DNA of 64,000 bases from Deltaproteobacteria bacterium HGW-Deltaproteobacteria-13. GTDB lineage: Bacteria; Desulfobacterota; Syntrophia; Syntrophales; Smithellaceae. The DNA is taken from assembly GCA_002840555.1 (NCBI GenBank), contig PHBJ01000003.1, positions 64,412-128,411 on the forward strand, in the 5' to 3' direction. Position 1 is the first letter of the stretch. Every line of letters begins with the position of its first letter. A program made the translations under genes and the position numbers. The notes under the pieces were generated by a model. It was not told the DNA's origin. It worked only from the letters and a program-made list of their open reading frames with translations, and searched no databases. Below, piece by piece: positions 1 through 64,000 of the stretch.

Positions 1-480
1 GAATCAGGACAACTCCATATCACGTCGGAAATCTTCGACCTGAGAAAATCCATCGAAAAGACCGTGCAGACCATATCGCCCCTGGCCCGCAAAAAAAATA
101 TCCGGCTCCGGTCTAAAATCGACGACAACGTCTCCGAAATGCGCGGAGATCAGCGAAGGGTGGAACAAATCATTCTCAATCTCCTCAGCAATGCCGTGAA
201 ATTTACTGAAGAGGGAGAAATTAATCTTAGCTGCCATGCAGACAACAATTTGATCACATTGTCTGTGGAAGATACCGGCATGGGCATCAAACCGGAAAAC
301 ATCGACATCATCTTTGACGCTTTCCTCCAGTTGGATACGGGTTTAACGAGGGTTAAGGAAGGCACCGGGCTGGGGCTGAACATCACTAAAAAACTTGTCG
401 AAATGATGGGCGGTTCTATCCGCGTGGAAAGCGAATTTGGGAAAGGCAGCCATTTTACTATTGTACTGCCTGAAACATAA
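1..480 (+). CDS. Sensor histidine kinase, C-terminal HATPase_c part (5' end outside the window)
   Basis: Frame 1 is open from nt 1 (ESGQLHITSEIFDLRKSIEK...). N-box RVEQIILNLLSNAVKF, G1 DTGMGI, G2 GTGLGLNITKKLVEMMGG. Close paralogue of 2396-2875. Confidence 0.85.
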   Translation, partial: ESGQLHITSEIFDLRKSIEKTVQTISPLARKKNIRLRSKIDDNVSEMRGDQRRVEQIILNLLSNAVKFTEEGEINLSCHADNNLITLSVEDTGMGIKPENIDIIFDAFLQLDTGLTRVKEGTGLGLNITKKLVEMMGGSIRVESEFGKGSHFTIVLPET

Positions 481-492
481 GAGTATGAAACT

Positions 493-1158
493 ATGAAAAA
501 CTCAAAGAATATTCCGGCATATGGGATTAAATTTATCCCTATCCTTTTGATCTTCATCAATACAGGATATGTTTATGCGGATCATGATACCAGTCTGCGC
601 ACGGATCTCAATTTTTCCTATACTTTCAATGAACAATACAAATCGGTATCTTATATTTTCCTTCAAGCCGATAAAGACATTTCCAATCTCGATTATCTGG
701 AATGGGGTACAGGTTTGCAGTACCAGACACCCGTGAAGTGGCTCTCGTTTCTTCTCTACTACCAGCAGGGCTTTTCCAAAGTCGAACCGGATAACTGGTT
801 ACTTGAACAGAGACCCAGCATAAACATGAACACATTGAATACTCTTTGTAATTTCAAAATATCAAATCAGATCCGCTACGAGTACAGATTCACGCCGGAT
901 TGGAATGATTACAGAATAAAATACTCTCTGGAAATCTCCCGCCCTGATATCTTTCTTCAGCCTTATATCGGATGGGAGCTATATTACGAAAACCGCGACA
1001 AGGCTCTTATGCTTAGCAGAACAAAGTTTGGGATTATCAAAAATGTTGGGAGCCGCATTTCCATAGGGCCCTATTATCGAATTGATTTTTCCAATATAGA
1101 CCATAAATGGGAATGGACAAGACAACTCATTGGAATTCAGTTGACATTAAAATATTAG
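493..1158 (+). CDS. Putative outer-membrane beta-barrel protein (DUF2490-like)
   Basis: N-terminal signal-like segment, alternating aromatic/polar beta-strand pattern, C-terminal ...LTLKY aromatic end. Family assignment is from memory of DUF2490 composition only. Confidence 0.45.
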   Translation: MKNSKNIPAYGIKFIPILLIFINTGYVYADHDTSLRTDLNFSYTFNEQYKSVSYIFLQADKDISNLDYLEWGTGLQYQTPVKWLSFLLYYQQGFSKVEPDNWLLEQRPSINMNTLNTLCNFKISNQIRYEYRFTPDWNDYRIKYSLEISRPDIFLQPYIGWELYYENRDKALMLSRTKFGIIKNVGSRISIGPYYRIDFSNIDHKWEWTRQLIGIQLTLKY

Positions 1159-1171
1159 AGAGTAACAACCT

Positions 1172-2875
1172 ATGCCGACACATGGAAAAAACATTAAGCG
1201 TCTGAACAAGGGTACTCCTTTCACACAATTTTTTCGACGGTTTGCCATCTTATTATTTGTTCTATTGATCAATATTCCATCCGTGCATGCTGAAGAGAGG
1301 ATCATAAGAGTCGGCGTTTATGAGAACGCACCGAAAATATTCACTTCCGAATCCGGAAAGCCCTCAGGTATTTTTGTCGATATCATCGAGCACATTGCAA
1401 AAAACGAAGGCTGGAAACTGCAGTACGTACCCGGCACCTGGGTGGAGGGATTGAATCGCGTGGAAAAAGGTGAAATAGACTTGATGCCCGATGTCGCCTA
1501 CACAGCAGACCGGGCGAAAATATATTCTTTTCACAAAGTACCGGCTCTGTCTTCCTGGTATCAGGTGTATGCACCCAAGGGAAACAATATTCGCACGATA
1601 TTCGATCTCAATGAAAAGCGAATTCTCGTTCTGGAACGTTCAGTCCAGCAGGCGGCATTTGCCCGTTTAAGCAAAGGCTTCGGATTGAATATTACTCTCA
1701 TTCCCGTGCCGGATTATAAAACCATGTTCGAGGTAGTTTCCAAGGGTAAAGCCGATGCGGCCATAACCAATCATTTCTACGGAATGACGCATGCAAAGGA
1801 ATACGGGCTTGAAGATACGTCAGTTGTTTTCGAACCTTCCGATCTTTTTTATGCGGCAACAAAGAACGATCCCAAACACTTGCTGGATAGCATCGACAAC
1901 CATCTTACTGTTCTGAAAAAAGACTCCGGATCGATGTATTATGCATCTCTAAAACGGTGGACTTCCGAAGTGGTCCCGTTCATAATGCCGCTATGGTTGC
2001 AAATCATGGGTATCGTTGCTGGCGTTATCCTGCTCATGAGTCTGGCTGGCAGCTTTATTTTGAAACGCCAAGTGAATGCGCGCACTCTTGAACTTCAGCT
2101 AATCAATCAGGAAATGGAACAGCGCATTATTCAGCGTACGACCGAATTGGCGGCAGCCATGGATAAAGCTCAAGCTGCCGATCGCCTCAAATCGGCTTTT
2201 CTTGCTGCGATGTCTCATGAACTGCGCACACCGCTTAATTCGATTATCGGATTCACGGGAATGATTTTGCAAGGTATTGCCGGTCCCCTAAATGAAGAAC
2301 AGAAAAAACAACTGGGCATGGTTCGCGGCAGCGCCCACCACCTGCTCGACCTCATCAACGATGTCCTCGATATTTCCAAGATTGAAGCGGGACAATTAAC
2401 CATCATGGCAGAACCTTTTGACCTGAGACAATCCATTGAGAAGACCGTGCAAATTATGCTGCCCCTTGCCCGGAAAAAAAATCTTGACCTCGGTTTCCGG
2501 ATCGCAGACCGGATATCCGAAGTTAACGGAGACCAGCGGAGAGTGGAACAAATCATTCTCAACCTTCTCAGCAACGCCGTAAAATTTACCGAACGGGGAG
2601 AAATCACTCTTGACTGCTCCGCAGACAACGACTGGATTACATTGTCCGTGACGGATACCGGTATCGGAATCGGGCCGGAAAACATCCCCATTATTTTTGA
2701 GGCTTTTCGTCAGGTGGACAGCGGCATTGCCAGGGTACAGGAAGGAACCGGACTGGGACTCAACATCACTAAAAAACTTGTGGAAATGATGGGGGGTTCC
2801 ATCCACGTGGAAAGCGAATTTGGAAAAGGCAGTTATTTTACTATTAAATTACCCATAAAAGGAAAGGAGATATAA
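1172..2875 (+). CDS. Sensor histidine kinase with periplasmic solute-binding (SBP_bac_3-like) domain
   Basis: Signal/TM, periplasmic domain (RVGVYENAPKIF...), second TM, H-box AAMSHELRTPLNSI, N/G1/G2 boxes as in the upstream partial kinase. Confidence 0.9.
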   Translation: MPTHGKNIKRLNKGTPFTQFFRRFAILLFVLLINIPSVHAEERIIRVGVYENAPKIFTSESGKPSGIFVDIIEHIAKNEGWKLQYVPGTWVEGLNRVEKGEIDLMPDVAYTADRAKIYSFHKVPALSSWYQVYAPKGNNIRTIFDLNEKRILVLERSVQQAAFARLSKGFGLNITLIPVPDYKTMFEVVSKGKADAAITNHFYGMTHAKEYGLEDTSVVFEPSDLFYAATKNDPKHLLDSIDNHLTVLKKDSGSMYYASLKRWTSEVVPFIMPLWLQIMGIVAGVILLMSLAGSFILKRQVNARTLELQLINQEMEQRIIQRTTELAAAMDKAQAADRLKSAFLAAMSHELRTPLNSIIGFTGMILQGIAGPLNEEQKKQLGMVRGSAHHLLDLINDVLDISKIEAGQLTIMAEPFDLRQSIEKTVQIMLPLARKKNLDLGFRIADRISEVNGDQRRVEQIILNLLSNAVKFTERGEITLDCSADNDWITLSVTDTGIGIGPENIPIIFEAFRQVDSGIARVQEGTGLGLNITKKLVEMMGGSIHVESEFGKGSYFTIKLPIKGKEI

Positions 2876-2876
2876 A

Positions 2877-3257
2877 ATGAATCCGGTAATTCTGGTTATT
2901 GAGGACAATGAACAAAACCTTTATCTGATGAGGTTTCTGCTCGAAAAGAACGGCTTTACGGTGATTGATGCGATGGATGGTGAAAAAGGAGTGGAAACGG
3001 CAAAAAAAAACAAGCCCGACCTTATTCTTCTGGATATTCAACTGCCCAAGATGGACGGTTATGCCGTAGCGCGGGAATTAAGAAAAATCAGCGACCTTGC
3101 GTCTACCCCCATTGTTGCAGTTACCTCCTATGCCATGGTTGGCGATCGTGAAAAAGTTCTTGCCGCCGGAGCGGACGGCTATATTGAAAAACCGATTGAC
3201 CCGGAAAAATTCGTTGAACAAATAAAACAATTTATGGTTCCGGTAAAAACCTTGTAA
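2877..3257 (+). CDS. Single-domain response regulator (CheY-like receiver)
   Basis: ILVIEDNE...PDLILLDIQLPKMDG...VTSYAM...K receiver motifs. AGGAG RBS. Start lies 1 nt after the kinase stop. Confidence 0.9.
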   Translation: MNPVILVIEDNEQNLYLMRFLLEKNGFTVIDAMDGEKGVETAKKNKPDLILLDIQLPKMDGYAVARELRKISDLASTPIVAVTSYAMVGDREKVLAAGADGYIEKPIDPEKFVEQIKQFMVPVKTL

Positions 3258-3280
3258 CCTGTTTTTATAAGGAGAAACAC

Positions 3281-4756
3281 ATGGAAAAAATTATCGTGGT
3301 GGATGATGAAGAACAAAATCTTGCTTATCTGGAAACGCTTTTCAAAGCCCACGGGTTTCAGGTCACAACGGCCCGCAACGGTATAAAAGCTCTGGAAGCG
3401 GCGCGGGAAGATCCTCCGGATATCATTATTACCGATGCTCTTATGCCGGTGATGGACGGTTTTATGCTTTGCCGGGAATGGAAAGCCGACAGTCGTCTGA
3501 AGAATATTCCCCTGATTTTTTATACGGCAACCTATACCGACCCTAAAGACGAAAAACTGGCTCTGGATTTGGGATGCGACCTTTTTCTTGTCAAACCCCA
3601 GGAACCGGATGTCCTGCTGGATCAGGCACAAAAAGTTATGGCAAAATATAAAGCGGAGAGAATGAAGATACCTTTCGGAAAGGACGGCGCCGGAGAACAA
3701 ATCCTGCAACAGCATAACGAAACTCTTTTCAGAAAACTGGAGAAAAAAATAAAACAACTGGAAGAGGCGAATCAAATTGTCAAAGAAAGTGAAGCAAAAT
3801 ATCGTTCCATTTTTGAAAATTCACTGACAGGCATTTACCGGACAACCATTGAAGGAAGATTGCTTACTTTAAATCCCGCTTTCTACCATATGATGGGATA
3901 CGGTTCTCCGGAAGAAGTCAGATCGCAGATTACGGATATCGGGAAACAAATGTATCTTGATTATCATGATCGTGAGAATTTCCTTCAAATGCTGAATAAA
4001 AATAATCATACCGAAGAATTTATTACCAGATTCCGCAAAAAAGATGGAAGCATTATTTGGGTCACGATCAATGCTTGGACTGTTCGCGATGAAAATAACG
4101 AAGTTCTTTACTATGAAGGAATGATTGAAGATATAACCGATCGCGTCCTGAGAGAGGAAAAACTGAAGAATGCCATGATGGGAACAATCAGCATCGTGGC
4201 AACCATCGTTGAAGAACGCGACCCCTATACGGCAGGGCATCAAAGGAGAGTCGCCGAACTGGCTTCTGCCATAGCGCTGGAATTAAATCTGCCTTCCCAG
4301 CAGGTTGAAGGCGTAAGAATTGCCGGATTGATTCATGACGTCGGTAAGATTTCCGTTCCAGCCGAACTATTGACCAAGCCTTCGAAATTATCTGATATTG
4401 AAATGAGCCTGGTTCAAGCTCATGCCCAGGCCGGCTACAACATTCTAAAAGGGATTGAGTTTCCCTGGCCTATTTTGAATGCCATCCATCAGCATCACGA
4501 AAGGATCAACGGTTCAGGATATCCTTTAGGACTGTCGAAAGATAATATCATTCTCGAAGCACGCATTCTTGCCGTTGCCGATGTTGTTGAAGCCATGGCA
4601 TCTCATCGCCCCTACAGAGCTGCATTAGGAATTGATATCGCGTTAAAAGAGATAGAAAAAAATAAAGGCATTCTCTATGATGAGGATATAGCAAATGTGT
4701 GTTTGAACTTGTTTCGGCACAAGGGCTACAAAATCGATGAGGGAGTGTGGAAATAA
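3281..4756 (+). CDS. Response regulator with receiver, PAS and HD-GYP (c-di-GMP phosphodiesterase-type) domains
   Basis: Receiver (VVDDEEQN...DALMPVMDG), PAS-like segment, HD-GYP signature (HDVGKISVP ... HHERINGSGYP). Confidence 0.85.
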   Translation: MEKIIVVDDEEQNLAYLETLFKAHGFQVTTARNGIKALEAAREDPPDIIITDALMPVMDGFMLCREWKADSRLKNIPLIFYTATYTDPKDEKLALDLGCDLFLVKPQEPDVLLDQAQKVMAKYKAERMKIPFGKDGAGEQILQQHNETLFRKLEKKIKQLEEANQIVKESEAKYRSIFENSLTGIYRTTIEGRLLTLNPAFYHMMGYGSPEEVRSQITDIGKQMYLDYHDRENFLQMLNKNNHTEEFITRFRKKDGSIIWVTINAWTVRDENNEVLYYEGMIEDITDRVLREEKLKNAMMGTISIVATIVEERDPYTAGHQRRVAELASAIALELNLPSQQVEGVRIAGLIHDVGKISVPAELLTKPSKLSDIEMSLVQAHAQAGYNILKGIEFPWPILNAIHQHHERINGSGYPLGLSKDNIILEARILAVADVVEAMASHRPYRAALGIDIALKEIEKNKGILYDEDIANVCLNLFRHKGYKIDEGVWK

Positions 4757-4847
4757 TTTTCTGTTATAAATTTTAATTCCGGGGGAAGAACGGTTTTACA
4801 AATATTCAGGACGGGAACGTTTCCCTGGAACAGGATATTTTGAGGCG

Positions 4848-7634
4848 TTAGGTATCTATTGATAAAACATAATATTCTATTTCAGCCAGCGGATAGAGCG
4901 TCTTCATGATTTTTGTGTAACGCTTAAGCTGTTCATCGTATTTCTGCCTGAGTCCCCGCATCGAACCGGACTTGTAATCCATGATGGTCACGAGATTATC
5001 CGAGACAATCATTCTGTCCACGATACCGAAGCTCTCCCGATCCGATATCTGCTGTTCGATATAGAGGTTGCCCGGCCTGAACAGGATCGGGGAAACATCG
5101 CTTCTTTGAACAAAACGAACCGCCGTTTCATATTCTTCATCGTTCAGTTCTCCGGCCTGCGGCAGTGCATTCTGATCAACAACCTTGGCCAGCCAGCGGT
5201 GCAGACGGTCGCCTCTCATGATACCTGTCCGGATATTGGCGGATACCAGCGCGGGATCAATCTCACCGTATTTTTCCGGCTCATCATGACGTTGATCCGG
5301 CTCATTGAATATGGTCACGGACGGAGGGGCTTCCGTCTTGCCGGACGACGTGTAAATTTCTTTTCTGCCGCCCTCCGGCGCGAAACGTAAAAAGGTATCC
5401 AGCACGGCCCGATGAACCGGCTTGTAGTTTTCCTCTTTCTTTTTGGGCAGAAAAACGATCAGCGTCTGTATGGCTCTTGTTGCGGCAACATAGAAAACAT
5501 TCGCCTGCTCACGACGCAGCCGCGTTTTATTTATTTCGTGATTTTCAATGATTTCTCCGGCAATTGCCGAATCGCTAGCACGCAGCAACTTAATCTCATC
5601 ACCTGAAAATTGCACATGACATCGTTCGGCTTCCAGATAAAACGGCGACTCCCTTTCCTCCTCATTCCAGAAGACAAATACATGCTTAAACTGAAGGCCT
5701 TTTGTGCCGTGGATCGTATCAACCTTGATATTCTCACTTTGCTCCGCTTCCGGCACCTTCACGGTAAAGCGGATATTGAACATTCGCAAAAGAAAATCAT
5801 CCACATCGGCGCCGCCTTCACTGAAGAAGTCCTGTGCTTCATCCTGCCAGATATCAAGAATGGTTGCAGGCAGTTTCCCGCGCAAAAGTTCAATCACGCC
5901 GCTGACAGCCATGAGCCCGAAAGGCCGTGGATACTTTTGCGCAAACTCCGTCCGGACAGCCTCAATATTCCCGAACATCTTCTTCCATAAAGGCGAGGCC
6001 GCCGCTTGCACAACAAATCGCGTCTCATCATCTTTAGCCAGAACACCTGCAATGAAAAGCATTACCGCTACACCTTCCCGCGTTGAAAGAAGCTGTCTTC
6101 CTTTAACCGCTGATACTCCGACACCGTTTTTTATCAGCTCGGCTTCTATCTTCTGGACATGGTTGTTGGTCAAAGCCAGCACGGCCATCTCTCCCCACGC
6201 ACAGCCGTACTCATTTTTTTTCTTCTGCAGACATTCAACGATTGCCGGATAGAAAGGCTCCTGCGCAGCGCCATCTTTTTCCAGTTCGACACGATTCACT
6301 TCAGTCACACCGTTGAAAACCGCCGGCTTCTCCGGAGGTTTCTGTATTTCGGTTTGCTCTTTTCCCTCAAAGAGATTTTCGACAAGTTCATTAAAAAAAG
6401 AAATCAGCAGTGGCGTGCTGCGATAATTGTATTCCAGCGAGCTTTCCGTAATGACTTTATTGACGATGTAGCTGTCGATAGCCGCTTCCAGAGCCTCGCG
6501 GTCCGCGCCGCGCCACCCGTAGATCATTTGCTTCCAGTCGCCCACGGCAAAGAACGATCTTTCACCCCGTTCGCCGCGGCCGGATAATATTTCGTCAATC
6601 AGGGGCAACAGGATCTCGATATCGCCTTTTGATGTATCCTGAAATTCGTCAATCAGTAAATGCTCGGTCCGGTCAAGCCCCAGAGAAAAATAATTGCTCA
6701 TCAGCTTCGGACGTTCATTAGACTCCGCACCATCGAGAGCCAGGAGGCCCCGGCGCACATCCTGAAAAAAGATCAGTCCTTTTTTGTTCTTCACGGCATC
6801 CGCCGCTTCCGAATATATCTCGCAAAGAGAGGCCACGGCCAACTCCCTGAGCTGCGCCTTGTTGACGGCAAGATGTTCGGCTGTTTTCCGGTAATCCTTG
6901 AAAATCCTGTTCAAGTCCGCATACGGTATCTCATTCCACTTTATATTTTTTCCAAGGCCCGTGTAATTTTCCAAATCGGAACAAGATGCGACAGCCCTGG
7001 AAATAAAATTATCATAATCCGCCAAAGCATTAATAATCCAGCCGCTCGTTCGTGACGTTACCTGCTCCGTCAGAGCCCGTGCATTTTCATAAAGAGATGT
7101 AAGCGTATTTCTCAAAACCCCGTTCTCTTTCATAAGATCATCAAGATCGGCAAGCCTGGTCATATCAAGCAGACAGCGTTCGGTCGTCTGTTCATCCGCC
7201 AGAGGCTCCCAGAGTTTGTCGATATCTGTTCTTAAAATTCTCGCCGCCACGATTATCTTATGGGCCCTGCCGTTTTGCATGACGCTGTCACGGAAAAGGA
7301 CTTCTATTTCGCGCAATAATTCTATCTGTTCCTTTTCGTCCGCGAGCTTCGGCGCATAACCGGCCGCGGCAAAAAGCCGGTAAAAAAATGAATCGATTGT
7401 CGCGTACCCGACGCGTCCCGCCTCCATAATCAGCCGCAGACGCTCCAACAAAGGCAGACCTTTTTTTGACGCTATCTCTTCCATTATGCGGGAGCGCATC
7501 TCGGTCGTGGCGGCGCGCGTAAAGGTCAGCGCGGAAATGAATTTCCCGCCGGTAAGAATCCTTTCGAACACCTCTTCGGTAAGTCTTGTTGTTTTTCCCG
7601 AACCGGCCGAGGCTTTCAGAAGAATACTTTTCAT
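4848..7634 (-). CDS. UvrD-family helicase fused to PD-(D/E)xK nuclease (AddA-like)
   Basis: Walker A ASAGSGKTTRL, DEFQDT Walker B-like motif, C-terminal nuclease motif IVDRM...IMDYKSG. Start overlaps the upstream gene stop by 1 nt (TGATG). Confidence 0.75.
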   Translation of the reverse strand: MKSILLKASAGSGKTTRLTEEVFERILTGGKFISALTFTRAATTEMRSRIMEEIASKKGLPLLERLRLIMEAGRVGYATIDSFFYRLFAAAGYAPKLADEKEQIELLREIEVLFRDSVMQNGRAHKIIVAARILRTDIDKLWEPLADEQTTERCLLDMTRLADLDDLMKENGVLRNTLTSLYENARALTEQVTSRTSGWIINALADYDNFISRAVASCSDLENYTGLGKNIKWNEIPYADLNRIFKDYRKTAEHLAVNKAQLRELAVASLCEIYSEAADAVKNKKGLIFFQDVRRGLLALDGAESNERPKLMSNYFSLGLDRTEHLLIDEFQDTSKGDIEILLPLIDEILSGRGERGERSFFAVGDWKQMIYGWRGADREALEAAIDSYIVNKVITESSLEYNYRSTPLLISFFNELVENLFEGKEQTEIQKPPEKPAVFNGVTEVNRVELEKDGAAQEPFYPAIVECLQKKKNEYGCAWGEMAVLALTNNHVQKIEAELIKNGVGVSAVKGRQLLSTREGVAVMLFIAGVLAKDDETRFVVQAAASPLWKKMFGNIEAVRTEFAQKYPRPFGLMAVSGVIELLRGKLPATILDIWQDEAQDFFSEGGADVDDFLLRMFNIRFTVKVPEAEQSENIKVDTIHGTKGLQFKHVFVFWNEEERESPFYLEAERCHVQFSGDEIKLLRASDSAIAGEIIENHEINKTRLRREQANVFYVAATRAIQTLIVFLPKKKEENYKPVHRAVLDTFLRFAPEGGRKEIYTSSGKTEAPPSVTIFNEPDQRHDEPEKYGEIDPALVSANIRTGIMRGDRLHRWLAKVVDQNALPQAGELNDEEYETAVRFVQRSDVSPILFRPGNLYIEQQISDRESFGIVDRMIVSDNLVTIMDYKSGSMRGLRQKYDEQLKRYTKIMKTLYPLAEIEYYVLSIDT

Positions 7635-10087
7635 CAGCTATTCCTCCGTGAAGCTTTATAATAATCTTCCCTGCCGCATAAGGCCTGCAACCGGCAATGT
7701 TCACATTCCCGACAATCATGCACAGGCTGAAGTTCATCGCCGCCGATGATCGCGTCCAGGCGCTCTTTAATGGCCAGCATCAGCGCCTCCGCTCCGGCGC
7801 TTTCTTCCGCGGGAAGCTTTATCTCCCGATCTTTTGAGGCTTCTTTCAAAAAATAAAAGCGCGCGCCTTGAGCGTCTTTATTAAAATGCTGATAGATCAT
7901 AAGCTGCGCCGCGGGATGCAAAACACCTTTTTCTTTAAAGCGCTCCAGTACCGTTGTTTTTTCCGAAAGCTTGTACTGACTTTGCTTCTTGGAATACTTG
8001 AAATCGATCACCTCGGTTCGTCCCGCGATGTCGGCCAGCCGGTCCGAAAATCCGGTTATCTTATAACTGCCGGCAAGCATCCCGGTGAATCTTTTCTCGC
8101 AGGTCAGCGCATTGTCGGCAAATATTAAACGTTCGCCCGACTCCTGCTCGTCTTCGTATATCTCTTTTAATAGGATTTTCGCGTTGAGCATGTAGATATT
8201 AATTCCGTCCATTTCACGCAAATCGGCGTTTTCGTCACTTTTCCAGAGTTTATCAAAAAGATTTTCCCAGTTATCGAACCTGTTTTTGCCCACAGTCGAA
8301 AGCTGCTGCAGAAACTTATGAATAAAACTTCCCATCTGCATATTTATTTTCTCATCGTCATCCATAAACGCAGGCGGTTTGATTCCGGTGATATATTGGT
8401 GGCAAAACAAAAACGGACAGGCCAGAATTTTGGTCAGGCTCGAAAACGAATAGGTAAAATCTTTCAGTTTGTTTCTAAGATGATCATCAAGGACTATCGA
8501 TATTTTTTCTTGATCCGGCTCCGCAGGAAGCGCTCCCTTAAACGCCGTGACAGTCACTGGTTTTGAAAATTCCTGAGACAGCAGGCTCATGCCGTAGCTT
8601 GGCGTTCTTTCCCTGATGGAATCATCCACCCCGACTATTTTGATTTTGCCGCCCTGCGCCAGAATCTGCCGAAAAATCAAATCCTCATATTCAAATACAC
8701 TCTTGCGCAACTGCGGAAAATGCACCGGATTGATAAAAGGTCCTTCAAACGGCTGCGAAGGCATGATGCCCGAATCAAGTGACAGGATTAAACCTCGTTC
8801 GAATCTCTCGCCGGAAACATGGCCGAATCCGACAACCTGCACCGGCGCCGATCTGCTGCCCGTGATGCGGAACTTTCTCGTTTCGATCAGCATTTTCGCG
8901 GAATCTGCCAGATTACGCCCCAGTTGCTCTTTCCAAAAATCAAGAAGCGTTGAAAAAGATATGGCCGCTTCCAGCGCCTCGCATTCCTCACGAACGTAAT
9001 TATCCCTGTTTCTGGATAATTCGACCGCGCAGGTTGTGGCAAATTTTCTAAAATCGGGAGTTCTGCCCGACTTCTCAGCTTCTTCTATTTCAACAAGCAG
9101 CCTTCTTCCGGCCGCAGTTGTCGAAAACGGCAGCCAGACGGCAAGATTAACGGCATTCCCGAACAGGCGCAAAGACCTGTTCCAGAGCATCGTTGTGAGC
9201 GACTCATCAAGCAGGAAGATCATCAACTGTTCTTCGCCCGCCCTTTCTTGAAGAAAAGTGGAAACCTCCAGTGTAACCAGATCAACCAGAGTGTGAAGTC
9301 CCGCAAGCATTACCAATTCTATACCCGCGCCATCCGAAGGCACGACCTCACCGCCGAAGGACAACACAAGATTTTTTGCCGAATCAAAGGGCAGCTTTTC
9401 CGGTCCGGACAAATCCATTCCGAACAGCGGCGGATCAATGAACAATCTGTCTTTGCTTATCTTTCGGCAGAAGCGTTCGGTTACCGGCGTTATTTCAGGG
9501 AGGCCGATAAACACTTCCTTTTCTCCGGGTGTGATTTCTTCGAGCGCCGCCGCTTCCAGCTCCGGCATGAAGAAATTCAATTTTGAAAGCCACTTCCGGA
9601 AAGCCTGCGCGGTATCCAGATATTCTTCAAGCCTTGCCCATTCGTCATCGGTAAACCGCTCCGCGCCATAAATTGTATTTTTGCTGATTTTATATTCCGC
9701 AAGTTTTGTAATAACAGGCAGAAGACCGGCAGCGTGCCGGGCCGGATATGGCTCATCCGGAGATTTTTCCGCCATGAACTGAATAAAGTAAAGCAACTGC
9801 TCGTCAACGGGAACAGGCTCAAGATTCAATCTCTCAGCGTTTTTTCCGGTTATGTAGGAATGAAGGCCTTCAACTCTGGGAAGGATGCCGCCCAACTTGC
9901 TGTGGATCAGGTACTGCACAGGATCGATAGCTCTTTCGTTGGCACAAATTATTGTCCAACCGGAAAGATCAGGATGGTCATTGTGCAGAAGCTCAATTAA
10001 CTTTTCCGAATACTGTGACATTTTGACATAATCCCTTGATCTAAATTGTTTAAAATGAATAGCATAATTTTCAAAATATGGTAACAA
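7634..10087 (-). CDS. AddB-like inactivated-helicase/nuclease subunit with iron-staple Cys cluster
   Basis: PD-(D/E)xK motif EVIDFKYSK. Cys pattern ACPFLFC ... CRECEHCRLQALC (CxxCxxxxxC as in AddB/Cas4-type nucleases). Translationally coupled to the AddA-like gene. Confidence 0.65.
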   Translation of the reverse strand: MLPYFENYAIHFKQFRSRDYVKMSQYSEKLIELLHNDHPDLSGWTIICANERAIDPVQYLIHSKLGGILPRVEGLHSYITGKNAERLNLEPVPVDEQLLYFIQFMAEKSPDEPYPARHAAGLLPVITKLAEYKISKNTIYGAERFTDDEWARLEEYLDTAQAFRKWLSKLNFFMPELEAAALEEITPGEKEVFIGLPEITPVTERFCRKISKDRLFIDPPLFGMDLSGPEKLPFDSAKNLVLSFGGEVVPSDGAGIELVMLAGLHTLVDLVTLEVSTFLQERAGEEQLMIFLLDESLTTMLWNRSLRLFGNAVNLAVWLPFSTTAAGRRLLVEIEEAEKSGRTPDFRKFATTCAVELSRNRDNYVREECEALEAAISFSTLLDFWKEQLGRNLADSAKMLIETRKFRITGSRSAPVQVVGFGHVSGERFERGLILSLDSGIMPSQPFEGPFINPVHFPQLRKSVFEYEDLIFRQILAQGGKIKIVGVDDSIRERTPSYGMSLLSQEFSKPVTVTAFKGALPAEPDQEKISIVLDDHLRNKLKDFTYSFSSLTKILACPFLFCHQYITGIKPPAFMDDDEKINMQMGSFIHKFLQQLSTVGKNRFDNWENLFDKLWKSDENADLREMDGINIYMLNAKILLKEIYEDEQESGERLIFADNALTCEKRFTGMLAGSYKITGFSDRLADIAGRTEVIDFKYSKKQSQYKLSEKTTVLERFKEKGVLHPAAQLMIYQHFNKDAQGARFYFLKEASKDREIKLPAEESAGAEALMLAIKERLDAIIGGDELQPVHDCRECEHCRLQALCGREDYYKASRRNS

Positions 10088-10118
10088 GGAGAAAATTTAT
10101 TTTTCTTTCGTCACAAAT

Positions 10119-11063
10119 ATGAAATATTTTATTAATTCAACCGCAGATTATCATCAGCACGATTTAAATTCGCTGGGCTGGGAACTTACGGTCTGCAATT
10201 CTCTGGAGCCGCTCGACAGCCCCTGCCGCCAGGCGCTGTTATCGCCCTGTTCTTTCGGTCAGCATCTTTATAATTTCTTAAAGGAAATCATTCCCGTTGA
10301 TCGTATCCACACCCTTTTGGAAATTGGCGGCGGCATGGGTTATTTAATGCGGGATTTTCTTGCCTTAAATCCGCGATTGCGGGCTAAGATGATTGATATT
10401 TCCCCTTATCTTCTAACGAAACAAAAAGAAACTCTGCATTCATTTGACGTTGATTTCGAACTTGCCGACATTCTGACGGTTTCGTCAAAAGCCTTATCCG
10501 GTTTTGACTTGGTTATCATGAATGAAAATCTGGGCGATATGCCGACTCTGGTAGCAGAACAGGGGAGGAAAAATAATTCAGATCAGAACAATCCCGCTGT
10601 CCTGGAAAGATTGGAGTACTTTAAAAATAAATATAATTTGCCGCTGGGATTAAATGAAAATGAACACATCAATATCGGCGCGATAGAAATAGTGGAAAAG
10701 CTCTGTTTCGCCGGCATCAAATATATTTATTTAAGTGAACACAGCTGCGAAGCGGTTGCTCCCGAGGAAATGAAACCTTATCTTTTATTTCAGTCTTCCG
10801 GTTCTCCGGAAATGATTTCACTCAAAGGCCATAAAGAATTTACCATTAAATTTTCCTACTTGCAAAAAATCGCCGACGTGTTAAATTACCAAACGAGGCG
10901 AGGATCTTTCGCCGATTTTCTTCCCCTGAATTTAAATGACAAAGTAAAAACAGCCCTGAGGCTCATCACGCCGTTTAGCGATGAGCAGGAAATTATCAAG
11001 CAGTTTGTTCATGATCTTTATAAATACGAATATTTAATTCTAATCAAAGGAGATGAAAAATGA
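10119..11063 (+). CDS. Class I SAM-dependent methyltransferase-like protein (MidA/DUF185-like)
   Basis: Motif I LLEIGGGMGYLMRDF. DLVIMNENLGDMP resembles the MidA-type NExxDAxP motif. Confidence 0.5.
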   Translation: MKYFINSTADYHQHDLNSLGWELTVCNSLEPLDSPCRQALLSPCSFGQHLYNFLKEIIPVDRIHTLLEIGGGMGYLMRDFLALNPRLRAKMIDISPYLLTKQKETLHSFDVDFELADILTVSSKALSGFDLVIMNENLGDMPTLVAEQGRKNNSDQNNPAVLERLEYFKNKYNLPLGLNENEHINIGAIEIVEKLCFAGIKYIYLSEHSCEAVAPEEMKPYLLFQSSGSPEMISLKGHKEFTIKFSYLQKIADVLNYQTRRGSFADFLPLNLNDKVKTALRLITPFSDEQEIIKQFVHDLYKYEYLILIKGDEK

Positions 11064-11428
11064 AAACGAACATGACAATGATTTTTCTGGCATCTATTTT
11101 CTTTTTATCATTTGCCACCGGTGAAGCTTTTGCGTTTCGTTGCGGATCGGACCTGGTCAGCGAAGGGGATTCAAAAACTCAAGTGACGGCAACCTGCGGT
11201 CATCCGACATCAAAGGACAAATCCTGCGAAAACAGCCAGGAGTACACCACGACAAACAGATACGGCAAAATCAAGCATGTCAAAAAATGCGACCGGAAAC
11301 TGGAGACCTGGACCTATAACTGCGGCGATAACGATTTTATTTACAGACTTACCTTCGACGATGGGAAAGTAATCAATATAGCGACTGAAGGCCGCGGCAA
11401 GGGGAGATCAGATTGTTTGGGTAAATAA
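11060..11428 (+). CDS. Small secreted Cys-containing protein (DUF2845-like)
   Basis: Signal peptide, paired Cys residues, TWTYNCGDNDFIYRLTFDDGKV core. ATGA overlap with the upstream gene. Confidence 0.45.
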   Translation: MKTNMTMIFLASIFFLSFATGEAFAFRCGSDLVSEGDSKTQVTATCGHPTSKDKSCENSQEYTTTNRYGKIKHVKKCDRKLETWTYNCGDNDFIYRLTFDDGKVINIATEGRGKGRSDCLGK

Positions 11429-11446
11429 TTTGTCAGGAGAACTATT

Positions 11447-14400
11447 ATGACCTTTATTATTTTACTATTACTTATCTTTCTCATCATTTGGCACTATCGT
11501 TTCAAGGAACTCTCCGAAAAATTTAATAGACTGGAAATAGATGTAAATGCGTTAAAAAGACATCTCACGACCCATGAAGCGGTCACACAAAACTTAAAAC
11601 AGCCGTCGATGCTCCCATCGCATCCTCCGGCAGCCGCGGAGGAAATAAAAGCTGCGCCGACTCAATCAACCTATGTTCAGCCGGTAAATATACCGCCTGT
11701 TTCTCCTGTTCCACCGGCTTCGATTGTGCCGCCGATGTCTGCGGCTAACCCTCCGGAACCGGTTATTATCCCTTCATCAGTTCAAGAGACAGTCAGTCCT
11801 ATTCAAAATATACCGGAAACCTTAGAGTTCGAAAAAGAAAAGGAGACAAAACCCGTATTTGAATTTGAAACCACGCAGCCTTCTTCCATGGAGACGAAAT
11901 GGCAGGAATTTAAAAATAATGTGGATTGGGAACAATTCACCGGGATCAAGCTGTTTGCCTGGCTGGGAGGTTTCGCTTTATTTATCGGGGCTGTATTATT
12001 TGTAAAATATTCCATTGACAACAACCTGATCCCGCCGGAAATCAGATTAGTCATCGGTGCGCTCATCGGCCTGATGATGATCACATCGTCCATGATCATT
12101 GATCGTGAACGCTATGATACAACCGTTCACACGATGGCCGCGGGAGGCATAGCGGTTTTATATGCCGTTTCCTTTACCGCATCGGTTTATTACGGCTTTA
12201 TTCCCAAAACAGCTGGGTTCGCTTCATTTGCACTGATCTCCGCCGCTGCCTTTGCTCTTGCCGTTCTTCATAAAGGCAGGTTTATTTCCGTTCTTGGCGC
12301 CATCGGCGCCTATGCCACACCATTGCTTATTCAAACAGGGCACCCTAATCTGATCGGTCTTTTTATCTATCTTTCGTTTGTCAACATTGGCCTTTTCGAA
12401 GTCATTCGCAGAACCGGATGGTATCCGCTGTGTGTTCTGGTCACGATAGGCACCCTGCTTACGCTCTCGGCCGGCGCCTGGGGCACAAAGCCACAGGCCG
12501 AAAATGATCTGATAACGATTATTGCGATTGCGAATCTCATCATTTTCAGTTTATTTTTCTGGATCTATCGGGGGCAGAATCCGGAAAATCAATCTTTGGT
12601 CACTTCGGTGCGCATCCTTTTCCTGAGCATGTTTGCTCTGGCTTTATCTTTTATCGATACTGAAATGCCGGTCGCTTGGCTGCCTCTTTTGCTGGTCAGT
12701 GTTTCTATTCTCGTAGGGTTGGTGATTTCTTATCAGGAAAAATCGTGGAGCGTCGGATTTACTTCTTACAATATCATCGGGTTCTTGATCATCGCTCTGT
12801 GGTCTTATCTTAATTTCGACTTAAGCAAACCGTCATGGGAAATGATCATGTTTTTTATTTATGGATTTATCGCTTCGCTGGGACCCGTGTTTGTCATCAA
12901 AAAACATGGCATTGAACCGAATGATTTACAATGGCTGAAAACTTTTCCTGTCGCTTTAGTTGCGGTCGGGTTCATCATCCTGTTGAGAAGTGACGTAACA
13001 TCCTTCTTCTTCTGGCCGATGATTCTGGGACTAAGCATCGTTGGTGTATTTATCAGTCTTATCGTGGGAAGCATTCTATCGGTCATTGCCATTAGCTTAT
13101 TGTTGCTGGCAAGTGGCATTCTCTGGGTTTTAAGAACACCGGTTTTGTATATCGGCGATGATTTCTTTCTTTTCATCCTGATTGCCGGAATATTGCTTAC
13201 CTTTGTCACTTTGTTATTTGTCAAAAAATCTTCCGCCTGGAATCCGCTGGCCGGAGAGAAAGAAATTGAGAATATTCTAACGCCTGACTTCATCAATTCC
13301 GCAGCATGGATCAGCGCGCTGCCTGTGCTCTGTCCTTTTATTCTTTTGGCGCTTGTCCTTTTGCGCCAGAATCCAATCGCGCCTAATCTCCCCATGGCAG
13401 CGGCTCTAGTTTTTTTTGCCGTCGCTGTATTCGTATCCCGATGGATCAAATCTCAGGAGATTCTTGTCGCAGCGCTTACAGCGATGACCATGACTTTATT
13501 GAGCTGGGGATTAAACCCGGACATGGGAATGGGTCATTATCAATTACTTTTATACTGGAGCGCTTTTCTATGGTTTGCGTCTCTCCTCATTCCGGTGCTG
13601 ATCATGCGGCCGGAGCAGCAATGGGAAATCGGCTGGTATGCCTGGGCTGTTTTTGAACTTATTTTATCGCTCCTGATCATCCGCGCGGCAGACATTCTGT
13701 GGACACGGGATATTGCCGGATGGCTTCCACTGGGAATGGCCGCTCTTAAACTGCCTGTCATTGCCATTTTACTGCACAGACTTGAAGGGAAGGATGAACG
13801 TAACGCTATTCTGGCCTTTCACGGCGGCATTTTTCTTTTTTATATATCTTCCGTACCGGTGCTTTTGTTTGATACCGCCTGGCTCGGTTTAACCGCCGTG
13901 CTGGAAGCCATGCTTCTGCTTTGGCTCAACCGCCGTATCGAGCATCCCGGCTTGCGCTGGGTCGCCCTTTGCCTGGCGCCCATTGGACTTGTGCTTCTTT
14001 TCAGCCATATCAACACGCTCAAAGGTCCTCAGGACATGCCTGTTTTTAATTTTGCCATTTTGAATTTTGCCCTTTGTACGGCGGCTTTAGGCATATCCGT
14101 AAAATTAGCGGACTATCCGCAGGAAAACCTAACGGAGAACTTTTCCCTGCCTCAGTACTTTTTGTGGTTTGCCATTGGCACGGGATTCTTTCTCTTGAAT
14201 CTGATTGTATCCGATATATTCGGCGGCACCGGCGGCGGCTTCAAAACTGATTTTTATCATGACATGAATCAGTACATTTTTTATGCGCTCCTCTGGACTT
14301 TTTTCGGCGCCATGCTTTGGCGCGCATCATCCAAAGTACCTTGGGGATTGAGTATGGCAGGTCTCCTTATCGTTGTTTCCGGTTCATTGATGACGCTTTG

Positions 14401-15337
14401 GATGCCTTTTTATTTCGATAACGAAATAGGGGGGATGTTCCCTTTCTTCAATCTTGCTCTGGTTATTTCCATACCGGCTATCGCCGTCATGGTTTATCTG
14501 GCCCTCACACAAACAGAGAATGATTTGTATGGCGAAGACATGAAGCAGCTTTTCATAACGATGGGGTTGGCGTTGGGGCTTTTGGCCTTAACCGTGCAAA
14601 TATCAACCCTATTCAATAACGGCGCTCCTTTTGATTTATTCGTCTGGCAGACACCCGACATGACATTGGCGCTTATGGCTTCATGGTTTATCTTCGGATT
14701 TTGCCTTGTTCTCTGGCCTTCGCGCCTTCACAATGCATTTCGTCTGGCCGGAGCGATGATTATCATGATCAGTTTAATCAGAGGCGTTTATTATCCTTTC
14801 ATTTACGCTTCAGAATTCGGCGCTGTCATACCGATTCTGAATATACCGACATTAATTTTTATTGCCATGATTACGGGCCTTGGAATTCTCACCGTCAGAA
14901 GATTTCCGAACGAATGGTCATGGAGCGGGGATTTTCTTCCGCGGCATCTGTGGGCGGCATTGCTTATTCTGTTTGCTTTCTATATTATGAATGTCGAAGT
15001 TGCCTCTGTTTTCGGGAAATTTCGCGCGGGCACGGATTCGGGCCTGTTCAGTTTTTATACACACGGCAGACTTTCACAACAATTGGCCTACAGTATCAGT
15101 TGGCTTCTTTACGCGATCGGCCTTCTCGTGATCGGTATCCGCTGGCAAATTATCCAGGTCAGATGGGTTGCCCTTGCTCTTTTTGTCATTACAGCATTGA
15201 AAGTATTTATAAAAGATTTGTGGACACTGGGCCAGCTGTACCGCGTATTTTCTTTTGTCGGACTGGCAATCACTTTAATGCTTGTTTCGTTTTTATATCA
15301 ACGTTATCTCAGCGGTAAAAAATCGAAGGAAGATTAA
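11447..15337 (+). CDS. Very large polytopic membrane protein (DUF2339-like)
   Basis: N-terminal TM and coiled-coil, Pro-rich linker (PPAAAEE...PPVSPVPPASIVPP), then dozens of hydrophobic helices. GGAG RBS. Confidence 0.55.
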   Translation: MTFIILLLLIFLIIWHYRFKELSEKFNRLEIDVNALKRHLTTHEAVTQNLKQPSMLPSHPPAAAEEIKAAPTQSTYVQPVNIPPVSPVPPASIVPPMSAANPPEPVIIPSSVQETVSPIQNIPETLEFEKEKETKPVFEFETTQPSSMETKWQEFKNNVDWEQFTGIKLFAWLGGFALFIGAVLFVKYSIDNNLIPPEIRLVIGALIGLMMITSSMIIDRERYDTTVHTMAAGGIAVLYAVSFTASVYYGFIPKTAGFASFALISAAAFALAVLHKGRFISVLGAIGAYATPLLIQTGHPNLIGLFIYLSFVNIGLFEVIRRTGWYPLCVLVTIGTLLTLSAGAWGTKPQAENDLITIIAIANLIIFSLFFWIYRGQNPENQSLVTSVRILFLSMFALALSFIDTEMPVAWLPLLLVSVSILVGLVISYQEKSWSVGFTSYNIIGFLIIALWSYLNFDLSKPSWEMIMFFIYGFIASLGPVFVIKKHGIEPNDLQWLKTFPVALVAVGFIILLRSDVTSFFFWPMILGLSIVGVFISLIVGSILSVIAISLLLLASGILWVLRTPVLYIGDDFFLFILIAGILLTFVTLLFVKKSSAWNPLAGEKEIENILTPDFINSAAWISALPVLCPFILLALVLLRQNPIAPNLPMAAALVFFAVAVFVSRWIKSQEILVAALTAMTMTLLSWGLNPDMGMGHYQLLLYWSAFLWFASLLIPVLIMRPEQQWEIGWYAWAVFELILSLLIIRAADILWTRDIAGWLPLGMAALKLPVIAILLHRLEGKDERNAILAFHGGIFLFYISSVPVLLFDTAWLGLTAVLEAMLLLWLNRRIEHPGLRWVALCLAPIGLVLLFSHINTLKGPQDMPVFNFAILNFALCTAALGISVKLADYPQENLTENFSLPQYFLWFAIGTGFFLLNLIVSDIFGGTGGGFKTDFYHDMNQYIFYALLWTFFGAMLWRASSKVPWGLSMAGLLIVVSGSLMTLWMPFYFDNEIGGMFPFFNLALVISIPAIAVMVYLALTQTENDLYGEDMKQLFITMGLALGLLALTVQISTLFNNGAPFDLFVWQTPDMTLALMASWFIFGFCLVLWPSRLHNAFRLAGAMIIMISLIRGVYYPFIYASEFGAVIPILNIPTLIFIAMITGLGILTVRRFPNEWSWSGDFLPRHLWAALLILFAFYIMNVEVASVFGKFRAGTDSGLFSFYTHGRLSQQLAYSISWLLYAIGLLVIGIRWQIIQVRWVALALFVITALKVFIKDLWTLGQLYRVFSFVGLAITLMLVSFLYQRYLSGKKSKED

Positions 15338-15403
15338 TCATGAAAAGAGCCCATATTTTATTTAAACTTATCCTCTGAGATCAATATATTTTACCTTAAG
15401 AAT

Positions 15404-15443
15404 AGAAACCGCTCCACCGTTTACCGGAGGGTGGAGCAGTTTC
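15404..15443. terminator. Long stem-loop between convergent genes (candidate bidirectional terminator)
   Basis: AGAAACCGCTCCACC / GGTGGAGCAGTTTCT arms with one C/A mismatch and a 10-nt loop. Confidence 0.5.
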
Positions 15444-15472
15444 TATAAGTACATCCCCCTGCCCTTCCCAGC

Positions 15473-16378
15473 TTATTTGAATTCCCCGTATATTTCAGGA
15501 AGGAATTCTGCCAGATGACTATACTCGTGCGCGTTGTGAGAGGCTAGACCCTTTACCACGTCTTCAGTAATCGCCAGTTTGCGCAGCGCAACACCGGGCA
15601 ATGCTTTCCCCGGCCAGAAACGGCTTCTCAATTCCAAACCATTGTGTGTTTTGCGAAATTCGTGACACATATAAGTATGTTCAATATTCAGATCTCCCAC
15701 CATGTACCCGACTCTTGCACAAACCATGGCCGCAATTCCCGCTTCTTCAAATTTCCCGGTATTGAAGCCGAATGCTTCCGGCGGCACGAAGTGGATGGAC
15801 AGCTTAAAAATGCCGTTTCCGGTATCCTCGTATGGGAACTGGGTATTATTCACGTATCTCTGCTCATACGTAAGGGCCGGATTGCCTGCCTGCTGTTTAT
15901 TTTTGATGCCGATGGCATAATGATCTCCCGGACACCAGATCTTATAGCGGATATCCGGGTATGCATGCCACCAGAACCACCAGTGGATCATGTCCGCGGT
16001 CGCGCCGGGGAAGTCGGTCTTTACCGCCACAAAACCGGTTCCATCGTCCGGATTGAGACAATAGCCGTTCTCAATATCAAGATAGCCGGGCTTCAGTAAA
16101 TCGTTGATGTTTTCGAATTTTAAGGCACGGTTGCAGTCGGCCGGACCGCCTGAAATTGCCGCCTGAACATCAGGGGATAGAGGCGAAAAAGCCGGATTAT
16201 AGTATTTCGCTTCCGGTTGCCGCATTTCCTGTTCGGTGAGCTCTGCATGCAACCCCAGTAAAGCCGCATCTTCCGGACACCCGGTTAATGCAAGGCAAAC
16301 CAAAATTATACCCATCAACAAAACAAGGGGGGTTTTTCTGATTTTCACAGCGTCCTCTCCTTTCCTGATATTTATCAA
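15473..16378 (-). CDS. Lipoprotein of unknown function (possibly DAPG-hydrolase/PhlG-like)
   Basis: Lipobox LALTGC after a hydrophobic signal. The HWWFWWH / CPGDH segment reminds me of PhlG-type hydrolases, unverified. Confidence 0.5.
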   Translation of the reverse strand: MINIRKGEDAVKIRKTPLVLLMGIILVCLALTGCPEDAALLGLHAELTEQEMRQPEAKYYNPAFSPLSPDVQAAISGGPADCNRALKFENINDLLKPGYLDIENGYCLNPDDGTGFVAVKTDFPGATADMIHWWFWWHAYPDIRYKIWCPGDHYAIGIKNKQQAGNPALTYEQRYVNNTQFPYEDTGNGIFKLSIHFVPPEAFGFNTGKFEEAGIAAMVCARVGYMVGDLNIEHTYMCHEFRKTHNGLELRSRFWPGKALPGVALRKLAITEDVVKGLASHNAHEYSHLAEFLPEIYGEFK

Positions 16379-16380
16379 TC

Positions 16381-16402
16381 TAATTAGAACTTATTCTAAT
16401 TA
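16381..16402. promoter_or_regulatory. Operator-like palindrome 1 in the TetR divergent intergenic region
   Basis: TAATTAGAA-cTTa-TTCTAATTA: 9-bp perfect arms with a 4-nt spacer. Confidence 0.4.
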
Positions 16403-16434
16403 CATGCTACTTCAAAATAGTAAGGCTGTCAACC

Positions 16435-16458
16435 ATAAATAGAACGCATTCTATTTAT
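16435..16458. promoter_or_regulatory. Operator-like palindrome 2 in the TetR divergent intergenic region
   Basis: ATAAATAGAA-cgca-TTCTATTTAT: 10-bp perfect arms. Shares the TAGAA/TTCTA half-site with palindrome 1. Centres are about 55 bp apart. Confidence 0.4.
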
Positions 16459-16527
16459 AATTTTATACTTGAATATTGAGAATATATCAAAGTTGACTTA
16501 TCAGGATTTTCCTATTATGTAATTTTT

Positions 16528-17202
16528 ATGAAGAGAGATCAGCATAAATTAGAAACAAAAAACAGGGTCTTGAAAATTTCAAGGAATCTTTTCGTCCAAC
16601 AGGGATATTCAAAAACAACTATTAAACAGATAAGCAGAAAAGCAAATATTACGACCGGGAGCCTTTATCACTTCTTTCAGAATAAGGAAGATATTTTATT
16701 GCATATCGTCGGGGACGTCGTTTCGAAGTCTGCCGAAATATCCGACGTCATCACAGGGAATGAAAACGATCCCTGTCTTCGTTTTTCATTGGAGATCGCT
16801 CTGCAGCTTGAGGTTATTTTAAAATTTGAAAGAATCGGTGAGATATACCTTGCGGCATACAACTCATGGCAGATTTCAAAACTTATTGTGCGGATGGGTG
16901 CGGAGAGAAATGAGGAAATATTCAAGACATATAATCCGGATTTCACTGCTGAAGATTACTATACACGAACACTGGCGATCAAGGGAATCCTTCACAGCTT
17001 TATAGATGAATTCGTTCATTACAGGAGGATTGATGACCATAAAAGAATCCATAGTATTTTAGAAATGATCCTCTTGATTTTTAATATTCCGGAGAAGCAA
17101 ATCAGAAGAACTATCAATAAAACTCAAAGAATCATCGAAAAAATAAATTTGGAGCATTCTCCCAAATTCGACATTTCCCATCTGATGGATTTGATTTTTT
17201 AA
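16528..17202 (+). CDS. TetR/AcrR family transcriptional regulator
   Basis: N-terminal HTH: GYSKTTIKQISRKANITTGSLYHFFQNKEDIL. Confidence 0.85.
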   Translation: MKRDQHKLETKNRVLKISRNLFVQQGYSKTTIKQISRKANITTGSLYHFFQNKEDILLHIVGDVVSKSAEISDVITGNENDPCLRFSLEIALQLEVILKFERIGEIYLAAYNSWQISKLIVRMGAERNEEIFKTYNPDFTAEDYYTRTLAIKGILHSFIDEFVHYRRIDDHKRIHSILEMILLIFNIPEKQIRRTINKTQRIIEKINLEHSPKFDISHLMDLIF

Positions 17203-17240
17203 CCCGGCCTTTCTTTTGTTCAATGAATTGGAGCTGAAAA

Positions 17241-18416
17241 ATGCAGAAACAGGAAGATCAAAAAAATAAACGATGCCACCCGCTGGAAGGAATAAGAATT
17301 CTGGATCTGTCAACCCAGGTGCCGGGACCTTATTGCTCAATGCTTCTGGCCGATTTGGGCGCAGAAGTCATCAAGATCGAAAATATCGATGGCGGAGACC
17401 AGACACGTCTTCTGCCTTATCTTTTCAACGGTATTAACCGGAACAAAAAGAGTATTTCCCTGAACCTGAAATCATCTGAAGCGAAAGAAATATTTTACAA
17501 AATGGCCAGGGAGGCTGATGTCATTCTCGAAGGCTTCCGCCCCGGAGTCTGCAAAAAACTCCTGATTGACTACGGCGCAATAAAAGAAATCAACCCCCGG
17601 ATAATCTATTGTTCAATAACCGGATATGGGCAGGACTGCCCCTATAGGGACAAGCCGGGTCATGACATCAACTATCTCGGCTATTCGGGCCTTTTGAGCC
17701 TGGAAGGTGACTTAAATGCTTATTCTAAAATGCCGGCCATCCCCATCGCTGATCTTGCAGGAAGCATGTTTGCCGCCATCTCAATACTTACCGCTCTGAT
17801 CCACAGAGGCAAAACCGGCGCCGGGCAATATATTGACGTCTCCATGACAGCCGGCGTGTTCTCATTAATCAGTGCATCCCTGGTATCCGGTCTTCAAGGC
17901 CAACCGGGGAGCGAATCGCTTTATATACCTCACTATGGCCTTTTCCAAGCCGGGGATAAAAAATTTCTAACTCTCGGCATAGTGCATGAAGAACATTTCT
18001 GGAAAAGACTCTGCTCGGTTATTGACATGGGCGACTTCGCGGAATTGGATCTATTCAACAGAATAGCGCGGCGAGAGGAAATTACCACACATCTCCGGAA
18101 CTCATTTTCCACAAAGAATCTTGACGAATGGCTTACCATACTCAATGATGCGGACATTCCCTGCGGACCGGTTTATGACCTTGAGGAAAGTTATTCGGAT
18201 CCTCAAATTGTGCATCGTGGCTCCGTGCTCGAAATGAATCATCCCTCCGAAGGAAAGATAAAGTTCAGGGAATTCCCGGTTGTTTTTTCCGAATCCATCA
18301 CAAGAAAAAATACTCCGCCTCCCGCGCCGGGCATGCATACGACCGAAATACTTCACGGCCTTGGCTATACGGATGAAGAGATATCGAGATTTATCGGAAA
18401 CAAGATTGTAAGCTGA
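17241..18416 (+). CDS. Family III CoA-transferase (CaiB/BaiF-type)
   Basis: LEGIRILDLSTQVPGPYCSMLLADLGAEVIKIE N-terminal signature; RPG...GYG central motifs. Confidence 0.85.
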   Translation: MQKQEDQKNKRCHPLEGIRILDLSTQVPGPYCSMLLADLGAEVIKIENIDGGDQTRLLPYLFNGINRNKKSISLNLKSSEAKEIFYKMAREADVILEGFRPGVCKKLLIDYGAIKEINPRIIYCSITGYGQDCPYRDKPGHDINYLGYSGLLSLEGDLNAYSKMPAIPIADLAGSMFAAISILTALIHRGKTGAGQYIDVSMTAGVFSLISASLVSGLQGQPGSESLYIPHYGLFQAGDKKFLTLGIVHEEHFWKRLCSVIDMGDFAELDLFNRIARREEITTHLRNSFSTKNLDEWLTILNDADIPCGPVYDLEESYSDPQIVHRGSVLEMNHPSEGKIKFREFPVVFSESITRKNTPPPAPGMHTTEILHGLGYTDEEISRFIGNKIVS

Positions 18417-18626
18417 TTTATCCTGGAAGTTGACCTTCAGACCGTCAGGAAGGCTTCCGGAGCCAGGGATGTGGCCATCATGAATTCGTTGATGTCACGA
18501 TGCTCCAGCCATATTTCATTGCGCTGATTGGCGGGGGTAAACCTGAAATCTTCCAAGGCCTTCGCGATCGCCATGCCTCAGAACAACATCTGTCCCCCGC
18601 GGCAGACATCAGACAGAAGACCGCCC

Positions 18627-18649
18627 AATGGTAGGCATTGCCTACCATT
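18627..18649. promoter_or_regulatory. Perfect 23-nt palindrome (candidate protein-binding site)
   Basis: AATGGTAGGCA-T-TGCCTACCATT: 11-bp perfect arms in a region without convincing coding sequence. Confidence 0.3.
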
Positions 18650-19135
18650 CTCCCCTCATTTAATCAGTATTGTCATTGACTCCTATTTTTTATATTTTAA
18701 GCTTAATAAAGAATCACGGAAAAAGAAATATCGAAAAACAGACAACTGGAAACTAAAGCAAAATCAGAAAGCAGCTTATAAATGAAACATAAATCTTGCG
18801 CAAAGAAGAATTCTAAGAAGGCGTTTTGCGGCAATACTGCCCGGCGCTGCGAAATATGCGGACATATTCAATACGGTCATGAGCCACCGGATCAATGTCC
18901 GTACCGTACTTTCTCTCATCACACATTGAAGAAATCGACCGGCAGGAATAATATATTCGTAAGACGTTACATATCACTATCCGCCTTTGCACGGCATTCA
19001 TCCGACAGCAATCCACAGCGGAATCCGGCGATATTGTTGTCGTGATTATGAATAATGAAGTAATCATTTAAAAAATGATTTCGTATGATCAAAAAAGCTG
19101 TGGGGATTGCCGGTATTTCCGAAAGGAGGTCTTCC

Positions 19136-19399
19136 ATGCATAAGCTTGAAGAAATCTTTAATCGATCGGGTTTCTCCCGATTCATAAACAGCCCGGCCGG
19201 CCGCATCTTTCGCGCAGCCGTCGGGATAGGATTCTTCGTCGCCGGTTATATGTATCGGGACAATACGCTCGGCGTCATATCCATGGTTTTTAGTATTTTC
19301 CCGTTGAGCGCCGGAGCGTTTGATGTTTGCTACATCAGCGCTCTACTGGGTGGCCCGCTGTCAGGAGCAAAGATCCGCGATAAGTACAAGACCGGATAA
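19136..19399 (+). CDS. Small membrane protein (DUF2892/YgaP-like)
   Basis: Start moved to the ATG at 19136, preceded by AAGGAGG. Two hydrophobic helices and a ...GAFDVCYISALLG motif. Confidence 0.5.
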   Translation: MHKLEEIFNRSGFSRFINSPAGRIFRAAVGIGFFVAGYMYRDNTLGVISMVFSIFPLSAGAFDVCYISALLGGPLSGAKIRDKYKTG

Positions 19400-19492
19400 T
19401 GCTCGAATGGCAACCGTCGCGACGAGGGGTTCAGACAGATCGTATGGCTGTGGCGGCCCGCAGTAACAAAAATTTATCCAGGGAGAAAAAGC

Positions 19493-21376
19493 ATGAATCC
19501 ATTCGACGTTTTCAAATCGTGGCAGCAGCTGTTTGATAAAGCGACTCAGACAACTTCCAGAGAAAGACGGCAGTCTTTCGACGTTTTTAAACCGTGGCAA
19601 CAGCTGGTTACTAAAACCACGGAGACTATTTGCGGGAAAAGCGCCAAATATATTGGCGCCATTGAACCGTTTGAGGCCATGACCTCCTGGTTGGATTTGA
19701 GCGCGAGATTATCGCATTCCACGTGGGAACGCTTTGTACAGGATGCGTGGGAGTATTCCAGGGACTACTCGCAGCGCTGGATATTATTCATGGATACCAT
19801 GCGGCAGCGCGGCAACAATATGCTCGATCATTTCGAAAACGGCATGCCGCCGCTATTGGATTATGAATATGAAGTTGTCCTTGATGCAAGCACCTTCGTC
19901 AGGCCGGTCAACTACTCGCTGCTTTTTATTAAACACCCCGAAGGGAAACAGCCGCTTCCGGGAAAACGTCCTTTGCTGGTCATCGATCCGCGGGCGGGAC
20001 ATGCAGCGGGAATTGGCGGCTTTAAACACGATTCCGAGATCGGCATGGGTCTTTTGGAGGGTCATCCCGTTTACACGGTCTCTTTTACCCCGGAGCCCTG
20101 TCCCGGGCAGACATTGGAAGATGTCGAGGAAGCGGAGATTCATTTTCTGGAAGAGATTCGCAAACGCCACCCTGATCGGGATTTGCCGCTGGTGTACGGA
20201 AATTGCCAGGCGGGATGGGCCATTGCAATGCTCGGGGCGGACAGGCCCGATGTCACAGGCCCGATTGTGATCAATGGCGCGCCAATGTCTTATTGGGCGG
20301 GCGGCGAAGGGATTAACCCCATGCGCCTCAGTGGAGGATTATTGGGCGGCTCCTGGATGACCCGTTTTCTGTGCGACATGGGCGTCGGCCTTTTTGACGG
20401 AGCCTACCTGGTTGAAAACTTCGAAAGGCTTAACCCCGCCAACACGCTGTGGAAAAAAGACTATGCCTTGTTTGCAAAAATCGACACGGAGCAGGAGCGT
20501 TATCTCGATTTCGAGCGCTGGTGGACCGGGTTTTACCTGCTCGATGAAAAGGAAATTATCTGGATCGTGAGAAATCTGTTTATCGGAAACAAGCTCGAGC
20601 AGGGTGTACTGGAAATCGGCGCCAATCACCTTATCGACATGACAAAAATAAACGATCCTTTGGTGATATTTGCTTCAAGCGGAGATAATATTACTCCCCC
20701 TCAACAAGCCTTGCACTGGATTTCCGAAATATATCCCACGACGGAAGATCTCATCAAAGCCGGCCAACGCATCATTTATCTGCTCAACAGCCATATCGGC
20801 CACCTGGGAATATTTGTCTCGGCGGCGGTGGCCAGGCGAGAACACCACGCGATTATCGAACATATCGAGGTGATGCAGAAACTCGAGCCCGGTCTCTATC
20901 AAATGGTCATCGATGCCGATACCGGTGAAACTGATCCTGCAAAAGAACAGTCTCGCGTGCATTTTGAACGCCGCGATATCAAAGACATCACCTTTTCCGT
21001 TCCCGAGGCCGAGTTTGATAAAATGTGCCAGGTGTCTGAAGCCAATGAAAAACTTTACCTGGCTTTCGGCCGGCCGATCGTGAAGGCGCTCATGTGGCAC
21101 CCCCAGCAGGCAGCCATTTTGCGCTGGTTCCACCCGGCGCGCGTCAGCCGCTATATCTGGTCCGATCGATTGAACCCCGGGATGAAAGGCTTTGAGGAAA
21201 TGGCAAAGTGGGTTAAGGATAACCGAAGTAAAACCGAGGAACACAACACCTTTCGTTATATGGAACGGCGGACATCCGACTTGATCGCCACGGCGCTTGA
21301 TGCCTTCCGCGATGAGCGGGACACTTTACTGGAAGTGCTCTTTGAGATAACGTACAAGGAACCGCCTAAATTTTAA
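19493..21376 (+). CDS. DUF3141-like alpha/beta-hydrolase-fold protein (PHA-synthase-like annotation class)
   Basis: LLVIDPRAGHAAGIGGFK ... GNCQAGWAIAML nucleophile-elbow-like segment. N-terminal 25-aa internal repeat FDVFK(S/P)WQQL. Confidence 0.55.
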   Translation: MNPFDVFKSWQQLFDKATQTTSRERRQSFDVFKPWQQLVTKTTETICGKSAKYIGAIEPFEAMTSWLDLSARLSHSTWERFVQDAWEYSRDYSQRWILFMDTMRQRGNNMLDHFENGMPPLLDYEYEVVLDASTFVRPVNYSLLFIKHPEGKQPLPGKRPLLVIDPRAGHAAGIGGFKHDSEIGMGLLEGHPVYTVSFTPEPCPGQTLEDVEEAEIHFLEEIRKRHPDRDLPLVYGNCQAGWAIAMLGADRPDVTGPIVINGAPMSYWAGGEGINPMRLSGGLLGGSWMTRFLCDMGVGLFDGAYLVENFERLNPANTLWKKDYALFAKIDTEQERYLDFERWWTGFYLLDEKEIIWIVRNLFIGNKLEQGVLEIGANHLIDMTKINDPLVIFASSGDNITPPQQALHWISEIYPTTEDLIKAGQRIIYLLNSHIGHLGIFVSAAVARREHHAIIEHIEVMQKLEPGLYQMVIDADTGETDPAKEQSRVHFERRDIKDITFSVPEAEFDKMCQVSEANEKLYLAFGRPIVKALMWHPQQAAILRWFHPARVSRYIWSDRLNPGMKGFEEMAKWVKDNRSKTEEHNTFRYMERRTSDLIATALDAFRDERDTLLEVLFEITYKEPPKF

Positions 21377-21389
21377 CCAGGAGCATCCG

Positions 21390-23351
21390 ATGGACGATAT
21401 CATTCAAGACCGTCATCCGATCATTGCTGATCTGGCCAGACGCATGAAGCGCGGCAAGGTCGTTGATGTGGATGAAGCCGTGCGCATCATTCGCAGCGGC
21501 GACACGGTGGCGTTCAGCGGTTTTATCGGCAGCGGATTTGCCGAGGGTGTCGCCAAAGCTCTCGAGAAGCGCTTTGTCTCGCAAGGCGAACCTGGGGAGC
21601 TGACTCTCATCTATTCCGCGGGCATGGGAGACGGGAAAGATAAGGGGTTGAACCATCTCGCGCACGAGGGATTGATCAGGCGTGTGATCGGCGGCCATTG
21701 GGGGCTCGTGCCCAAACTTCAGAAACTCGCCATTGAAAATAAAATTGACGCCTATAACCTGCCGCAGGGCGTGATTTCTCATATGTATCGCGACATCGCC
21801 GCCCACAATCCAAGGACTTTATCTAAAGTCGGTCTGGGCACTTTTGTCGATCCCCGCCGGGGAGGCGGCAAGATTAACCAGCGCACCCGGGAGGATATCG
21901 TCGAACTTATCGAATTTGACGGGAAGGAATGCCTCGCTTTTAAACCGCAGCCGATTCAGGTTGCCATCCTGCGGGGAACGACCGCTGATTTGGACGGTAA
22001 TGCAACCATGGAGCGTGAGGCGCTCACGCTGGAAGTGCTGTCGCTGGCTATGGCCGCAAGAAATTCGGGCGGCGTGGTGATTGTACAGGTCGAACGAATT
22101 GCGGAGCGGGGATCGCTGCGCGCCCGGGATGTAAAAATACCGGGAATTTTAGTCGATTGCGTGGTCGTCGCCGACCCGGATGACCACTGGATGACCTTTG
22201 CCGAACGTTATAACCCCTCCTATTCATCCGAAATCAAAATGCCGGTGGCGTCCCTTGAGCCTCTGCCGCTGGACGTGCGAAAAATCATTGCGCGCCGCGC
22301 CGCTATGGAGCTGAAGATTAACTCCGTCATTAATCTCGGCATCGGCATGCCCGAAAGCATTGCGCGTGTTGCGGCGGAGGAGGGCCTGCTTGAATACATA
22401 ACCCTGACAGCGGAACCGGGTGTTATAGGCGGCATCCCGGCCGGTGGATTGAGCTTTGGCGCGGCGGCCAACGTCGAGGCGATTGTCGACCAGCCCTATC
22501 AGTTTGATTTTTATGACGGCGGCGGACTGGACCTGGCTTTTCTGGGTCTGGCTCAGGCTGACCGGGCGGGCAATCTCAACGTCAGCCGTTTCGGTTCCCG
22601 CCTGGCGGGCGCCGGCGGTTTTATCAATATCAGCCAGAATGCTAAAAAAGTTGTTTTTACCGGAACCTTTACGGCCGGAGAATTGCAGATCGAGATCGAG
22701 GACGAAAAATTAAAGCTTATCCGCGAGGGAGAATTTATCAAGTTTGTCCAGGCCGTCGATCAGATCACATTCAGCGGCGCGGTCGGCGCAGAAAGCGGAC
22801 GCCCCGTTATCTACGTTACAGAGCGATGTGTTTTTGAACTGAATCCTGAAGGACTGGTATTAATCGAAATAGCTCCCGGAATTGATCTTCAAAAAGATAT
22901 CCTGGCAAAGATGGAATTTATGCCTGTTATAGCAAAGACGTTGATTCAAATGGACGCACGCATTTTCAGGCATGAGCCTATGGGACTCATAAAAGACCTT
23001 TTAACGCTCCCCATGGATGAGCGTTTTACCTATCAGCCCAAAGAAAACTTGCTCTTTATCAATTTCGAGGGACTGAGCATCCGCTCGCGCAAGGATATCG
23101 AAGATATTCGCGATCACGTGAAGCGCATCTGTGAACCGCTCGGGAAAAGAGTTCAGACGATCGTCAACTACGACATTTTTTCTATCGTTCCCGAACTCAT
23201 AGAACCTTACACGGCCATGGTAAACGAGGTGGTCGATCGTTATTACTACAAGGTGACTCGCTACACCACCAACGCGTTTATGCGCGTCAAACTGGGCGAT
23301 GTACTCGCGCCGCGCGCTGCCGCAAAACAAGCTTTGGATGGCCAGGTTTAA
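21390..23351 (+). CDS. Family I acyl-CoA:acetate/3-ketoacid CoA-transferase (YdiF/Pct-like) with C-terminal extension
   Basis: Fused alpha/beta CoA-transferase halves (FSGFIGSGFAEG ... LTAEPGVIGG ... GGFINISQNAKKVVFTGTF). An extra ~120 aa follows the core. Confidence 0.8.
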   Translation: MDDIIQDRHPIIADLARRMKRGKVVDVDEAVRIIRSGDTVAFSGFIGSGFAEGVAKALEKRFVSQGEPGELTLIYSAGMGDGKDKGLNHLAHEGLIRRVIGGHWGLVPKLQKLAIENKIDAYNLPQGVISHMYRDIAAHNPRTLSKVGLGTFVDPRRGGGKINQRTREDIVELIEFDGKECLAFKPQPIQVAILRGTTADLDGNATMEREALTLEVLSLAMAARNSGGVVIVQVERIAERGSLRARDVKIPGILVDCVVVADPDDHWMTFAERYNPSYSSEIKMPVASLEPLPLDVRKIIARRAAMELKINSVINLGIGMPESIARVAAEEGLLEYITLTAEPGVIGGIPAGGLSFGAAANVEAIVDQPYQFDFYDGGGLDLAFLGLAQADRAGNLNVSRFGSRLAGAGGFINISQNAKKVVFTGTFTAGELQIEIEDEKLKLIREGEFIKFVQAVDQITFSGAVGAESGRPVIYVTERCVFELNPEGLVLIEIAPGIDLQKDILAKMEFMPVIAKTLIQMDARIFRHEPMGLIKDLLTLPMDERFTYQPKENLLFINFEGLSIRSRKDIEDIRDHVKRICEPLGKRVQTIVNYDIFSIVPELIEPYTAMVNEVVDRYYYKVTRYTTNAFMRVKLGDVLAPRAAAKQALDGQV

Positions 23352-23413
23352 GCACCGGCCAATCCGTCAAGCACAGAAAAGAAAAATAATCCCCGTTAAT
23401 TTTTCCGGGACAA

Positions 23414-23439
23414 GGGGGGGGGTATTCCCCCCCTCTTTT
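23414..23439 (+). terminator. Rho-independent terminator candidate
   Basis: G9-TATT-C7 hairpin followed by TCTTTT, directly after the CoA-transferase stop. Confidence 0.55.
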
Positions 23440-23452
23440 AACAATTGCCTGG

Positions 23453-25006
23453 TCAGGCTTTTTCCTTGGCGGCATTTGTCCCGGCGATTCGTCCGAATAC
23501 GACGCAATCGGGAATAGCATTACCGCCCAGCCGGTTTGCCCCATGGATACCTCCGGTCACCTCGCCCGCGGCATAGAGACGCGGTATGGGTTTGCCCCAG
23601 ATATCGATCGCCTGGGCCATCGCGTTGATCCTTAATCCTCCCATGGTGTGGTGAACGGCGGGCCACTGTGCAATGGCATAGAAAGGCCCCTCATCCATAA
23701 TCAGCATCACATCAGTAATGGGTTTGTTGAACTCGGGATCTTTCTTGTCCTTGAGGTACTGGTTGTGCTTATTGATGGTATCCACCAGAACGTCGGGAGG
23801 AAGACCGATTTTCTGGGCCAACTCAGCGAGGCTGTCCGCCTTTACAAAACGTCCTCTGGCAATCCCCTTCTCCACTTCTTCCTTGGTGCCCATTTTGGGA
23901 ATCATCTTCTCATGGAAAATGGAGTAGGTGGGCTTCATACCCGTGGCAATCTCCGCGCGGGAAACAACATCGCGACGCTCCAATTCACTGACAAAGCGTT
24001 TGCCCTTCTTGTTTACATAGACAATCCCGTAGCCCGGCCCTCTGAAAGGATAAACGGCCGGTGAGTCCAGGATGCCCTTTTCCGGCTCAGCATAGGGATA
24101 CAACTGGATGAAACACAACTGCATGGCATCGCACCCGATAGCCTGGGAATAGCGGATTATCTCACCGGTTGCGCCCATGTGATTGGTGCAGTTGAACTCG
24201 GGAACAATGCTCGGATTCTCATCCTGTCGCATCTTGATGTCGCGACTGAATCCTCCGGAGGCGAGGATCAGAGCTCTTTTTATTTTTATGTTCTTCTTCT
24301 TGCCGTTCTCCTTCACCTCAAGACCGACAACCGGTCCGTCCGTGTCCTGACGCCAGATCCATGTGACCTCGGTACGAAGGCGCATGGTTGCCCCGCGTCC
24401 CTCGGCGATTTTCCTCAGCGCCTCGGTGTAGCAGCGTCCCACGCCTTCAACGCAGGTGTGCGTCCGGTACGCAGTATGGCCGCCCGTGCGGTTCAGTATG
24501 TCGCGCAGTTTGAGCCCTCCGTCGTCGAGCATCCAGTTCAGCGCCGGTGTGGCGCCTTCCGCAAGGATTCTCGCCAACTCGGGATTGCCGTAGAAGTCTC
24601 CTCCCTTGATCGTGTCCTTGGTGTGAAGGTCCACGCTGTCATCGCCCAGATTGTGCTTCTCACGGAGATGAAGCTCGTCATCCCATGAATTGTATTCGCC
24701 TCCATTGATGACCGAGTTGCCGCCGTAGACGGGCATCTTCTCAAAAATGACGACCTTTGCACCGCCTTTTGCCGCTTCAGCCGCGGCCGCCAGACCTGCA
24801 AAGCCGGAACCGATGATGACCGTATCCAGCGTTTCATCCCATTTTGCCGGCATCTTTTTCTGGGCGGCATGAGCGGATCCCGGCGCAGACAGATTGAGGG
24901 CGAATCCGCCGGTCGCGGCCACGGCGCCCAGAGCAACGGCTCCCTTCAAAAGAGAACGGCGGCTGACAGTTTTTTTATTTTCACCTTTAACGTTTTCATC
25001 CGTCAT
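23453..25006 (-). CDS. Tat-exported FAD flavoprotein of the flavocytochrome c / fumarate-reductase-like family (no haem domain)
   Basis: Twin-arginine signal SRRSLLKGAVALGA, GSGFAGLAAA dinucleotide motif, HHTMGG and AAGEVTGGIHGANRLGGNA C-terminal motifs. Confidence 0.85.
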   Translation of the reverse strand: MTDENVKGENKKTVSRRSLLKGAVALGAVAATGGFALNLSAPGSAHAAQKKMPAKWDETLDTVIIGSGFAGLAAAAEAAKGGAKVVIFEKMPVYGGNSVINGGEYNSWDDELHLREKHNLGDDSVDLHTKDTIKGGDFYGNPELARILAEGATPALNWMLDDGGLKLRDILNRTGGHTAYRTHTCVEGVGRCYTEALRKIAEGRGATMRLRTEVTWIWRQDTDGPVVGLEVKENGKKKNIKIKRALILASGGFSRDIKMRQDENPSIVPEFNCTNHMGATGEIIRYSQAIGCDAMQLCFIQLYPYAEPEKGILDSPAVYPFRGPGYGIVYVNKKGKRFVSELERRDVVSRAEIATGMKPTYSIFHEKMIPKMGTKEEVEKGIARGRFVKADSLAELAQKIGLPPDVLVDTINKHNQYLKDKKDPEFNKPITDVMLIMDEGPFYAIAQWPAVHHTMGGLRINAMAQAIDIWGKPIPRLYAAGEVTGGIHGANRLGGNAIPDCVVFGRIAGTNAAKEKA

Positions 25007-25550
25007 AACCTTACCTCCTAAAGCGTATTGGAAATGTTTAAGATACCGGGGATTTTCTCCCCCACCTCAATGATTACGACACTTGATATGTTTAGTTATG
25101 AAGTGTTTTGACAACCGCATCGACAGGACCGCCGCCGGAACTAAAACAAACCCGCGCTGGAAGATTTCCGTAAAAGAGTGAGAGGTATAATTTGAATAGT
25201 ATTATCAGGAGCAAGAAACGAGATAATGAAGAAGAGACACGTTACAAAAACTTGCAATTTCCCGCGAAATTGCATCAATCGTTTGATAATTTTAAGTCTG
25301 CACCCTGCTTTTGTCAAGAGCTTTTTTCGTTATAAATATCTGACAATATTGCTTTCATGTCATGTTTATTGATTCTCGAAATAATATTACTCAATTTTTT
25401 CAAGGTGATGTTGAGGCATAAAAAACGAGAAAGCACCCGTTTGAATAAAGATTGTTTTGTTTGCCTGTACCGGAAGCTTATTTAGCAACAATTTATGTAA
25501 CGCAACGCCCGGCATGTCATATACATTCCCTCACATGATGAAAAATTCCT

Positions 25551-25585
25551 TTGACACAAAAGACGTGCCAGGTGTATATTATAAT
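25551..25585 (+). promoter_or_regulatory. Candidate sigma70 promoter for the 25880 flavoprotein operon
   Basis: TTGACA (25551-25556), then TATATT at 18-nt spacing. An overlapping perfect TATAAT at 25580-25585 has too long a spacing. Implies a leader of about 290 nt. Confidence 0.3.
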
Positions 25586-25609
25586 CAATCAGTGCAATCT
25601 TGAATTGGA

Positions 25610-25879
25610 CTTGAATTTGAGTGCCTGCATTTCAAGTAATAATCTATTGAAGTTCATCTTCCCCCTCAGGCACGGTCAACTCTTAACGGTTTTATTGTAT
25701 AAGAAATTACCAACTCCGGACACACAGGAGGAATCGTTGTGATCTTGAATTTGATTGCCTGTATCTCAAGTAATCATCCATCGAATAGTTAACATTCACG
25801 TCAGGCAGCGTCCATTCTCATACTCTTAACGGTTTTTTGCGTAAAGAATCGCCAACATTCAATATTTAGGAGGAATCAT
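25610..25879 (+). repeat. Imperfect tandem duplication (~134-142 nt unit) of the leader, each copy ending in AGGAGGAATC
   Basis: Conserved blocks in both copies: CTTGAATTTGA-TGCCTG-AT-TCAAGTAAT, TCAGGCA, CTCTTAACGGTTTT, AGGAGGAATC. Copy 2 ends at the real ATG (25880). Confidence 0.6.
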
Positions 25880-27436
25880 ATGAAGAAAGACGATCAGACG
25901 GACAAAAGATTATCGCGACGGAATTTTTTAAAGACAGCCGGTTCGGCTGCGGCAGTCGCCGGGCTGGCGGCCGGCGGCATCGGTATATCCTCCACGAATG
26001 CGCAAGCCGTTGGCGATGCTTTGCCGAAAAAATGGGATGAAACGTATGATGTTGTCATTGTCGGCAGCGGTTTTGCGGGACTTGCCGCCGCCATCGAGGC
26101 GAAAAATGCCGGGGCAAAAGATGTTGTGGTGCTTGACAAAATGCCGGTGCATGGCGGGAATTCCATCATTAACGGCGGTGATTTCTGCGCTCCGGGAACA
26201 AAGCTGCAGAAGGAAAATGGGGTAGAAGATTCTCCGGAGCTGATGTTGAAAGATATGCTCAAGGCGGGGTCTTACCTCAACCATCCTGAATTAGCCAGGA
26301 TGGTTGCCTATCATGCGAAAGAGGCCATCGAATGGACCGAGTCCTATCTCGGCGCCAGGTACACAAAACTCAACTATCAAGGCGGCCACTCTGTCAAAAG
26401 GGCCAATGGGACGATAAACTCTTCCGGGTCTGAAGTAGTCAATAAGCAACTGGCAAAAGCCAGGGAGCTTGGGGTCGTCATTCAACTCCGCACAAAACTG
26501 GTTAAATTTCTGTCCAATAACAATGGACGCATTGTCGGCATAGAAGTTCGCAAGAATTATAAATTCCCCGATGAAAGCACAGGCAAGACAGCCTTTATCA
26601 AAGCAAAGAGAGCTGTTGTGCTTAGTTCGGGCGGTTTTTCACGGGACCTCAAGTTGCGCCAGATTGAGGATCCCCGTCTCGACGAGAGATTCGAATCCAC
26701 CAACCACCCCGGCGCGACAGGCGAGGCGCTGCTTGCCGCGTGTACGGCAAACGCCATGGATGTCCAGATGGACTGGATTCAGCTTGGCCCCTGGACCAGC
26801 CCGGATGAGAAAGGCTTCGGCGATGTTCCCTTATTCTGCGAACCGCTGGTGGGCTATGGTCTCATGGTCAACCCTCAAACAGGTAAAAGATTTTTCAAGG
26901 AAACGGGAAATCGCAAGGAACGTGCCGATGCCATTATTCTGGTTGGTCATCCGGTCATTATTATGGGCGATTCGTATGCCGTCAATAAACAGGTCGTTCC
27001 CGGCAGACTCAAGGGAGCTATGGACAACGGCGCCATCAAGAAGTTTGACACTTTGGAGGATATCGCCGGAAATTACAATATCCCCCTGGACGTATTTCTC
27101 AAAGAGGTCTCTCGCTGGAACTCCTTTGTCGAAAAGAAACAGGACGACGACTTTGGCTGTATGATTTTCAAGGACGCCCGGCCGACCGTTGTCCCTCCTT
27201 TTTACGTAGCACGGCTGTGGCCCAAGGTTCATCACACCATGGGCGGACTGGTCATCGACAAAAACGCCCAGGTCATGGGTTTTGATTTAAAACCGGTTAA
27301 AGGTCTGTTCGCGGCGGGCGAAATAACCGGCGGAGTGCACGGCGCCGTGCGCCTCGGAGGCGTGGCTATGGCGGACTGTATCGTCTTCGGCCGAATTGCC
27401 GGCACAAACGCGGCAAAGGAAAAACCATGGGGTTAA
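25880..27436 (+). CDS. Tat-exported FAD flavoprotein, paralogue of 23453-25006
   Basis: SRRNFLKTAGSAAAVAG Tat signal, GSGFAGLAAA, HHTMGG, AAGEITGGVHGAVRLGG. Strong AGGAGG RBS. Confidence 0.85.
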   Translation: MKKDDQTDKRLSRRNFLKTAGSAAAVAGLAAGGIGISSTNAQAVGDALPKKWDETYDVVIVGSGFAGLAAAIEAKNAGAKDVVVLDKMPVHGGNSIINGGDFCAPGTKLQKENGVEDSPELMLKDMLKAGSYLNHPELARMVAYHAKEAIEWTESYLGARYTKLNYQGGHSVKRANGTINSSGSEVVNKQLAKARELGVVIQLRTKLVKFLSNNNGRIVGIEVRKNYKFPDESTGKTAFIKAKRAVVLSSGGFSRDLKLRQIEDPRLDERFESTNHPGATGEALLAACTANAMDVQMDWIQLGPWTSPDEKGFGDVPLFCEPLVGYGLMVNPQTGKRFFKETGNRKERADAIILVGHPVIIMGDSYAVNKQVVPGRLKGAMDNGAIKKFDTLEDIAGNYNIPLDVFLKEVSRWNSFVEKKQDDDFGCMIFKDARPTVVPPFYVARLWPKVHHTMGGLVIDKNAQVMGFDLKPVKGLFAAGEITGGVHGAVRLGGVAMADCIVFGRIAGTNAAKEKPWG

Positions 27437-27566
27437 GGTAAAGCCGATGCGTCCATGGACGATGGCTGTCCGGCTTCAAGTCCATGGACGCTCATGCGAT
27501 CAGCCGTATTTCCAATAACCGACGTCCGGTATCGTCCGGCATTACAAAAAAATCGGGGGATAGAAA

Positions 27567-28115
27567 ATGAAAAATAAAAATACACTTACATTAATACTTT
27601 TTGTTTCACTTATTTTATTCCTGCTTGCGGCCTTTGGCAGCGGCCTGTACGCACAGCCTAAAACGAAAAGCGGCGTCGATAAAAGCAAAACCGTGGAAGC
27701 GAAAGCGGGTGATTGCGCGGCCTGCCATAAAGACACAAAGAAACTTCCCGATAGTCACGTTGCGACAAAAGATATGCCTTATGACGGCTGCGTGGTCTGT
27801 CATATACCCGGAGAAGGCAACGCCGGTACGCTGCGCGGCAAATTGCCGGGCAGCCACATACACGCTCTCAAAGATGTCAAGTGCGCCCAATGCCATGGTA
27901 AAGTTAAGAAGCCGGAGCCGGTGCAAATGAGCCAGTGTGTTACCTGCCACGCACCGGATAATGTGGCGAAGAAAACAGCCAATGTCAAACCGAATAATCC
28001 TCATGATTCTCCACATTACGGCAAATCAGCCGATTGTAATCTCTGCCATCACCAGCATGCCAAGTCGGAGGATTATTGCGCTCAATGCCACAGCTATAAA
28101 TTTATTGTTCCTTAA
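27567..28115 (+). CDS. Periplasmic hexahaem c-type cytochrome
   Basis: Signal peptide and six CxxCH motifs (CAACH, CVVCH, CAQCH, CVTCH, CNLCH, CAQCH). The NPHDSPH...CNLCHHQH segment resembles small tetrahaem / flavocytochrome haem domains. Confidence 0.85.
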   Translation: MKNKNTLTLILFVSLILFLLAAFGSGLYAQPKTKSGVDKSKTVEAKAGDCAACHKDTKKLPDSHVATKDMPYDGCVVCHIPGEGNAGTLRGKLPGSHIHALKDVKCAQCHGKVKKPEPVQMSQCVTCHAPDNVAKKTANVKPNNPHDSPHYGKSADCNLCHHQHAKSEDYCAQCHSYKFIVP

Positions 28116-28145
28116 TCAGAGTCCGCCTAAGCCGGAAAAGGAAAA

Positions 28146-29396
28146 ATGATCATGGGATGTGCGGAAAATTCATCACTGACAAACCATATTAAAGACGCAT
28201 ACAGCCGTGTTCTTTCCGGCGGACCGGTTTATCTCTTCCTGGCATGTTTGTTCTTTGTTCTGTTTATTATAGGAGTTATCTCCGGCATCTACTCTATTTT
28301 TATCGCGGGGAGCCGTCATTCCTACGGCGCATCTCGTGAGATCCCTCTGGCCATGCTCATCGCCACCTATACCTTCTTTGTAATAACCTCCACGGGGTTA
28401 TGTCTCGTGTCCTCCATCGGGCATATTTTCGGGGTCCGGGATTTCATGCCGATCGCGAAGCGGGCGGTTCTGCTGTCCGCTATCACCATTCTGTCGGGCT
28501 TTCTCGTCATCGGTCTGGAATTAGAAAATCCCTTCCGCCTGGCGATTTATATGTTTGTCTCGCCTAATTTTTCCTCCAATATCTGGTGGATGGGTGTCCT
28601 CTATGCTTTCGAGTTGATCTTCCTGGCCATCGAATTCATTTTTATTATGATTGACAACCATAAGGTCTCGGCCGCGGCAGGCCTCTTCGCACTTTTCTTC
28701 GGCATAGCCGCCATCAGCAATTTGGGCGGCGTCTTTGCGATGTTGCAGGGCCGGGAATATTGGTACGGGCCCTATTTGCCTATCTTCTTTATCGCTTCCG
28801 CCTTGATGATGGGCTGTGCCTCCATCATCTTTTTTACCGTCATTGCCTACCGCATCGAGGAGAAATCTCTTGATGACGCCATGGCTTCTTCCCTTGCGGC
28901 TGTCGGGAAACTCACCATGATCATGCTCGCGGTGGTCATGTTTTTCACCATCTGGAAAATGGTCACCATGACGGTGGGAGGAACGGAAACGATTTTGGTT
29001 ATCGACGCCCTCGTCAAAGGTCCTTTCGCCTTCAACTTCTGGATTCTTGAGGTGGGCCTGGGGATGATCGTTCCTTTTGCGCTTCTGATGGGGTCCGGAG
29101 GAAGACGGATAGGAATCATGTTCATTGCAGCGGCCCTGATGATCTTCAGCTTCTTTTTCGCGCGGCTGGATATGGTCGTTGTGGGAGAAATTGTTCCCCT
29201 GTATTGGGATCTCGGCGTCAAAGAATATTCCGTGCTGAACACTTACACCCCCAGGTGGAGGGAGATTCTTGTCGTCCTGGGCGGCATAGGTTTTTGCGGC
29301 ATCGCCTTTATGTTTGGAGAAAAGATATTTATGGATTCTGGCAACGCCCGCCGCCCTGAAGGAGCGGAAAGCGAAGGAGCTGATAACGAACCATGA
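28146..29396 (+). CDS. NrfD/PsrC-family integral membrane quinone-interacting subunit
   Basis: About 400 aa with roughly 8-10 hydrophobic helices, positioned before an NrfC-like FeS subunit with ATGA start/stop overlap. Confidence 0.7.
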   Translation: MIMGCAENSSLTNHIKDAYSRVLSGGPVYLFLACLFFVLFIIGVISGIYSIFIAGSRHSYGASREIPLAMLIATYTFFVITSTGLCLVSSIGHIFGVRDFMPIAKRAVLLSAITILSGFLVIGLELENPFRLAIYMFVSPNFSSNIWWMGVLYAFELIFLAIEFIFIMIDNHKVSAAAGLFALFFGIAAISNLGGVFAMLQGREYWYGPYLPIFFIASALMMGCASIIFFTVIAYRIEEKSLDDAMASSLAAVGKLTMIMLAVVMFFTIWKMVTMTVGGTETILVIDALVKGPFAFNFWILEVGLGMIVPFALLMGSGGRRIGIMFIAAALMIFSFFFARLDMVVVGEIVPLYWDLGVKEYSVLNTYTPRWREILVVLGGIGFCGIAFMFGEKIFMDSGNARRPEGAESEGADNEP

Positions 29397-30142
29397 TTAA
29401 AAAGCTCTTGGAAGCAGAAAATTTATTTAAAAAATCCGAAAAGATTTCCGAAATGGATCGCCGGGAATTTCTGAAAATCGGACTGGCTGTAACCGGTGTC
29501 TTTGCCGGCGGCTCAATCGTGTCGGCTGTTTCAGCCGCCGAAAAGATGTTCCCCCCGGGAACCTACGTTGAAAAATATCCCTATAAACCCCACTACAGCA
29601 TGGTGATCCGCGTGGATCAATGCATCGGCTGCCGCCGTTGTATGAACGCCTGCGTGTCTACCAATTCCGTGCCGGACTACGGCTGGCGTACCCGTGTATT
29701 GGAAAAAGAAGTTTCCGATGCCATAGGACAGAAAGGTGAATTTATCCCGATCCTTTGCAACCAGTGCAATAACCCGCCCTGTGTGCGCGCGTGTCCCGTG
29801 ACAGCGACTTATAAAGATAAACAAAACGGCATCGTCATGATGAACAATAAAAAATGTATCGGCTGTAAAATCTGCATAGCCGCTTGTCCTTACGATGCCC
29901 GGTATTACAACGAAGAAAAAGGCGCCATTGACAAGTGTGATTTCTGTTTTGAATCGAAACTTTCGCACGGGGAGAAAAACGTTGCCTGTTCAGTGATCTG
30001 TCCTACGGATGTCCGTGTTTTCGGCGATCTGTCCAATCCACAAGACAGAGTGTATAAATTAATTCACCAGTTACAGAAGCCTGTCTGGGTGCTCAAAAAA
30101 GAAACAGACGCCAAACCCAACATTTTTTATATGAAAGGTTAA
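29393..30142 (+). CDS. Tat-exported 4x[4Fe-4S] ferredoxin subunit (NrfC/PsrB/HmcB-like)
   Basis: DRREFLKIGLAV Tat motif and four Cys clusters (CIGCRRCMNAC, CNQCNNPPCVRACP, CIGCKICIAACP, CDFC...CSVICP). An alternative start at 29453 is possible. Confidence 0.85.
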   Translation: MIKKLLEAENLFKKSEKISEMDRREFLKIGLAVTGVFAGGSIVSAVSAAEKMFPPGTYVEKYPYKPHYSMVIRVDQCIGCRRCMNACVSTNSVPDYGWRTRVLEKEVSDAIGQKGEFIPILCNQCNNPPCVRACPVTATYKDKQNGIVMMNNKKCIGCKICIAACPYDARYYNEEKGAIDKCDFCFESKLSHGEKNVACSVICPTDVRVFGDLSNPQDRVYKLIHQLQKPVWVLKKETDAKPNIFYMKG

Positions 30143-30155
30143 ACTGAGTAGCGCG

Positions 30156-31244
30156 ATGCATAAACGGTTCATGATCCTCTTCAGTCTGCTTTTGATCAGC
30201 TTTACGCTTCCCGGCGTTATGGCGGCGGATACTGCGCCCGCGGGCATTCTTTATACCAGGCCGATTGAGTCCGTTATTTTTTCTCATCAGGACCATACGC
30301 AGAAGAAATTCTCCTGCACGACCTGTCACAGCGGTTTGTTTGAGATGGAAGCCCTCCATGTCCAGAAAAATAAAGACTTCACTATGGATTCACTTTACAA
30401 GGGGAAATATTGCGGAGCCTGTCATAATGGCAGGGAAGCCTTTGCTTCCGATACGCAATGTGCGCGCTGCCATGTGGGTTCAGAAGCCCGCGTGACACAG
30501 AAAGATATTCCCGCCTACAGATCGTCCGTGATTCTGGGCAAAGGGGACAAAGGCGTGACGTTTAATCATGAGAGTCACGCAAAAAATACAACTTGCCGCA
30601 GTTGTCATTCTTCCCTGTTTAAACCGAAAGCGGGGCTGGACAAAATAAGAATGGCTGATCACAGCCGGGGCAAGTTCTGCTTTACCTGCCACGGCCAAAA
30701 GGGAAAAGAAACCTTTTCCTGGAATGATTGCAGCCGGTGTCATGTCAAATCCATTTCCATACCGGAAGAAACCATCAAATTCGGCAAAGGAACTAAAGCC
30801 GTCGCTTTCAAACATGAAAGCCATCAACTGAAAGCCGGCTGTCAAGCCTGTCATCCCAAGCTATTCGCCTTTCAAAAGGGTATTGCCAAAATGGATTTTG
30901 ACGATCATATCAACCGGAAATTATGCTTTACGTGCCATGCTAAAAAGAATGGAACTGCCTTTTATGACTGCAACCGCTGCCACAGGGATAAACCGGCAAT
31001 CAAGCCCGGGATGACCTATCCGGATACTTTAAAATATAAAACAAAAATGCAAAATGTTTACTTCCATCACGAAAGCCACACGATATTTTCCTGCAACATC
31101 TGTCATGGCGGTATGTTCGCCATGAAAAAAGGCCAGACAAAAATGATTATGTCGGAAATGCTTCATGGCAAAACCTGCGGGATGTGTCATAACGGAACCA
31201 AAGCATTCGATGCAAAAGAGTGCGCCAAGTGCCATAAAAAGTAA
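30156..31244 (+). CDS. Dodecahaem c-type cytochrome built from four c7-type trihaem repeats
   Basis: Signal peptide and 12 CxxCH motifs. Four repeats of V-x-F-x-H-x2-H...CxxCH...F...GK-x-CxxCH...CxxCH. Confidence 0.85.
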   Translation: MHKRFMILFSLLLISFTLPGVMAADTAPAGILYTRPIESVIFSHQDHTQKKFSCTTCHSGLFEMEALHVQKNKDFTMDSLYKGKYCGACHNGREAFASDTQCARCHVGSEARVTQKDIPAYRSSVILGKGDKGVTFNHESHAKNTTCRSCHSSLFKPKAGLDKIRMADHSRGKFCFTCHGQKGKETFSWNDCSRCHVKSISIPEETIKFGKGTKAVAFKHESHQLKAGCQACHPKLFAFQKGIAKMDFDDHINRKLCFTCHAKKNGTAFYDCNRCHRDKPAIKPGMTYPDTLKYKTKMQNVYFHHESHTIFSCNICHGGMFAMKKGQTKMIMSEMLHGKTCGMCHNGTKAFDAKECAKCHKK

Positions 31245-31249
31245 AAAAG

Positions 31250-31852
31250 ATGTATCAATGCAAATTAATTATTTTTATTCTTCTGGCAACACTCATTTTT
31301 GATGGATTGAATGCCAATGATTCATTGTCGTCAGATCAGCCGCCATTCATCTGTTCGACAGGGGAAAGCATTCTTTCCGCTTGGGAGAAAATGCTGTCTA
31401 GGGGATATCTTGAGGTGTCACAGGACAAGGGAGGGGCTTGGAAAGTAACAAAACATCTGTGGGTTTCCGGATCGGGCAGCTACGACATAAACCCGTCGGA
31501 TACCCCGGAGTCACCCCCCTTTTTAATTGTTAAATTCAAAACAAAGCATTGCGGCAGTAATTTTTTCAGCCCGAAGGCAAACGGCCCCTACTATCAGGCT
31601 TTTCAAAGGAAATGCGGATTTACCAGCGCGCAGGAGGCGTTAGCCAATTGCCGGGATAATGATTTCGTTGATTATAATAGTATGCCCCACACGGGAAACA
31701 TATACGATATAAGCGTAACTTATTCGTATCAGAGCGGCTCATGGGTTATCAGTAATGGAAATGAAAATTTTACGATATTTTTTGGCGAAGGTTTAAAAAA
31801 TAATCTCAATAGAGAATACTTCAGGGATCTTCTCAAGGTTACTGCTCCATAG
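31250..31852 (+). CDS. Secreted hypothetical protein
   Basis: N-terminal signal-like helix (LIIFILLATLIFDGLNA). No recognised motif. Lies 5 nt after the cytochrome stop. Confidence 0.4.
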   Translation: MYQCKLIIFILLATLIFDGLNANDSLSSDQPPFICSTGESILSAWEKMLSRGYLEVSQDKGGAWKVTKHLWVSGSGSYDINPSDTPESPPFLIVKFKTKHCGSNFFSPKANGPYYQAFQRKCGFTSAQEALANCRDNDFVDYNSMPHTGNIYDISVTYSYQSGSWVISNGNENFTIFFGEGLKNNLNREYFRDLLKVTAP

Positions 31853-31937
31853 AATTTTCAATGACTGCGCGTAAACGTCCACCACGGTTTATGGCGTGTT
31901 TTCCGGCCGCAATCAATAACCACTAACCGCCTCTTTT

Positions 31938-32639
31938 CTATTTACCGTTTTTTACCAGCATCGTCGCCGGATCAAGACGCAAGCTGTTTTGCGTTAAATC
32001 CGTTGATTTCCCCTTGAGCGATTTAATATAGACTTCATCGCCTTTTGCCGCCAGTTGAACAATAACATCGAACAAATCCGCCACGTGCAGAAAAGAGAGA
32101 GGCAAACCGTTTTCCTGCGGAGGTTCATGGCGATGCGTATGGACTGTAAACCAAACGCTCATTAAATATTTCTGTGCCAGCTCTTTTAACTGCACAAGCT
32201 GCCCGCGGCCGGCGTCATCAAATTTAAACCCGTCGATAATGACCGTATGCGGCTTGAAAATATTCTGCTGCAGTAAATCGATTAAACGCTCTTCCAGCCT
32301 CGGCGCGCTGAATCCATCCACTTTGAAAGTCATGATAAAACGATAAGGCTGAATTTTGTCCCAGTATTCACTCACTTCAACCACACCTGAATTCTCGGCG
32401 ATATTATGAAATAACTCCTGATACCAGACATCAACCTTACTCACGGCATCGTTCAGACTCACATGAAGGACAGGCTGTTCGCGTAACATTGCGTTTAAGG
32501 CAACCTGAACAAGCAGCGCCGTCTTCCCTACTCCGGCATAAGCCAGAACAGCGCCAAAACCTCCATTGGATAAAATATCTTCGTTTTCATAACCAAGATT
32601 GACCAGCGGATTACGATAAATCATTTCTTTTTTTATCAT
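31938..32639 (-). CDS. Stand-alone RecA-superfamily (KaiC/DnaB-like) P-loop ATPase
   Basis: Walker A YAGVGKTALLVQ, Walker B-like HTVIIDGF, about 230 aa single domain. Confidence 0.45.
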   Translation of the reverse strand: MIKKEMIYRNPLVNLGYENEDILSNGGFGAVLAYAGVGKTALLVQVALNAMLREQPVLHVSLNDAVSKVDVWYQELFHNIAENSGVVEVSEYWDKIQPYRFIMTFKVDGFSAPRLEERLIDLLQQNIFKPHTVIIDGFKFDDAGRGQLVQLKELAQKYLMSVWFTVHTHRHEPPQENGLPLSFLHVADLFDVIVQLAAKGDEVYIKSLKGKSTDLTQNSLRLDPATMLVKNGK

Positions 32640-32705
32640 GATGATATCCTTATAAGTTAAATGAATAACATTTATTTATTGTTTCAGTGCAACGTATCCC
32701 GTTGA

Positions 32706-34793
32706 CTAGGCGGCCGATTTTTTATTTTCAGCCGCTTCCAGCGCGATCTTCTCCGCAATGGACTGCGGAACCTGACGGTAAATGGCAAATTCCATTGTGA
32801 ACTGCGCTTTTCCCTGTGTGGCGGAACGCAGAATCGTGGAGAAACCAAACATTTCCGCCAGCGGCACCTGCGCTTCAATCACGCACATGACATCTTCATC
32901 CTGAGAACCGATAATCATGCCCCGGCGCTGGTTTAAAAGTCCCATGACCGGCCCCTGAAACTCCACGGGGCTTTCCACAACGACTTTCATGATCGGTTCA
33001 TGAATTACCGGCTTGGCCCGCAGATAGGCTTCCTTGAATGCTCCACGTGCACATGCCTGGAAAGCCATATCCGATGAATCCACGGCATGGGAAGCGCCGT
33101 CATTGATGACAACCTTCACACCGGTAATCGGAAACTCCAGCTTCGGCCCTTTGGCCATGCTTTGCTTGAATCCTTTTTCGCAGGCGGAAATATATTGCGT
33201 GGGAATCGCGCCGCCGAATATTTTATTTTCAAAAATAAATTCGGCATCGCTGATCGGCTCAAGATAACCGGCAATACGGCCGAATTGACCGGCGCCGCCT
33301 GTTTGCTTCTTATGGGTATAATTGAAATCGGCTCGCTGCGTAATCGTTTCGCGGTAGGCGACGCGGGGTTTTCCCGTCGTGACATCAGCGCCATATTCCC
33401 GCCGCATTCTTTCCACATAAATATCCAGATGCAGCTCGCCCATGCCTTCAATAATCGTGTCGGTTGTTTCGGGATCAACAAAAGTCTTGAAAGTCGGATC
33501 TTCCTTGGAAAATCTGTTCAAAGCTTTGGCCATGGCCAACTGCGATTTATTGTCCTTGGGTACAATCGCCAGCGATATAACCGGTTTGGGCACATACATC
33601 GAAATCATGGTTAAATTTATTTCCGGAGAAGTGAACGTATCACCGGAAGAACATTCAATTCCGAATAACGCGCCGATATATCCGGCCTTCAGATATTCGA
33701 CATCTTCCATTTGCTCGGCGTGCATCCGCACAACACGGCCGACCTTTACCTTTTTGCCGTTGCGGATATTGACAATGATTGATCCCTTCGCCAGCGTTCC
33801 CTGATAAACGCGAATATAGGTAAGCTGTCCGTACTGACCGTCTTCCAGTTTAAAGACCAGAGCTACGATCGGTTTTTCGGGATCGCTGTCTAAGACAACA
33901 GTTTCCTCGTTATTGCTCATATCCATGGCCACATTCTCTATCTCGGAAGGACAGGGCAAAAGATAATTCACACCGTCCAGCAATGGCTGTATGCCTTTAT
34001 TTTTATAAGCTGAGCCCATGTAAACAGGTGTTATTTCTCTTGCCAGTGTGCCTTTGCGCACTGCCGCGTAAATTAATTCGGATGTTATTTCACGTTCATT
34101 GAGAATGGCATCCGTTAACTCATCGGAAAATAACGAAGCGGCGTCAATCAATTCTTCCCTTTTCGCTTTAGCTTCATCCAGAAGATTCTGCGGAATTTCC
34201 GCCTCACGGACATTCTCACCGCTATCGCCGTCAAAATACAACGCCTTCATGCTGACTAAATCAATAACGCCTTCTGCTTCGTTTTCGAGACCAATGGGAA
34301 GCTGCATGGCGACGGCATTGTGTCCCAGCTTTGTTCTCAACTGGCCGATAACCCTTAAAGGATTAGCGCCGCTGCGGTCGCATTTATTGATAAAGGCGAT
34401 GCACGGAACTTTATATCTTTTCATCTGCCGGTCAACCGTGATCGATTGCGACTGAACGCCGCCCACGGAGCATAAAACGAGAATGGCCCCGTCAAGAACA
34501 CGCAGAGATCTTTCCACTTCTATGGTGAAATCAACATGCCCCGGAGTGTCAATAATATTAATTTCATGGCCTTTCCATTCACAATAGGTCGCCGCCGAAG
34601 CGATGGTAATCCCGCGTTCCTTTTCCAGTTCCATGGAATCCATCGTGGCCCCGACACCATCTTTTCCCTTGACATCATGGATGGCATGAATTCTTTTCGT
34701 ATAGTAAAGAATTCTTTCGGTAAGCGTGGTTTTTCCTGAATCAATATGAGCGCTTATACCGATGTTGCGAAGTTTCTGATCTTCTATTTTCAT
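32706..34793 (-). CDS. fusA: Elongation factor G family GTPase (not in a str operon context)
   Basis: [18 protein letters not shown]1, DTPGHVDF G3, NKCD G4, and full EF-G domains II-V. Start set at the ATG at 34793 preceded by GAGGG; the ORF-track extension is rejected. Confidence 0.9.
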
Positions 34794-35105
34794 TACCCTC
34801 TTCCTTTTTCTATTTCTTCTATAAAACAAAAAACCCCACACTTGTAAGAATCTCTGCAAGATGGGGTATCCACCATAAACGAGCGTTTTGTAAGTGTGCG
34901 GTTAATACATCCTGATTAGCAATATGTCAAGATAATATTATTGCCCGTTAAATACACTATAGGGCTGATTGAGCGCTACATCCCACAAAAAACAAATCAA
35001 TGAATTTCTTTATTAATTACAATAACTTAATGAACACAAACCTTCGATTACGCTTGTTTATTACTGACAGATATGTGAACTTCACACGCTGAATGGATAT
35101 ATTAT

Positions 35106-35147
35106 AAGAAAAATATAAGCCTTCCGATGTTTCATTGGAAGGCTTAT
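35106..35147 (-). terminator. Rho-independent terminator candidate for the acetyltransferase gene
   Basis: ATAAGCCTTCC / GGAAGGCTTAT 11-bp arms. On the minus strand the stem is followed by ATATTTTTC. Confidence 0.45.
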
Positions 35148-35205
35148 ATAAAAAAATAATTTCTAAAACTGACTACTGATAATGATTAATATCCATGTTT
35201 CAACT

Positions 35206-35886
35206 TCAGTGATCTTTCATCTTTCTTGCTTCAGATATAAAGACATGAACATTTTTATTGAGCATCAATGGCAACAACTGTCTTATCTTTTCATCATCAA
35301 AATTCCACCACTTCAGTTCCAGCAGCTGCTGAATGGTATCATCATCGAATCGCTTTCTTATGAAAGTAACAGGATTACCAGCATGGACCTCATACGGACC
35401 TATATCTTTTGTAACCATGGAATTTGCACCGATAACAGCTCCATCTCCGATTGTCACATTGGACATGATCACAGCACCGTAGCCTATCCAGACGTCGTTT
35501 CCGATTGTTACATTACCAGGATATCTAATACGTGGTAACTTTTCATCCCATAATATTTCGAAAGGATATGTTGTTGTTAAATTTATCCCATGATCGCCAT
35601 CTAATAACATTATCTTGACATCTTTTGCGATTGAACAAAAAGATCCGATTTTTAAAGTACTCTTGGGATTCCACGAGAATATATCAGGCTCTCCGTATGT
35701 GTAGCGGCCAATATCGTATTGAGAATATTTCTCAAACTCCCTCGTGTACATTATACTTAACTTTTTAGGGTTATCAGGCTTTTCCCGAAAAGATAAAAGA
35801 TTCTTCACAAATTTTTGGATGTATTCATTAAAAGTCATTCTGTTTCCCTCAAGAAAACCATATGGCGACTTTTCATACATATACAA
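35206..35886 (-). CDS. Xenobiotic acyltransferase (hexapeptide-repeat; Vat/CatB-type)
   Basis: Left-handed beta-helix repeats (IGNDVWIGYGAVIMSNVTIGDGAVIGANSMV) and the conserved XAT tail GNPxxxIRKRFDDDTIQQLLELKWW. Confidence 0.8.
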   Translation of the reverse strand: MYMYEKSPYGFLEGNRMTFNEYIQKFVKNLLSFREKPDNPKKLSIMYTREFEKYSQYDIGRYTYGEPDIFSWNPKSTLKIGSFCSIAKDVKIMLLDGDHGINLTTTYPFEILWDEKLPRIRYPGNVTIGNDVWIGYGAVIMSNVTIGDGAVIGANSMVTKDIGPYEVHAGNPVTFIRKRFDDDTIQQLLELKWWNFDDEKIRQLLPLMLNKNVHVFISEARKMKDH

Positions 35887-36370
35887 TTATCGATAAGAAC
35901 TTGCTTTTATTGCTCATGGGCTCATAGGGACGCCACTTTCGCTTCGATCTTTATTACATTCGATCTCAGCGAGTGTCATTAAATTCAGACGTTTTAATCT
36001 GAACAACTGTAAATCTGTGAAACTTTATTTGTGAAAAATTAGTGAAGCTGTTTGATGCTATGAGACTTGATTTGAATAAACAAATCCATTTTATTTGTCA
36101 ATAATAATTCGTCAAAATTTTCATCAAGAATATATTGGTCAAATTAAACAAGCAAAAGATTCATACTCATTATATAAAATATTTAAGTTTTAGGTTTTAA
36201 GAGTGAATGGTGAATAGAAAACTACGTAGTGAGAACCTTTGGGTTCGTGTTTTGCGGGTCTGAAGACCCGAACTACGTACTCCGGATACCTGCCAAAAGG
36301 CAAGATGAGGAAGCTCATGGGGGCGTCCCCATCGCTATCCCCCGATGACGGATAGAAATAATTTCCTGTA

Positions 36371-37300
36371 TCAGATGTGTTTATTCAGCCACGCAATAAC
36401 GTCAGTAAAAACCTCTTCACGGTTAATCTCATTGAGCGTCTCGTGGCGGCCCTCCTCGTAGAACTTGAGAGTTAAATCGACAATACCCGCGTTTTTCAGC
36501 GTGTTGTATACTTGGGTTACCCCTTTTGTGTTCGCGCCCACGGGGTCTTTAGCCCCCGAAAAAATATAAATGGGCAGATTCTTCGGTATCTTCGCGATAT
36601 TTTCCTTTTTGTTGATATAGCCGATGCCTTCCAGCATGTCGCAGAAGAAACCCGCTGTAAAGACCGCGCCGCACCAGGGGTCATTGATGTATTTATCAAC
36701 TTCCGCGTTATCCCGCGAGAGCCAGTCATAATCCGTCCGGTTGGGCTTGAAAGCGCCGTTGAAAGCGCCGAAGGAGAGCTTGTTCATTATATTGCTCTTT
36801 GCTTTTTTGCCATGAAATTTCGCGTCCATCCTGGCGATAAATAAACCTGCCTTCCCGACAGCGCCCGGATCACCGCCCGTGCCCGAAAGAACGAGGCCGG
36901 AAAGTTCACTTGCGTAAAGCATGGAATAGTGGCGTGAGAGGAAAGAGCCCATGCTGTGGCCGAAGAGAAAAAACGGCTTATGGGGTTGCTCTTTTTTGAT
37001 GATGCCGGTCAGGGTGTGCATATCCTCCACGACTTTTTCCCAGCCTTTTTCATCAGCGAAATAGCCCACCTTGTCCTGTGTGCCGGCTGTCTTTCCATGA
37101 CCACGGTGATCGTTCGCGTGGACGGTGTATCCGGCTTTGGTCAGCGCGCCGGCAAAACGCTCATACCGGGCCGCGTGCTCCGCCATGCCATGGGCTATCT
37201 GAACGGCGCCTTTAATATCGGAATCTTTATCCGGCATCCATCTATAGGTAAATATCTGCGTTCCATCTAAAGCTTTGAAGCTAAAGGTATCGCTTTTCAT
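36371..37300 (-). CDS. Alpha/beta hydrolase (lysophospholipase / monoacylglycerol-lipase-like)
   Basis: HGMAEH oxyanion region, GHSMGS nucleophile elbow, C-terminal ...GRHE catalytic His region. Confidence 0.8.
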   Translation of the reverse strand: MKSDTFSFKALDGTQIFTYRWMPDKDSDIKGAVQIAHGMAEHAARYERFAGALTKAGYTVHANDHRGHGKTAGTQDKVGYFADEKGWEKVVEDMHTLTGIIKKEQPHKPFFLFGHSMGSFLSRHYSMLYASELSGLVLSGTGGDPGAVGKAGLFIARMDAKFHGKKAKSNIMNKLSFGAFNGAFKPNRTDYDWLSRDNAEVDKYINDPWCGAVFTAGFFCDMLEGIGYINKKENIAKIPKNLPIYIFSGAKDPVGANTKGVTQVYNTLKNAGIVDLTLKFYEEGRHETLNEINREEVFTDVIAWLNKHI

Positions 37301-37482
37301 ATCTATCCCCCCGGCAATATGAATTATGAATGAATTAAATAGTAATGGATGTATGAGCGGTTGACAAGGACTTTTTTACATCTTTCAGAGGCCGTTTGGT
37401 TTATCCAATCTTAATCGAGTGAGGCTTGTTTCTTGCGGTTAAACATGCTAACACAATTACAACACAATAAAGGAGTCCTCTG

Positions 37483-38451
37483 GTGATTGATGAAATAATG
37501 CCCCGGCTTTACCGGATTATAATCCCCCTGCCCAACAGTCCGCTCAAAGATCTCAATTCATACGTGATCAAATCCGGCGACAGGAACCTGATTATTGACA
37601 CGGGCTTCAACCGCACCGTTTGCATGGAAGCTATGCAGGCAGGTTTGCGCGCTCTTGATATTGATTTGTCCAAAACAGATTTCATGCTGACCCATATGCA
37701 CTCCGACCACACCGGGCTTGTTTCCCGGCTGGCTACCGATACCAGTGCGGTTTATTTCAGCAGGATTGATTCCTCCGTATTCAATGAGAACATCAACTGG
37801 CAGGCTATGATGGATTTCGCCTTATGCAACGGCTTTCAATTAGAGGAACTTGTGAAGGCTGTCGAAAGTCATCCCGGATTGAAATACAGCCCGAAGAAAA
37901 TTCCCGAATTTACCTTTCTTGACGACGGCAGTATCATTCAAGCCGGCGACTATCGCCTCAAATGCCTGCTGACCCCCGGACATACCCAGGGACATATCTG
38001 CCTTTACGATGAAAACAAAAAAATCCTGTTCTCCGGCGATCATGTGCTTTACGACATAACACCGCATATCGAATCATGGTCGTATGAAGTTAATTCTCTT
38101 AAAAATTATCTGGACAGTCTGGACAGGATCAAAAATTTACCCGTCAAAATTGTTCTTCCCGGACACCGCAACTTGTTTACCGACCTCGCGGGAAGGATAG
38201 ATGAATTAAAGAAACACCATGAAATCAGAGTTAATGAAGTACTTGAGGTTTTGGGTAAAAACACAATGAGCGCATACGATATTGCCGCCGGCATGACCTG
38301 GGATATCGATTGTGAAAGTTGGGAACAATTTCCTGTCACCCAGAAATGGTTTGCCGTCGGCGAAGCCATCGCCCATCTGCGTTATCTCGAAAGCGAAGGA
38401 CGAATCAAAAGAAACACCGATCAGAAGATTGTAACCTTCTCGGCACATTAA
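37483..38451 (+). CDS. MBL-fold metallo-hydrolase
   Basis: THMHSDHTG metal motif, later GHTQGH and PGH. GTG start 7 nt after AAAGGAG. Confidence 0.8.
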   Translation: MIDEIMPRLYRIIIPLPNSPLKDLNSYVIKSGDRNLIIDTGFNRTVCMEAMQAGLRALDIDLSKTDFMLTHMHSDHTGLVSRLATDTSAVYFSRIDSSVFNENINWQAMMDFALCNGFQLEELVKAVESHPGLKYSPKKIPEFTFLDDGSIIQAGDYRLKCLLTPGHTQGHICLYDENKKILFSGDHVLYDITPHIESWSYEVNSLKNYLDSLDRIKNLPVKIVLPGHRNLFTDLAGRIDELKKHHEIRVNEVLEVLGKNTMSAYDIAAGMTWDIDCESWEQFPVTQKWFAVGEAIAHLRYLESEGRIKRNTDQKIVTFSAH

Positions 38452-38471
38452 AAGAAAGAACCGCCTCCGGG

Positions 38472-39686
38472 CTATTGAGGCTTACGGAAGACAACCTGGA
38501 TATCGCCCAGAATCCGCTCGGCAAATCCTGCCTCACATGTCGCCAGATAATATTCCCACTTCCGCTGAAAGACCCGGTCGAAACCCAGCGCGGATATCGA
38601 TTCGATATTGAGAAGATATTTCTCGCGCCAGTCCCTGAGCGTTGTCGCGTAATGAGTGCCGATATTCTCCAGTTTCTCCATAATGAAGTTGGAATATTTT
38701 GTCGCAGCTTCACTGAGAACCGTAACCGACGGCAAATGTCCGCCGGGGAAAATATGTTTCTGTATCCAATCCGTTTCACGACAATACAGATCATAGCGCT
38801 GGTCAGGGATGGTGATGACCTGAATCACCAGGAGCCCTCCCGGCTTAAGCAGGCGGTCGCAACACTGAAAAAACGGACCCAGATAGCGATGTCCGACAGC
38901 CTCCAGCATTTCGATGGAAATAATTTTATCATAGAGTCCTTTGACTTCCCGGTAATCCTGAAAAAGAATTTTAATTTTCTCCTGAAGTTTCTCCTGTTTG
39001 ACGCGATCGACGGCAAGCTGGTATTGTTCTTTCGAAATGGTAATACCGGTGACGCTGCATCCGGTCTGCTTTACCGCTTCCATCGCGAAACCGCACCAGC
39101 CGCAGCCGATTTCGAGAACATGATCGGTTGACGTAATGTGTGCTTTGTCAATGATCCTTTTGATTTTATTGGCCTGGGCATCCTGACACGTATCGTTTTC
39201 CGAAGAGTATATGCCGCAGGAATAAAGCATTGTCGGATCAAGAAACAGCTGAAAAAATTCATTGCTCAGATCATAGTGATCGCGAATGTTTTTACGGCTG
39301 CCCGTCAGAGTGTTTTCCCGCACAAATTGAAAAAGACGGTTTTTCTGCCGGGACAGCCATGAGGTCACCGGAGAACCGTCCGTTAACATACTTCTGTTTC
39401 TGATTAAAACACGAAAGAGAGCGGGGATATCTTTTGTATCCCAAATGCCTTCCATAAAGGATTCACCCAGGCCGACCGTGCCGCCCAGAACGAAATCGGT
39501 GAAGAAACGGTAATCGTGAATTTCTATTCGGGTTGAATCCGGTGAAACCGGATCACCGAAATGTTTCTCACAGTGATCCGGAAGAATCAAAGTGAGACGT
39601 CCGTATTTCATTCTCTGTAAAAGTCTAAAGAGAATGGACATGGAAAACTTTTGTAAGCGGGTGGGCGAATTGTTACCGGTTGTCAT
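38472..39686 (-). CDS. cfa: Cyclopropane-fatty-acyl-phospholipid synthase
   Basis: CMAS-family motifs (HYDLSNEFFQLFLDPTMLYSCG, VLEIGCGWCGFA). Start set at the ATG at 39686 after AAGGAGG. Confidence 0.85.
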   Translation of the reverse strand: MTTGNNSPTRLQKFSMSILFRLLQRMKYGRLTLILPDHCEKHFGDPVSPDSTRIEIHDYRFFTDFVLGGTVGLGESFMEGIWDTKDIPALFRVLIRNRSMLTDGSPVTSWLSRQKNRLFQFVRENTLTGSRKNIRDHYDLSNEFFQLFLDPTMLYSCGIYSSENDTCQDAQANKIKRIIDKAHITSTDHVLEIGCGWCGFAMEAVKQTGCSVTGITISKEQYQLAVDRVKQEKLQEKIKILFQDYREVKGLYDKIISIEMLEAVGHRYLGPFFQCCDRLLKPGGLLVIQVITIPDQRYDLYCRETDWIQKHIFPGGHLPSVTVLSEAATKYSNFIMEKLENIGTHYATTLRDWREKYLLNIESISALGFDRVFQRKWEYYLATCEAGFAERILGDIQVVFRKPQ

Positions 39687-39926
39687 AGCGATATCCTCCT
39701 TAGGATTATGACAAAACCAGGCTGGCAGACATTCTGCAATCCCGCGCCCTAAAAAGCCGTAACCAGGCCAACCGTTATGACGCAACACAATTTTAATATA
39801 TGTATGATCATAACGTCAAGAAAAAGATGAGGAGAGAAAACTTATTTTCATCATAAGAAAGCATATCTTATCATACGCTTAGACCCGACACTGTTCAGCC
39901 AAATCGTTATGGGCAAATAATATAGC

Positions 39927-39955
39927 TTGACTATTATACACAACTAACGTAGCAT
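39927..39955 (+). promoter_or_regulatory. Candidate sigma70 promoter of the cold-shock gene
   Basis: TTGACT, 17 nt, TAGCAT. Would give a 5' UTR of about 165 nt. Confidence 0.3.
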
Positions 39956-40031
39956 CCGTTCAACTTCGGATATTTAGAAATAAAGATTTGAAGGAAAGAG
40001 TTGGATTTAGACATTTTGAAGCACATAGGTT

Positions 40032-40066
40032 AGCCACCAGGTACTTTAGGGTCTTGGTGGCTTTTT
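40032..40066 (+). promoter_or_regulatory. Terminator-like hairpin inside the putative csp 5' UTR
   Basis: AGCCACCA / TGGTGGCT 8-bp stem followed by TTTTT, about 60 nt upstream of the csp ATG. Confidence 0.35.
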
Positions 40067-40124
40067 AAGTTCTGTCATCGTGCTAGTTCGACTTTTGGAA
40101 ATTCTAAGAAAGGAGGATAGCATT

Positions 40125-40325
40125 ATGTCACAAGGTAAAGTAAAGTGGTTCAACGAACGTAAAGGTTTCGGCTTCATCGAAAAAGAAGAAGGCGGCGATG
40201 TTTTTGTACATTTCAGCGCGATTCAGGCCAGCGGCTTCAAGACGTTAAATGAGGGCCAGGCTGTAAGCTTTGATATTGTCCAGGGCAAAAAAGGCCAGGA
40301 AGCGGAAAACGTCAAACCTGTCTAG
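40125..40325 (+). CDS. Cold-shock protein (CspA family, CSD)
   Basis: [18 protein letters not shown] ... [12 protein letters not shown]1/RNP2 motifs. AGGAGG RBS. Confidence 0.95.
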
Positions 40326-40349
40326 TTTTTGTTGAAAACTAAAAAATTG

Positions 40350-40392
40350 AGCACTCCGTGTATGAGAAATCATGCCGGGGTGCTTTTTTTTG
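40350..40392 (+). terminator. Rho-independent terminator
   Basis: AGCACTCCG / CGGGGTGCT stem (one G-U pair) followed by a T8 run, 25 nt after the csp stop. Confidence 0.6.
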
Positions 40393-40485
40393 GCACTCCG
40401 TTACCGTTTTTATGTCATGTCATTTTTACATAAATCATTGACTGCAAAATGCGGGAGCATGTTGGTGATGACTATGGCAACAAGA

Positions 40486-40851
40486 TTATTCTTCTAAAGA
40501 TTTAATAATTAAATATGCCGAAGCCGTATTCGTCGCCAAGGGAATATTATGAACATCACATATACGCATCAGCATAAAAATATCGGGATCGTGCGGATGG
40601 TTTCCCAGCGGGTCGCGCAAAAAAATAACCGCCTGAACCTTTCCGTCAACGACATCGGAAGCAATCTGAGCATCACCGCCTAGAGGTCCTGACATTTTTT
40701 TCTCAACTTTCAATCCAGCCTTTTCGATATGACTGCCGGTAGAACCTGTAGCGATTAAGTTATATTTCTTTAGTATATCAAAGTTGTCTTTTACGAAGGC
40801 AACCATTTCCGCTTTCTTCCCGTCATGCGCTATGATAGCTATTGTTTTCAT
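40486..40851 (-). CDS. mgsA: Methylglyoxal synthase
   Basis: IAIIAHDGKK...LIATGSTG...GPLGGDAQI...FLRDPL..HPHDPD full-length MGS signature. Confidence 0.9.
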   Translation of the reverse strand: MKTIAIIAHDGKKAEMVAFVKDNFDILKKYNLIATGSTGSHIEKAGLKVEKKMSGPLGGDAQIASDVVDGKVQAVIFLRDPLGNHPHDPDIFMLMRICDVHNIPLATNTASAYLIIKSLEE

Positions 40852-40963
40852 TGTATCTCTTTTAACCTCTATGATGAATCGTTTGTTAAGTAATTATAAT
40901 AATTTCGGTCTTGCATGTCAATGCAATACGGACCGAATACCTGGACGGCGGCGTTAATTTTGA

Positions 40964-42160
40964 TTATCTTCCCTTTGACGTAAGGTGCTGTACGGCTTTT
41001 TCCAGGCCGTCGAGAGTCAATTCAAACATGGGGAAAATCTGCCGGATCAACTCCGTCGTCCTGCTGTACTCCCATTGATGAAAAGGCACGGGATTCAGCC
41101 AGGCGCAGTGACTAAATGTTTTGGCCAGAAATCTCAGACGTTCAATACTGGTGCCTGTTTGTTTGGTATCTATGTAGATCGCTCCATTGGGATGAACCAA
41201 TTCATAAGGAGCCATGCTGGCATCTCCCACAAATATCAGACGGGTCTCCGGATCCCGGCGAATGAAATCGTCAACCTCTTCCGGCTTGTAGTACCTCTGC
41301 GGATCGGACCAGACGCGGCTGTAGATGGTATTATGGAAAAAATAAATTTTCAGATCCTTGAACTGAGAACTGGCGTAATGAAAAAGAGTCTGGACGACAT
41401 CAATGTACGGGTCCATGGACCAGCCGCCGTTGTCAATCAGGAGGATAACCTTCAGACGGTCAGCCAGACGACGATCGAAGATAATGTCGATTTCCCCGGC
41501 ATTGCGCATGGTTTCGTAGATGGTCTTATCAACGTTTACAATATCTTTCGGACCTGTGGGCGCCATGCGGCGCAGTCTTTTCATCGCTTCGCCCATCTGA
41601 AACTGAGTCAGGGGACCTTCCTGGGAATAATCCCGGTAGCGCCGCTCCATGGCTACCTTGACGGCCGAGTGATTTCTCGACGCCCCGCCGACGCGCATTC
41701 CGCCCGGATGCGTGCCGGAATGTCCCGTGGGTGATGTTCCTTTTGTTCCGATCCATTTACTGCCGCCGTGGTGAGCTTCGGTCTGTTCTTTCAGGCGGTC
41801 AAGAAAATATTGAAGCAACTCTTCCGGCGTCATATTTTTCAGTTTCTCCTGATCGACGCCCAGAGCTTCAGCCATTCCTTCAGGATTTTGCAGCCATTCT
41901 TCAAGCATGGTGCGGGCGATTTCCGTCAACTCGATTGTTGTCGGATCTTCCAGGGAAGCGTTTTTGAAATGATAAGCGAATATCTGATCGTATGTATCAA
42001 AATAGCGTTCACTCTTTACAAGAATGGTCCGGGCGACCGTGTAAAAATCGTCAAGAGAATGAACTAATCCCTTATTCATCGCTTTCTGCAAACGCAAAAA
42101 AGACGTTGGCGTGACAGGAATCCCGCGACCTTTCAGAGTATAGAAAAAATCAACAAACAC
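40964..42160 (-). CDS. VWA-domain protein (CoxE-like partner of MoxR ATPase)
   Basis: C-terminal VWA-like core (VILLIDNGGWSMDPY ... FVGDASM). GTG start 10 nt after the ATPase stop. Confidence 0.6.
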   Translation of the reverse strand: MFVDFFYTLKGRGIPVTPTSFLRLQKAMNKGLVHSLDDFYTVARTILVKSERYFDTYDQIFAYHFKNASLEDPTTIELTEIARTMLEEWLQNPEGMAEALGVDQEKLKNMTPEELLQYFLDRLKEQTEAHHGGSKWIGTKGTSPTGHSGTHPGGMRVGGASRNHSAVKVAMERRYRDYSQEGPLTQFQMGEAMKRLRRMAPTGPKDIVNVDKTIYETMRNAGEIDIIFDRRLADRLKVILLIDNGGWSMDPYIDVVQTLFHYASSQFKDLKIYFFHNTIYSRVWSDPQRYYKPEEVDDFIRRDPETRLIFVGDASMAPYELVHPNGAIYIDTKQTGTSIERLRFLAKTFSHCAWLNPVPFHQWEYSRTTELIRQIFPMFELTLDGLEKAVQHLTSKGR

Positions 42161-42170
42161 AAATTAAACC

Positions 42171-43022
42171 TCAACCGCGTGATTTTACAACCTGCTGGAT
42201 GGCTTGTTGGAGATCAGCGCTTTTTTTGAAGAGAATTCCAAGAAAAGGCGCCCGTCCCTGAAGAAGTGTTTTGGGTCTGAAGTCAGGATCGCTTTTCAAA
42301 GCGCGAATCCAGTTGATTAATTCCCGTGTGGCCGGTTTTTTTTCGATCCCCCGCAATTCCCGCAGACGGTAAAACGTGCTGATACAGACGGTCATCAGTT
42401 CTTCGTCCAGTTTCGGGAAATGCACTTCCACGATCATGCGCATCATATCGGGATCGGGAAAAGCGATATGATGAAAATTGCAGCGCCCGAGAAACGGATC
42501 GGAAAGATCTTTTTTAGCGTTGGATGTGATAATAATAACCGGACGATGTTTGGCTTTGATGGTTTTGTCTATTTCAATAATATCAAACTGCATCTGGTCG
42601 AGAACGTCCAGCATATCGTCCTGAAAATCCGCGTCGGCCTTATCAATTTCATCAATCAGCAGAATGGTTCTTTTCTCTGCCGTAAAAGCCTGACCCACCT
42701 TGCCCATTTTAATATAAGATTCGATATTGCTTACATCCCGCTTGGAATCGCCAAAACGGCTGTCGTTGAGACGGGTCAGCGTGTCGTACTGGTAAAGCGC
42801 CTCGATGAGTTTCATGCTCGACTTGACGTTGAGAACAATCAGCGGCATTTGCAGACTCTCCGCGATGGCATGGGCCAGCATGGTTTTTCCCGTGCCCGGT
42901 TCACCCTTGAGTAAAAGAGGCATTTCCAAAACCATGGAAACATTTACTATTTTCGCCAGTTCATCATCTAAAACATATTTAGACGCTCCGCTGAACCGGG
43001 GATTATTTTTTTCTGAAGACAT
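42171..43022 (-). CDS. MoxR-like AAA+ ATPase
   Basis: Walker A GEPGTGKT, Walker B LLIDEIDKA, arginine-finger region. Start set at the ATG at 43022 after AGGAG. Confidence 0.8.
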   Translation of the reverse strand: MSSEKNNPRFSGASKYVLDDELAKIVNVSMVLEMPLLLKGEPGTGKTMLAHAIAESLQMPLIVLNVKSSMKLIEALYQYDTLTRLNDSRFGDSKRDVSNIESYIKMGKVGQAFTAEKRTILLIDEIDKADADFQDDMLDVLDQMQFDIIEIDKTIKAKHRPVIIITSNAKKDLSDPFLGRCNFHHIAFPDPDMMRMIVEVHFPKLDEELMTVCISTFYRLRELRGIEKKPATRELINWIRALKSDPDFRPKTLLQGRAPFLGILFKKSADLQQAIQQVVKSRG

Positions 43023-43162
43023 GATCAACTCCTGTTGCCCCTGATTAAAACGCAAAACGTCCGTAAAGGGCTAATTTGTAATTTACAACCCTTTTTTACT
43101 ATCCGATTACGAAGGAATTTACCAGTCGTTTTTGAATTGGTTTTTCAGGGCATTTATCTGAT

Positions 43163-43352
43163 GGTTCAAACTGCAAGAACCCGCCTAAAGAAGCTGTCAT
43201 TGCCCAACTTGATTGGGCAATCCAGTTTTCTTTTTTATCTACTGGTTCAATCATTCTGATTGAACCAGTTATTTGATTCTGCTATAAGATCCCAACAACA
43301 TTGATTTAATCCAAAAATAAAAATGTTTAGGTTCAAGCTACAAGCTTGAACC
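43163..43352. repeat. REP-like hairpin cluster 1 (four hairpins)
   Basis: GGTTCAAACTGCAAGAACC (43163-43181), ATTGCCCAA-cttga-TTGGGCAAT (43199-43221), GGTTCAATC-attct-GATTGAACC (within 43242-43268), GGTTCAAGCT-aca-AGCTTGAACC (43330-43352). Confidence 0.8.
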
Positions 43353-43405
43353 AGCTGGTAGGAGGAGGCAAACAAAAAGATGAAAGAACTCACAGACGCT
43401 GTTGA

Positions 43406-43570
43406 AAAAATAGTCAAGTTGGAGCTACATTGAAAACGAAGGATGGTTCATTAGAGCATGTTACAAGTTCTGTTCTCGAAAAGCATCCCGAAACAGTTTA
43501 CAATATTGAAGTAGAAGGCAATCACAATTATTTTGTAACTAATAGCAATATACTGGTGCATAACAAGTAA
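43406..43570 (+). pseudogene. C-terminal fragment of a Hint/intein-like (polymorphic-toxin HINT or BIL) domain
   Basis: Frame 2 reads ...TLKTKDGSLEHVTSSVLEKHPETVYNIEVEGNHNYFVTNSNILVHNK*. This is the classic Hint C-terminal blocks (VYNIEVEG-NHNYFV ... ILVHN). There is no upstream continuation (stop at 43403-43405). Confidence 0.5.
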
Positions 43571-43618
43571 TTGTCTGACAAACAAAAGTTTTACATTAAC
43601 AATAAAACAAATTAGGTC

Positions 43619-43987
43619 ATGCGATACTTTTATTACAGAATTTACCAGCAATTGAAGAAAGTAAAATCTAACGATACACCAGCGTTTAATGCTTTAGCAT
43701 TATTAGTTTTGGTGCAGACAATTAATATAGCAACCGTATTGTCCCTAATAAAAGTCTTTGTGAAAATCGAAATAGGAAAGCAACATGTTGTTATTGTAGG
43801 GCTGGCAATGTCTTTTCTGCTACTAATTATACAATTTAAAACCCTTTTTGGGAAGCGGGCTGAAATATGTAAGCAGTATGAAAACGAAACGAAGGAAGAA
43901 AGGCGGCGAAGCACTACTTATTTGCTTCTATACATTGTACTCAGTGTAGTTGTCTTTTTTGCAATAGGCGAAACTTTGATTAGATAG
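43619..43987 (+). CDS. Small membrane protein of unknown function
   Basis: 122-aa ORF with three hydrophobic helices, AT-rich, directly downstream of the Hint fragment. Coding status unproven. Confidence 0.35.
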   Translation: MRYFYYRIYQQLKKVKSNDTPAFNALALLVLVQTINIATVLSLIKVFVKIEIGKQHVVIVGLAMSFLLLIIQFKTLFGKRAEICKQYENETKEERRRSTTYLLLYIVLSVVVFFAIGETLIR

Positions 43988-44037
43988 GGAATAAAGGGGA
44001 CGGTTCTATTTAATTGACAAGACGGTATCATCTCTTG

Positions 44038-44182
44038 CTGGTTCAATCATTCTGATTGAACCAGTTATTTGATTCTGCTATAAACACTCAACAATATCGA
44101 TTTAATCCGAAAATAAATACTTTGCTGGAGCAATCATGCTGATTGCTCCGAAATGTTTCGGTTCAATCTGCAAGCTTGAACC
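44038..44182. repeat. REP-like hairpin cluster 2 (composite module A-B-C)
   Basis: A GGTTCAATC-attct-GATTGAACC (in 44038-44064), B GGAGCAATC-atgct-GATTGCTCC (44127-44149), C GGTTCAATCT-gca-AGCTTGAACC (44160-44182). The first 46 nt are identical to 43242-43287. Confidence 0.85.
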
Positions 44183-44210
44183 AGCTATTGAACCAGTTAT
44201 TAAGGAAACT

Positions 44211-44714
44211 ATGCCGTCAGTAAGAATCTCAAAAGAGCTTAAAAACAGGATTTACTTTGTGACCTTCACCGTTCATAACTGGTACTACCTTTTTGATCGC
44301 CATAACCGCTTTGAAATTCTGGAAGACAGTTTTGTGTTTTGTCAAAAGAATAAGGAACTGAAAATCCATGCTTTCGTTTTTATGCTCAATCATCTCCATT
44401 TCATCGGCACGGCGCCGGATATGATTGCCGTTATCCGCGATATGAAAACTTATCTGGCCAAAGAGCTGAAGAAAAATATAGGCTATACAGAACCAGGAAT
44501 ATTAAAACTCTTTGAAAAAGACGGCTCATATCATTTCTGGAAAGAAACAAATTTCCCTAAAGTGATTGAAAGTGAAGATTTCCTGCATCAGAAGATTGAA
44601 TATATTGAATCCAACCCTGTACGCAAACAGTACGTGCTTTATCCGGAAGATTGGCGCTGGTCATCAACAAGTAAAGTGCCGACAATAATTGCAGTAACGA
44701 ATGTTGAAGAATAA
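44211..44714 (+). CDS. Y1 (HUH) transposase of the IS200/IS605 TnpA superfamily, REP-associated (RAYT-like)
   Basis: HUH motif FMLNHLHFIG and catalytic Tyr region IEYIESNPVRKQYV...WRWSS. Flanked on both sides by the hairpin modules. Start set at 44211 after AAGGAA. Confidence 0.75.
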   Translation: MPSVRISKELKNRIYFVTFTVHNWYYLFDRHNRFEILEDSFVFCQKNKELKIHAFVFMLNHLHFIGTAPDMIAVIRDMKTYLAKELKKNIGYTEPGILKLFEKDGSYHFWKETNFPKVIESEDFLHQKIEYIESNPVRKQYVLYPEDWRWSSTSKVPTIIAVTNVEE

Positions 44715-44722
44715 AAATATTG

Positions 44723-44888
44723 GGTTCAATCTGCAAGATTGAACCAGCCTATAGATTTGAAATTTTTCTAGCTGGAGCAATTTCCTGCGGGTTCAATCAT
44801 TCTGATTGAACCGTTTATTTGATCTTTCTGCTGGAGCAATCATGCTGATTGCTCCATAATGTTTCGGTTCAATCTACAAGATTGAACC
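44723..44888. repeat. REP-like hairpin cluster 3 (C, then module A-B-C)
   Basis: GGTTCAATCT-gca-AGATTGAACC (44723-44745), A (44790-44812), B (44833-44855), C GGTTCAATCT-aca-AGATTGAACC (44866-44888). Confidence 0.85.
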
Positions 44889-44905
44889 AGCATTTAGATC
44901 AGCAT

Positions 44906-46402
44906 TTAGAATTTTAACGATGGTCTTTTATCGAACCAGGGTTTCGCTTTTTCCAGTTGGGACGCAAGCCGAAACAAAGCGGCTTCATCACCGAATGGTG
45001 CGATAAACTGCACGCCGCAGGGCATACCGTTTTTATCCCATTCCAGGGGCACATTCATTGCCGGCTGGCCGGTAAAATTGGCTAATTGGGTAAAAGGCGT
45101 TTTGGCGAGAGTCTGTATCGCTATTTGGTTTACCATCCCGGAGGCTTTGGCGAGAGACCCGAGTTTCAAAACACTGATTATTTTCATGGCGGCCTTCTCG
45201 TATGATTTCGGCATAAGCTCACCGATTTTCGCTGCCGGATAAGCTACCGTCGGTGTGAGATATAAATCATATTTTAGATGAAATTGCCCCATGGCTCTGG
45301 CGGCAATATCCCATTCCCGCGTCGCTTCCACGAAATCCGCCGCGCTGTAACAATGGCCGAGTGCGCCGAAAAACCAGGTGGTGATTTCGAAATCCTCACG
45401 GCCGACTTTTTTCTTCAAAACCGATTCCGCCAGTTTTATGTCGGCGGCGGTTTCACCAAAGTACATCGTAAAATAAGAGTCAGCGAGTTTTAAACCGTCA
45501 ATTTCCGGCTTCGCCTCTTCCACCTTGTGTCCCAAATCCTGGAGCAATTTGGCAGTCTGTAAGACGGCATCTCTGCAATACTCATGCGTTCCTGTCCCCA
45601 GCGGAGACTCCGTATTGAAGGCGATTTTTAATGAGCCGGGTTCGTGATTTATTTCTTCACTGTATGGTCTTTCAGGAGGCTTGATCACGTAAGGCGCTCC
45701 GGCATCGGCACCCTGAATTGCGTCCAGCATGGCGGCGCTGTCGCGCACCGACCGTGTCAGCACATGCTCTATTGCCGCGCCCTGCCACCATTCACCGACC
45801 TTCGGTCCTGTGGGCGTACGGCCCCGCGATGTTTTTAATCCGAACAGCCCGCAGTAACAGGCGGGGATGCGAATGGAGCCGCCTCCGTCTCCACCCGATG
45901 CCACAGGCACCATGCCGGAAGCGACAGCCGCGGCAGATCCTCCGCTCGAGCCGCCGGGAGTATGTCCGACATTCCAGGGATTTCGCGTCGGGCCGAACAG
46001 TTCCGGCTCCGTAATACCCATCAATCCGAACTCGGGAGTGTTGGTTTTACCCAGTGTCATCAAGCCGGATTTTTTGTAACGCTTCACCAGTTCACTGTCA
46101 TAATCGGGGATATAATCTTTATATGCCCGGCAGCCGCTGGCGAATTTTACTCCCGCGTATGCGCCGAGCAAATCCTTCAGAAGAAAAGGAACGCCGGCGA
46201 ACGGTCCGTCAGGCAAAGGATTTCGGGCTGTGGCTCGTCCGATGTCGAACATCGGTGTTACCACGGCATTGATAACCGGATTTATTTTTTCGATGCGGCT
46301 TATCGCTTCTTCACAAAGCTCCGCCGGAGAAATTTTCTTCTCCCGTACAAGCTTCGCCAATCCCAGTCCGTCATATTGATCGTATTCAACAAAACCTGCC
46401 AT
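44906..46402 (-). CDS. Amidase-signature family amidase
   Basis: [31 protein letters not shown] amidase signature with the Ser-cisSer-Lys context. Confidence 0.9.
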
Positions 46403-46663
46403 GATTTCACCTTCCGATTAAAAAATATGTTTGAGATTGATTGATTATGCCAAAGTTTACTACTTCATCACAGATTTTACCAGCGGTAACTCACGCGCAG
46501 TCGAAGTATTAAATTAATTTAAAATCTATTTGCTTCACAAGATTAGCTTGACACAGGTGGCGGTATTCCTTATATTTCGCGTCATAAAAAAGACATTTTC
46601 ATTACAAACAAAAGACTGGAAATCATCTTCCCGACAATTTAATCGGCAACGGAGGTTTGATAA

Positions 46664-47119
46664 GTGTTCTCAAAAGAATTCGTCACCAATATTGAAATTG
46701 AAGCGCCGGCGGAACGTGTCTGGAAAGTACTCACTGATCTTGACTCCTTTCCTCAGTGGAATCCGATGATACGCTGGGCAAAAGGCGAGGTGCGTCCGGG
46801 AGTAAGGCTGACAGTCCGTTTTCAACCCGAGGGCACCCGAGGATATACGTTTACACCGAAGCTGCTGGTTGTTGAACCCAACCGTCAACTGCGCTGGCTG
46901 GGATATCCGAGGATACCCAAATTAATCGATACCGAGCATTATTGGAATCTTGAACGGCTGACCAGTGAAAAAACCCTTTTAAGGCATGGAGCGGTAATCT
47001 ACGGCTGGCTTACGCCCGTCAGTTGGAAAATTTTTGAAAAAAGTTCCAGGGTGCCTTTTGAGCAAATGAACCGCGCTCACAAGCAGCGCGCCGAATTGAA
47101 ACAGGCGGCACGCTTATAG
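46664..47119 (+). CDS. SRPBCC (START/polyketide-cyclase-like) domain protein
   Basis: IEIEAPAERVWKVLTDLDSFPQWNPMI N-terminal signature. GTG start after GGAGG. Confidence 0.7.
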   Translation: MFSKEFVTNIEIEAPAERVWKVLTDLDSFPQWNPMIRWAKGEVRPGVRLTVRFQPEGTRGYTFTPKLLVVEPNRQLRWLGYPRIPKLIDTEHYWNLERLTSEKTLLRHGAVIYGWLTPVSWKIFEKSSRVPFEQMNRAHKQRAELKQAARL

Positions 47120-47153
47120 TATCCGGCGGATTTACTGCCAGGATTTTTAAGCA

Positions 47154-47531
47154 TCAATATTTTTTCGGATACGTCATATCCGACGTTTGGGTCAGCCTCT
47201 TATAAAAGTATTTCGGGTTAAAATTTCTCTTGATCGTAATGGCGCCCTGGGGACAGGCCGCACCGCAGCAAAAACAGGCCATACAAAGAGTGGCTCCCGT
47301 CTTTAGGACATCCACATGCGGCATGCCGCATTTCACGGCCTTTTTCATGTCCTGCAATAAATCGTTTTTAGTCACCTTGTCCGTCACAATGCATCCACCC
47401 GGACATACTCTTACGCATATGCCGCACCGTTTGCATTTTTTGGCGTTAAAATAAAGATCTGCGGTTTGCACATGAGTTAACTTATCATAGGTCGGTATTC
47501 TCAACCGGTCGATCAAAGTGAATTTTTTCAT
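47154..47531 (-). CDS. 2x[4Fe-4S] ferredoxin-domain protein
   Basis: CKRCGICVRVCP and CMACFCCGAACP cluster motifs. Starts 1 nt after the nitroreductase stop. Confidence 0.75.
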   Translation of the reverse strand: MKKFTLIDRLRIPTYDKLTHVQTADLYFNAKKCKRCGICVRVCPGGCIVTDKVTKNDLLQDMKKAVKCGMPHVDVLKTGATLCMACFCCGAACPQGAITIKRNFNPKYFYKRLTQTSDMTYPKKY

Positions 47532-47532
47532 A

Positions 47533-48336
47533 TTATTCCCCCTGTTTCTTGATTCTCGGAGCGTCGTTCATTCCTTTTTCATACCATTGAACCAACTGCG
47601 TCTCGCGCGGCACCATACCGTCCGCCTTGGGACTGGGCCAGCCGAAGCCAATGCAGTCATTGAGACGGTATGGATATTTGATGCCGAATTTCTTTTTCCA
47701 TTTGGGCAGATACATCAGCAGCTTGGTCGTTCCGAACCAGCAGCTTCCCGCGCCCATGCTGTGAGCGGCTAAAATCATATTCTGGCCGCAAATGCCGATA
47801 TCCGTCGCCGGGCATCCGGCGCCGCGCTTGTCTTCAACCATCAAAATCAACGTCGGCGCGCCGTGAAAAACAGGAGCCTTTCCCTGAGCAATCTGCGACA
47901 TCAATGCGAACGGCACGGGATTGAGTTCATTTTTCATAAAGCGTATGATCCACTTAACCCAGCTCAGAATATAGAGTCTCCGCAAAATATTACCCCGCGT
48001 GTAATCGATGAAAAACATGAAAAATTTTGCCATTTTTATCGCATCCTTTTCCATTTCCGTGAGGATTTCCGGACTATTGACAACGATGAATTTCCACGGC
48101 TGAGTGTTGCCGGTCGACGGAGCAAAGCGGCCGGCCTCCAGAATCCTGTGAATCATGCCGTCCGGCAAAGGTTCTGGTTTAAACGCGCGGGTGCTGCGTC
48201 TCTCCAGAATAACTTTTTCCACCGGGTTCCAGGGCATACCTTCTTCATATTTTCCCAGTGGAGATAATGTTTCATTTTTAGAGTTTTTATTCCCCTCGTT
48301 TGTTTCTTCCGATTGTGCCAGAACAACATTTTCCAT
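47533..48336 (-). CDS. Nitroreductase-family flavoprotein
   Basis: RRSTRAFKPEPLP ... APSTGNTQPW nitroreductase N-terminal signature. Confidence 0.75.
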   Translation of the reverse strand: MENVVLAQSEETNEGNKNSKNETLSPLGKYEEGMPWNPVEKVILERRSTRAFKPEPLPDGMIHRILEAGRFAPSTGNTQPWKFIVVNSPEILTEMEKDAIKMAKFFMFFIDYTRGNILRRLYILSWVKWIIRFMKNELNPVPFALMSQIAQGKAPVFHGAPTLILMVEDKRGAGCPATDIGICGQNMILAAHSMGAGSCWFGTTKLLMYLPKWKKKFGIKYPYRLNDCIGFGWPSPKADGMVPRETQLVQWYEKGMNDAPRIKKQGE

Positions 48337-48413
48337 ACGCCCCCCTTGGTCGGATTACATTGCTGTTTATTCGGATTAACTTTAAAAACTTTTAAAGTTC
48401 CCAAACAATATCT

Positions 48414-50126
48414 TTATAATGCTTTTGCTTCCACATATTGATTCCTTTGAGCATCATAAGTTCCGGCAATAATGCCCTTCTTCTCCAGTTCTTTTTTGAT
48501 GATTCGCTGTGTTTCCGTTTTGGGAAATTCTTTGACGATCTTGACAAATCGCGGAACGGCAAACTTCGCCAGATCTTCTTTCAGGGTTTCAACGAGATCC
48601 GCTTCTTTGAGTGTATGCCCGTCAACCAGGGAAACGCAAGCCATGATTTCATCCTCGGCCAGTTCCGAGGGAACCGCGTAAACAGCCGCTTCAAGAACCG
48701 AGGGGTGTTTCTGGATCGTATGTTCCACTTCATAAGCGGACACGTTCTCACCCTTGATGCGCATGAACTCCGCGTTGCGTCCGACAAAGTAGAGGTAGCC
48801 GTTTTTATCCCGTCTGACCAGATCTCCGGTGTATATCCAGCCGTCTTTCAGCTTATCATTGCCGGCTTTTTCATTTTTAAAATATTCCACTGATTTTTTC
48901 TTGCCTTTGGATTCAAAAATGAGCTGCCCCGGCGTGCCGTCCGGAACATCTTTGCCTTCATTGTCCACCAGCCGGTACACGGTGTTGGGGGCAGGTTTGC
49001 CGATAGAGCCGACCGGGGCGTTCCCCAGATTCATGATGCTCTTGCCGCCGCCGTCAACGGAGCCGTAAGCTTCATAGATTTTAATGCCGAATCTTTTTTC
49101 GAATTTTTCCCAATCGTCCACCGGGCAAGCCGCCGACAAGGTAAATCTTACGTTGTTAATATTGTCATTTTCTCTGGGCGGCTGTTTCATCAATATGGGA
49201 ATCATGGCGCCGATGGTATTGAATTCCGTAACCTTGTACTTGCGTATTTCGTCCCAGAATTTGCTCGCGGAAAATTTTCGTGCCAGAACCACCTTGCAGC
49301 CGCGGTGCATGGCCTGCGTTACGCACAGCCAAAGCGCGTTGCCGTGAAACAGAGGAAGAGAGGTGTAGAGAATGTCCGACTTTTTATACAGGGCGTTAGC
49401 CGGAAGCGAAAGCAATTTCAATGTGGTTTTCGCGTAGCGGTACATAACGCCTTTGGGCAGGCCGGTCGTTCCCGAGGTGTACAGGATGAAGCAGATGTCG
49501 TCTTTATCATATTTTATATTCGGGTTTTGAGCCGGCTTTGCTGAGGCGTGAGAAAGAGGAAGCATCCCCTTCGGCAGTGAGGATGAACTCACTGGAGCAG
49601 TACGGTTCACTATCACTGTTTTTCTTTTTTCGATCTTATCCGCTATTTTATTGTAAATATCGAGAAATTCCTCGTCGATAACAACAAATTCCGCATCGCT
49701 GTGATTGAGAATATAGAGCAGGCTGTCGCCGCGCAGCGATGTGTTGATGGGGATGGAGTACATCCCGATTTTCTGCGACCCGATGTAGACGTCCAGATAC
49801 TGGGGGCAGTTGGCCATAATGATGGCGACACCCTTGCCCTTGCCGGCGCCGAGCGAAAGCAGATAATTGGCGACCCGGTTGGCGTTTTCATCCATCTGCC
49901 GGAAAGAAAACTGTTTGTCTTCATAAATTAAAAATGTCCTGTCCCCATACTTGCGGGCTTTCTCTTCGATGAGTTCGGCCCAGGACATATCTTCCGCGAT
50001 TTCTTTTGTTTTGATCAAACTTCTGAAATTCGCCCGAAACGTTCCGCGCCCGATCTCATCTTTAAAAAAGATTAATAAACTTTTGACCATTGAAAATACA
50101 ATTTTTGAATTCGCCAACAAATACAT
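48414..50126 (-). CDS. AMP-dependent acyl-CoA synthetase (FATP/long-chain-like)
   Basis: AMP-binding motif YTSGTTGLPKGV, TGDL...D..GY.YF.GR, K near the C-terminus. Start uncertain (alternative ATGs at M13 and M47). Confidence 0.85.
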   Translation of the reverse strand: MYLLANSKIVFSMVKSLLIFFKDEIGRGTFRANFRSLIKTKEIAEDMSWAELIEEKARKYGDRTFLIYEDKQFSFRQMDENANRVANYLLSLGAGKGKGVAIIMANCPQYLDVYIGSQKIGMYSIPINTSLRGDSLLYILNHSDAEFVVIDEEFLDIYNKIADKIEKRKTVIVNRTAPVSSSSLPKGMLPLSHASAKPAQNPNIKYDKDDICFILYTSGTTGLPKGVMYRYAKTTLKLLSLPANALYKKSDILYTSLPLFHGNALWLCVTQAMHRGCKVVLARKFSASKFWDEIRKYKVTEFNTIGAMIPILMKQPPRENDNINNVRFTLSAACPVDDWEKFEKRFGIKIYEAYGSVDGGGKSIMNLGNAPVGSIGKPAPNTVYRLVDNEGKDVPDGTPGQLIFESKGKKKSVEYFKNEKAGNDKLKDGWIYTGDLVRRDKNGYLYFVGRNAEFMRIKGENVSAYEVEHTIQKHPSVLEAAVYAVPSELAEDEIMACVSLVDGHTLKEADLVETLKEDLAKFAVPRFVKIVKEFPKTETQRIIKKELEKKGIIAGTYDAQRNQYVEAKAL

Positions 50127-50163
50127 TTTACGTCCTCATTATTTTTTATTTGAATATAAAGCA

Positions 50164-51288
50164 CTATCCATTAACAATAGACTTTATCATTCCCAACTTT
50201 CGCATGGGGGCCAAACCTAAAAACGCCTGTACATGTTTGGCGTCACGGAATCTTTTCTCCTGGCCGTAATCTTTCATATACCCGTTGCCGCCTAAACACT
50301 GGATACCGTCCGTGGTCAATTTACAGGCCAGCTCCGACAGATGCACAGACGCCGCTCTGGAGTACAGATTCCATTGCGGTTCCTGATTCTCCACGGCCAT
50401 GGCCGCCTCGGACAGCACCATTTCGGCAATTTTCACCTGCACGGCCATCTGGCCCAACAGCATCCTCAGTCCCGACCAGTTGATGATTTCCTTGCCGCCC
50501 TGGAAGCGCTGCTGGCTGTAATCCAGGGCTTCATTAAAGGAGCCTTTCATAATCCCGCACTGCATGGCGGCAACCGCCGAGTGCATGCGGTCGGCAGCAT
50601 GATCAAAATACCTGGCCCCCTCCCCTTCCTGACCGATCAGCGTGCCCACAACACCCGCCATATTCAAATCCACGGCAGGACAGGAATGCAGCCCCAGACT
50701 AAATACCGGCTCGCTCCTGTTCAGTCCCTTATCCGCCGGATCGATGAGGAAGAACGAATAACCCTCCTGCCCCTTGATGCGCGCCGGAACTAAAGCATGT
50801 CCGGATATACCGCCGAGCACAACGTATTCGATGGCGCCGTTGATGATATAATTATCTTTTACTTTGACAGCCGTGAGTGTGGTGCCCGTTTCCGATGGAT
50901 TGGCAAAAGATGGACAGGCGATGAGAGCGGCCTTCGCATCTGCTGCTTTTCCCATAATGCCAGCCAGCAGATCTTTGTTCCCCGCCGCAAGCATAATTTC
51001 CTGAGAAAGAGCATTGGTAAAAATAATTCCACTGAGGCTGGCATCTACCGCGCTGATATGATCAAGAATAATACATAAAGCGCCTACGTCCTGGCCGATG
51101 CCTCCGCATTCTTCAGGCAATGTGGCGCTCAAGAGTCCGACTTCATGGGCTTTGGTGACAACGGAATCAAAAAAAGGACCAAAAGGATAGCGGTCGTTTT
51201 CTTCCCTGTTGGCGGCAAGTTCTTTGGCCGCGAAGCTGCGTGCCAGATCTTCAAAAGACTTGAGTTCGCATTTTACGGTGGTCAGCAT
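50164..51288 (-). CDS. Acyl-CoA dehydrogenase family protein
   Basis: ACAD three-domain layout. C-terminal ...QCLGGNGYMKDYGQEKRFRDAK motif region. Confidence 0.8.
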   Translation of the reverse strand: MLTTVKCELKSFEDLARSFAAKELAANREENDRYPFGPFFDSVVTKAHEVGLLSATLPEECGGIGQDVGALCIILDHISAVDASLSGIIFTNALSQEIMLAAGNKDLLAGIMGKAADAKAALIACPSFANPSETGTTLTAVKVKDNYIINGAIEYVVLGGISGHALVPARIKGQEGYSFFLIDPADKGLNRSEPVFSLGLHSCPAVDLNMAGVVGTLIGQEGEGARYFDHAADRMHSAVAAMQCGIMKGSFNEALDYSQQRFQGGKEIINWSGLRMLLGQMAVQVKIAEMVLSEAAMAVENQEPQWNLYSRAASVHLSELACKLTTDGIQCLGGNGYMKDYGQEKRFRDAKHVQAFLGLAPMRKLGMIKSIVNG

Positions 51289-51300
51289 ATTGGTCCCCTC

Positions 51301-52812
51301 CTATTCTTCTTCGAATACACGAGCCTGCGGTATGCAGCGCGCGATCAGGCAGTTAAAAAGATTGAGACGGTTGAGTTGGTTGGTGCCCTCGTAGATCTGC
51401 AAAAGCTTTGAGTCACGCAGAATTTTCTCGCACCCCTGTTCATGCCGCAGTCCCGCCTGCCCCATCATCTCGATGGCCATCTGGCTGTTTTTCATGCCCA
51501 TATCCGTACCCATGAACTTCGCAATGGAGGCCCATCCGGAACAGCGCTTCTGAGCTTCCAGGGATTGTCCTTCCACGAAAACCTGACGCATGAACCAGTT
51601 GAATAATTTCGTTTTATAGAAAGGGACAATGAAAATATCAATCACCGCCTGCGGCACGTATTTCATATAATAGTAAACCGGTTTGATTTGCAGGAAACTA
51701 AAAATCCCGCCCTTCAGACTATTGGAAAAATTGGCCTCACAATAAGCGAGCCGTCCGGCGATGACGTTTTTATACATCTCGGCCAGCATGATCTGCGCCC
51801 ATTCATGATTGATAAGCAGTTTGCCGTCCACAGCGGTTTCACCGGCAAACTTCAGAGCTTGTTCATAAGCCCCGCGTGCCACCCCGGTTCCAAAAGCGCC
51901 GACCGCGGGACGTGAAGCCTCGACGACATAATGAATGATCTGGTTGACCAGTTCTCCCGTCTCACGCAACTGGGACGGCGGCACAGTGCGTGAATCAACC
52001 AGGACATTTTCATCCGGCACAAAACAATCTTGAAAAATAAGTTCGCTCGCCGGACACGCCCGCTGACCCATCTTGTCTTCATGCTTGCCGAAAGAGAATC
52101 CCTTCATGCCGTTTTTGACCGCCAGCATTAATGTATTTTCGGACGGTTTTTTAAGATCGGTATAGGCGACCAGGGCGTGCCAGGTGGAAACATGGCCCAT
52201 GGAGATGAAGATTTTGTTGCCGTTGACGATGTATCCCCCTTTGACTTTTTCGGCAAAGCACGTTACCCGGCCGCGATCGACCAGTTCAACTTCTTCCACA
52301 TCCGTGCCGGCCCCCGGTTCGGTGATTGCCAGAGAAATCAGGCAGGGATTGCCCGTGCGTTCTCCCTCCTTCACTTCCCGGCAGACCTTGTTGATGACCG
52401 ATATATTCCACGACCCCAGCATGGTTACAAAACCGAGATAGTGTACAAAGACGACGTTGGCAATCCCTACGCAGGCCGAGGCCAACTCTTCGATCACATA
52501 ATTGAGACTCGTGAAAGCCCACCCCTGCCCCCCGAATATTTTGGGAATAAACAACGTGTAGAAACCCCATTCATTGACTTTCTGAATAAGGTCCCAGGGA
52601 AGGTATTCCGGATCCTGAAAACTTTTCAGATCCGTTTTGAGCGCCAGCGGCCTGATAACCTCATCGTTGAACCGGCGTGCATAGCTGACAAGAATTCTGG
52701 TTTCCTTAAGCTGACTCTTGGGTATCTTCGGAATAGCCTGCATACTGCAGTAGCTATCGTCGAAACGCGGCTCTCTCTCCAATAATGACTTGTTCTCCTT
52801 CGGCGTGATCAT
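51301..52812 (-). CDS. Acyl-CoA dehydrogenase family protein (long form, ~500 aa)
   Basis: ACAD middle-domain motif LAITEPGAGTD and C-terminal EKILRDSKLLQIYEGTNQ. Insertions are visible relative to the 374-aa neighbour. Confidence 0.8.
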   Translation of the reverse strand: MITPKENKSLLEREPRFDDSYCSMQAIPKIPKSQLKETRILVSYARRFNDEVIRPLALKTDLKSFQDPEYLPWDLIQKVNEWGFYTLFIPKIFGGQGWAFTSLNYVIEELASACVGIANVVFVHYLGFVTMLGSWNISVINKVCREVKEGERTGNPCLISLAITEPGAGTDVEEVELVDRGRVTCFAEKVKGGYIVNGNKIFISMGHVSTWHALVAYTDLKKPSENTLMLAVKNGMKGFSFGKHEDKMGQRACPASELIFQDCFVPDENVLVDSRTVPPSQLRETGELVNQIIHYVVEASRPAVGAFGTGVARGAYEQALKFAGETAVDGKLLINHEWAQIMLAEMYKNVIAGRLAYCEANFSNSLKGGIFSFLQIKPVYYYMKYVPQAVIDIFIVPFYKTKLFNWFMRQVFVEGQSLEAQKRCSGWASIAKFMGTDMGMKNSQMAIEMMGQAGLRHEQGCEKILRDSKLLQIYEGTNQLNRLNLFNCLIARCIPQARVFEEE

Positions 52813-52946
52813 ATTCTCCCCCCTTACGGATTAATCATGTCTGAACAATCTCGAATGCCACTCCTCTTCGAATTTCAAGAAGCGCGGTACTTTATGCTCG
52901 TCAAAAGCGGATCTCGCAGAGCCGGTCAATATTTTATGTCAATAAT

Positions 52947-54350
52947 TTAACGTGACGGCGCCTCCAGAATATGAACGCACATCGCCGCCTCTTCCGTGCC
53001 CAGAGCTCCTCCGCCGTTTTCCGCCAGAGCAAACCTTGCGTTTTTAACCTGACGCTTTCCGGCATTGCCTCTCAACTGCGTAACCAGTTCGTGTATCTGA
53101 GCCAGACCTGACGCGCCGATGGGATGGCCTCGCGAAATCAGGCCCCCGCTGGGGTTGATGGGAATGCGGCCGCCGAGGCTTGTCTCTCCTTTTTCGGCAA
53201 AGATGCCGCCTTCACCCTTAGGACAAAAACCGAGATTTTCGGCCTGTACAACTTCACCGAAAGCCGATGCATCATGAACTTCGGCGACATTAATATCCTG
53301 AGGGCCGACACCGGCTTTTTCATAAGCCTGCTTGGAAAGCCTCTCTCCTATTTCCGGAATATCCGAATCGAAAGAAGTTCTGATGGCAGAGCCGAGAACC
53401 GAAGCTTTGATCTTGACGGCCTGACTCGTTAAGCCAAGTTTCTTCACCGTATCTTCCGAACACAAAATAGCGGAAGCGGAACCGTCGCCAATGGGGGCGC
53501 ACATCGACCGCGTCAGCGGCCAGCTGACGATGCGATCGGACAAAACTTTATCCACAGGAACATCGAAGCAGTATTGGGCGTTGGGGTTCAGTGTGGAATT
53601 AAAATGATTTTTAGAAGCGATGATGGCCAGTTGTTCCGCCGTGGAACCGTATTTTTTCATATGCTGGCGGCAGGCATATCCGTAAACATCCATGAAGGGG
53701 GAATGGTCACCGGCTGTCAGTTTGGCCAGTTTCCATACCGTATCGTAGCCGACTTTTTCACCCAGAACAATGGCCGCCGTGAACTGGTCCCGGTATTTTT
53801 TCCATCTTGATTCTTTGGCTTTGGGCTTTTTCGCGCCGCCGCCTTTATGGACGTCCTTCTGATATTTTTGTTTAAATTGTTCCACCTTGATTTTTTCATC
53901 ATCCGTCAGGCCGAATAGAGAAAGGGCATTGGCGATAGGCAGAACGTTTTCGATGTCAATTCCTCCCAGGAATCCCTGAAAGACAAGATTCTTGTTGGAA
54001 TGATAAAGCTTCTCCGCGCCCACGGCCATGGTGATATCGTATAAGCCGCCTGCCACTCCGTACCACGCATGATGCAGTCCCGTGGAACCGCCCGCACAGG
54101 CATTTTCGACATTGGTAATGGGAATGCCTTCTATGCCCATTCCTTTGAGAGCGACCTGGCCGCGAATGGTCATCTGCCCGGCTTCACCCCATCCCGCGTT
54201 GGAAAACCAGAGAGCCTGAATATCGTTCTTGCTCAGACCCGCGTCTGTGAGACAACCTATCGCAGCAGCAATCGCGAGATCCTTGATACTTTTATCGGCG
54301 TGTTTGCCGAATTTGATAGTACTAACCCCTATTATATATACATCCCGCAT
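52947..54350 (-). CDS. Thiolase-fold protein (SCP-x / lipid-transfer-type thiolase)
   Basis: Active-site region NVENACAGGSTGL, C-terminal HDASAFGE ... NPSGGLISRGHPIGASG. Start set at the ATG at 54350 after GAGAGG. Confidence 0.8.
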   Translation of the reverse strand: MRDVYIIGVSTIKFGKHADKSIKDLAIAAAIGCLTDAGLSKNDIQALWFSNAGWGEAGQMTIRGQVALKGMGIEGIPITNVENACAGGSTGLHHAWYGVAGGLYDITMAVGAEKLYHSNKNLVFQGFLGGIDIENVLPIANALSLFGLTDDEKIKVEQFKQKYQKDVHKGGGAKKPKAKESRWKKYRDQFTAAIVLGEKVGYDTVWKLAKLTAGDHSPFMDVYGYACRQHMKKYGSTAEQLAIIASKNHFNSTLNPNAQYCFDVPVDKVLSDRIVSWPLTRSMCAPIGDGSASAILCSEDTVKKLGLTSQAVKIKASVLGSAIRTSFDSDIPEIGERLSKQAYEKAGVGPQDINVAEVHDASAFGEVVQAENLGFCPKGEGGIFAEKGETSLGGRIPINPSGGLISRGHPIGASGLAQIHELVTQLRGNAGKRQVKNARFALAENGGGALGTEEAAMCVHILEAPSR

Positions 54351-54421
54351 ATGGCAACCTCTCAATAGTTGATCAACTTCGTGCTTGATAATGCAAAATA
54401 AATATGGTAAATTAATTTTTG

Positions 54422-54439
54422 TAATTGGTTGACCAATTA
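54422..54439. promoter_or_regulatory. FadR/GntR-type operator candidate
   Basis: TAATTGGT-TG-ACCAATTA perfect 8-bp arms (TGGT-N2-ACCA core) in the divergent region between the thiolase and the GntR gene. Confidence 0.5.
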
Positions 54440-54521
54440 ATAGCAGATATTTACCACATGTCAAGTTTTTTTATGATTTTGGATATACTTTAATACTACA
54501 GAGCTTCAACAAGGATAGAAT

Positions 54522-55289
54522 ATGGAAAGTTTTCAAGCACATGAGCGCGTTATGAATATACTGATCAGGAAGATTTTCAACAGAGAGCTGAAACCCGGCG
54601 ACAAACTACCACCAGAGCGGCAGCTCGCCAAGGACATTCATGTGGACAGGGCGTCTTTGAGAATTGCGCTAAAGAATATGGAAATGATGAATGTGATCAC
54701 CATACGACATGGAGACGGCATCTATGTTCGTGACTACATGAAGGGCGCAAGCATCGATTTCCTGCGGATGCTTTTTCTGCAGACGGAAAAGGCTGATGGT
54801 GAATGGCTTGAAGATTCATATATCATGGATGAGATTTGGGAGTTCTGGGTAATGTTTCTTCCGGAAATGCTTAAATTTGCGGCCCAAAGATTTACACCGC
54901 GCGATATTAAAACCATGATCGATATTTTTGATGAAGAGCTTGCCAATTTGCACGACTGGAATTATTTAATAGAACTGGAACTGAAATCCCAGGAAACAAT
55001 CGCTGAGGTAGGAAAAAATATTGTAGTCATTCTCATGACACATACCTGTCGTCCCTTACGTAAAAAAATGATCGAACTCTTTTATTCTTCAATCGATGAA
55101 GAGAGCATCAAAAAACATATAGAAACAAAAAAAGATTTGATGCGATCATGTATGACTCTAGACACCAGGGAAAGGTTAGCTCTTATCGAACAATATCGCG
55201 AGATGCTCAATAGTCATCGCATAGCCATGCGCAAATTACTTTTTAAAGACGTGGATAAAAAAGTAACTAAACTTAAAAAACAGCGATAA
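54522..55289 (+). CDS. GntR-family (FadR/FCD-type) transcriptional regulator
   Basis: Winged HTH: GDKLPPERQLAKDIHVDRASLRIALKNMEMMNVITIRHGDGIYV. All-helical C-terminal domain. Confidence 0.85.
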   Translation: MESFQAHERVMNILIRKIFNRELKPGDKLPPERQLAKDIHVDRASLRIALKNMEMMNVITIRHGDGIYVRDYMKGASIDFLRMLFLQTEKADGEWLEDSYIMDEIWEFWVMFLPEMLKFAAQRFTPRDIKTMIDIFDEELANLHDWNYLIELELKSQETIAEVGKNIVVILMTHTCRPLRKKMIELFYSSIDEESIKKHIETKKDLMRSCMTLDTRERLALIEQYREMLNSHRIAMRKLLFKDVDKKVTKLKKQR

Positions 55290-55370
55290 GGATAAATAAT
55301 AAGTCGAAGTGCCCTTCTGTGTAAATCCGGCTTCTTCATCACGTCTAATTTTATCCTTTTCTTCCTTAAC

Positions 55371-55399
55371 TCTTAAATCTTAAAACTTAATTACTTAAA
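55371..55399. repeat. Left 29-bp inverted repeat bracketing the AT-rich cassette
   Basis: TCTTAAATCTTAAAACTTAATTACTTAAA. Its reverse complement matches 62927-62955 at 28 of 29 positions. Confidence 0.6.
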
Positions 55400-55471
55400 T
55401 CTTTTTCTTTTCACTTTTCACGGTTATTTACTTAACTATTTAACCCTTAAATCTTAAATCTGTCTTTTTTT

Positions 55472-55508
55472 AACATAGAACGTCGAACTAGAACATAGAA
55501 CTTCGAAC
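55472..55508. repeat. Tandem direct repeat (17 nt x2, 20-nt period)
   Basis: AACATAGAACgTCGAAC / AACATAGAACtTCGAAC. Confidence 0.5.
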
Positions 55509-55613
55509 ATTTCTTTGTCCCCACCTCCCTAGAGGGATACTGTAATTCACTCTTAACCCTTAAATGTCTGTTATAATTTTAAGATATTTATTTTTGAAAA
55601 TAAAAATTACAGC

Positions 55614-55642
55614 TTGACATCGTATCTTACATACTGTAAGAT
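55614..55642 (+). promoter_or_regulatory. Near-consensus sigma70 promoter of the cassette operon
   Basis: TTGACA (55614-55619), 17 nt, TAAGAT (55637-55642), about 50 nt upstream of the first ATG (55691). Confidence 0.55.
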
Positions 55643-55660
55643 AAACTTACAGCGTGTAAA
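55624..55660 (+). promoter_or_regulatory. Two operator-like palindromes overlapping and following the -10 box
   Basis: ATCTTACA-tac-TGTAAGAT (55624-55642, perfect) and CTTACA-gcg-TGTAAA (55646-55660). Both share the TTACA-N3-TGTAA core. Confidence 0.45.
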
Positions 55661-55690
55661 CACTGGGGATTAATACATAGGGGGTAAAAT

Positions 55691-55981
55691 ATGGAATTAG
55701 ATAGAAAGAAAATATTAGATGTGGTGATCAAGGCATTACGAGAGGCGCAATATGAAATAGGAGAAAATAACGAAAATATTGCAGAGAGTACAAAGCCAAT
55801 TGGGGATTTAAAATATTTTGATAGTCTTTCTAGTGTCTATGTAACAGTCCATTGTTTGGATACATTAGGATATAATGAAGAACTTAAAATGCCTAGTCTC
55901 TTTATAGATAAGGAAGGCAATGCCTTAACGGTCGGTAGAGTCGTGGATGAAATATTAAAACTTTTCAGAAAAAATAATTAA
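55691..55981 (+). CDS. Small acidic protein with acyl-carrier-protein-like layout (tentative)
   Basis: 96 aa. GDLKYFDSLSSVYVTVHCLDTLGY resembles the ACP DSL site plus helix II. TVGRVVDEILKLF resembles ACP helix IV. First gene of the operon. Confidence 0.4.
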   Translation: MELDRKKILDVVIKALREAQYEIGENNENIAESTKPIGDLKYFDSLSSVYVTVHCLDTLGYNEELKMPSLFIDKEGNALTVGRVVDEILKLFRKNN

Positions 55982-55990
55982 GGATGTATT

Positions 55991-56344
55991 ATGACAAAAA
56001 ATGATGCAAATAAAAGTCGTGAGCTAATATGTTCAAGATTGAGCATTGCGCGGAAACGCGCGGGATTGTCACAATCGCAAGTTGCGATTATGTTAAATTT
56101 GCCGCGACCTTCAATCTCGGAAATAGAGGCCGGGAGGCGTCGCATTACGGCAGAGGAGTTACTAAAATTTGCGGAACTTTATTCTGTTGATTTAGAATGG
56201 TTAGCAGGCAAAGATGAAAATCAAGTAAATAAAATAAGAGATGAATTATTTTTGGCTGCACGAAACGCTAAAGGACTAAAAGTTGAAGATATTGAAAAAA
56301 TTGTTGATATATTAACGTCGCTGAAAACCAAAGGAGTAAAATAG
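55991..56344 (+). CDS. XRE-family helix-turn-helix regulator
   Basis: LSIARKRAGLSQSQVAIMLNLPRPSISEIEAGRRRITAEELLKFAELYSV: HTH_3 pattern. Confidence 0.85.
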   Translation: MTKNDANKSRELICSRLSIARKRAGLSQSQVAIMLNLPRPSISEIEAGRRRITAEELLKFAELYSVDLEWLAGKDENQVNKIRDELFLAARNAKGLKVEDIEKIVDILTSLKTKGVK

Positions 56345-57225
56345 TGTTAAGCGATAAAAAGCAACTTATATTTAAAGCCACTGCACATGCTGAGTACATT
56401 AGAATAAAATTTGGTATAGATCAACGCGCTCCAATCGATCCGGTCAGTATTGCAGAACAGAGCGGTTGTGAAATTCGATACCTATCACTTCCTTCTTTAG
56501 AAGGTATGTATTCACCCAAACCTCACGCAGTTATATTTATTGGTTCAGAACGACCCGCAGGTCGTCTCGCATTTACTTGTATGCATGAACTTGGACATCA
56601 TGAATTTAAGCATGGCATACGCGTAGACGAAATAAAAAATAGCATATTAAGTGACGCTAATGATCCCAGGGAGTTCGTTGCTGATGTATTTGCTGCAAAT
56701 CTTTTAATGTCAAAAACAAGTATTCTTTATGCCTTGAAAACACGTGGATTAGATCCTCAAAAGCTTGAACCACTGGATGTTTTCCGCTTATCGTCTTTTT
56801 TTGGCGTTGGTTACACTACAATAATTGATCATATGACATCTATGCTTAGAATGTTAAATCAATACCAACAAAACTTATTAAAAAAAATAAAAGCAAAAGA
56901 TTTAAAAGCTCAATTCGGAGGCACACCGCAATCAGAAGTGATAATTGCTGATTCGTTTTGGCAGTCACGGGCTGTTGATATGTCAGTGGGTGATATTCTA
57001 GTGCTGCATAAGGGGGCTGTAGTTGAAGACAGTCGCTATATGATAAAAAAAGATTTGGTTGATGGACAACCTACCTATATTGCGTGTTCAAGAGGCTATA
57101 CGCGAGCTTTTCATGAGAGTGGCGGATGGGCTGTAAATATCCGTATTGCACCGAAACAATATGAGGGATTAGCACAATACAGATTTCTCGATGACCCTGA
57201 GGAGGATTTTGCATGGAAGAAATAA
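56344..57225 (+). CDS. ImmA/IrrE-family zinc metallopeptidase with uncharacterised C-terminal domain
   Basis: HEXXH in FTCMHELGHHEFKH, then E...AN.FAA-type motif (EFVADVFAANLLM). About 150 extra C-terminal residues. GTG start overlaps the XRE stop by 1 nt. Confidence 0.8.
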   Translation: MLSDKKQLIFKATAHAEYIRIKFGIDQRAPIDPVSIAEQSGCEIRYLSLPSLEGMYSPKPHAVIFIGSERPAGRLAFTCMHELGHHEFKHGIRVDEIKNSILSDANDPREFVADVFAANLLMSKTSILYALKTRGLDPQKLEPLDVFRLSSFFGVGYTTIIDHMTSMLRMLNQYQQNLLKKIKAKDLKAQFGGTPQSEVIIADSFWQSRAVDMSVGDILVLHKGAVVEDSRYMIKKDLVDGQPTYIACSRGYTRAFHESGGWAVNIRIAPKQYEGLAQYRFLDDPEEDFAWKK

Positions 57226-57977
57226 AACCTATTTATGGCAAAAATATTTCCGAAGCATGGGCGCTTGCTTACAATGAGTGTTTTAAAATGCCGGGTGGCC
57301 TTATGGCGCCAGCAATTATTTCTTTTGATATTAATGAGGCTGATGCTTCTTGGCAGCTTGAAACAAAAGATATTCGTTATGCTTTGGATAAACAGCTAAT
57401 TAAAGATGATGAGAGCAGTATTGAAACAGTCGCAGGTACAATCTTTCCTGAGTCGGTTTGGATGCGTTGTAACGGTGACCGCGAAAAGTTATTCATGGAA
57501 TATAATAGAATGTGGCCATATGTAAGTAAATGCAGACAAAATAGACATGGTACTTATTTTCGCCGCCTTAGTTCTTTTGGAACAAATCAACTCAAGGCAG
57601 TAATTGAAACATGGCATTCTGGAACTCATCGCCACAGTGCATTGCAATCAGCTATTTTCGATCCTGCTAAAGATCATTCAAAGGCACGGCAACTTGGGTT
57701 TCCATGTCTGCAACAGGTGGTTTTCCACCCAAAAGGTATCAATGGTTCCGAAGGTATGACAGTTGTTGCATTTTATGCAAATCAATTATTGGTCGAGAAA
57801 GCATATGGCAATTACTTAGGATTGTATCGTTTAGGAAAATTCATGGCAGGTGAAATGGGATTACGCCTGAAAGGTGTAACGTGCATCGCCTCTAATCTTT
57901 CTTTAGGTAAGCATGGTAAAAAAGAATGTCAACACCTTTTAAGTGAAATAAAGAGAGTATTATCTGATGCCAACTAA
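57213..57977 (+). CDS. Thymidylate-synthase-fold protein (candidate pyrimidine C5-modifying enzyme)
   Basis: By-eye alignment to the ThyA core. GTYFRRL matches YGxQWR. THRHSALQSAIFDP matches SRRxIxSAWNP. GFPCLQQVVF matches the PPCHxFxQF catalytic Cys. FYANQLLVEKAYGNYLGL matches YQRSxDxxLGxPFNI. 13-nt overlap with the upstream gene. Confidence 0.6.
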   Translation: MEEIKPIYGKNISEAWALAYNECFKMPGGLMAPAIISFDINEADASWQLETKDIRYALDKQLIKDDESSIETVAGTIFPESVWMRCNGDREKLFMEYNRMWPYVSKCRQNRHGTYFRRLSSFGTNQLKAVIETWHSGTHRHSALQSAIFDPAKDHSKARQLGFPCLQQVVFHPKGINGSEGMTVVAFYANQLLVEKAYGNYLGLYRLGKFMAGEMGLRLKGVTCIASNLSLGKHGKKECQHLLSEIKRVLSDAN

Positions 57978-59130
57978 ACAAAAACTTTCTAGGAACTTAT
58001 CGGGGCGTCTGTTTATTTTTGATGGTATGGATAGTGTTGGTAAAAGCACATTTACAAAAGGTGTTTCAAAAAAAAAGCAAAAAAATAATAATACACCACC
58101 ACGGCAACCTGTAAATAAGACTTGTATAGTAAAAATAATAAATCAATCACATTGGCTACCTACAAAAACAACGGCAGTCTTCGACACATACTGGCGCTTC
58201 GCAGCGGAGAGACAAGAGATATTCTTTAAGCGCATTGCAAGAGCAGAGCCACCATGGACTAAAGATGTTGTTCTACAGAGTTACAAATTTACAAATGCAT
58301 ATCGCGCATCAGATAGAGTGAGTCAGTTCTTAATTCGTCATGTTATTTATGATGGATCCCAAGAAATAGATGAAATATTTTTCAGGATTCTCCTCTTCAA
58401 AACTTTCAACAAAATTGAGACATGGCAACATCTTGTCGATAATTTAGGTCAAATATTCTGGCGTGAGTTTAGTTTTAAAGCTTACGATAAGATTTTAACA
58501 AATGCACAAGCAGCAAAGAAGAGCATATATTCAGCCGCCTATATTATGCCGTCAGGTGGCCGACACGGGGTGCATCGCATCAAACATCGCAATCATCTTC
58601 TGCTAATACAAAAAATGATGGCAGATGCTCTACCTGCCCAAATTAGCGATTCTAAATCTATGCAAGTAGTCTTTAATTTACTCCGCAGTTATCCAATGAT
58701 TGGTGATTTTTTGGCATATCAATATGCTATTGACATTAACTATAGCACATTAACAAATTTCAATGAGATGTCTTTTATCGTACCAGGACCCGGTGCAAAA
58801 GATGGTATCCGTAAATGTTTTTCCGATTTCGGTGGTCTCTCTGAAGTCGATATAATAAAACTTATGGCTGATCGCCAAGAGGATGAGTTTGCTCGCTTGG
58901 GTATCAAATTTAAGGACCTTTGGGGCAGATCACTTCAATTAATTGATTGCCAAAATCTTTTCTGTGAAGTTGATAAATATGCCAGAATTGTACATCCAGA
59001 AATTAAAGGTATTACAGGCCGTAGCAAAATTAAACAGACATTAAAACCCAATAACGAGATGATATCTTATTTTTATCCACCAAAATGGAATATTAACGAA
59101 GCTGTGAAAACCACGTTTGATAATAAATGA
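57967..59130 (+). CDS. DNA-base-hypermodification-family protein (aGPT-pyrophosphorylase / 5-hmdU-kinase helical-domain clan, tentative) with N-terminal P-loop stub
   Basis: RLFIFDGMDSVGKST Walker A, then a Lys/Asn-rich linker. Next come YWRFAAERQEIFFKR, YKFTNAYRASDRVSQFLI, MIGDFLAYQYAIDINY, PGPGAKDG and QNLFCEVDKY, motifs I recall from the 'nucleotide kinase domain-containing / DNA base hypermodification' family. 11-nt overlap with the upstream gene. Confidence 0.5.
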   Translation: MPTKQKLSRNLSGRLFIFDGMDSVGKSTFTKGVSKKKQKNNNTPPRQPVNKTCIVKIINQSHWLPTKTTAVFDTYWRFAAERQEIFFKRIARAEPPWTKDVVLQSYKFTNAYRASDRVSQFLIRHVIYDGSQEIDEIFFRILLFKTFNKIETWQHLVDNLGQIFWREFSFKAYDKILTNAQAAKKSIYSAAYIMPSGGRHGVHRIKHRNHLLLIQKMMADALPAQISDSKSMQVVFNLLRSYPMIGDFLAYQYAIDINYSTLTNFNEMSFIVPGPGAKDGIRKCFSDFGGLSEVDIIKLMADRQEDEFARLGIKFKDLWGRSLQLIDCQNLFCEVDKYARIVHPEIKGITGRSKIKQTLKPNNEMISYFYPPKWNINEAVKTTFDNK

Positions 59131-59150
59131 TATTTTAAAGGGAGTTTAAT

Positions 59151-60194
59151 GTGGAATGGCATAGACCACCGTTTAAATTGAAGGAGATCAAAATTGAGGT
59201 TACACACGATTGTATGCTTAGTTGTGTTCATTGTTCGAGCCTTGCAAGTGAAATTACTGGGCGCAGCATGAATTGGTTATCATGTGAAAATATTCTAAAC
59301 GAAGCTAAAGCCATCGGGATTGAGACTATAGCTTTTTCAGGTGGCGAACCACTATTATTGGAATATGTTCCTAAAGCAATAGAACAAGCTTATCAATTTG
59401 GTATTGAAACCCATATTTATACAACAGGTAATGTTCCGCATTTTGAAGAAACCCTACGGCAATTGAATAGGGCTGGATTATCCAAAATAATGTTCAGTCT
59501 TTTTGGAACAAATGCCGAACAGCATGAAAAAGTAACCAAATCCTATGGGAGTTACAATAAAACAATCTCAGCAGCACAATACTGTGTATCTCTCGGTCTA
59601 CAAACGGAATTTCATTTTGTGCCTTTGAATCACAACTTCAGAGCACTTCCAGAAATAGTAAGAAAAGCTCGTAACATGGGTATTGATAAAGTTAGCATCC
59701 TGCGTCTAGTTCCTCAGGGACGTGGTGCAAGCACAAGGCATGAGGAACTCAGCAAAGACCAAAACCTTGAGCTGCGTAAATTAATCAAAGATTTGCGTAG
59801 TGATGGTTATGATATTCGTTTAGGTTCTCCATATAACTTTCTTATGCTTAATGAGAAACCACAATGTTGCGCTGGAATTGATCGTATTACGATAGGACCA
59901 GATTTACGAATATTTCCTTGTGATGCGTTCAAACATATTTCTCCAAGTGATATAGGAGCCTCTGCTGACTATTCTGATTTGGGGAATCATTCTCTTGCTG
60001 AATGCTGGGAAAAGTCACCTTATTTAAATATAGTAAGAAATTACTTGATGTCAGATTTTGCTTCTGAATGTTCTGCCTGCAATAATCTAACAAATTGTCG
60101 ATCAGGTTGTATGGCGCAAAAATTTTATGCTTTCAAAGAGCTTAAAAAAACCACTGATCCAATGTGCCTTCGTATAGATACGCAATGTAACTAA
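59151..60194 (+). CDS. Radical SAM enzyme with SPASM/twitch-type C-terminal Cys-rich domain
   Basis: CMLSCVHC (CxxxCxxC), FSGGEPLL. C-terminal CCAG...FPCD...CSACNNLTNCRSGCMAQ. GTG start after AAGGGAG. Confidence 0.85.
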   Translation: MEWHRPPFKLKEIKIEVTHDCMLSCVHCSSLASEITGRSMNWLSCENILNEAKAIGIETIAFSGGEPLLLEYVPKAIEQAYQFGIETHIYTTGNVPHFEETLRQLNRAGLSKIMFSLFGTNAEQHEKVTKSYGSYNKTISAAQYCVSLGLQTEFHFVPLNHNFRALPEIVRKARNMGIDKVSILRLVPQGRGASTRHEELSKDQNLELRKLIKDLRSDGYDIRLGSPYNFLMLNEKPQCCAGIDRITIGPDLRIFPCDAFKHISPSDIGASADYSDLGNHSLAECWEKSPYLNIVRNYLMSDFASECSACNNLTNCRSGCMAQKFYAFKELKKTTDPMCLRIDTQCN

Positions 60195-60401
60195 GAGATG
60201 AAGTCGTAACTCTTCTTACGTTGTAACTTTTATGGATTCATAAAATATTAAGAGTAGTTCCGGCTGTGAACGCATGTATTGCAGCTTTGTGAGTAGAGTT
60301 TTGGGTAATTAGGGATATATGTACCTATTTATGCCCATTTATACAGAAGCCATCTGCCAGAATGACAAGTGTGAAGATGGAGAAATCATAATATCCTTTT
60401 T

Positions 60402-61631
60402 CTAATCAGCGGAGAACACCTTCGGGTATCGCGTGGCCAATTTTGCCGCAAATTCTCTGATGTAAGGCCATTCAGAATTTTGTAGTTCTTCTAAATAGTC
60501 GGGATAGACTATTGACATTTCTAGAGGTATTTTAGCGACTAATTCTTCTTGTATACATTCAATTGCTAGCGCCATTCGATCACAATCTTTTACTAAAGAA
60601 GCAACACTATTTTTTTCATCGTCGGAAATGTCTTTAAGAAGATGATTCTCATCTATATACTTGGAAAGTTCAGTTGTACTAGTAAGTGCCTTTATTGGTA
60701 GCGCTGCCATTTTGTTTTCTATGTCGTTCCAAAGATTTTTTTCCTCAGGGTATTCTCTTTTAATGATATCTTTAACAGGTGTAATAATATCTCCGGTTAA
60801 TGCCTCAGGGACATCATGGAATAGAGCTCTTTGAAGCGCTCCAATCTTAAAATCAATTGTGAGTTTCTGACTATCTTCATGCATCCATGTAAATAATAAT
60901 GCTAATAAAGTTACAACATATGTATGGGAGAGGACATTGGTTTCTATAGAACGATTAATTCTATTCCATCGTCGAAGGTATTTTAAATTCCTTATTACTT
61001 TAAAATATCCGGGAAGTCTGTCAACCTCTATATCACCTGTCTTGACAGGTTTATTATAGCGATTAAAAGAAATATTAAGCTTATTTACCCAAGAACTATT
61101 TTTACAAAAACCTTTAACGTCTTTTTCTATTTCCTTAATATACCCCGAGTAATATTCGTTATATACAGTTGAGTTTGTCTTACATTCTTGTAAAGCAGTC
61201 TGACGTTGGACATATTTGCACAACTCTTTGATTCTAATTTCATTACTTTCGACAAGATATCTCTTGACTTGTGGTCGTATCATTCTCGGAAATAAGCGTA
61301 GTGTATAAGTCAATGCTCTTTCTTCGACCTTCTTTTCCCATTTTTTTGAATTGCTATTTTTAAGTGATGTGTCTAAGGCACGTTTAAATCGATAGGATAC
61401 ATCCGATAGGAAACGTTTTGTCAATGGTTTTAGTATTTCATAAGCAAGATAATCAAATGCTATCTCTTTTAATTCTTGTTTTTCTTTAATTGTATCGCAG
61501 AGCAAGGCAAAACCGATATGTGCAGAGTATGCAACATTCTCCGCTTCTACCCATGTTTCTACACGTGGCAGAAAATTCCATCTTTGTATCATGAATAAAG
61601 ATGTGATTGCATCAACAAGAGTATCTTTCAT
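60402..61631 (-). CDS. Tandem YfbR-like HD-domain phosphohydrolase (degenerate N-terminal copy, intact C-terminal copy)
   Basis: C-terminal half: RRWNR...ETNVLSHTYVV...ALFHDVPEALTGDIITPVK...DCDRMA, matching the YfbR 5'-deoxynucleotidase pattern. N-terminal half repeats QRWNFLPRVE...ENVAYSAHIG but lacks the HD dyad. Start set at 61631 after GGAGGA (alternative 61643). Confidence 0.7.
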   Translation of the reverse strand: MKDTLVDAITSLFMIQRWNFLPRVETWVEAENVAYSAHIGFALLCDTIKEKQELKEIAFDYLAYEILKPLTKRFLSDVSYRFKRALDTSLKNSNSKKWEKKVEERALTYTLRLFPRMIRPQVKRYLVESNEIRIKELCKYVQRQTALQECKTNSTVYNEYYSGYIKEIEKDVKGFCKNSSWVNKLNISFNRYNKPVKTGDIEVDRLPGYFKVIRNLKYLRRWNRINRSIETNVLSHTYVVTLLALLFTWMHEDSQKLTIDFKIGALQRALFHDVPEALTGDIITPVKDIIKREYPEEKNLWNDIENKMAALPIKALTSTTELSKYIDENHLLKDISDDEKNSVASLVKDCDRMALAIECIQEELVAKIPLEMSIVYPDYLEELQNSEWPYIREFAAKLATRYPKVFSAD

Positions 61632-61692
61632 ATTCTCCTCCATGAAGAAAATAAATCATCAATCAGTGTGGATCGGTATCATTAAAAAGATA

Positions 61693-62652
61693 TTATGTTC
61701 CTAACATGCGGAACAATGGAGAATCATATCTTAAATTGTAGTAAGATTGAGGAGGTCTGAAAGAAGGAATATAGCTATTTCTAATAGAATCTAAAGACCA
61801 TTTCTTTGATAATATTTTAACATTATCAAGTTCAATGGCATAACCATTATTGATCCCGTTAAAATAAGTAAAAAAGTCTTGTTCAGATACTCCCCCGATA
61901 GCACAGAATCGTTTCCATAAATCATTTACATCGGAATGATGTACTTTAGACAATATTGATGAAAAGGTAATGCATTTAACAGGAGAAGAGATATAGAAGT
62001 ATGCAATGGCCCCCTCCATATTCCTTGAAAAACGACGTCGGAATTCAACACGTTTCCCCCCGCTGATGATTAAGTCTGCAAATTGCGGTTTAAGAGAAAA
62101 CAATAGGGCAGAATTCTGCCTGTTATTAGTATCATTTTCGGCGTGTGTCCATGCAAGTGAACGACTAGTTAAATGATAGGGAACCGGGCAAGAATATATA
62201 TGTTCGTCCACACCATGCGAATATCGGTTACGAACATTGGCGATATTATGAAAGCCTAATGATTCAACAAATTTTATGATACTTGGTTCGGCTGCTTCAC
62301 TAATAGTAACCCTAATATCTTTAGTAGATTTATCTATTGTATGGCGTAGACCTTCTGATAATAGCGCTTTTCCTAATCCAATTTTTTTCACATCATCTTT
62401 TAGCCGAAGAGTACATATCTTAGGGTTCGTAGCCCTTTTACCAATAAAAAGGCCTTTAATAATATCTGCGACTTTCAAAACTAAGATCACTCTGTTACCT
62501 TCGAGAACACCCGGCAAGACTTTTTTCTTCCACCAATTATCAATTGCCGGGTATAGATGATCACTCTCTATGAGAAATTCCAGGATAGAAGGATAATCAT
62601 TAAAAACAGCAGGGCTGATAGAAATATCTTTTATAGTCACTTGCTCTTGCAT
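61693..62652 (-). CDS. GNAT acetyltransferase fused to an ASCH (PUA-like) domain
   Basis: N-terminal GNAT motif A region (VKKIGLGKALLSEG...ESLGF). C-terminal ASCH-like LLFSLKPQFADLIISGGKRVEFRRRF...GYAIEL. Confidence 0.6.
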   Translation of the reverse strand: MQEQVTIKDISISPAVFNDYPSILEFLIESDHLYPAIDNWWKKKVLPGVLEGNRVILVLKVADIIKGLFIGKRATNPKICTLRLKDDVKKIGLGKALLSEGLRHTIDKSTKDIRVTISEAAEPSIIKFVESLGFHNIANVRNRYSHGVDEHIYSCPVPYHLTSRSLAWTHAENDTNNRQNSALLFSLKPQFADLIISGGKRVEFRRRFSRNMEGAIAYFYISSPVKCITFSSILSKVHHSDVNDLWKRFCAIGGVSEQDFFTYFNGINNGYAIELDNVKILSKKWSLDSIRNSYIPSFRPPQSYYNLRYDSPLFRMLGT

Positions 62653-62658
62653 GAATTA

Positions 62659-62687
62659 AAAATACGGCAGGTTATCTTGTCTGTCAA
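62659..62687 (-). promoter_or_regulatory. Candidate sigma70 promoter giving a leaderless mRNA for the GNAT-ASCH gene
   Basis: Minus strand: TTGACA (62687-62682), 17 nt, TATTTT (62664-62659), 6 nt, ATG (62652). No Shine-Dalgarno sequence is present. Confidence 0.35.
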
Positions 62688-62926
62688 GAGAAATTTGCCA
62701 CATCATATAGTGTTGTGGAATAAAGGAACAACTGATTCGTGGATGGTCATAATATGGAATATTCTCTTGAAAATACCGTTTGTTAAGATTAGTTTTCAAA
62801 GACCATTTATTCCCTCGGTTGCACATTGGGCTCATAACCCAAAAGTTTGTTTATTCGGTGTTGCGGTGTGATTGTTTCCGCGTCTATTAGGCGCCCGATA
62901 TGTTTTGCGTAAACTCATAATAAAGT

Positions 62927-62955
62927 TTTAAGTAATTAAGTATTAAGATTTAAGA
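62927..62955. repeat. Right 29-bp inverted repeat bracketing the AT-rich cassette
   Basis: TTTAAGTAATTAAGTATTAAGATTTAAGA: reverse complement of 55371-55399 with one mismatch. Confidence 0.6.
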
Positions 62956-62976
62956 ATCAAAGAATAAATGAACTGG

Positions 62977-62996
62977 ATTCCCGCCTTCGCGGGAAT
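62977..62996. repeat. GC-rich REP-like hairpin (the widespread ...TTCCCGC-N4-GCGGGAA... type)
   Basis: ATTCCCGC-cttc-GCGGGAAT: 8-bp perfect stem directly outside the right inverted repeat. Confidence 0.5.
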
Positions 62997-63080
62997 GACA
63001 GATGACTGGATACCTCCGGCATTCCCAGGCATTCGCTGGGGTTTCCTGCCGGACTGGCCGTCGGCGGTCATCAACATCTT

Positions 63081-63443
63081 TCAGTACAAAGCCGGACACA
63101 TCAAACACCATATATCCAGTGCCCAGTCATAAAGGCCGCTGGTGTACAGGAACGCCTTGCCTCTCTGAAAGAGGGCTGGTGATATCCTCTTCATGATCCA
63201 GCAGAACTTGGCGTCGGGCTGAGGGATGACATAGAGCCTGTTCTTCCGGATTGCCTTGAGGGTACTGCGTGAGACGTTCTCAATCGTGCCGAATGAGAAC
63301 TTGTCGAAGAAGGCATTCGTCATCGTGATCTGCCGTTCATCGGTGCACCGCGCCTGGTCCATGAGATTGGTCTTGAAAAAAGTGGGGCACACCACCATGA
63401 GCCTTACAAAGAAGAGGTTGTCGTTTTTCTCCGTTTGACCAAG
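63081..63443 (-). pseudogene. 3' fragment of a short-chain dehydrogenase/reductase (SDR) gene
   Basis: ...VVCPTFFKTNLMDQ...RLYVIPQPDAKFCWIMKRISP matches only the C-terminal third of an SDR. An in-frame stop lies at 63444-63446 and there is no room for a Rossmann domain before the next gene (ends 63467). Confidence 0.55.
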
Positions 63444-63466
63444 TCACCAGGATGCAAGAATGTAAT

Positions 63467-64000
63467 TTATTTTGCCGAGCTTACTCTTAAATTGGTTTTT
63501 AAAAAATCACCCATGATCTTAACTAATTTTTGAAATGGTTCCCCCACGTACGGATCAAAGTGTCCCATGGGCATACTGATATAGGTAGCCTTTTTCATTT
63601 TGTCAGCCATCTTCTTCGGTCCTTTCGGTGGGAATAGCGTATCCTTTTCCGCTCCGATAATGAGGGCCGGACAAGCAACCTTATTTGCACGGCTTATTGG
63701 TCTATAGAACGTTAGTGTAAAGACAATATTACCGGGACAGAAGTTAGTTGATTCAAAATCCTTTTCATCGCTTATTCCAGTCAGTTTGAGTACCCCCTGC
63801 ATAGAATCCGGTTTGCTCATCATGGCAAACGCCTCACCGGGCCTGCCTGCAATACGTACATTATGACGATGTTTCGTGAAGAGGGAAACGAGTATATCCG
63901 CTACTCCGTGGTATGTCCCTTTCAGGGCAAACATCGGGTCGTCCAGGATATAATTATTCCACGCAGTTGATATTCCATCTGTAAACGGAACCTGAGCGAC
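63467..64000 (-). CDS. Alpha/beta hydrolase, C-terminal part (5' end outside the window)
   Basis: The frame stays open to nt 64000 upstream of the first ATG. ALIIGAEKDTLFP...MPMGHFDPY is a typical catalytic Asp/His tail. Confidence 0.6.
   Translation of the reverse strand, partial: VAQVPFTDGISTAWNNYILDDPMFALKGTYHGVADILVSLFTKHRHNVRIAGRPGEAFAMMSKPDSMQGVLKLTGISDEKDFESTNFCPGNIVFTLTFYRPISRANKVACPALIIGAEKDTLFPPKGPKKMADKMKKATYISMPMGHFDPYVGEPFQKLVKIMGDFLKTNLRVSSAK

Follow-up and report, generated by a model that had tools for sequence, protein, structure and literature searches.

Positions 55691-60194 of the window, by which we mean the entire 64-kb stretch of DNA analysed, hold six genes that form one operon with palindromic operators over its promoter. 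The first five of these, encoding a carrier protein, an XRE repressor, an M78 peptidase, a thymidylate synthase (TS)-fold enzyme and an aGPT-Pplase1/HMUDK_hel protein, make up a conserved core found in no fewer than 250 species spanning more than 10 phyla. Judged from sequence, this is most likely a horizontally mobile, widely distributed conflict cassette, and we give about an even chance to its being a defence cassette that is induced by damage or infection and produces a non-canonical pyrimidine nucleotide or DNA base. What the initial annotation of this region had observed was confirmed, and its interpretation was partly supported.

An ORF check returned all six ORFs of the initial annotation, with matching coordinates, as translationally coupled genes; the junctions from ORF1 to ORF6 are, in order, a 9-nt gap, overlaps of 1 nt, 13 nt and 11 nt, and a 20-nt gap. 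The near-consensus promoter that had been described ahead of them was recovered by a promoter scan as the strongest sigma-70 match of the region (TTGACA-17-TAAGAT, 55614-55642; 10 of 12 positions). Overlapping this promoter are two perfect TTACA-N3-TGTAA palindromes (inverted repeat I1), which are the only two such sites in the entire window, and with an imperfect third site they form a series of operator-like sites spaced exactly 20 bp apart. The element TACA-N3-TGTA also lies 45-54 nt 5' of the first gene in eight related cassettes (L003, L004, L006, L009, L012, L016, L017 and L018).

Table. Coordinates of the operon and its promoter region within the window.
Feature	Position	Strand	Sequence	Description
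Promoter/operator region	55607-55659	+		-35, -10 and three operator-like sites
Operator-like site 1	55607		TTACAGCTTGACA	imperfect
-35	55614-55619	+	TTGACA	promoter scan
Operator-like site 2	55627		TTACATACTGTAA	covers -10
-10	55637-55642	+	TAAGAT	promoter scan
Operator-like site 3	55647		TTACAGCGTGTAA	
ORF1	55691-55981	+		96 aa, acidic, pI 5.0, acyl-carrier-protein-like
ORF2	55991-56344	+		117 aa, XRE/Cro-C1 HTH repressor, CapH/ImmR/DdrO-like
ORF3	56344-57225	+		293 aa, ImmA/IrrE/CapP-type M78 zinc peptidase, HELGHH motif
ORF4	57213-57977	+		254 aa, divergent thymidylate-synthase-fold enzyme ('TSL')
ORF5	57967-59130	+		387 aa, aGPT-Pplase clade 1 / HMUDK_hel
ORF6	59151-60194	+		347 aa, radical SAM enzyme with SPASM-type auxiliary-cluster domain

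Database searches agreed with the initial reading of ORF2 and ORF3 as an XRE regulator and an ImmA/IrrE peptidase. ORF2 belongs to HTH_3 (PF01381, E 4e-14) and matches PADLOC capH (E 1.4e-10) and, in the PDB, the ICEBs1 Xre regulator (7t8i, E 2.6e-5). ORF3 belongs to Peptidase_M78 (PF06114, E 5e-14) and matches PADLOC capP (E 5.8e-17), and, within the peptidase domain only, its family profile matches IrrE (8slm, E 6e-9) and CapP (7t5t, E 1.3e-6). Its total length is comparable to that of IrrE/CapP (291-301 aa), and its C-terminal ~150 aa have no sequence match to the HTH+GAF part of those proteins. CapP is an ssDNA-activated peptidase and CapH its cleavage target. The CapH/CapP, ImmR/ImmA and DdrO/IrrE switches likewise pair an XRE repressor with an M78 peptidase (~290 aa), and the likeness to CapH/CapP-type switches extends from the PADLOC matches to the palindromic operators at the promoter. 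Unlike in these three switches, the regulators of the cassette lie inside the operon that they control, translationally coupled to it, with the carrier-protein gene consistently 5' of them (in 74 of 80 loci an ORF1-type gene lies ahead of the XRE gene). CapH/CapP genes are typically divergent from the operon under their control, and the co-directionality of ORF2 and ORF3 with the rest of the operon counts against the inducible-defence reading of the cassette.

ORF1 alone has no Pfam match. When its family profile was compared with the PDB, however, it retrieved acyl carrier proteins only (54 matches at E <=10; best AcpM, E 0.003), which bears out its earlier description as carrier-protein-like; the DSL serine is aligned between the profile and the ACPs in the alignments shown, and 7 of 35 ORF1 relatives match PF00550 PP-binding (best E 2e-6). 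The motif F43-D44-S45 is invariant in the family and is the presumed phosphopantetheine attachment site. Since a gene for an AcpS-type phosphopantetheinyl transferase adjoins 18 of ~80 related cassettes, ORF1 is probably a genuine carrier protein.

The TS fold that had been recognised in ORF4 by eye, including its PC motif, found structural support. ORF4 has no Pfam match (PF00303 fails), and its AF2 model (pLDDT 91) matches thymidylate-synthase-fold enzymes with a Foldseek probability of 1.0; the matches include the CMP hydroxymethylase MilA (the top solved-structure match, E 4e-7), the dCMP hydroxylase AfhB, ThyA and T4-type gp42, at TM 0.5-0.67. The closest structural neighbours (TM 0.56-0.67), MilA, T4 gp42 and the phage enzyme AfhB, are like ORF4 compact TS-fold proteins; sequence identity to them is 12-13%, with no significant sequence match, and its weak sequence matches are to TIGR03283 (E 2e-6) and phrog_5131 (E 1e-7). 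The family has an invariant FPCLQQ motif that includes P164-C165, C165 being the presumed nucleophile, and hhalign pairs ThyA residues E58/W61/Q111/R126/P145-C146 with ORF4 residues E80/W83/Q126/R140/P164-C165. No recognisable counterpart of the ThyA phosphate/base motif R166-S167-x-D169 is kept in ORF4, either by hhalign or by eye, and as a result a free nucleotide is a candidate substrate only.

Residues 69-348 of ORF5 match PF18723 (aGPT-Pplase clade 1 / HMUDK_hel; Pfam, E 1e-112), the family to which the protein had been assigned, and all three motifs originally singled out are present, with residues largely invariant or nearly so across the family. The same Pfam family includes a phage protein annotated 'aGPT-Pplase clade 1', and HMUDK_hel homologs are located in phage DNA-modification clusters. 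The predicted structure (pLDDT 88) gave weak, non-significant matches to HhH-glycosylases only. Ahead of this domain a 40-aa segment carries the Walker A motif GMDSVGKST, and this segment, taken at first for a kinase stub that was part of the design, is on alignment evidence the relic of a deleted dTMP-kinase-like domain: mapped against L001, ORF5 has an in-frame deletion of ~183 aa, and its nearest relatives retain a complete Thymidylate_kin domain (PF02223). The deletion is lineage-specific, being found in one other genome, a close relative, in which the Walker A has decayed to GMNNVVKNT; outside the deletion, ORF5 is 89-91% identical in both carriers, with the frame intact. L009, L018, L035 and L042 independently have kinase-less HMUDK_hel proteins accompanied by a radical SAM enzyme, and across the family short forms are common. 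The window copy is most likely an intact cassette that has secondarily lost its kinase domain.

ORF6 proved to be a radical SAM enzyme with a SPASM tail, as first described: it matches Radical_SAM (PF04055, E 3.5e-18; Pfam) and aligns full-length to PqqE (TIGR02109, E 1e-29; PDB 6c8v, E 2e-14), with BlsE (7vob, E 1e-10) as its second-best solved relative. The cysteines of its CX3CX2C motif (C21/C25/C28) and eight C-terminal cysteines (C239/257/285/307/310/316/320/339) are kept in 14-15 of 15 relatives. Its gene lies outside the conserved core, as the sixth slot of the family is interchangeable and holds a radical SAM enzyme, a canonical TS or MazG+MazG_C. PADLOC pVip models match ORF6 (E 1e-14) over the generic radical SAM core only. 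The logic of the prokaryotic viperins (pVip), with or without a kinase, may match that of the cassette, in that a radical SAM enzyme and a nucleotide kinase lead to an antiviral nucleotide; unlike pVip, ORF6 has a full-length SPASM/PqqE alignment and two auxiliary-cluster cysteine sets.

The TS-like gene occurs in 250 species-representative genomes, and the same gene order is seen in Desulfobacterota, Victivallales, Planctomycetota, Verrucomicrobiota, Burkholderiales, Cyanobacteria, Acidobacteriota, Chloroflexota, Rubrobacter and Balneolales, whereas the genes on either side are unrelated and vary among genomes. As this order recurs in dozens of unrelated genomes, the arrangement is not due to chance. 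Nineteen plasmids carry the TS-like gene, 12 of them conjugative; one variant of the cassette lies as a moron between a prophage's terminase and portal genes, and the window cassette sits in a low-GC island. The cellular, non-phage context noted at the outset was upheld, with no homologs of the TS-like gene among 50,697 phage genomes, three among 2.9 million IMG/VR contigs, and no DNA similarity to phages across 44-64 kb of the window. Among the nearest flanking ORFs (n=109; raw counts, some loci being mutually related) were three Argonautes, two GajA, PDC-S05 and PDC-S23; further neighbours are a type I R subunit and a SIR2 protein, and homologs of the TIR and Nmad2 genes of the DS-4 system adjoin four cassettes of the family. 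Partner genes all encode pyrimidine-nucleotide enzymes (Thymidylate_kin, MazG, canonical TS, dCTP-deaminase-like, UDG), UDG-superfamily genes adjoin some variants, and the TS-like protein of L024 is fused to MazG+MazG_C. On the cassette itself, PADLOC recognised nothing except the regulators and the generic radical SAM similarity. Genes are broken in two other copies, L006 (M78 split) and L016 (HMUDK and radical SAM split).

If the cassette is an inducible defence, the XRE repressor would hold the operon low by binding the TTACA-N3-TGTAA sites until phage infection or DNA damage caused the IrrE/CapP-like peptidase to cut it, derepressing the operon. Cys165 of ORF4 would activate a pyrimidine (deoxy)nucleotide at C5, to which the enzyme would add a substituent, its closest structural relatives being hydroxymethylases and hydroxylases, and in full-length relatives the dTMP-kinase-like domain (MazG_C in other variants) would return the product to the di/triphosphate pool and thence to replicating DNA. 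Elaboration of the modified nucleotide or base would fall to the HMUDK_hel domain together with the radical SAM enzyme, with the phosphopantetheinylated carrier protein as an obligatory partner, and the non-canonical product would block phage DNA replication or expression. Several points count against this explanation: the kinase domain is absent from the window copy, with no visible substitute; ORF4 fails PF00303, does not resemble the DS-4 TS by BLAST and lacks a recognisable ThyA phosphate/base motif; the predicted fold of ORF5 gave non-significant matches only; PADLOC recognised little of the cassette; and a carrier protein has, to our knowledge, no place in any known nucleotide-modification pathway.

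Much of the same evidence could be read as sensing and attack, rather than synthesis, directed at phages with 5-hydroxymethyl-pyrimidine DNA. On this view the HMUDK_hel protein, along with the kinase in cassettes that have one, would both recognise and derivatise the hmU/hmC of incoming DNA. The hm-dNMPs made by the phage would be ligands of the TS-fold protein, and the marked base would end up as a lesion or DNA-protein crosslink through the radical SAM enzyme or carrier protein. HMUDK_hel/aGPT-Pplase homologs do occur in phages building on 5-hmdU, the characterised phage pathway modifies DNA after replication (PMC8989533), the predicted fold of ORF5 is faintly HhH-glycosylase-like, kinase-less versions occur, and the defence context is equally applicable. 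Nevertheless, we hold this unlikely, as the relatives' kinase is of the dTMP-kinase family (PF02223) and falls outside the P-loop kinases for which phosphorylation of 5-hmdU in DNA has been shown, the MazG, canonical TS and dCTP-deaminase-like partners suggest pool chemistry, and the conserved catalytic Cys favours an enzyme over a sensor. The alternative raised in the initial annotation, a nucleoside-antimetabolite pathway, is weaker than the defence reading and decidedly unlikely. By this account a small carrier-protein-built pathway would make a mildiomycin-, bacimethrin- or blasticidin-like nucleoside or nucleotide for use against microbial competitors and not phages. The rank of MilA among the structural matches of ORF4 and of the nucleoside decarboxylase BlsE among the relatives of ORF6 speak for it, as does the pairing of a carrier protein with a dedicated PPTase, a typical trait of secondary metabolism. 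Yet the cassette spans just 4.5 kb, genes for loading, condensation, export and self-resistance are never present, the 'tailoring' slot is exchanged among unrelated enzymes while the regulators stay constant, the neighbourhoods are of defence type with conjugative plasmids and a prophage moron, and of the tested relatives the nearest defends against phages.

That the cassette instead marks the host's own DNA as an epigenetic hypermodification module, for instance as a restriction-like modification half or for nuclease protection, seems very improbable. Its enzymes do come from the families that hypermodify phage DNA, and UDG-superfamily genes would suit such a role; but no cognate nuclease is conserved alongside the core, the repressor/peptidase switch implies an operon kept off by default and is thus a poor fit to maintenance modification, and genome-wide replacement of T or C would demand pool control and polymerase tolerance. 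There is also a small chance that, whatever the family does, the window copy is a decaying relic whose pathway was inactivated by the loss of its kinase domain, as the extent of that loss, the decayed Walker A in the sole other carrier and the split genes of L006 and L016 might suggest. Against decay, all six ORFs are intact with overlaps exactly as in L001, the remainder of ORF5 is well matched between the carriers and free of frame disruption, and kinase-less forms occur independently elsewhere, short forms being common.

The initial annotation could match this combination of genes to no described system. The exact combination indeed has no description that we found in the searchable literature, but a related set is known from E. 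coli DS-4 ('NTTI'; TS + dNMP kinase + HMUDK_hel + TIR + Nmad2), which protects against phages (DefensePredictor, Science 2026, PMC13092281), and with that protection shown the parts list of the cassette is no longer without precedent. The earlier suggestion of an inducible anti-phage or base-modification module is also strengthened, short of proof. DS-4 is the closest tested relative of the cassette: its single operon likewise brings together a TS-fold enzyme, a nucleotide kinase and an HMUDK_hel/'DNA base hypermodification' protein, the last being 28% identical to ORF5 (E 7e-30). In contrast to the cassette, the TS of DS-4 is recognised by Pfam as a thymidylate synthase and has no sequence similarity to ORF4 that BLAST could detect, its kinase is a separate adenylate-kinase-like gene, and its validated five-gene unit, flanks aside, lists no carrier protein, XRE, M78 or radical SAM gene.

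Phage thymidine hypermodification, which employs a dUMP hydroxymethylase, a 5-HMUDK, an aGPT-Pplase and tailoring enzymes including a radical SAM isomerase (PMC5889632, PMC8989533), draws on the same classes of protein, namely a C5-modifying enzyme of TS fold, a kinase, a member of the aGPT-Pplase family and a radical SAM enzyme. The cassette differs from it in having a cellular or mobile-element context and not that of a lytic phage, in the dTMP-kinase-like kinase (PF02223) of its relatives as opposed to the phage P-loop 5-HMUDKs, in a Pplase of clade 1 (PF18723) where the characterised phage transferase is of clade 2, in a radical SAM enzyme that is SPASM/PqqE-like and not spore-photoproduct-lyase-like, and in the addition of regulators and a carrier protein.

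The six plus-strand ORFs of the cassette and their junctions proved to be exactly as the initial annotation had drawn them (overlaps of 1, 13 and 11 nt, preceded by a 9-nt gap and followed by a 20-nt one), and its reading of ORF1 as carrier-like, of ORF2 and ORF3 as an XRE/ImmA pair, of ORF4 as an enzyme of the thymidylate synthase (TS) fold, of ORF5 as a member of the aGPT-Pplase/HMUDK family, and of ORF6 as a radical SAM enzyme with a SPASM tail was borne out by the searches made with each ORF. The cassette DNA has a GC content of 0.34-0.39 vs 0.45-0.53 elsewhere in the window, and ORF1 is identical (100%) to CVU55_03085, a protein of the source MAG. A promoter scan found the best sigma-70-like site of the region ahead of ORF1, with two perfect TTACA-N3-TGTAA palindromes located over its -10 element and just downstream, and a third, imperfect operator-like copy over its -35 element, the three sites being spaced by exactly 20 bp. 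The perfect palindrome was found nowhere else in the 64-kb window, and in eight related loci it recurs 45-54 nt 5' of the gene that comes first. Palindromes so placed are the hallmark of a promoter under operator control and autoregulation, and we refer to these sites as predicted operators.

The cassette belongs to a widespread and modular family. The TS-like protein, i.e., the family of ORF4, has 472 close homologs in a collection of 5.8 billion proteins and accounts for 1,124 clusters at 50% identity in a representative library of 1.84 billion, and its gene is found in 250 species-representative genomes, giving a family of at least 250 species. About 80 loci of those genomes, together with five contigs located via close protein homologs, were surveyed with phmmer. 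A gene order of carrier-like protein, XRE, M78, TS-like and HMUDK_hel recurs in Desulfobacterota, Victivallales, Planctomycetota, Verrucomicrobiota, Burkholderiales (including P. xenovorans LB400), Cyanobacteria, Acidobacteriota, Chloroflexota, Rubrobacter and Balneolales, while the genes that flank the cassette vary by locus. The LB400 copy (L026), of the MazG type, is located at about 2.0975-2.1018 Mb of NC_007951.1. The sixth position is occupied by different genes in different loci (see table), and the variable partners are all pyrimidine-nucleotide enzymes. Three minimal variants have no HMUDK_hel gene. One of these, L089, is positioned with a gpA-type terminase gene on one side and lambda-type portal and capsid genes on the other, which is a typical prophage moron position, and the distant variant L092 is adjoined by a convergent UDG-superfamily gene and a dCTP-deaminase-like gene. 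With these variants taken into account, the invariant part of the family is a quartet of carrier protein, XRE regulator, M78 peptidase and TS-like enzyme. In two loci, genes of the cassette are split: the M78 gene of L006 into two ORFs, and the HMUDK_hel and radical SAM genes of L016 (a draft genome of Geotalea toluenoxydans), these being either decaying copies or assembly errors.

Features of the cassette, its surroundings and related loci (positions are those of the window unless a locus or replicon is named; L-numbers denote surveyed loci of relatives)
Feature	Position	Content	Further detail
ORF1	55691-55981 (+)	carrier-like protein	
ORF2	55991-56344 (+)	XRE	
ORF3	56344-57225 (+)	M78 peptidase	
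ORF4	57213-57977 (+)	TS-like	
ORF5	57967-59130 (+)	HMUDK_hel	
ORF6	59151-60194 (+)	radical SAM/SPASM	
Promoter	55614-55642	TTGACA-17-TAAGAT	
Predicted operators, perfect	55627; 55647	TTACA-N3-TGTAA	
Operator-like copy, imperfect	55607		
Leader	55290-55690	400 nt, AT-rich	
Direct repeat in leader	55472; 55492	AACATAGAAC[G/T]TCGAAC	17 nt
Imperfect repeat in leader	55372; 55431		40 nt
Low-GC island	54000-62000	GntR gene, cassette, HD (YfbR-like) gene, GNAT-ASCH gene	
GntR gene	54522-55289		
HD (YfbR-like) gene	60402-61643 (-)	413 aa	convergent on cassette
GNAT-ASCH gene	61693-62652 (-)	319 aa	
Sixth position		radical SAM/SPASM	15 loci and the window
Sixth position		Pfam-recognisable thymidylate synthase	15 loci, always with kinase domain; one also with radical SAM gene
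Sixth position		MazG+MazG_C	41 loci, HMUDK_hel protein mostly kinase-less
Minimal variant L024	L024:7935-9620	561-aa TS-like + MazG + MazG_C fusion	IS transposase next
Minimal variant L089	L089:6345-9573	carrier, XRE, M78, TS-like, MazG-MazG_C	IMG/VR UViG_3300017540_000228
Minimal variant L092	464745-470058	small IDSL-motif protein, HTH, ImmA/IrrE, papain-like C1 peptidase, distant TS-like	Rhizobium leguminosarum WSM1689 plasmid; distant variant
Split M78 gene	L006:7140-8004	two ORFs	
Split HMUDK_hel and radical SAM genes	L016:8767-11510		
AcpS-adjoining MazG-type loci		L052-L054, L062-L067, L070, L073, L075, L077, L079-L084	

ORF2 and ORF3 lie side by side and encode an XRE HTH repressor (PF01381, E = 4e-14; PADLOC capH, E = 1.4e-10) and an M78 HEXXH peptidase (PF06114, E = 5e-14; PADLOC capP, E = 5.8e-17). 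The HEXXH motif of ORF3 (H81-E82-x-x-H85) is invariant, and the family profile matches IrrE (E = 6e-9) and CapP (E = 1.3e-6) over the peptidase domain only. ORF3 has the same total length as CapP and IrrE, and by profile its last 150 aa gave no sequence match to the CapP-type HTH and GAF region, the part which binds ssDNA.

ORF1 is a small acidic protein of 96 aa (pI 5.0) which retrieved no Pfam match when searched alone, PF00550 (PP-binding) included. When a profile was built from 35 members of its family, all 54 of its PDB matches at E up to 10 were ACPs (best E = 0.003), and in the alignments shown the phosphopantetheine (DSL-type) serine of the ACPs pairs with the family's serine, part of an F-D-S motif that is invariant in the 35 sequences from several phyla. 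PF00550 was found in 7 of these 35 relatives in a search at E up to 1, with a best E of 2e-6. The carrier-like gene precedes the XRE gene in 74 of the 80 loci. An AcpS-family PPTase gene (PF01648, E = 1e-15) adjoins 18 of the approximately 80 related cassettes, in cyanobacteria (Nostoc and Pseudanabaena among them), alphaproteobacteria and Acidobacteriota and always of the MazG type, and in 16 of the 18 it abuts the 3' end of the cassette, convergent and 10-51 nt away or with an overlap of a few bases. Nine cyanobacterial loci also have a DUF1643 gene, which is the direct neighbour of the PPTase gene wherever the two co-occur. As a dedicated second holo-ACP synthase beside the cassette is hard to explain otherwise, the small protein is likely to be pantetheinylated and is probably a real carrier protein. 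No AcpS-family gene is present in the 64-kb window, and an adenylating or acyl-loading enzyme is never present in the cassettes surveyed. Apparent ACP-XRE fusions in L059, L060, L080 and L083 were dismissed, their long Arg-rich N-termini being ORF-calling artefacts in high-GC DNA.

For ORF4 (254 aa), the AlphaFold2 model (pLDDT 91) matched MilA, ThyA, gp42 and AfhB with a Foldseek probability of 1.0 and TM scores of 0.5-0.67. The best fold matches (TM 0.56-0.67) are to the CMP hydroxymethylase MilA, the phage dCMP hydroxylase AfhB and T4-type gp42, which are compact C5-modifying enzymes. A Pro-Cys pair (P164-C165) is invariant in 41 TS-like sequences, and an hhalign comparison of ThyA with the TS-like family, with a probability of only 33%, pairs E58/W61/Q111/R126/P145-C146 of ThyA with E80/W83/Q126/R140/P164-C165. 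This alignment ends after the Cys, and the next segment reads, by eye, Y-A-N-Q-L-L...G-N-Y. The R166-S167-x-D169 segment of ThyA is not recognisably kept in the TS-like family, as inspection by eye found neither the Arg, the Ser nor the Asp conserved, and N200 may be the counterpart of ThyA N177. We rejected the possibility of ORF4 being a canonical thymidylate synthase, since its sequence has no match in Pfam (PF00303 included) or in the PDB and no BLAST similarity to the thymidylate synthase of DS-4, an E. coli defence system; TIGR03283 scores 27.5 bits on it against a cut-off of 174.55. ORF4 shares with thymidylate synthase the fold alone.

ORF5 matches the full length of PF18723 'HMUDK_hel' (E = 1e-112, 376.5 bits against a cut-off of 25), and the same Pfam model matches a Salmonella phage protein annotated 'aGPT-Pplase clade 1' (E = 4e-83), which settles its family. 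The literature predicts an HhH DNA-glycosylase-like fold for aGPT-Pplases. The predicted structure of ORF5 (pLDDT 88) has HhH glycosylases as its top fold matches in the PDB, i.e., 2h56 (probability 0.77, E = 0.16), Ogg enzymes and QNG1, none of these Foldseek matches being significant and TM reaching at most 0.37. The initial annotation had also described the kinase as reduced to a stub, and a Walker A stub is indeed present. The ORF5 proteins of the nearest relatives are 558-587 aa long and have a complete Thymidylate_kin domain (PF02223) ahead of HMUDK_hel. Residues 1-40 of ORF5 correspond to residues 1-40 of its counterpart in L001, a Desulfobacterota relative of the radical SAM type, and residues 47-387 correspond to residues 228-568, so that ORF5 has undergone an in-frame deletion of about 183 aa which left a 40-aa Walker A relic. 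The same deletion is found in one other genome, in a homolog (P0143) 89% identical to ORF5; in that protein, what is left of the Walker A motif has degenerated to GMNNVVKNT, the remaining sequence being about 90% identical to ORF5. The stub is therefore a relic rather than a working part of the system. Many members of the HMUDK_hel family have no kinase domain at all, and the pairing of a kinase-less HMUDK_hel protein with a radical SAM gene occurs independently in four other loci (L009, L018, L035 and L042). At 57967-58140, the public MAG annotation departs from this reading and gives ORF5 as a 330-aa protein (P0144) that starts 3' of the Walker A relic. The longer reading is more likely, because its ATG (57967) has the same 11-nt overlap with the ORF4 stop that is seen in the full-length relative L001. 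The best phage homolog of the HMUDK_hel domain (35% identity) is encoded in a putative DNA-modification cluster of Brevibacterium phage LuckyBarnes (L086, gp38-gp41), adjoining a 517-aa protein with a thymidylate synthase domain and two glycosyltransferases.

ORF6 has the CX3CX2C motif of radical SAM enzymes (C21/C25/C28; PF04055, 66.8 bits against a cut-off of 29.5) and eight conserved C-terminal cysteines, including a CX2CX5CX3C motif. This SPASM motif (C239, C257, C307-x2-C310-x5-C316-x3-C320, C339) is kept in 14-15 of the 15 relatives, and ORF6 aligns with PqqE over its full length; its score with the Pfam SPASM model is 13.6 bits, under the cut-off of 21.5. We considered two more specific identities for ORF6 and rejected both. 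Viperin is excluded by the presence of the SPASM domain and the full-length likeness to PqqE, with pVip matching the radical SAM core only. A RiPP maturase with ORF1 as its precursor or chaperone is excluded because ORF1 is ACP-like and is kept in variants without a radical SAM gene; most SPASM maturases have a peptide substrate or an RRE/PqqD-type partner, and neither a precursor peptide nor a PqqD-like gene accompanies ORF6, the only small protein being ORF1.

The cassette is located in a low-GC island. The leader between the GntR gene and ORF1 contains a direct repeat and an imperfect repeat, which might be sites for a regulator or the scar of an insertion. No tRNA genes were found across the whole window and no integrase among the ORFs examined at 51.3-64 kb. 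A prophage or ICE immunity region was rejected as an identity for the window, given the absence of tRNA genes and of DNA similarity to phages (searched at 44-64 kb), and the metabolic genes flanking the island. In the same island, the HD gene encodes a protein whose C-terminal half is a YfbR-like 5'-deoxynucleotidase (PF12917, E = 4.6e-27; phrog 'dATP triphosphohydrolase', E = 9e-12) and whose N-terminal 200 aa have no domain assignment. The next gene encodes a GNAT acetyltransferase fused to an ASCH-like domain at the C-terminus. This protein matches two candidate defence families of PADLOC, PDC-M11B (E = 6e-29) and PDC-M11A, which points to more than one gene of defence type in the island. 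Neither neighbour was retained as a part of the system, because no homologs of them adjoin the other approximately 80 cassettes.

None of 50,697 phage genomes searched has a TS-like homolog, and 2.9 million IMG/VR contigs yielded only three, one of them the moron L089; 19 plasmids carry the TS-like gene, 12 of which are conjugative. The 109 nearest flanking ORFs, some from interrelated loci, include by PADLOC three Argonautes (E as low as 1e-216), two GajA, PDC-S05 and PDC-S23, and by Pfam an R subunit of type I restriction and a SIR2 protein of 1,062 aa. The likeliest account of the family is an inducible anti-phage cassette that works through pyrimidine modification, an account about which we are evenly divided between acceptance and doubt. 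The analysis establishes the operon, its operator palindromes, the identities of the domains and the modularity of the family; beyond these, we infer that the repressor would keep the operon low until the IrrE/CapP-type peptidase, by analogy to CapP, cuts it in response to ssDNA from damage or infection. The TS-fold enzyme would then alter C5 of a pyrimidine nucleotide, the kinase or MazG modules, where present, would shuttle substrate and product between mono- and triphosphate pools, as in phage pathways (PMC13458397), and the HMUDK_hel protein and the radical SAM enzyme would elaborate the nucleotide or DNA base, with the resulting product poisoning phage replication.

Other readings of the same genes have to be weighed against this account. 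The cassette might attack phage DNA that is already hydroxymethylated, which we think unlikely, and to an antimetabolite pathway we give a lower probability. That the cassette modifies the DNA of its own host is the least probable of these readings. An inactive window copy is as unlikely as an attack on hydroxymethylated DNA, and is a caveat compatible with the other readings. A further reading concerns the carrier protein and is doubtful to the same degree as the antimetabolite pathway: the phosphopantetheinylated carrier would be the chemical co-substrate of the TS-fold enzyme, and the product a protein-tethered or pantetheine-derived pyrimidine adduct. The carrier thiol or a carried group may take the place of methylene-tetrahydrofolate at the pyrimidine C5, or the carrier may trap an exocyclic-methylene intermediate; at its extreme, this chemistry may produce a DNA-protein crosslink on replicating phage DNA. 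If so, carrier-protein-dependent nucleic-acid chemistry would serve as immunity, which has no described precedent.

If the anti-phage account is correct, bacteria redeploy the phage DNA-hypermodification enzyme kit against phages or other invaders, under a switch triggered by damage or infection. For nucleotide or DNA chemistry it is surprising to find a carrier protein as an obligatory component, many copies having a dedicated AcpS. Identifying the product could yield a new antiviral nucleotide or DNA lesion, give aGPT-Pplase clade 1/HMUDK_hel its first characterised function, phages included, and supply new enzymes for site-specific DNA derivatisation. The family is directly testable in culturable carriers such as Paraburkholderia xenovorans LB400, Nostoc, Geobacter and Rubrobacter.

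No description of the cassette family was found in the searchable literature, the coverage of which stops short of two older comparative-genomics papers, and searches of the anti-phage literature for PF18723, Nmad2, DUF1643 or PPTase found nothing relevant. The original predictions for the domains of the cassette are reportedly those of Iyer et al. 2013 and Burroughs et al. 2015. A figure of the DefensePredictor work displays a predicted 'aGPT-Pplase + HTH' system, which may or may not belong to this family. The one tested relative of the cassette in the searchable literature is DS-4, identified with DefensePredictor and validated as a phage defence, which consists of a thymidylate synthase, an adenylate kinase, a 'DNA base hypermodification protein' (HMUDK_hel), TIR and Nmad2 (PMC13092281). 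The HMUDK_hel protein of DS-4 is 28% identical to ORF5 and is the only DS-4 component shared by sequence, whereas its thymidylate synthase (PF00303) is of a different family from ORF4, with no sequence relation. The window contains neither a TIR nor an Nmad2 gene. Homologs of both are located directly beside the cassettes L010, L017, L022 and L053, in varied orientations, which links DS-4 to the cassette family. Bacterial defence built from thymidylate synthase, kinase and HMUDK_hel parts is already known, and what sets this family apart is its own TS-fold lineage, its carrier protein (with a PPTase in many copies), its built-in XRE/M78 switch and its radical SAM/SPASM slot.

Follow-up and report, generated by a model that had tools for sequence, protein, structure and literature searches.

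Two adjacent minus-strand genes in the window (the whole 64,000-nucleotide stretch of contig PHBJ01000003.1 that was analysed) encode a GNAT-ASCH fusion protein and a tandem HD-domain protein, here called HD2 (Table 1). Comparison with related sequences suggests that the two make up a self-contained operon that spreads horizontally and for which we propose a role at the dNTP pool, and we give this reading as a whole about an even chance of being right. Within it, the pair most likely acts on the deoxynucleotide pool independently of the neighbouring operon, possibly as a phage-defence module.

Distribution and mobility of the cassette

The 2.45-kb cassette is 95.6% identical in DNA sequence to its counterpart in a Smithella MAG (L001); the similarity is confined to this interval, and both flanks differ (blastn). 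The cassette lies inside a low-GC island, with a GC content of 0.34–0.39 inside and 0.43–0.50 outside. The HD gene is carried by two of 61 related genomes and, within one genus, by two of 36, one of these copies being a pseudogene; a full-length GNAT-ASCH fusion is present in one of 401 genomes of the phylum. The promoter-like site in front of GNAT-ASCH matches the consensus at 10 of 12 positions in a consensus scan, which is a pattern match only, and the DNA around it is 91–95% conserved with relatives.

Purifying selection acts on both genes and on each HD half, with dN/dS values of 0.19–0.34 (0.24–0.26 for the whole HD2 gene, 0.29–0.34 for its N half and 0.24–0.32 for GNAT-ASCH). Between flanks of 90–99% identity, the HD2 ORF stands out as a divergent mosaic stretch of 63–85% identity. 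HD2 is broken in L002 and apparently in L001/G020, and GNAT-ASCH is intact in each. The frameshift in the L001/G020 copy may be an assembly error.

The broken copies bear on the idea that the cassette is a classical GNAT toxin–antitoxin pair, in which GNAT-ASCH would block translation via aminoacyl-tRNA, guided by its ASCH domain, and the HD protein would be the antidote. GNAT toxins are well known, (PIN)-GNAT-EVE/ASCH operons have been predicted to be toxin–antitoxin-like (PMC7641849), and the cassette is a compact, mobile two-gene unit that adjoins HicB in relatives. However, with the HD protein as antitoxin, disruption of HD2 beside an intact GNAT-ASCH would be lethal, and the partner is a 370–410-aa enzyme with a complete active site, of either HD or dCTP deaminase-like (DCD) type, rather than a small DNA-binding protein; the cassette has no gene for an RHH or HTH antitoxin. 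Given the disrupted HD genes and the large enzyme partner, the HD protein was rejected as an antitoxin, and we consider a toxin–antitoxin function of the pair very improbable. A broken HD2 beside an intact GNAT-ASCH is rather what is expected of a costly effector.

Table 1. Features of the two-gene cassette and its surroundings (positions in the window)
Feature	Position	Strand	Size or residues	Basis or remark
Two-gene cassette	60335..62787		2.45 kb	blastn
Tandem HD gene, HD2	60402..61643	-	413 aa	ORF; Pfam YfbR-like and HD_3
HD2, alternative start (ATG)	61631	-	409 aa	possibly the real start, from family alignments
HD2, N-terminal pseudo-HD domain	61023..61643	-	residues 1-207	hhalign, Foldseek, invariant columns
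HD2, C-terminal YfbR-like HD domain	60405..61022	-	residues 208-413	alignment to 2paq
GNAT-ASCH fusion gene	61693..62652	-	319 aa	ORF; upstream of HD2
GNAT acetyltransferase domain	62173..62595	-	about residues 20-160	Pfam, PHROG, PADLOC
ASCH domain, GKER octapeptide type	61723..62112	-	about residues 181-310	PDB, PADLOC
Promoter-like site, TTGACA-17-TATTTT	62659..62687	-		ends 6 nt upstream of the start codon of GNAT-ASCH
Radical SAM gene, 3′ end, convergent	60086..60194	+		near-identical remnant beside the HD gene in L081-L083
Imperfect inverted repeat, left arm	55358..55404		47 nt	repeat search
Imperfect inverted repeat, right arm	62922..62968		47 nt	repeat search

HD2 is an internally duplicated YfbR-type protein

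Family profiles and structural models confirm that a YfbR-type HD domain is duplicated within the 413-aa HD2, with one copy predicted to be live and the other dead. The preliminary description had already read the protein as duplicated and half-inactivated, and the profiles, the N-half model and the residue alignment agree with it; all the motifs that it quoted for a protein of 409–413 aa are found in the translations. The two halves align with each other when their family profiles are compared (hhalign, probability 96%, E 4.5e-9 over 174 aligned columns). The duplication came to light only through profiles and structure, a direct BLASTP comparison of the two halves having given no match. We found 111 full-length relatives of HD2.

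The C half (residues 213–404) matches the Pfam YfbR-like family (PF12917) with E 4.6e-27 and 95.3 bits (cutoff 25.9) and the YfbR structure 2paq with E 2.9e-6. In the alignment to 2paq, R225, W226, H240 and H276 correspond to YfbR R18, W19, H33 and H68, and D277, E280, D285 and D355 to D69, E72, D77 and D137. The HD2 family shows no variation at H240, E280 and D285 and at least 90% conservation at H276 and D277. With residue roles as reviewed for YfbR (metal ligands, catalytic Glu and the deoxyribose-selecting R-W and D; PMC8177086), the C half is, by alignment, a domain that carries every catalytic and deoxyribose-selecting residue of that enzyme. It shares its fold and all key residues with the single-domain proteins YfbR, OxsA, DatZ and HDDC2 (PF12917/PF13023). 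HD2 is not a YfbR orthologue, since it scores 49.8 bits against the NCBIfam 5′-deoxynucleotidase equivalog NF003009, under the cutoff of 122.

The AlphaFold2 model of the whole chain has a pLDDT of 89.6 and a pTM of 0.92. Foldseek matches of this model were weak (E-values of 0.002 and above), since each covers half of the query, and the N half was therefore modelled separately (pLDDT 85, pTM 0.80). Its top match in the PDB is YfbR (2pau_B; TM 0.80 on target, probability 1.00), on which it superimposes with an rmsd of 3.0 Å over 195 columns, followed by OxsA, lin2634 and DatZ. The Pfam YfbR-like profile also recognizes residues 1–211 alone over profile positions 6–165 of 182, at a score below cutoff (E 0.0014, 18.8 bits).

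The all-helical HD-type fold of the N half lacks the H..HD..D metal ligands: Y39 (or possibly H42), K72, P73 and Q146 replace H, H, D and D, and the invariant K76 occupies the position of the catalytic Glu. The retention of ligands by the second copy only, noticed from this one sequence in the preliminary description, is consistent across 37 family members. The N half retains the sugar-binding R-W and D, and R21, W22, K76, D81 and E153 are invariant across the family. By model and alignment, then, the N half is a YfbR fold in which the metal site has been destroyed but which is still strongly conserved. YfbR itself, whose fold the N half shares, forms a homodimer from subunits of about 200 aa, whereas HD2 has two copies in a single chain, one of them metal-less yet conserved. 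Such a conserved dead HD domain would offer a clean case in which to study the conversion of a homodimeric enzyme into a fused catalytic-plus-regulatory pseudo-dimer.

A GNAT domain fused to a GKER-type ASCH domain

The 319-aa product of the upstream gene is, on domain matches, a true GNAT-ASCH fusion, as was first noticed from its translation alone. Pfam Acetyltransf_10 matches residues 51–141 marginally (24.4 bits, cutoff 23.6), and the GNAT part also matches the PHROG acetyltransferase phrog_13728 (E 4e-11) and the GNAT region of PADLOC PDC-M11A (E 2.6e-7). The predicted acetyl-CoA loop (R/Q-x-x-G-x-G/A) reads K-K-I-G-L-G-K-A here, and its G94 is at least 90% conserved. Residues 183–310 match the Zymomonas ASCH structure 5guq (ZmASCH) over 128 residues (E 3.7e-15), and the ASCH region matches PADLOC PDC-M11B (E 6.3e-29). 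The protein carries the ASCH octapeptide G-x-K-x-x-E-x-R as G198, K200, E203 and R205, and the last three are invariant among 36 fusion homologues. Pfam ASCH (PF04266) stays below its cutoff (12.7 bits against 21.2), and NCBIfam gave no usable match for the C-terminal part of the fusion.

The fold family and the GKER octapeptide are shared with ZmASCH, YqfB, TthASCH and EOLA1, for which a Lys/Glu dyad is reported to be catalytic; ZmASCH is a reported ssRNA nuclease, inactive on free nucleoside. [quoted passage not shown]

The two PADLOC matches belong to the candidate system PDC-M11, which we infer from domain content and profile length to be the (PIN)-GNAT-EVE plus ASCH operon type. A GNAT with a ZmASCH-type (GKER) ASCH is common to our cassette and those operons (Iyer 2013; Bell, Wolf and Koonin 2020, PMC7641849), which have been predicted to act in toxin–antitoxin systems or defence. 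PDC-M11 has separate GNAT-EVE (with or without PIN) and ASCH proteins, whereas GNAT and ASCH are fused here, no EVE or PIN domain was detected with Pfam and PADLOC, and an AAA_17 ATPase is absent. The two also differ in that the partner here is a predicted deoxynucleotide-degrading enzyme (HD or DCD), and PMC7641849 mentions none for those operons.

Partner genes of GNAT-ASCH and of HD2

A word-based homologue search with the fusion returned almost only close relatives, and the wider family was collected by an exhaustive HMMER search, which gave dozens of full-length representatives at 50% clustering. In 47 metagenome loci with a GNAT-ASCH relative, found in a scan with a 15-sequence alignment, a DCD gene of PF06559 type is adjacent in 34, usually 25–60 nt downstream on the same strand. 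A tandem HD gene is present in four; seven loci stop at the contig edge, and the other two have neither. Thus most members have a DCD partner, and it is in the Smithella-type clade of the present cassette that the tandem HD protein takes its place. The DCD-partner pattern is repeated in L115–L117, and the DCD partner matches the PDB structure 2r9q with E 4.7e-44. In the Bacteroidota locus L008, HD2, CYTH, DCD and GNAT-ASCH stand in one operon.

The alternation of DCD and tandem HD partners points to a conserved GNAT-ASCH protein with an exchangeable second gene for a deoxynucleotide-degrading enzyme, probably conflict-related. An independent nucleotide-depletion effector, which the preliminary description had offered as its alternative, fits the pair best; across the wider family the partner position is taken by a dCTP deaminase-like enzyme. 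The papers searched contain no description of a GNAT-ASCH plus dCTP deaminase-like or HD gene pair; if the reading is right, it would define a recurrent, undescribed pair of this composition.

The neighbours of HD2 elsewhere are mixed. The Nitrospirota locus L086 has the order CYTH-HD2-dGTPase, its dGTPase matching the PADLOC dGTPase model with E 1.6e-73; other HD2 neighbours are SLFN_AlbA_2, NOV_C and PIN genes, and in relatives the cassette adjoins HicB. Many HD2 relatives adjoin housekeeping genes (pyruvate kinase, DJ-1, ABC transporters, HMP kinase), and many GNAT-ASCH-DCD operons have a MerR-type regulator and ordinary neighbours such as YbeY, a PLP enzyme and RmuC. Against PADLOC, the HD2 protein had no match better than E 0.029, and the DCD partners of relatives had none, dCTP-deaminase models included. 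In the viral contigs scanned there were single-domain HD matches and no tandem HD protein.

These housekeeping neighbours make a metabolic or house-cleaning role possible, in which the HD protein would act as a deoxynucleotidase for house-cleaning or salvage within housekeeping or stress-responsive nucleotide metabolism, with no phage conflict, and GNAT-ASCH a metabolic or regulatory partner, for example one that recycles N4-acetylcytidine-type compounds. YfbR, HDDC2 and YGK1 are ordinary nucleotidases (PMC8177086), some ASCH proteins, GKER-type members among them, are N4-acetylcytidine amidohydrolases or tRNA ac4C erasers, and the genomic settings of the MerR-GNAT-ASCH-DCD operons and of several HD2 relatives, like the viral-contig result, agree with such a role. 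It sits poorly with very patchy carriage within one genus, where one of the two copies is a pseudogene, with a cassette that keeps 95.6% identity between different flanks, and with an HD ORF that is allelically hypervariable between conserved ones. The cassette's place in a low-GC island and beside a defence-type operon, the HicB gene of relatives and the defence candidate PDC-M11 among the closest matches also speak against it, and we regard it as unlikely.

Proposed mode of action

In the deoxynucleotide-pool reading that we prefer, the C half of HD2 would hydrolyse dNMPs or dNTPs. The CYTH and dGTPase genes that neighbour HD2 in other phyla favour dNTPs as the substrate, with release of tripolyphosphate. 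The N half would bind nucleotides without metal, as an allosteric site, or would act as a pseudo-dimer partner built into the chain. GNAT-ASCH would control the hydrolase or cooperate with it: its GNAT domain may acetylate the enzyme or a cytosine-type nucleotide, and its ASCH domain may read or remove an N-acyl mark, or bind nucleic acid. The outcome would be a conflict-related lowering of the dNTP pool, as phage defence or abortive infection, with stress-induced control of the pool as the fallback role. For a part in conflict speak the PDC-M11 matches, the dGTPase, SLFN_AlbA_2, NOV_C and PIN genes near HD2 in other loci, the defence-type operon next door, the mosaic HD2 ORF and the broken HD2 copies.

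The proposed logic, removal of dNTPs, is that of the nucleotide-depletion defence enzymes dGTPase, dCTP deaminase and SAMHD1, with differences in the enzymes themselves. The HD2 domain is YfbR-type and not of the Dgt/SAMHD1 type. Validated defence deaminases have a different, zinc-dependent cytidine-deaminase fold; the DCD partners found here, which no PADLOC model recognizes, are of the PF06559/2r9q type. Should the reading hold, the short list of nucleotide-pool effectors would gain a YfbR-type enzyme that includes its own pseudo-enzyme half.

A more specific version, which we think quite doubtful, is that GNAT-ASCH, as both acetyl writer and reader/eraser, gates a DCD or tandem-HD effector that is exchangeable, with the dead HD half as an allosteric sensor. 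Gating could then work by N-acetylation, either of the enzyme itself or of cytosine nucleotides at their exocyclic amine. If true, this would make the cassette one of a new and widespread class of acetylation-controlled dNTP-depletion immune modules.

Relation to the adjacent six-gene operon

The neighbouring plus-strand operon of six genes is XRE/ImmA-controlled and includes TS-like, 5-hmdU-kinase-like (HMUDK_hel) and radical SAM genes; operons of its type have a validated defence relative (PMC13092281). The preliminary description had favoured the pair as the half of this operon that excludes the canonical base and tailors or reads the modified one. As an accessory arm, the HD protein would clear a canonical or toxic modified nucleotide, for self-resistance or to clean the pool, in the manner of OxsA, DatZ and ThmC, and GNAT-ASCH would tailor or read the base. 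Nucleotide hydrolases of nucleoside-analogue and modified-base pathways, such as ThmC (PMC12691670) and DatZ (PMC8065100), are precedents for this. The two modules are also adjacent and convergent within one low-GC island, and the 47-nt inverted repeat, with arms 87% complementary, brackets the whole island, operon and pair together; the repeat may be a chance match, given its AT-rich, low-complexity sequence.

Co-occurrence does not support an obligate link. The pair is found without the operon in L002, L008, L081–L085 and L001/G020, and the operon is found without the pair on five other contigs (L092–L096). Occurrence apart from the operon is the first part of what the preliminary description had named as evidence against its main reading. 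No locus that we examined outside the source genome has both modules, and the examined GNAT-ASCH relatives, with their dCTP deaminase-like partners, are never paired with this operon. G020, one of the pair carriers among the 61 related genomes, has no 5-hmdU-kinase homologue anywhere in its genome, and the kinase domain of the 5-hmdU-kinase-like neighbour is largely deleted here. The pair persists under purifying selection without the operon. Obligate membership of the operon was rejected, each module having been found alone, and we consider it unlikely that the pair is an accessory arm.

Physical linkage of the two modules exists only in this lineage, and the annotation logic of the island is corrected to two separable modules in place of one pathway. 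Two observations speak for some association. In L081 a 3′ radical SAM remnant of roughly 110 nt adjoins the HD gene. L081–L083 all keep such a near-identical remnant next to their HD gene and lack the remaining parts of the operon; its retention indicates that the adjacency of the modules predates the split of these lineages. In L094–L096 the six-gene operon is followed by a Lactamase_B gene and a gene for a different HD-superfamily protein.

Organization of the low-GC island

The GNAT-ASCH fusion gene and the tandem HD gene occupy the right-hand edge of a low-GC island at ~54-62.9 kb (GC 0.34-0.39 vs. 0.43-0.50 around it). The two ORFs are separated by 49 nt and face a convergent operon of six plus-strand genes. 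No recombinase gene lies between the arms of the inverted repeat that brackets both. The dehydrogenase-like fragment just beyond the right arm is consistent with insertion of the island into, or beside, a disrupted gene.

Features of the island and its right border (window positions)
Feature	Position	Strand	Description
GNAT-ASCH fusion	61693-62652	-	ORF, 319 aa
Tandem HD protein	60402-61643	-	ORF, 413 aa, or 409 aa from second ATG
Six-gene operon		+	96-aa protein; XRE regulator; ImmA/M78 peptidase; 254-aa thymidylate-synthase-like protein; P-loop stub fused to HMUDK_hel; radical SAM/SPASM enzyme
5-hmdU-kinase-like protein	57967-59130	+	387 aa, thymidylate-kinase domain reduced to P-loop stub
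Inverted repeat	55358-55404 and 62922-62968		47 nt, imperfect, 87%-complementary, AT-rich; brackets 7.6-kb low-GC island (operon and pair)
Dehydrogenase-like ORF	63081-63398	-	105 aa, resembles C-terminal fragment of short-chain dehydrogenase

The GNAT-ASCH protein

The preliminary description saw a GNAT fold joined to an ASCH domain in the upstream gene, and the database matches bear this out. The N-terminal part scores just above the Pfam GNAT threshold and also matches a phage acetyltransferase family, and residues 183-310 match a solved Zymomonas ASCH protein (E 3.7e-15) and carry the ASCH octapeptide G-x-K-x-x-E-x-R, whose K, E and R are invariant in 36 homologues. The PADLOC model matched by the ASCH part is PDC-M11B (E 6.3e-29); for the GNAT part it is PDC-M11A (E 2.6e-7). 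This candidate defence system, PDC-M11, probably corresponds to the '(PIN)-GNAT-EVE plus ASCH' operon type, for which a toxin-antitoxin or defence-like role has been predicted (PMC7641849). According to a 2026 preprint, GKER-type ASCH proteins can strip N4-acetyl groups from tRNA cytidine via the Lys and Glu of the motif. The fusion is a real family (about half of the best 150 representatives in an exhaustive HMMER search are full-length) and a rare one: of 401 genomes from the phylum one has it, and most ASCH proteins there stand alone.

The tandem HD protein

All motifs previously quoted for this protein are found in its translation. The C half is a clear YfbR-like HD domain (residues 213-404; 95 bits with Pfam; PDB 2paq, E 2.9e-6), in which R225, W226, H240, H276, D277, E280, D285 and D355 align with YfbR R18, W19, H33, H68, D69, E72, D77 and D137, residues that act in metal binding, catalysis and deoxyribose selection (reviewed in PMC8177086). 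The N half shows no BLASTP similarity to the C half and matches the YfbR-like Pfam profile below threshold (E 0.0014) over nearly its full length. Profile-profile comparison aligns the two halves with 96% probability (E 4.5e-9, 174 columns), placing K72-P73 on the HD dyad, K76 on the catalytic Glu, D81 on D285 (YfbR D77) and Q146 on the last Asp; the suggested internal duplication with one half devoid of metal ligands is thus upheld. AlphaFold2 models the full-length protein confidently (pLDDT 89.6, pTM 0.92), and when the N half is modelled alone (pLDDT 85) a search of PDB structures returns YfbR first (TM 0.80, rmsd 3.0 A), followed by OxsA, lin2634 and DatZ. The N half is thereby shown to be the same domain as the C half.

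The protein has 111 or more full-length relatives. In a 37-sequence alignment conservation of the N half is strong (R21, W22, N23, P26, W31, E33, E35, N36, K76, D81 and E153 are invariant), and its dN/dS is 0.29-0.34 vs. 0.19-0.20 for the C half; this metal-less half is not decaying. It keeps the deoxyribose-contacting residues, lysines replace the metal and acid positions, and it may bind a nucleotide without metal or act as the scaffold of a pseudo-dimer.

Relation to the six-gene operon

The pair had been proposed as one half of the adjoining operon, and co-occurrence speaks against this. Six loci (L081-L085, L002) have the pair with the operon's place taken by an ABC-F gene, rsfS and the like, or a transposase. 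Homology to the contig of a Smithella MAG (L001; 95.6%) is confined to 60335-62787, exactly the two genes with short flanks, and the L001 flanks differ from those in the window, with HicB first and a conserved set of housekeeping genes beyond it. Of 61 related genomes, G000 and G020 have the HD gene and only G000 has a 5-hmdU-kinase homologue. Five other contigs (L092-L096) have the six operon genes together, never followed by the pair. In L081-L083, ~110 nt of the radical SAM gene 3′ end, stop codon included, lies beside the HD gene (L081:11227-11540) and the rest of the operon is absent; therefore the modules travelled together in the window lineage before the operon was deleted. The inverted repeat around both is a residual physical linkage. 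We thus regard pair and operon as two separable modules in one island rather than one pathway, with much higher confidence than the overall reading of the pair given below, and a functional link between them is improbable.

In L092 and L093 the operon is followed by an 8xMP gene, and in L094-L096 by a same-strand Lactamase_B-fold gene and an unrelated 424-aa HD/HDOD-type gene. Three homologues of the 5-hmdU-kinase-like protein (P0131-P0133; 84-86% identical, 568-573 aa) have a complete thymidylate-kinase domain. L092 and L093 have the short form as well (89% identity); the truncation is therefore not confined to the window genome.

Apparent exchange of the second gene

Distant GNAT-ASCH fusions (30-44% identity) are nearly always followed, on the same strand and 25-60 nt downstream, by a PF06559-type '2′-deoxycytidine 5′-triphosphate deaminase' (DCD) gene, whose product matches PDB 2r9q; a MerR-type regulator often precedes the two. 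The DCD gene adjoins 34 of 47 metagenome GNAT-ASCH loci, the tandem HD gene takes its position in four, all close relatives of the window, seven are cut by a contig end and two have neither partner. Three further contigs (L115-L117) agree with the DCD pattern. The order MerR-type regulator, GNAT-ASCH, DCD recurs in the metagenome loci (L115-L161, e.g., L130:5436-8085 and L135:5453-8113). One Bacteroidota operon (L008) holds HD2-CYTH-DCD-GNAT-ASCH together, so the two partner types are also connected by evidence from outside the Smithella clade. No description of GNAT-ASCH paired with either partner was found in the literature searched.

Exchange is also suggested at close range. Between the window and L081, L084, L118 and L119 the promoter region and GNAT-ASCH gene are 91-99% identical and the HD ORF only 63-85%; the downstream flank is ~90% identical in L081 only, the other three lacking it or having a dissimilar one. 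The HD gene has a dS of 0.82 and GNAT-ASCH one of 0.15. This contrast suggests that the HD gene is an allelic block replaced by recombination, which parallels the deeper HD/DCD swap.

The HD gene is split in L002 by a ~900 bp insertion with no recognisable domain (L002:8806-10927) and frameshifted in L001/G020 (possibly an assembly error), and GNAT-ASCH is intact in both; this argues against the HD protein as an antitoxin, a role we reject, and fits a costly effector. An IS4/IS5-type DDE transposase gene lies just downstream of the split gene (L002:11268-12734).

Possible role of the pair

We consider it about an even chance that the pair is a mobile module in which a conserved GNAT-ASCH partner accompanies a deoxynucleotide-degrading enzyme that can be exchanged, in the window a YfbR-type hydrolase joined in one chain to a conserved duplicate lacking the metal ligands, with conflict or defence through lowering of the dNTP pool as its most likely biology; we are much surer of the architecture. 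Of the earlier proposals, that of an independent nucleotide-depletion effector agrees best with this. The main rival is a stress or house-cleaning role, and the tandem HD gene does also adjoin plainly housekeeping genes. Its other neighbours include SLFN_AlbA_2, NOV_C and PIN genes, a dGTPase gene (L086; PADLOC dGTPase model, E 1.6e-73) and, in three loci (L003, L008, L086), CYTH genes. CYTH enzymes act on triphosphates, so this neighbourhood hints that the HD enzyme may release tripolyphosphate from dNTPs. In the Nitrospirota locus (L086:7332-12003) the genes for CYTH, tandem HD, dGTPase and a 448-aa protein without assigned function overlap.
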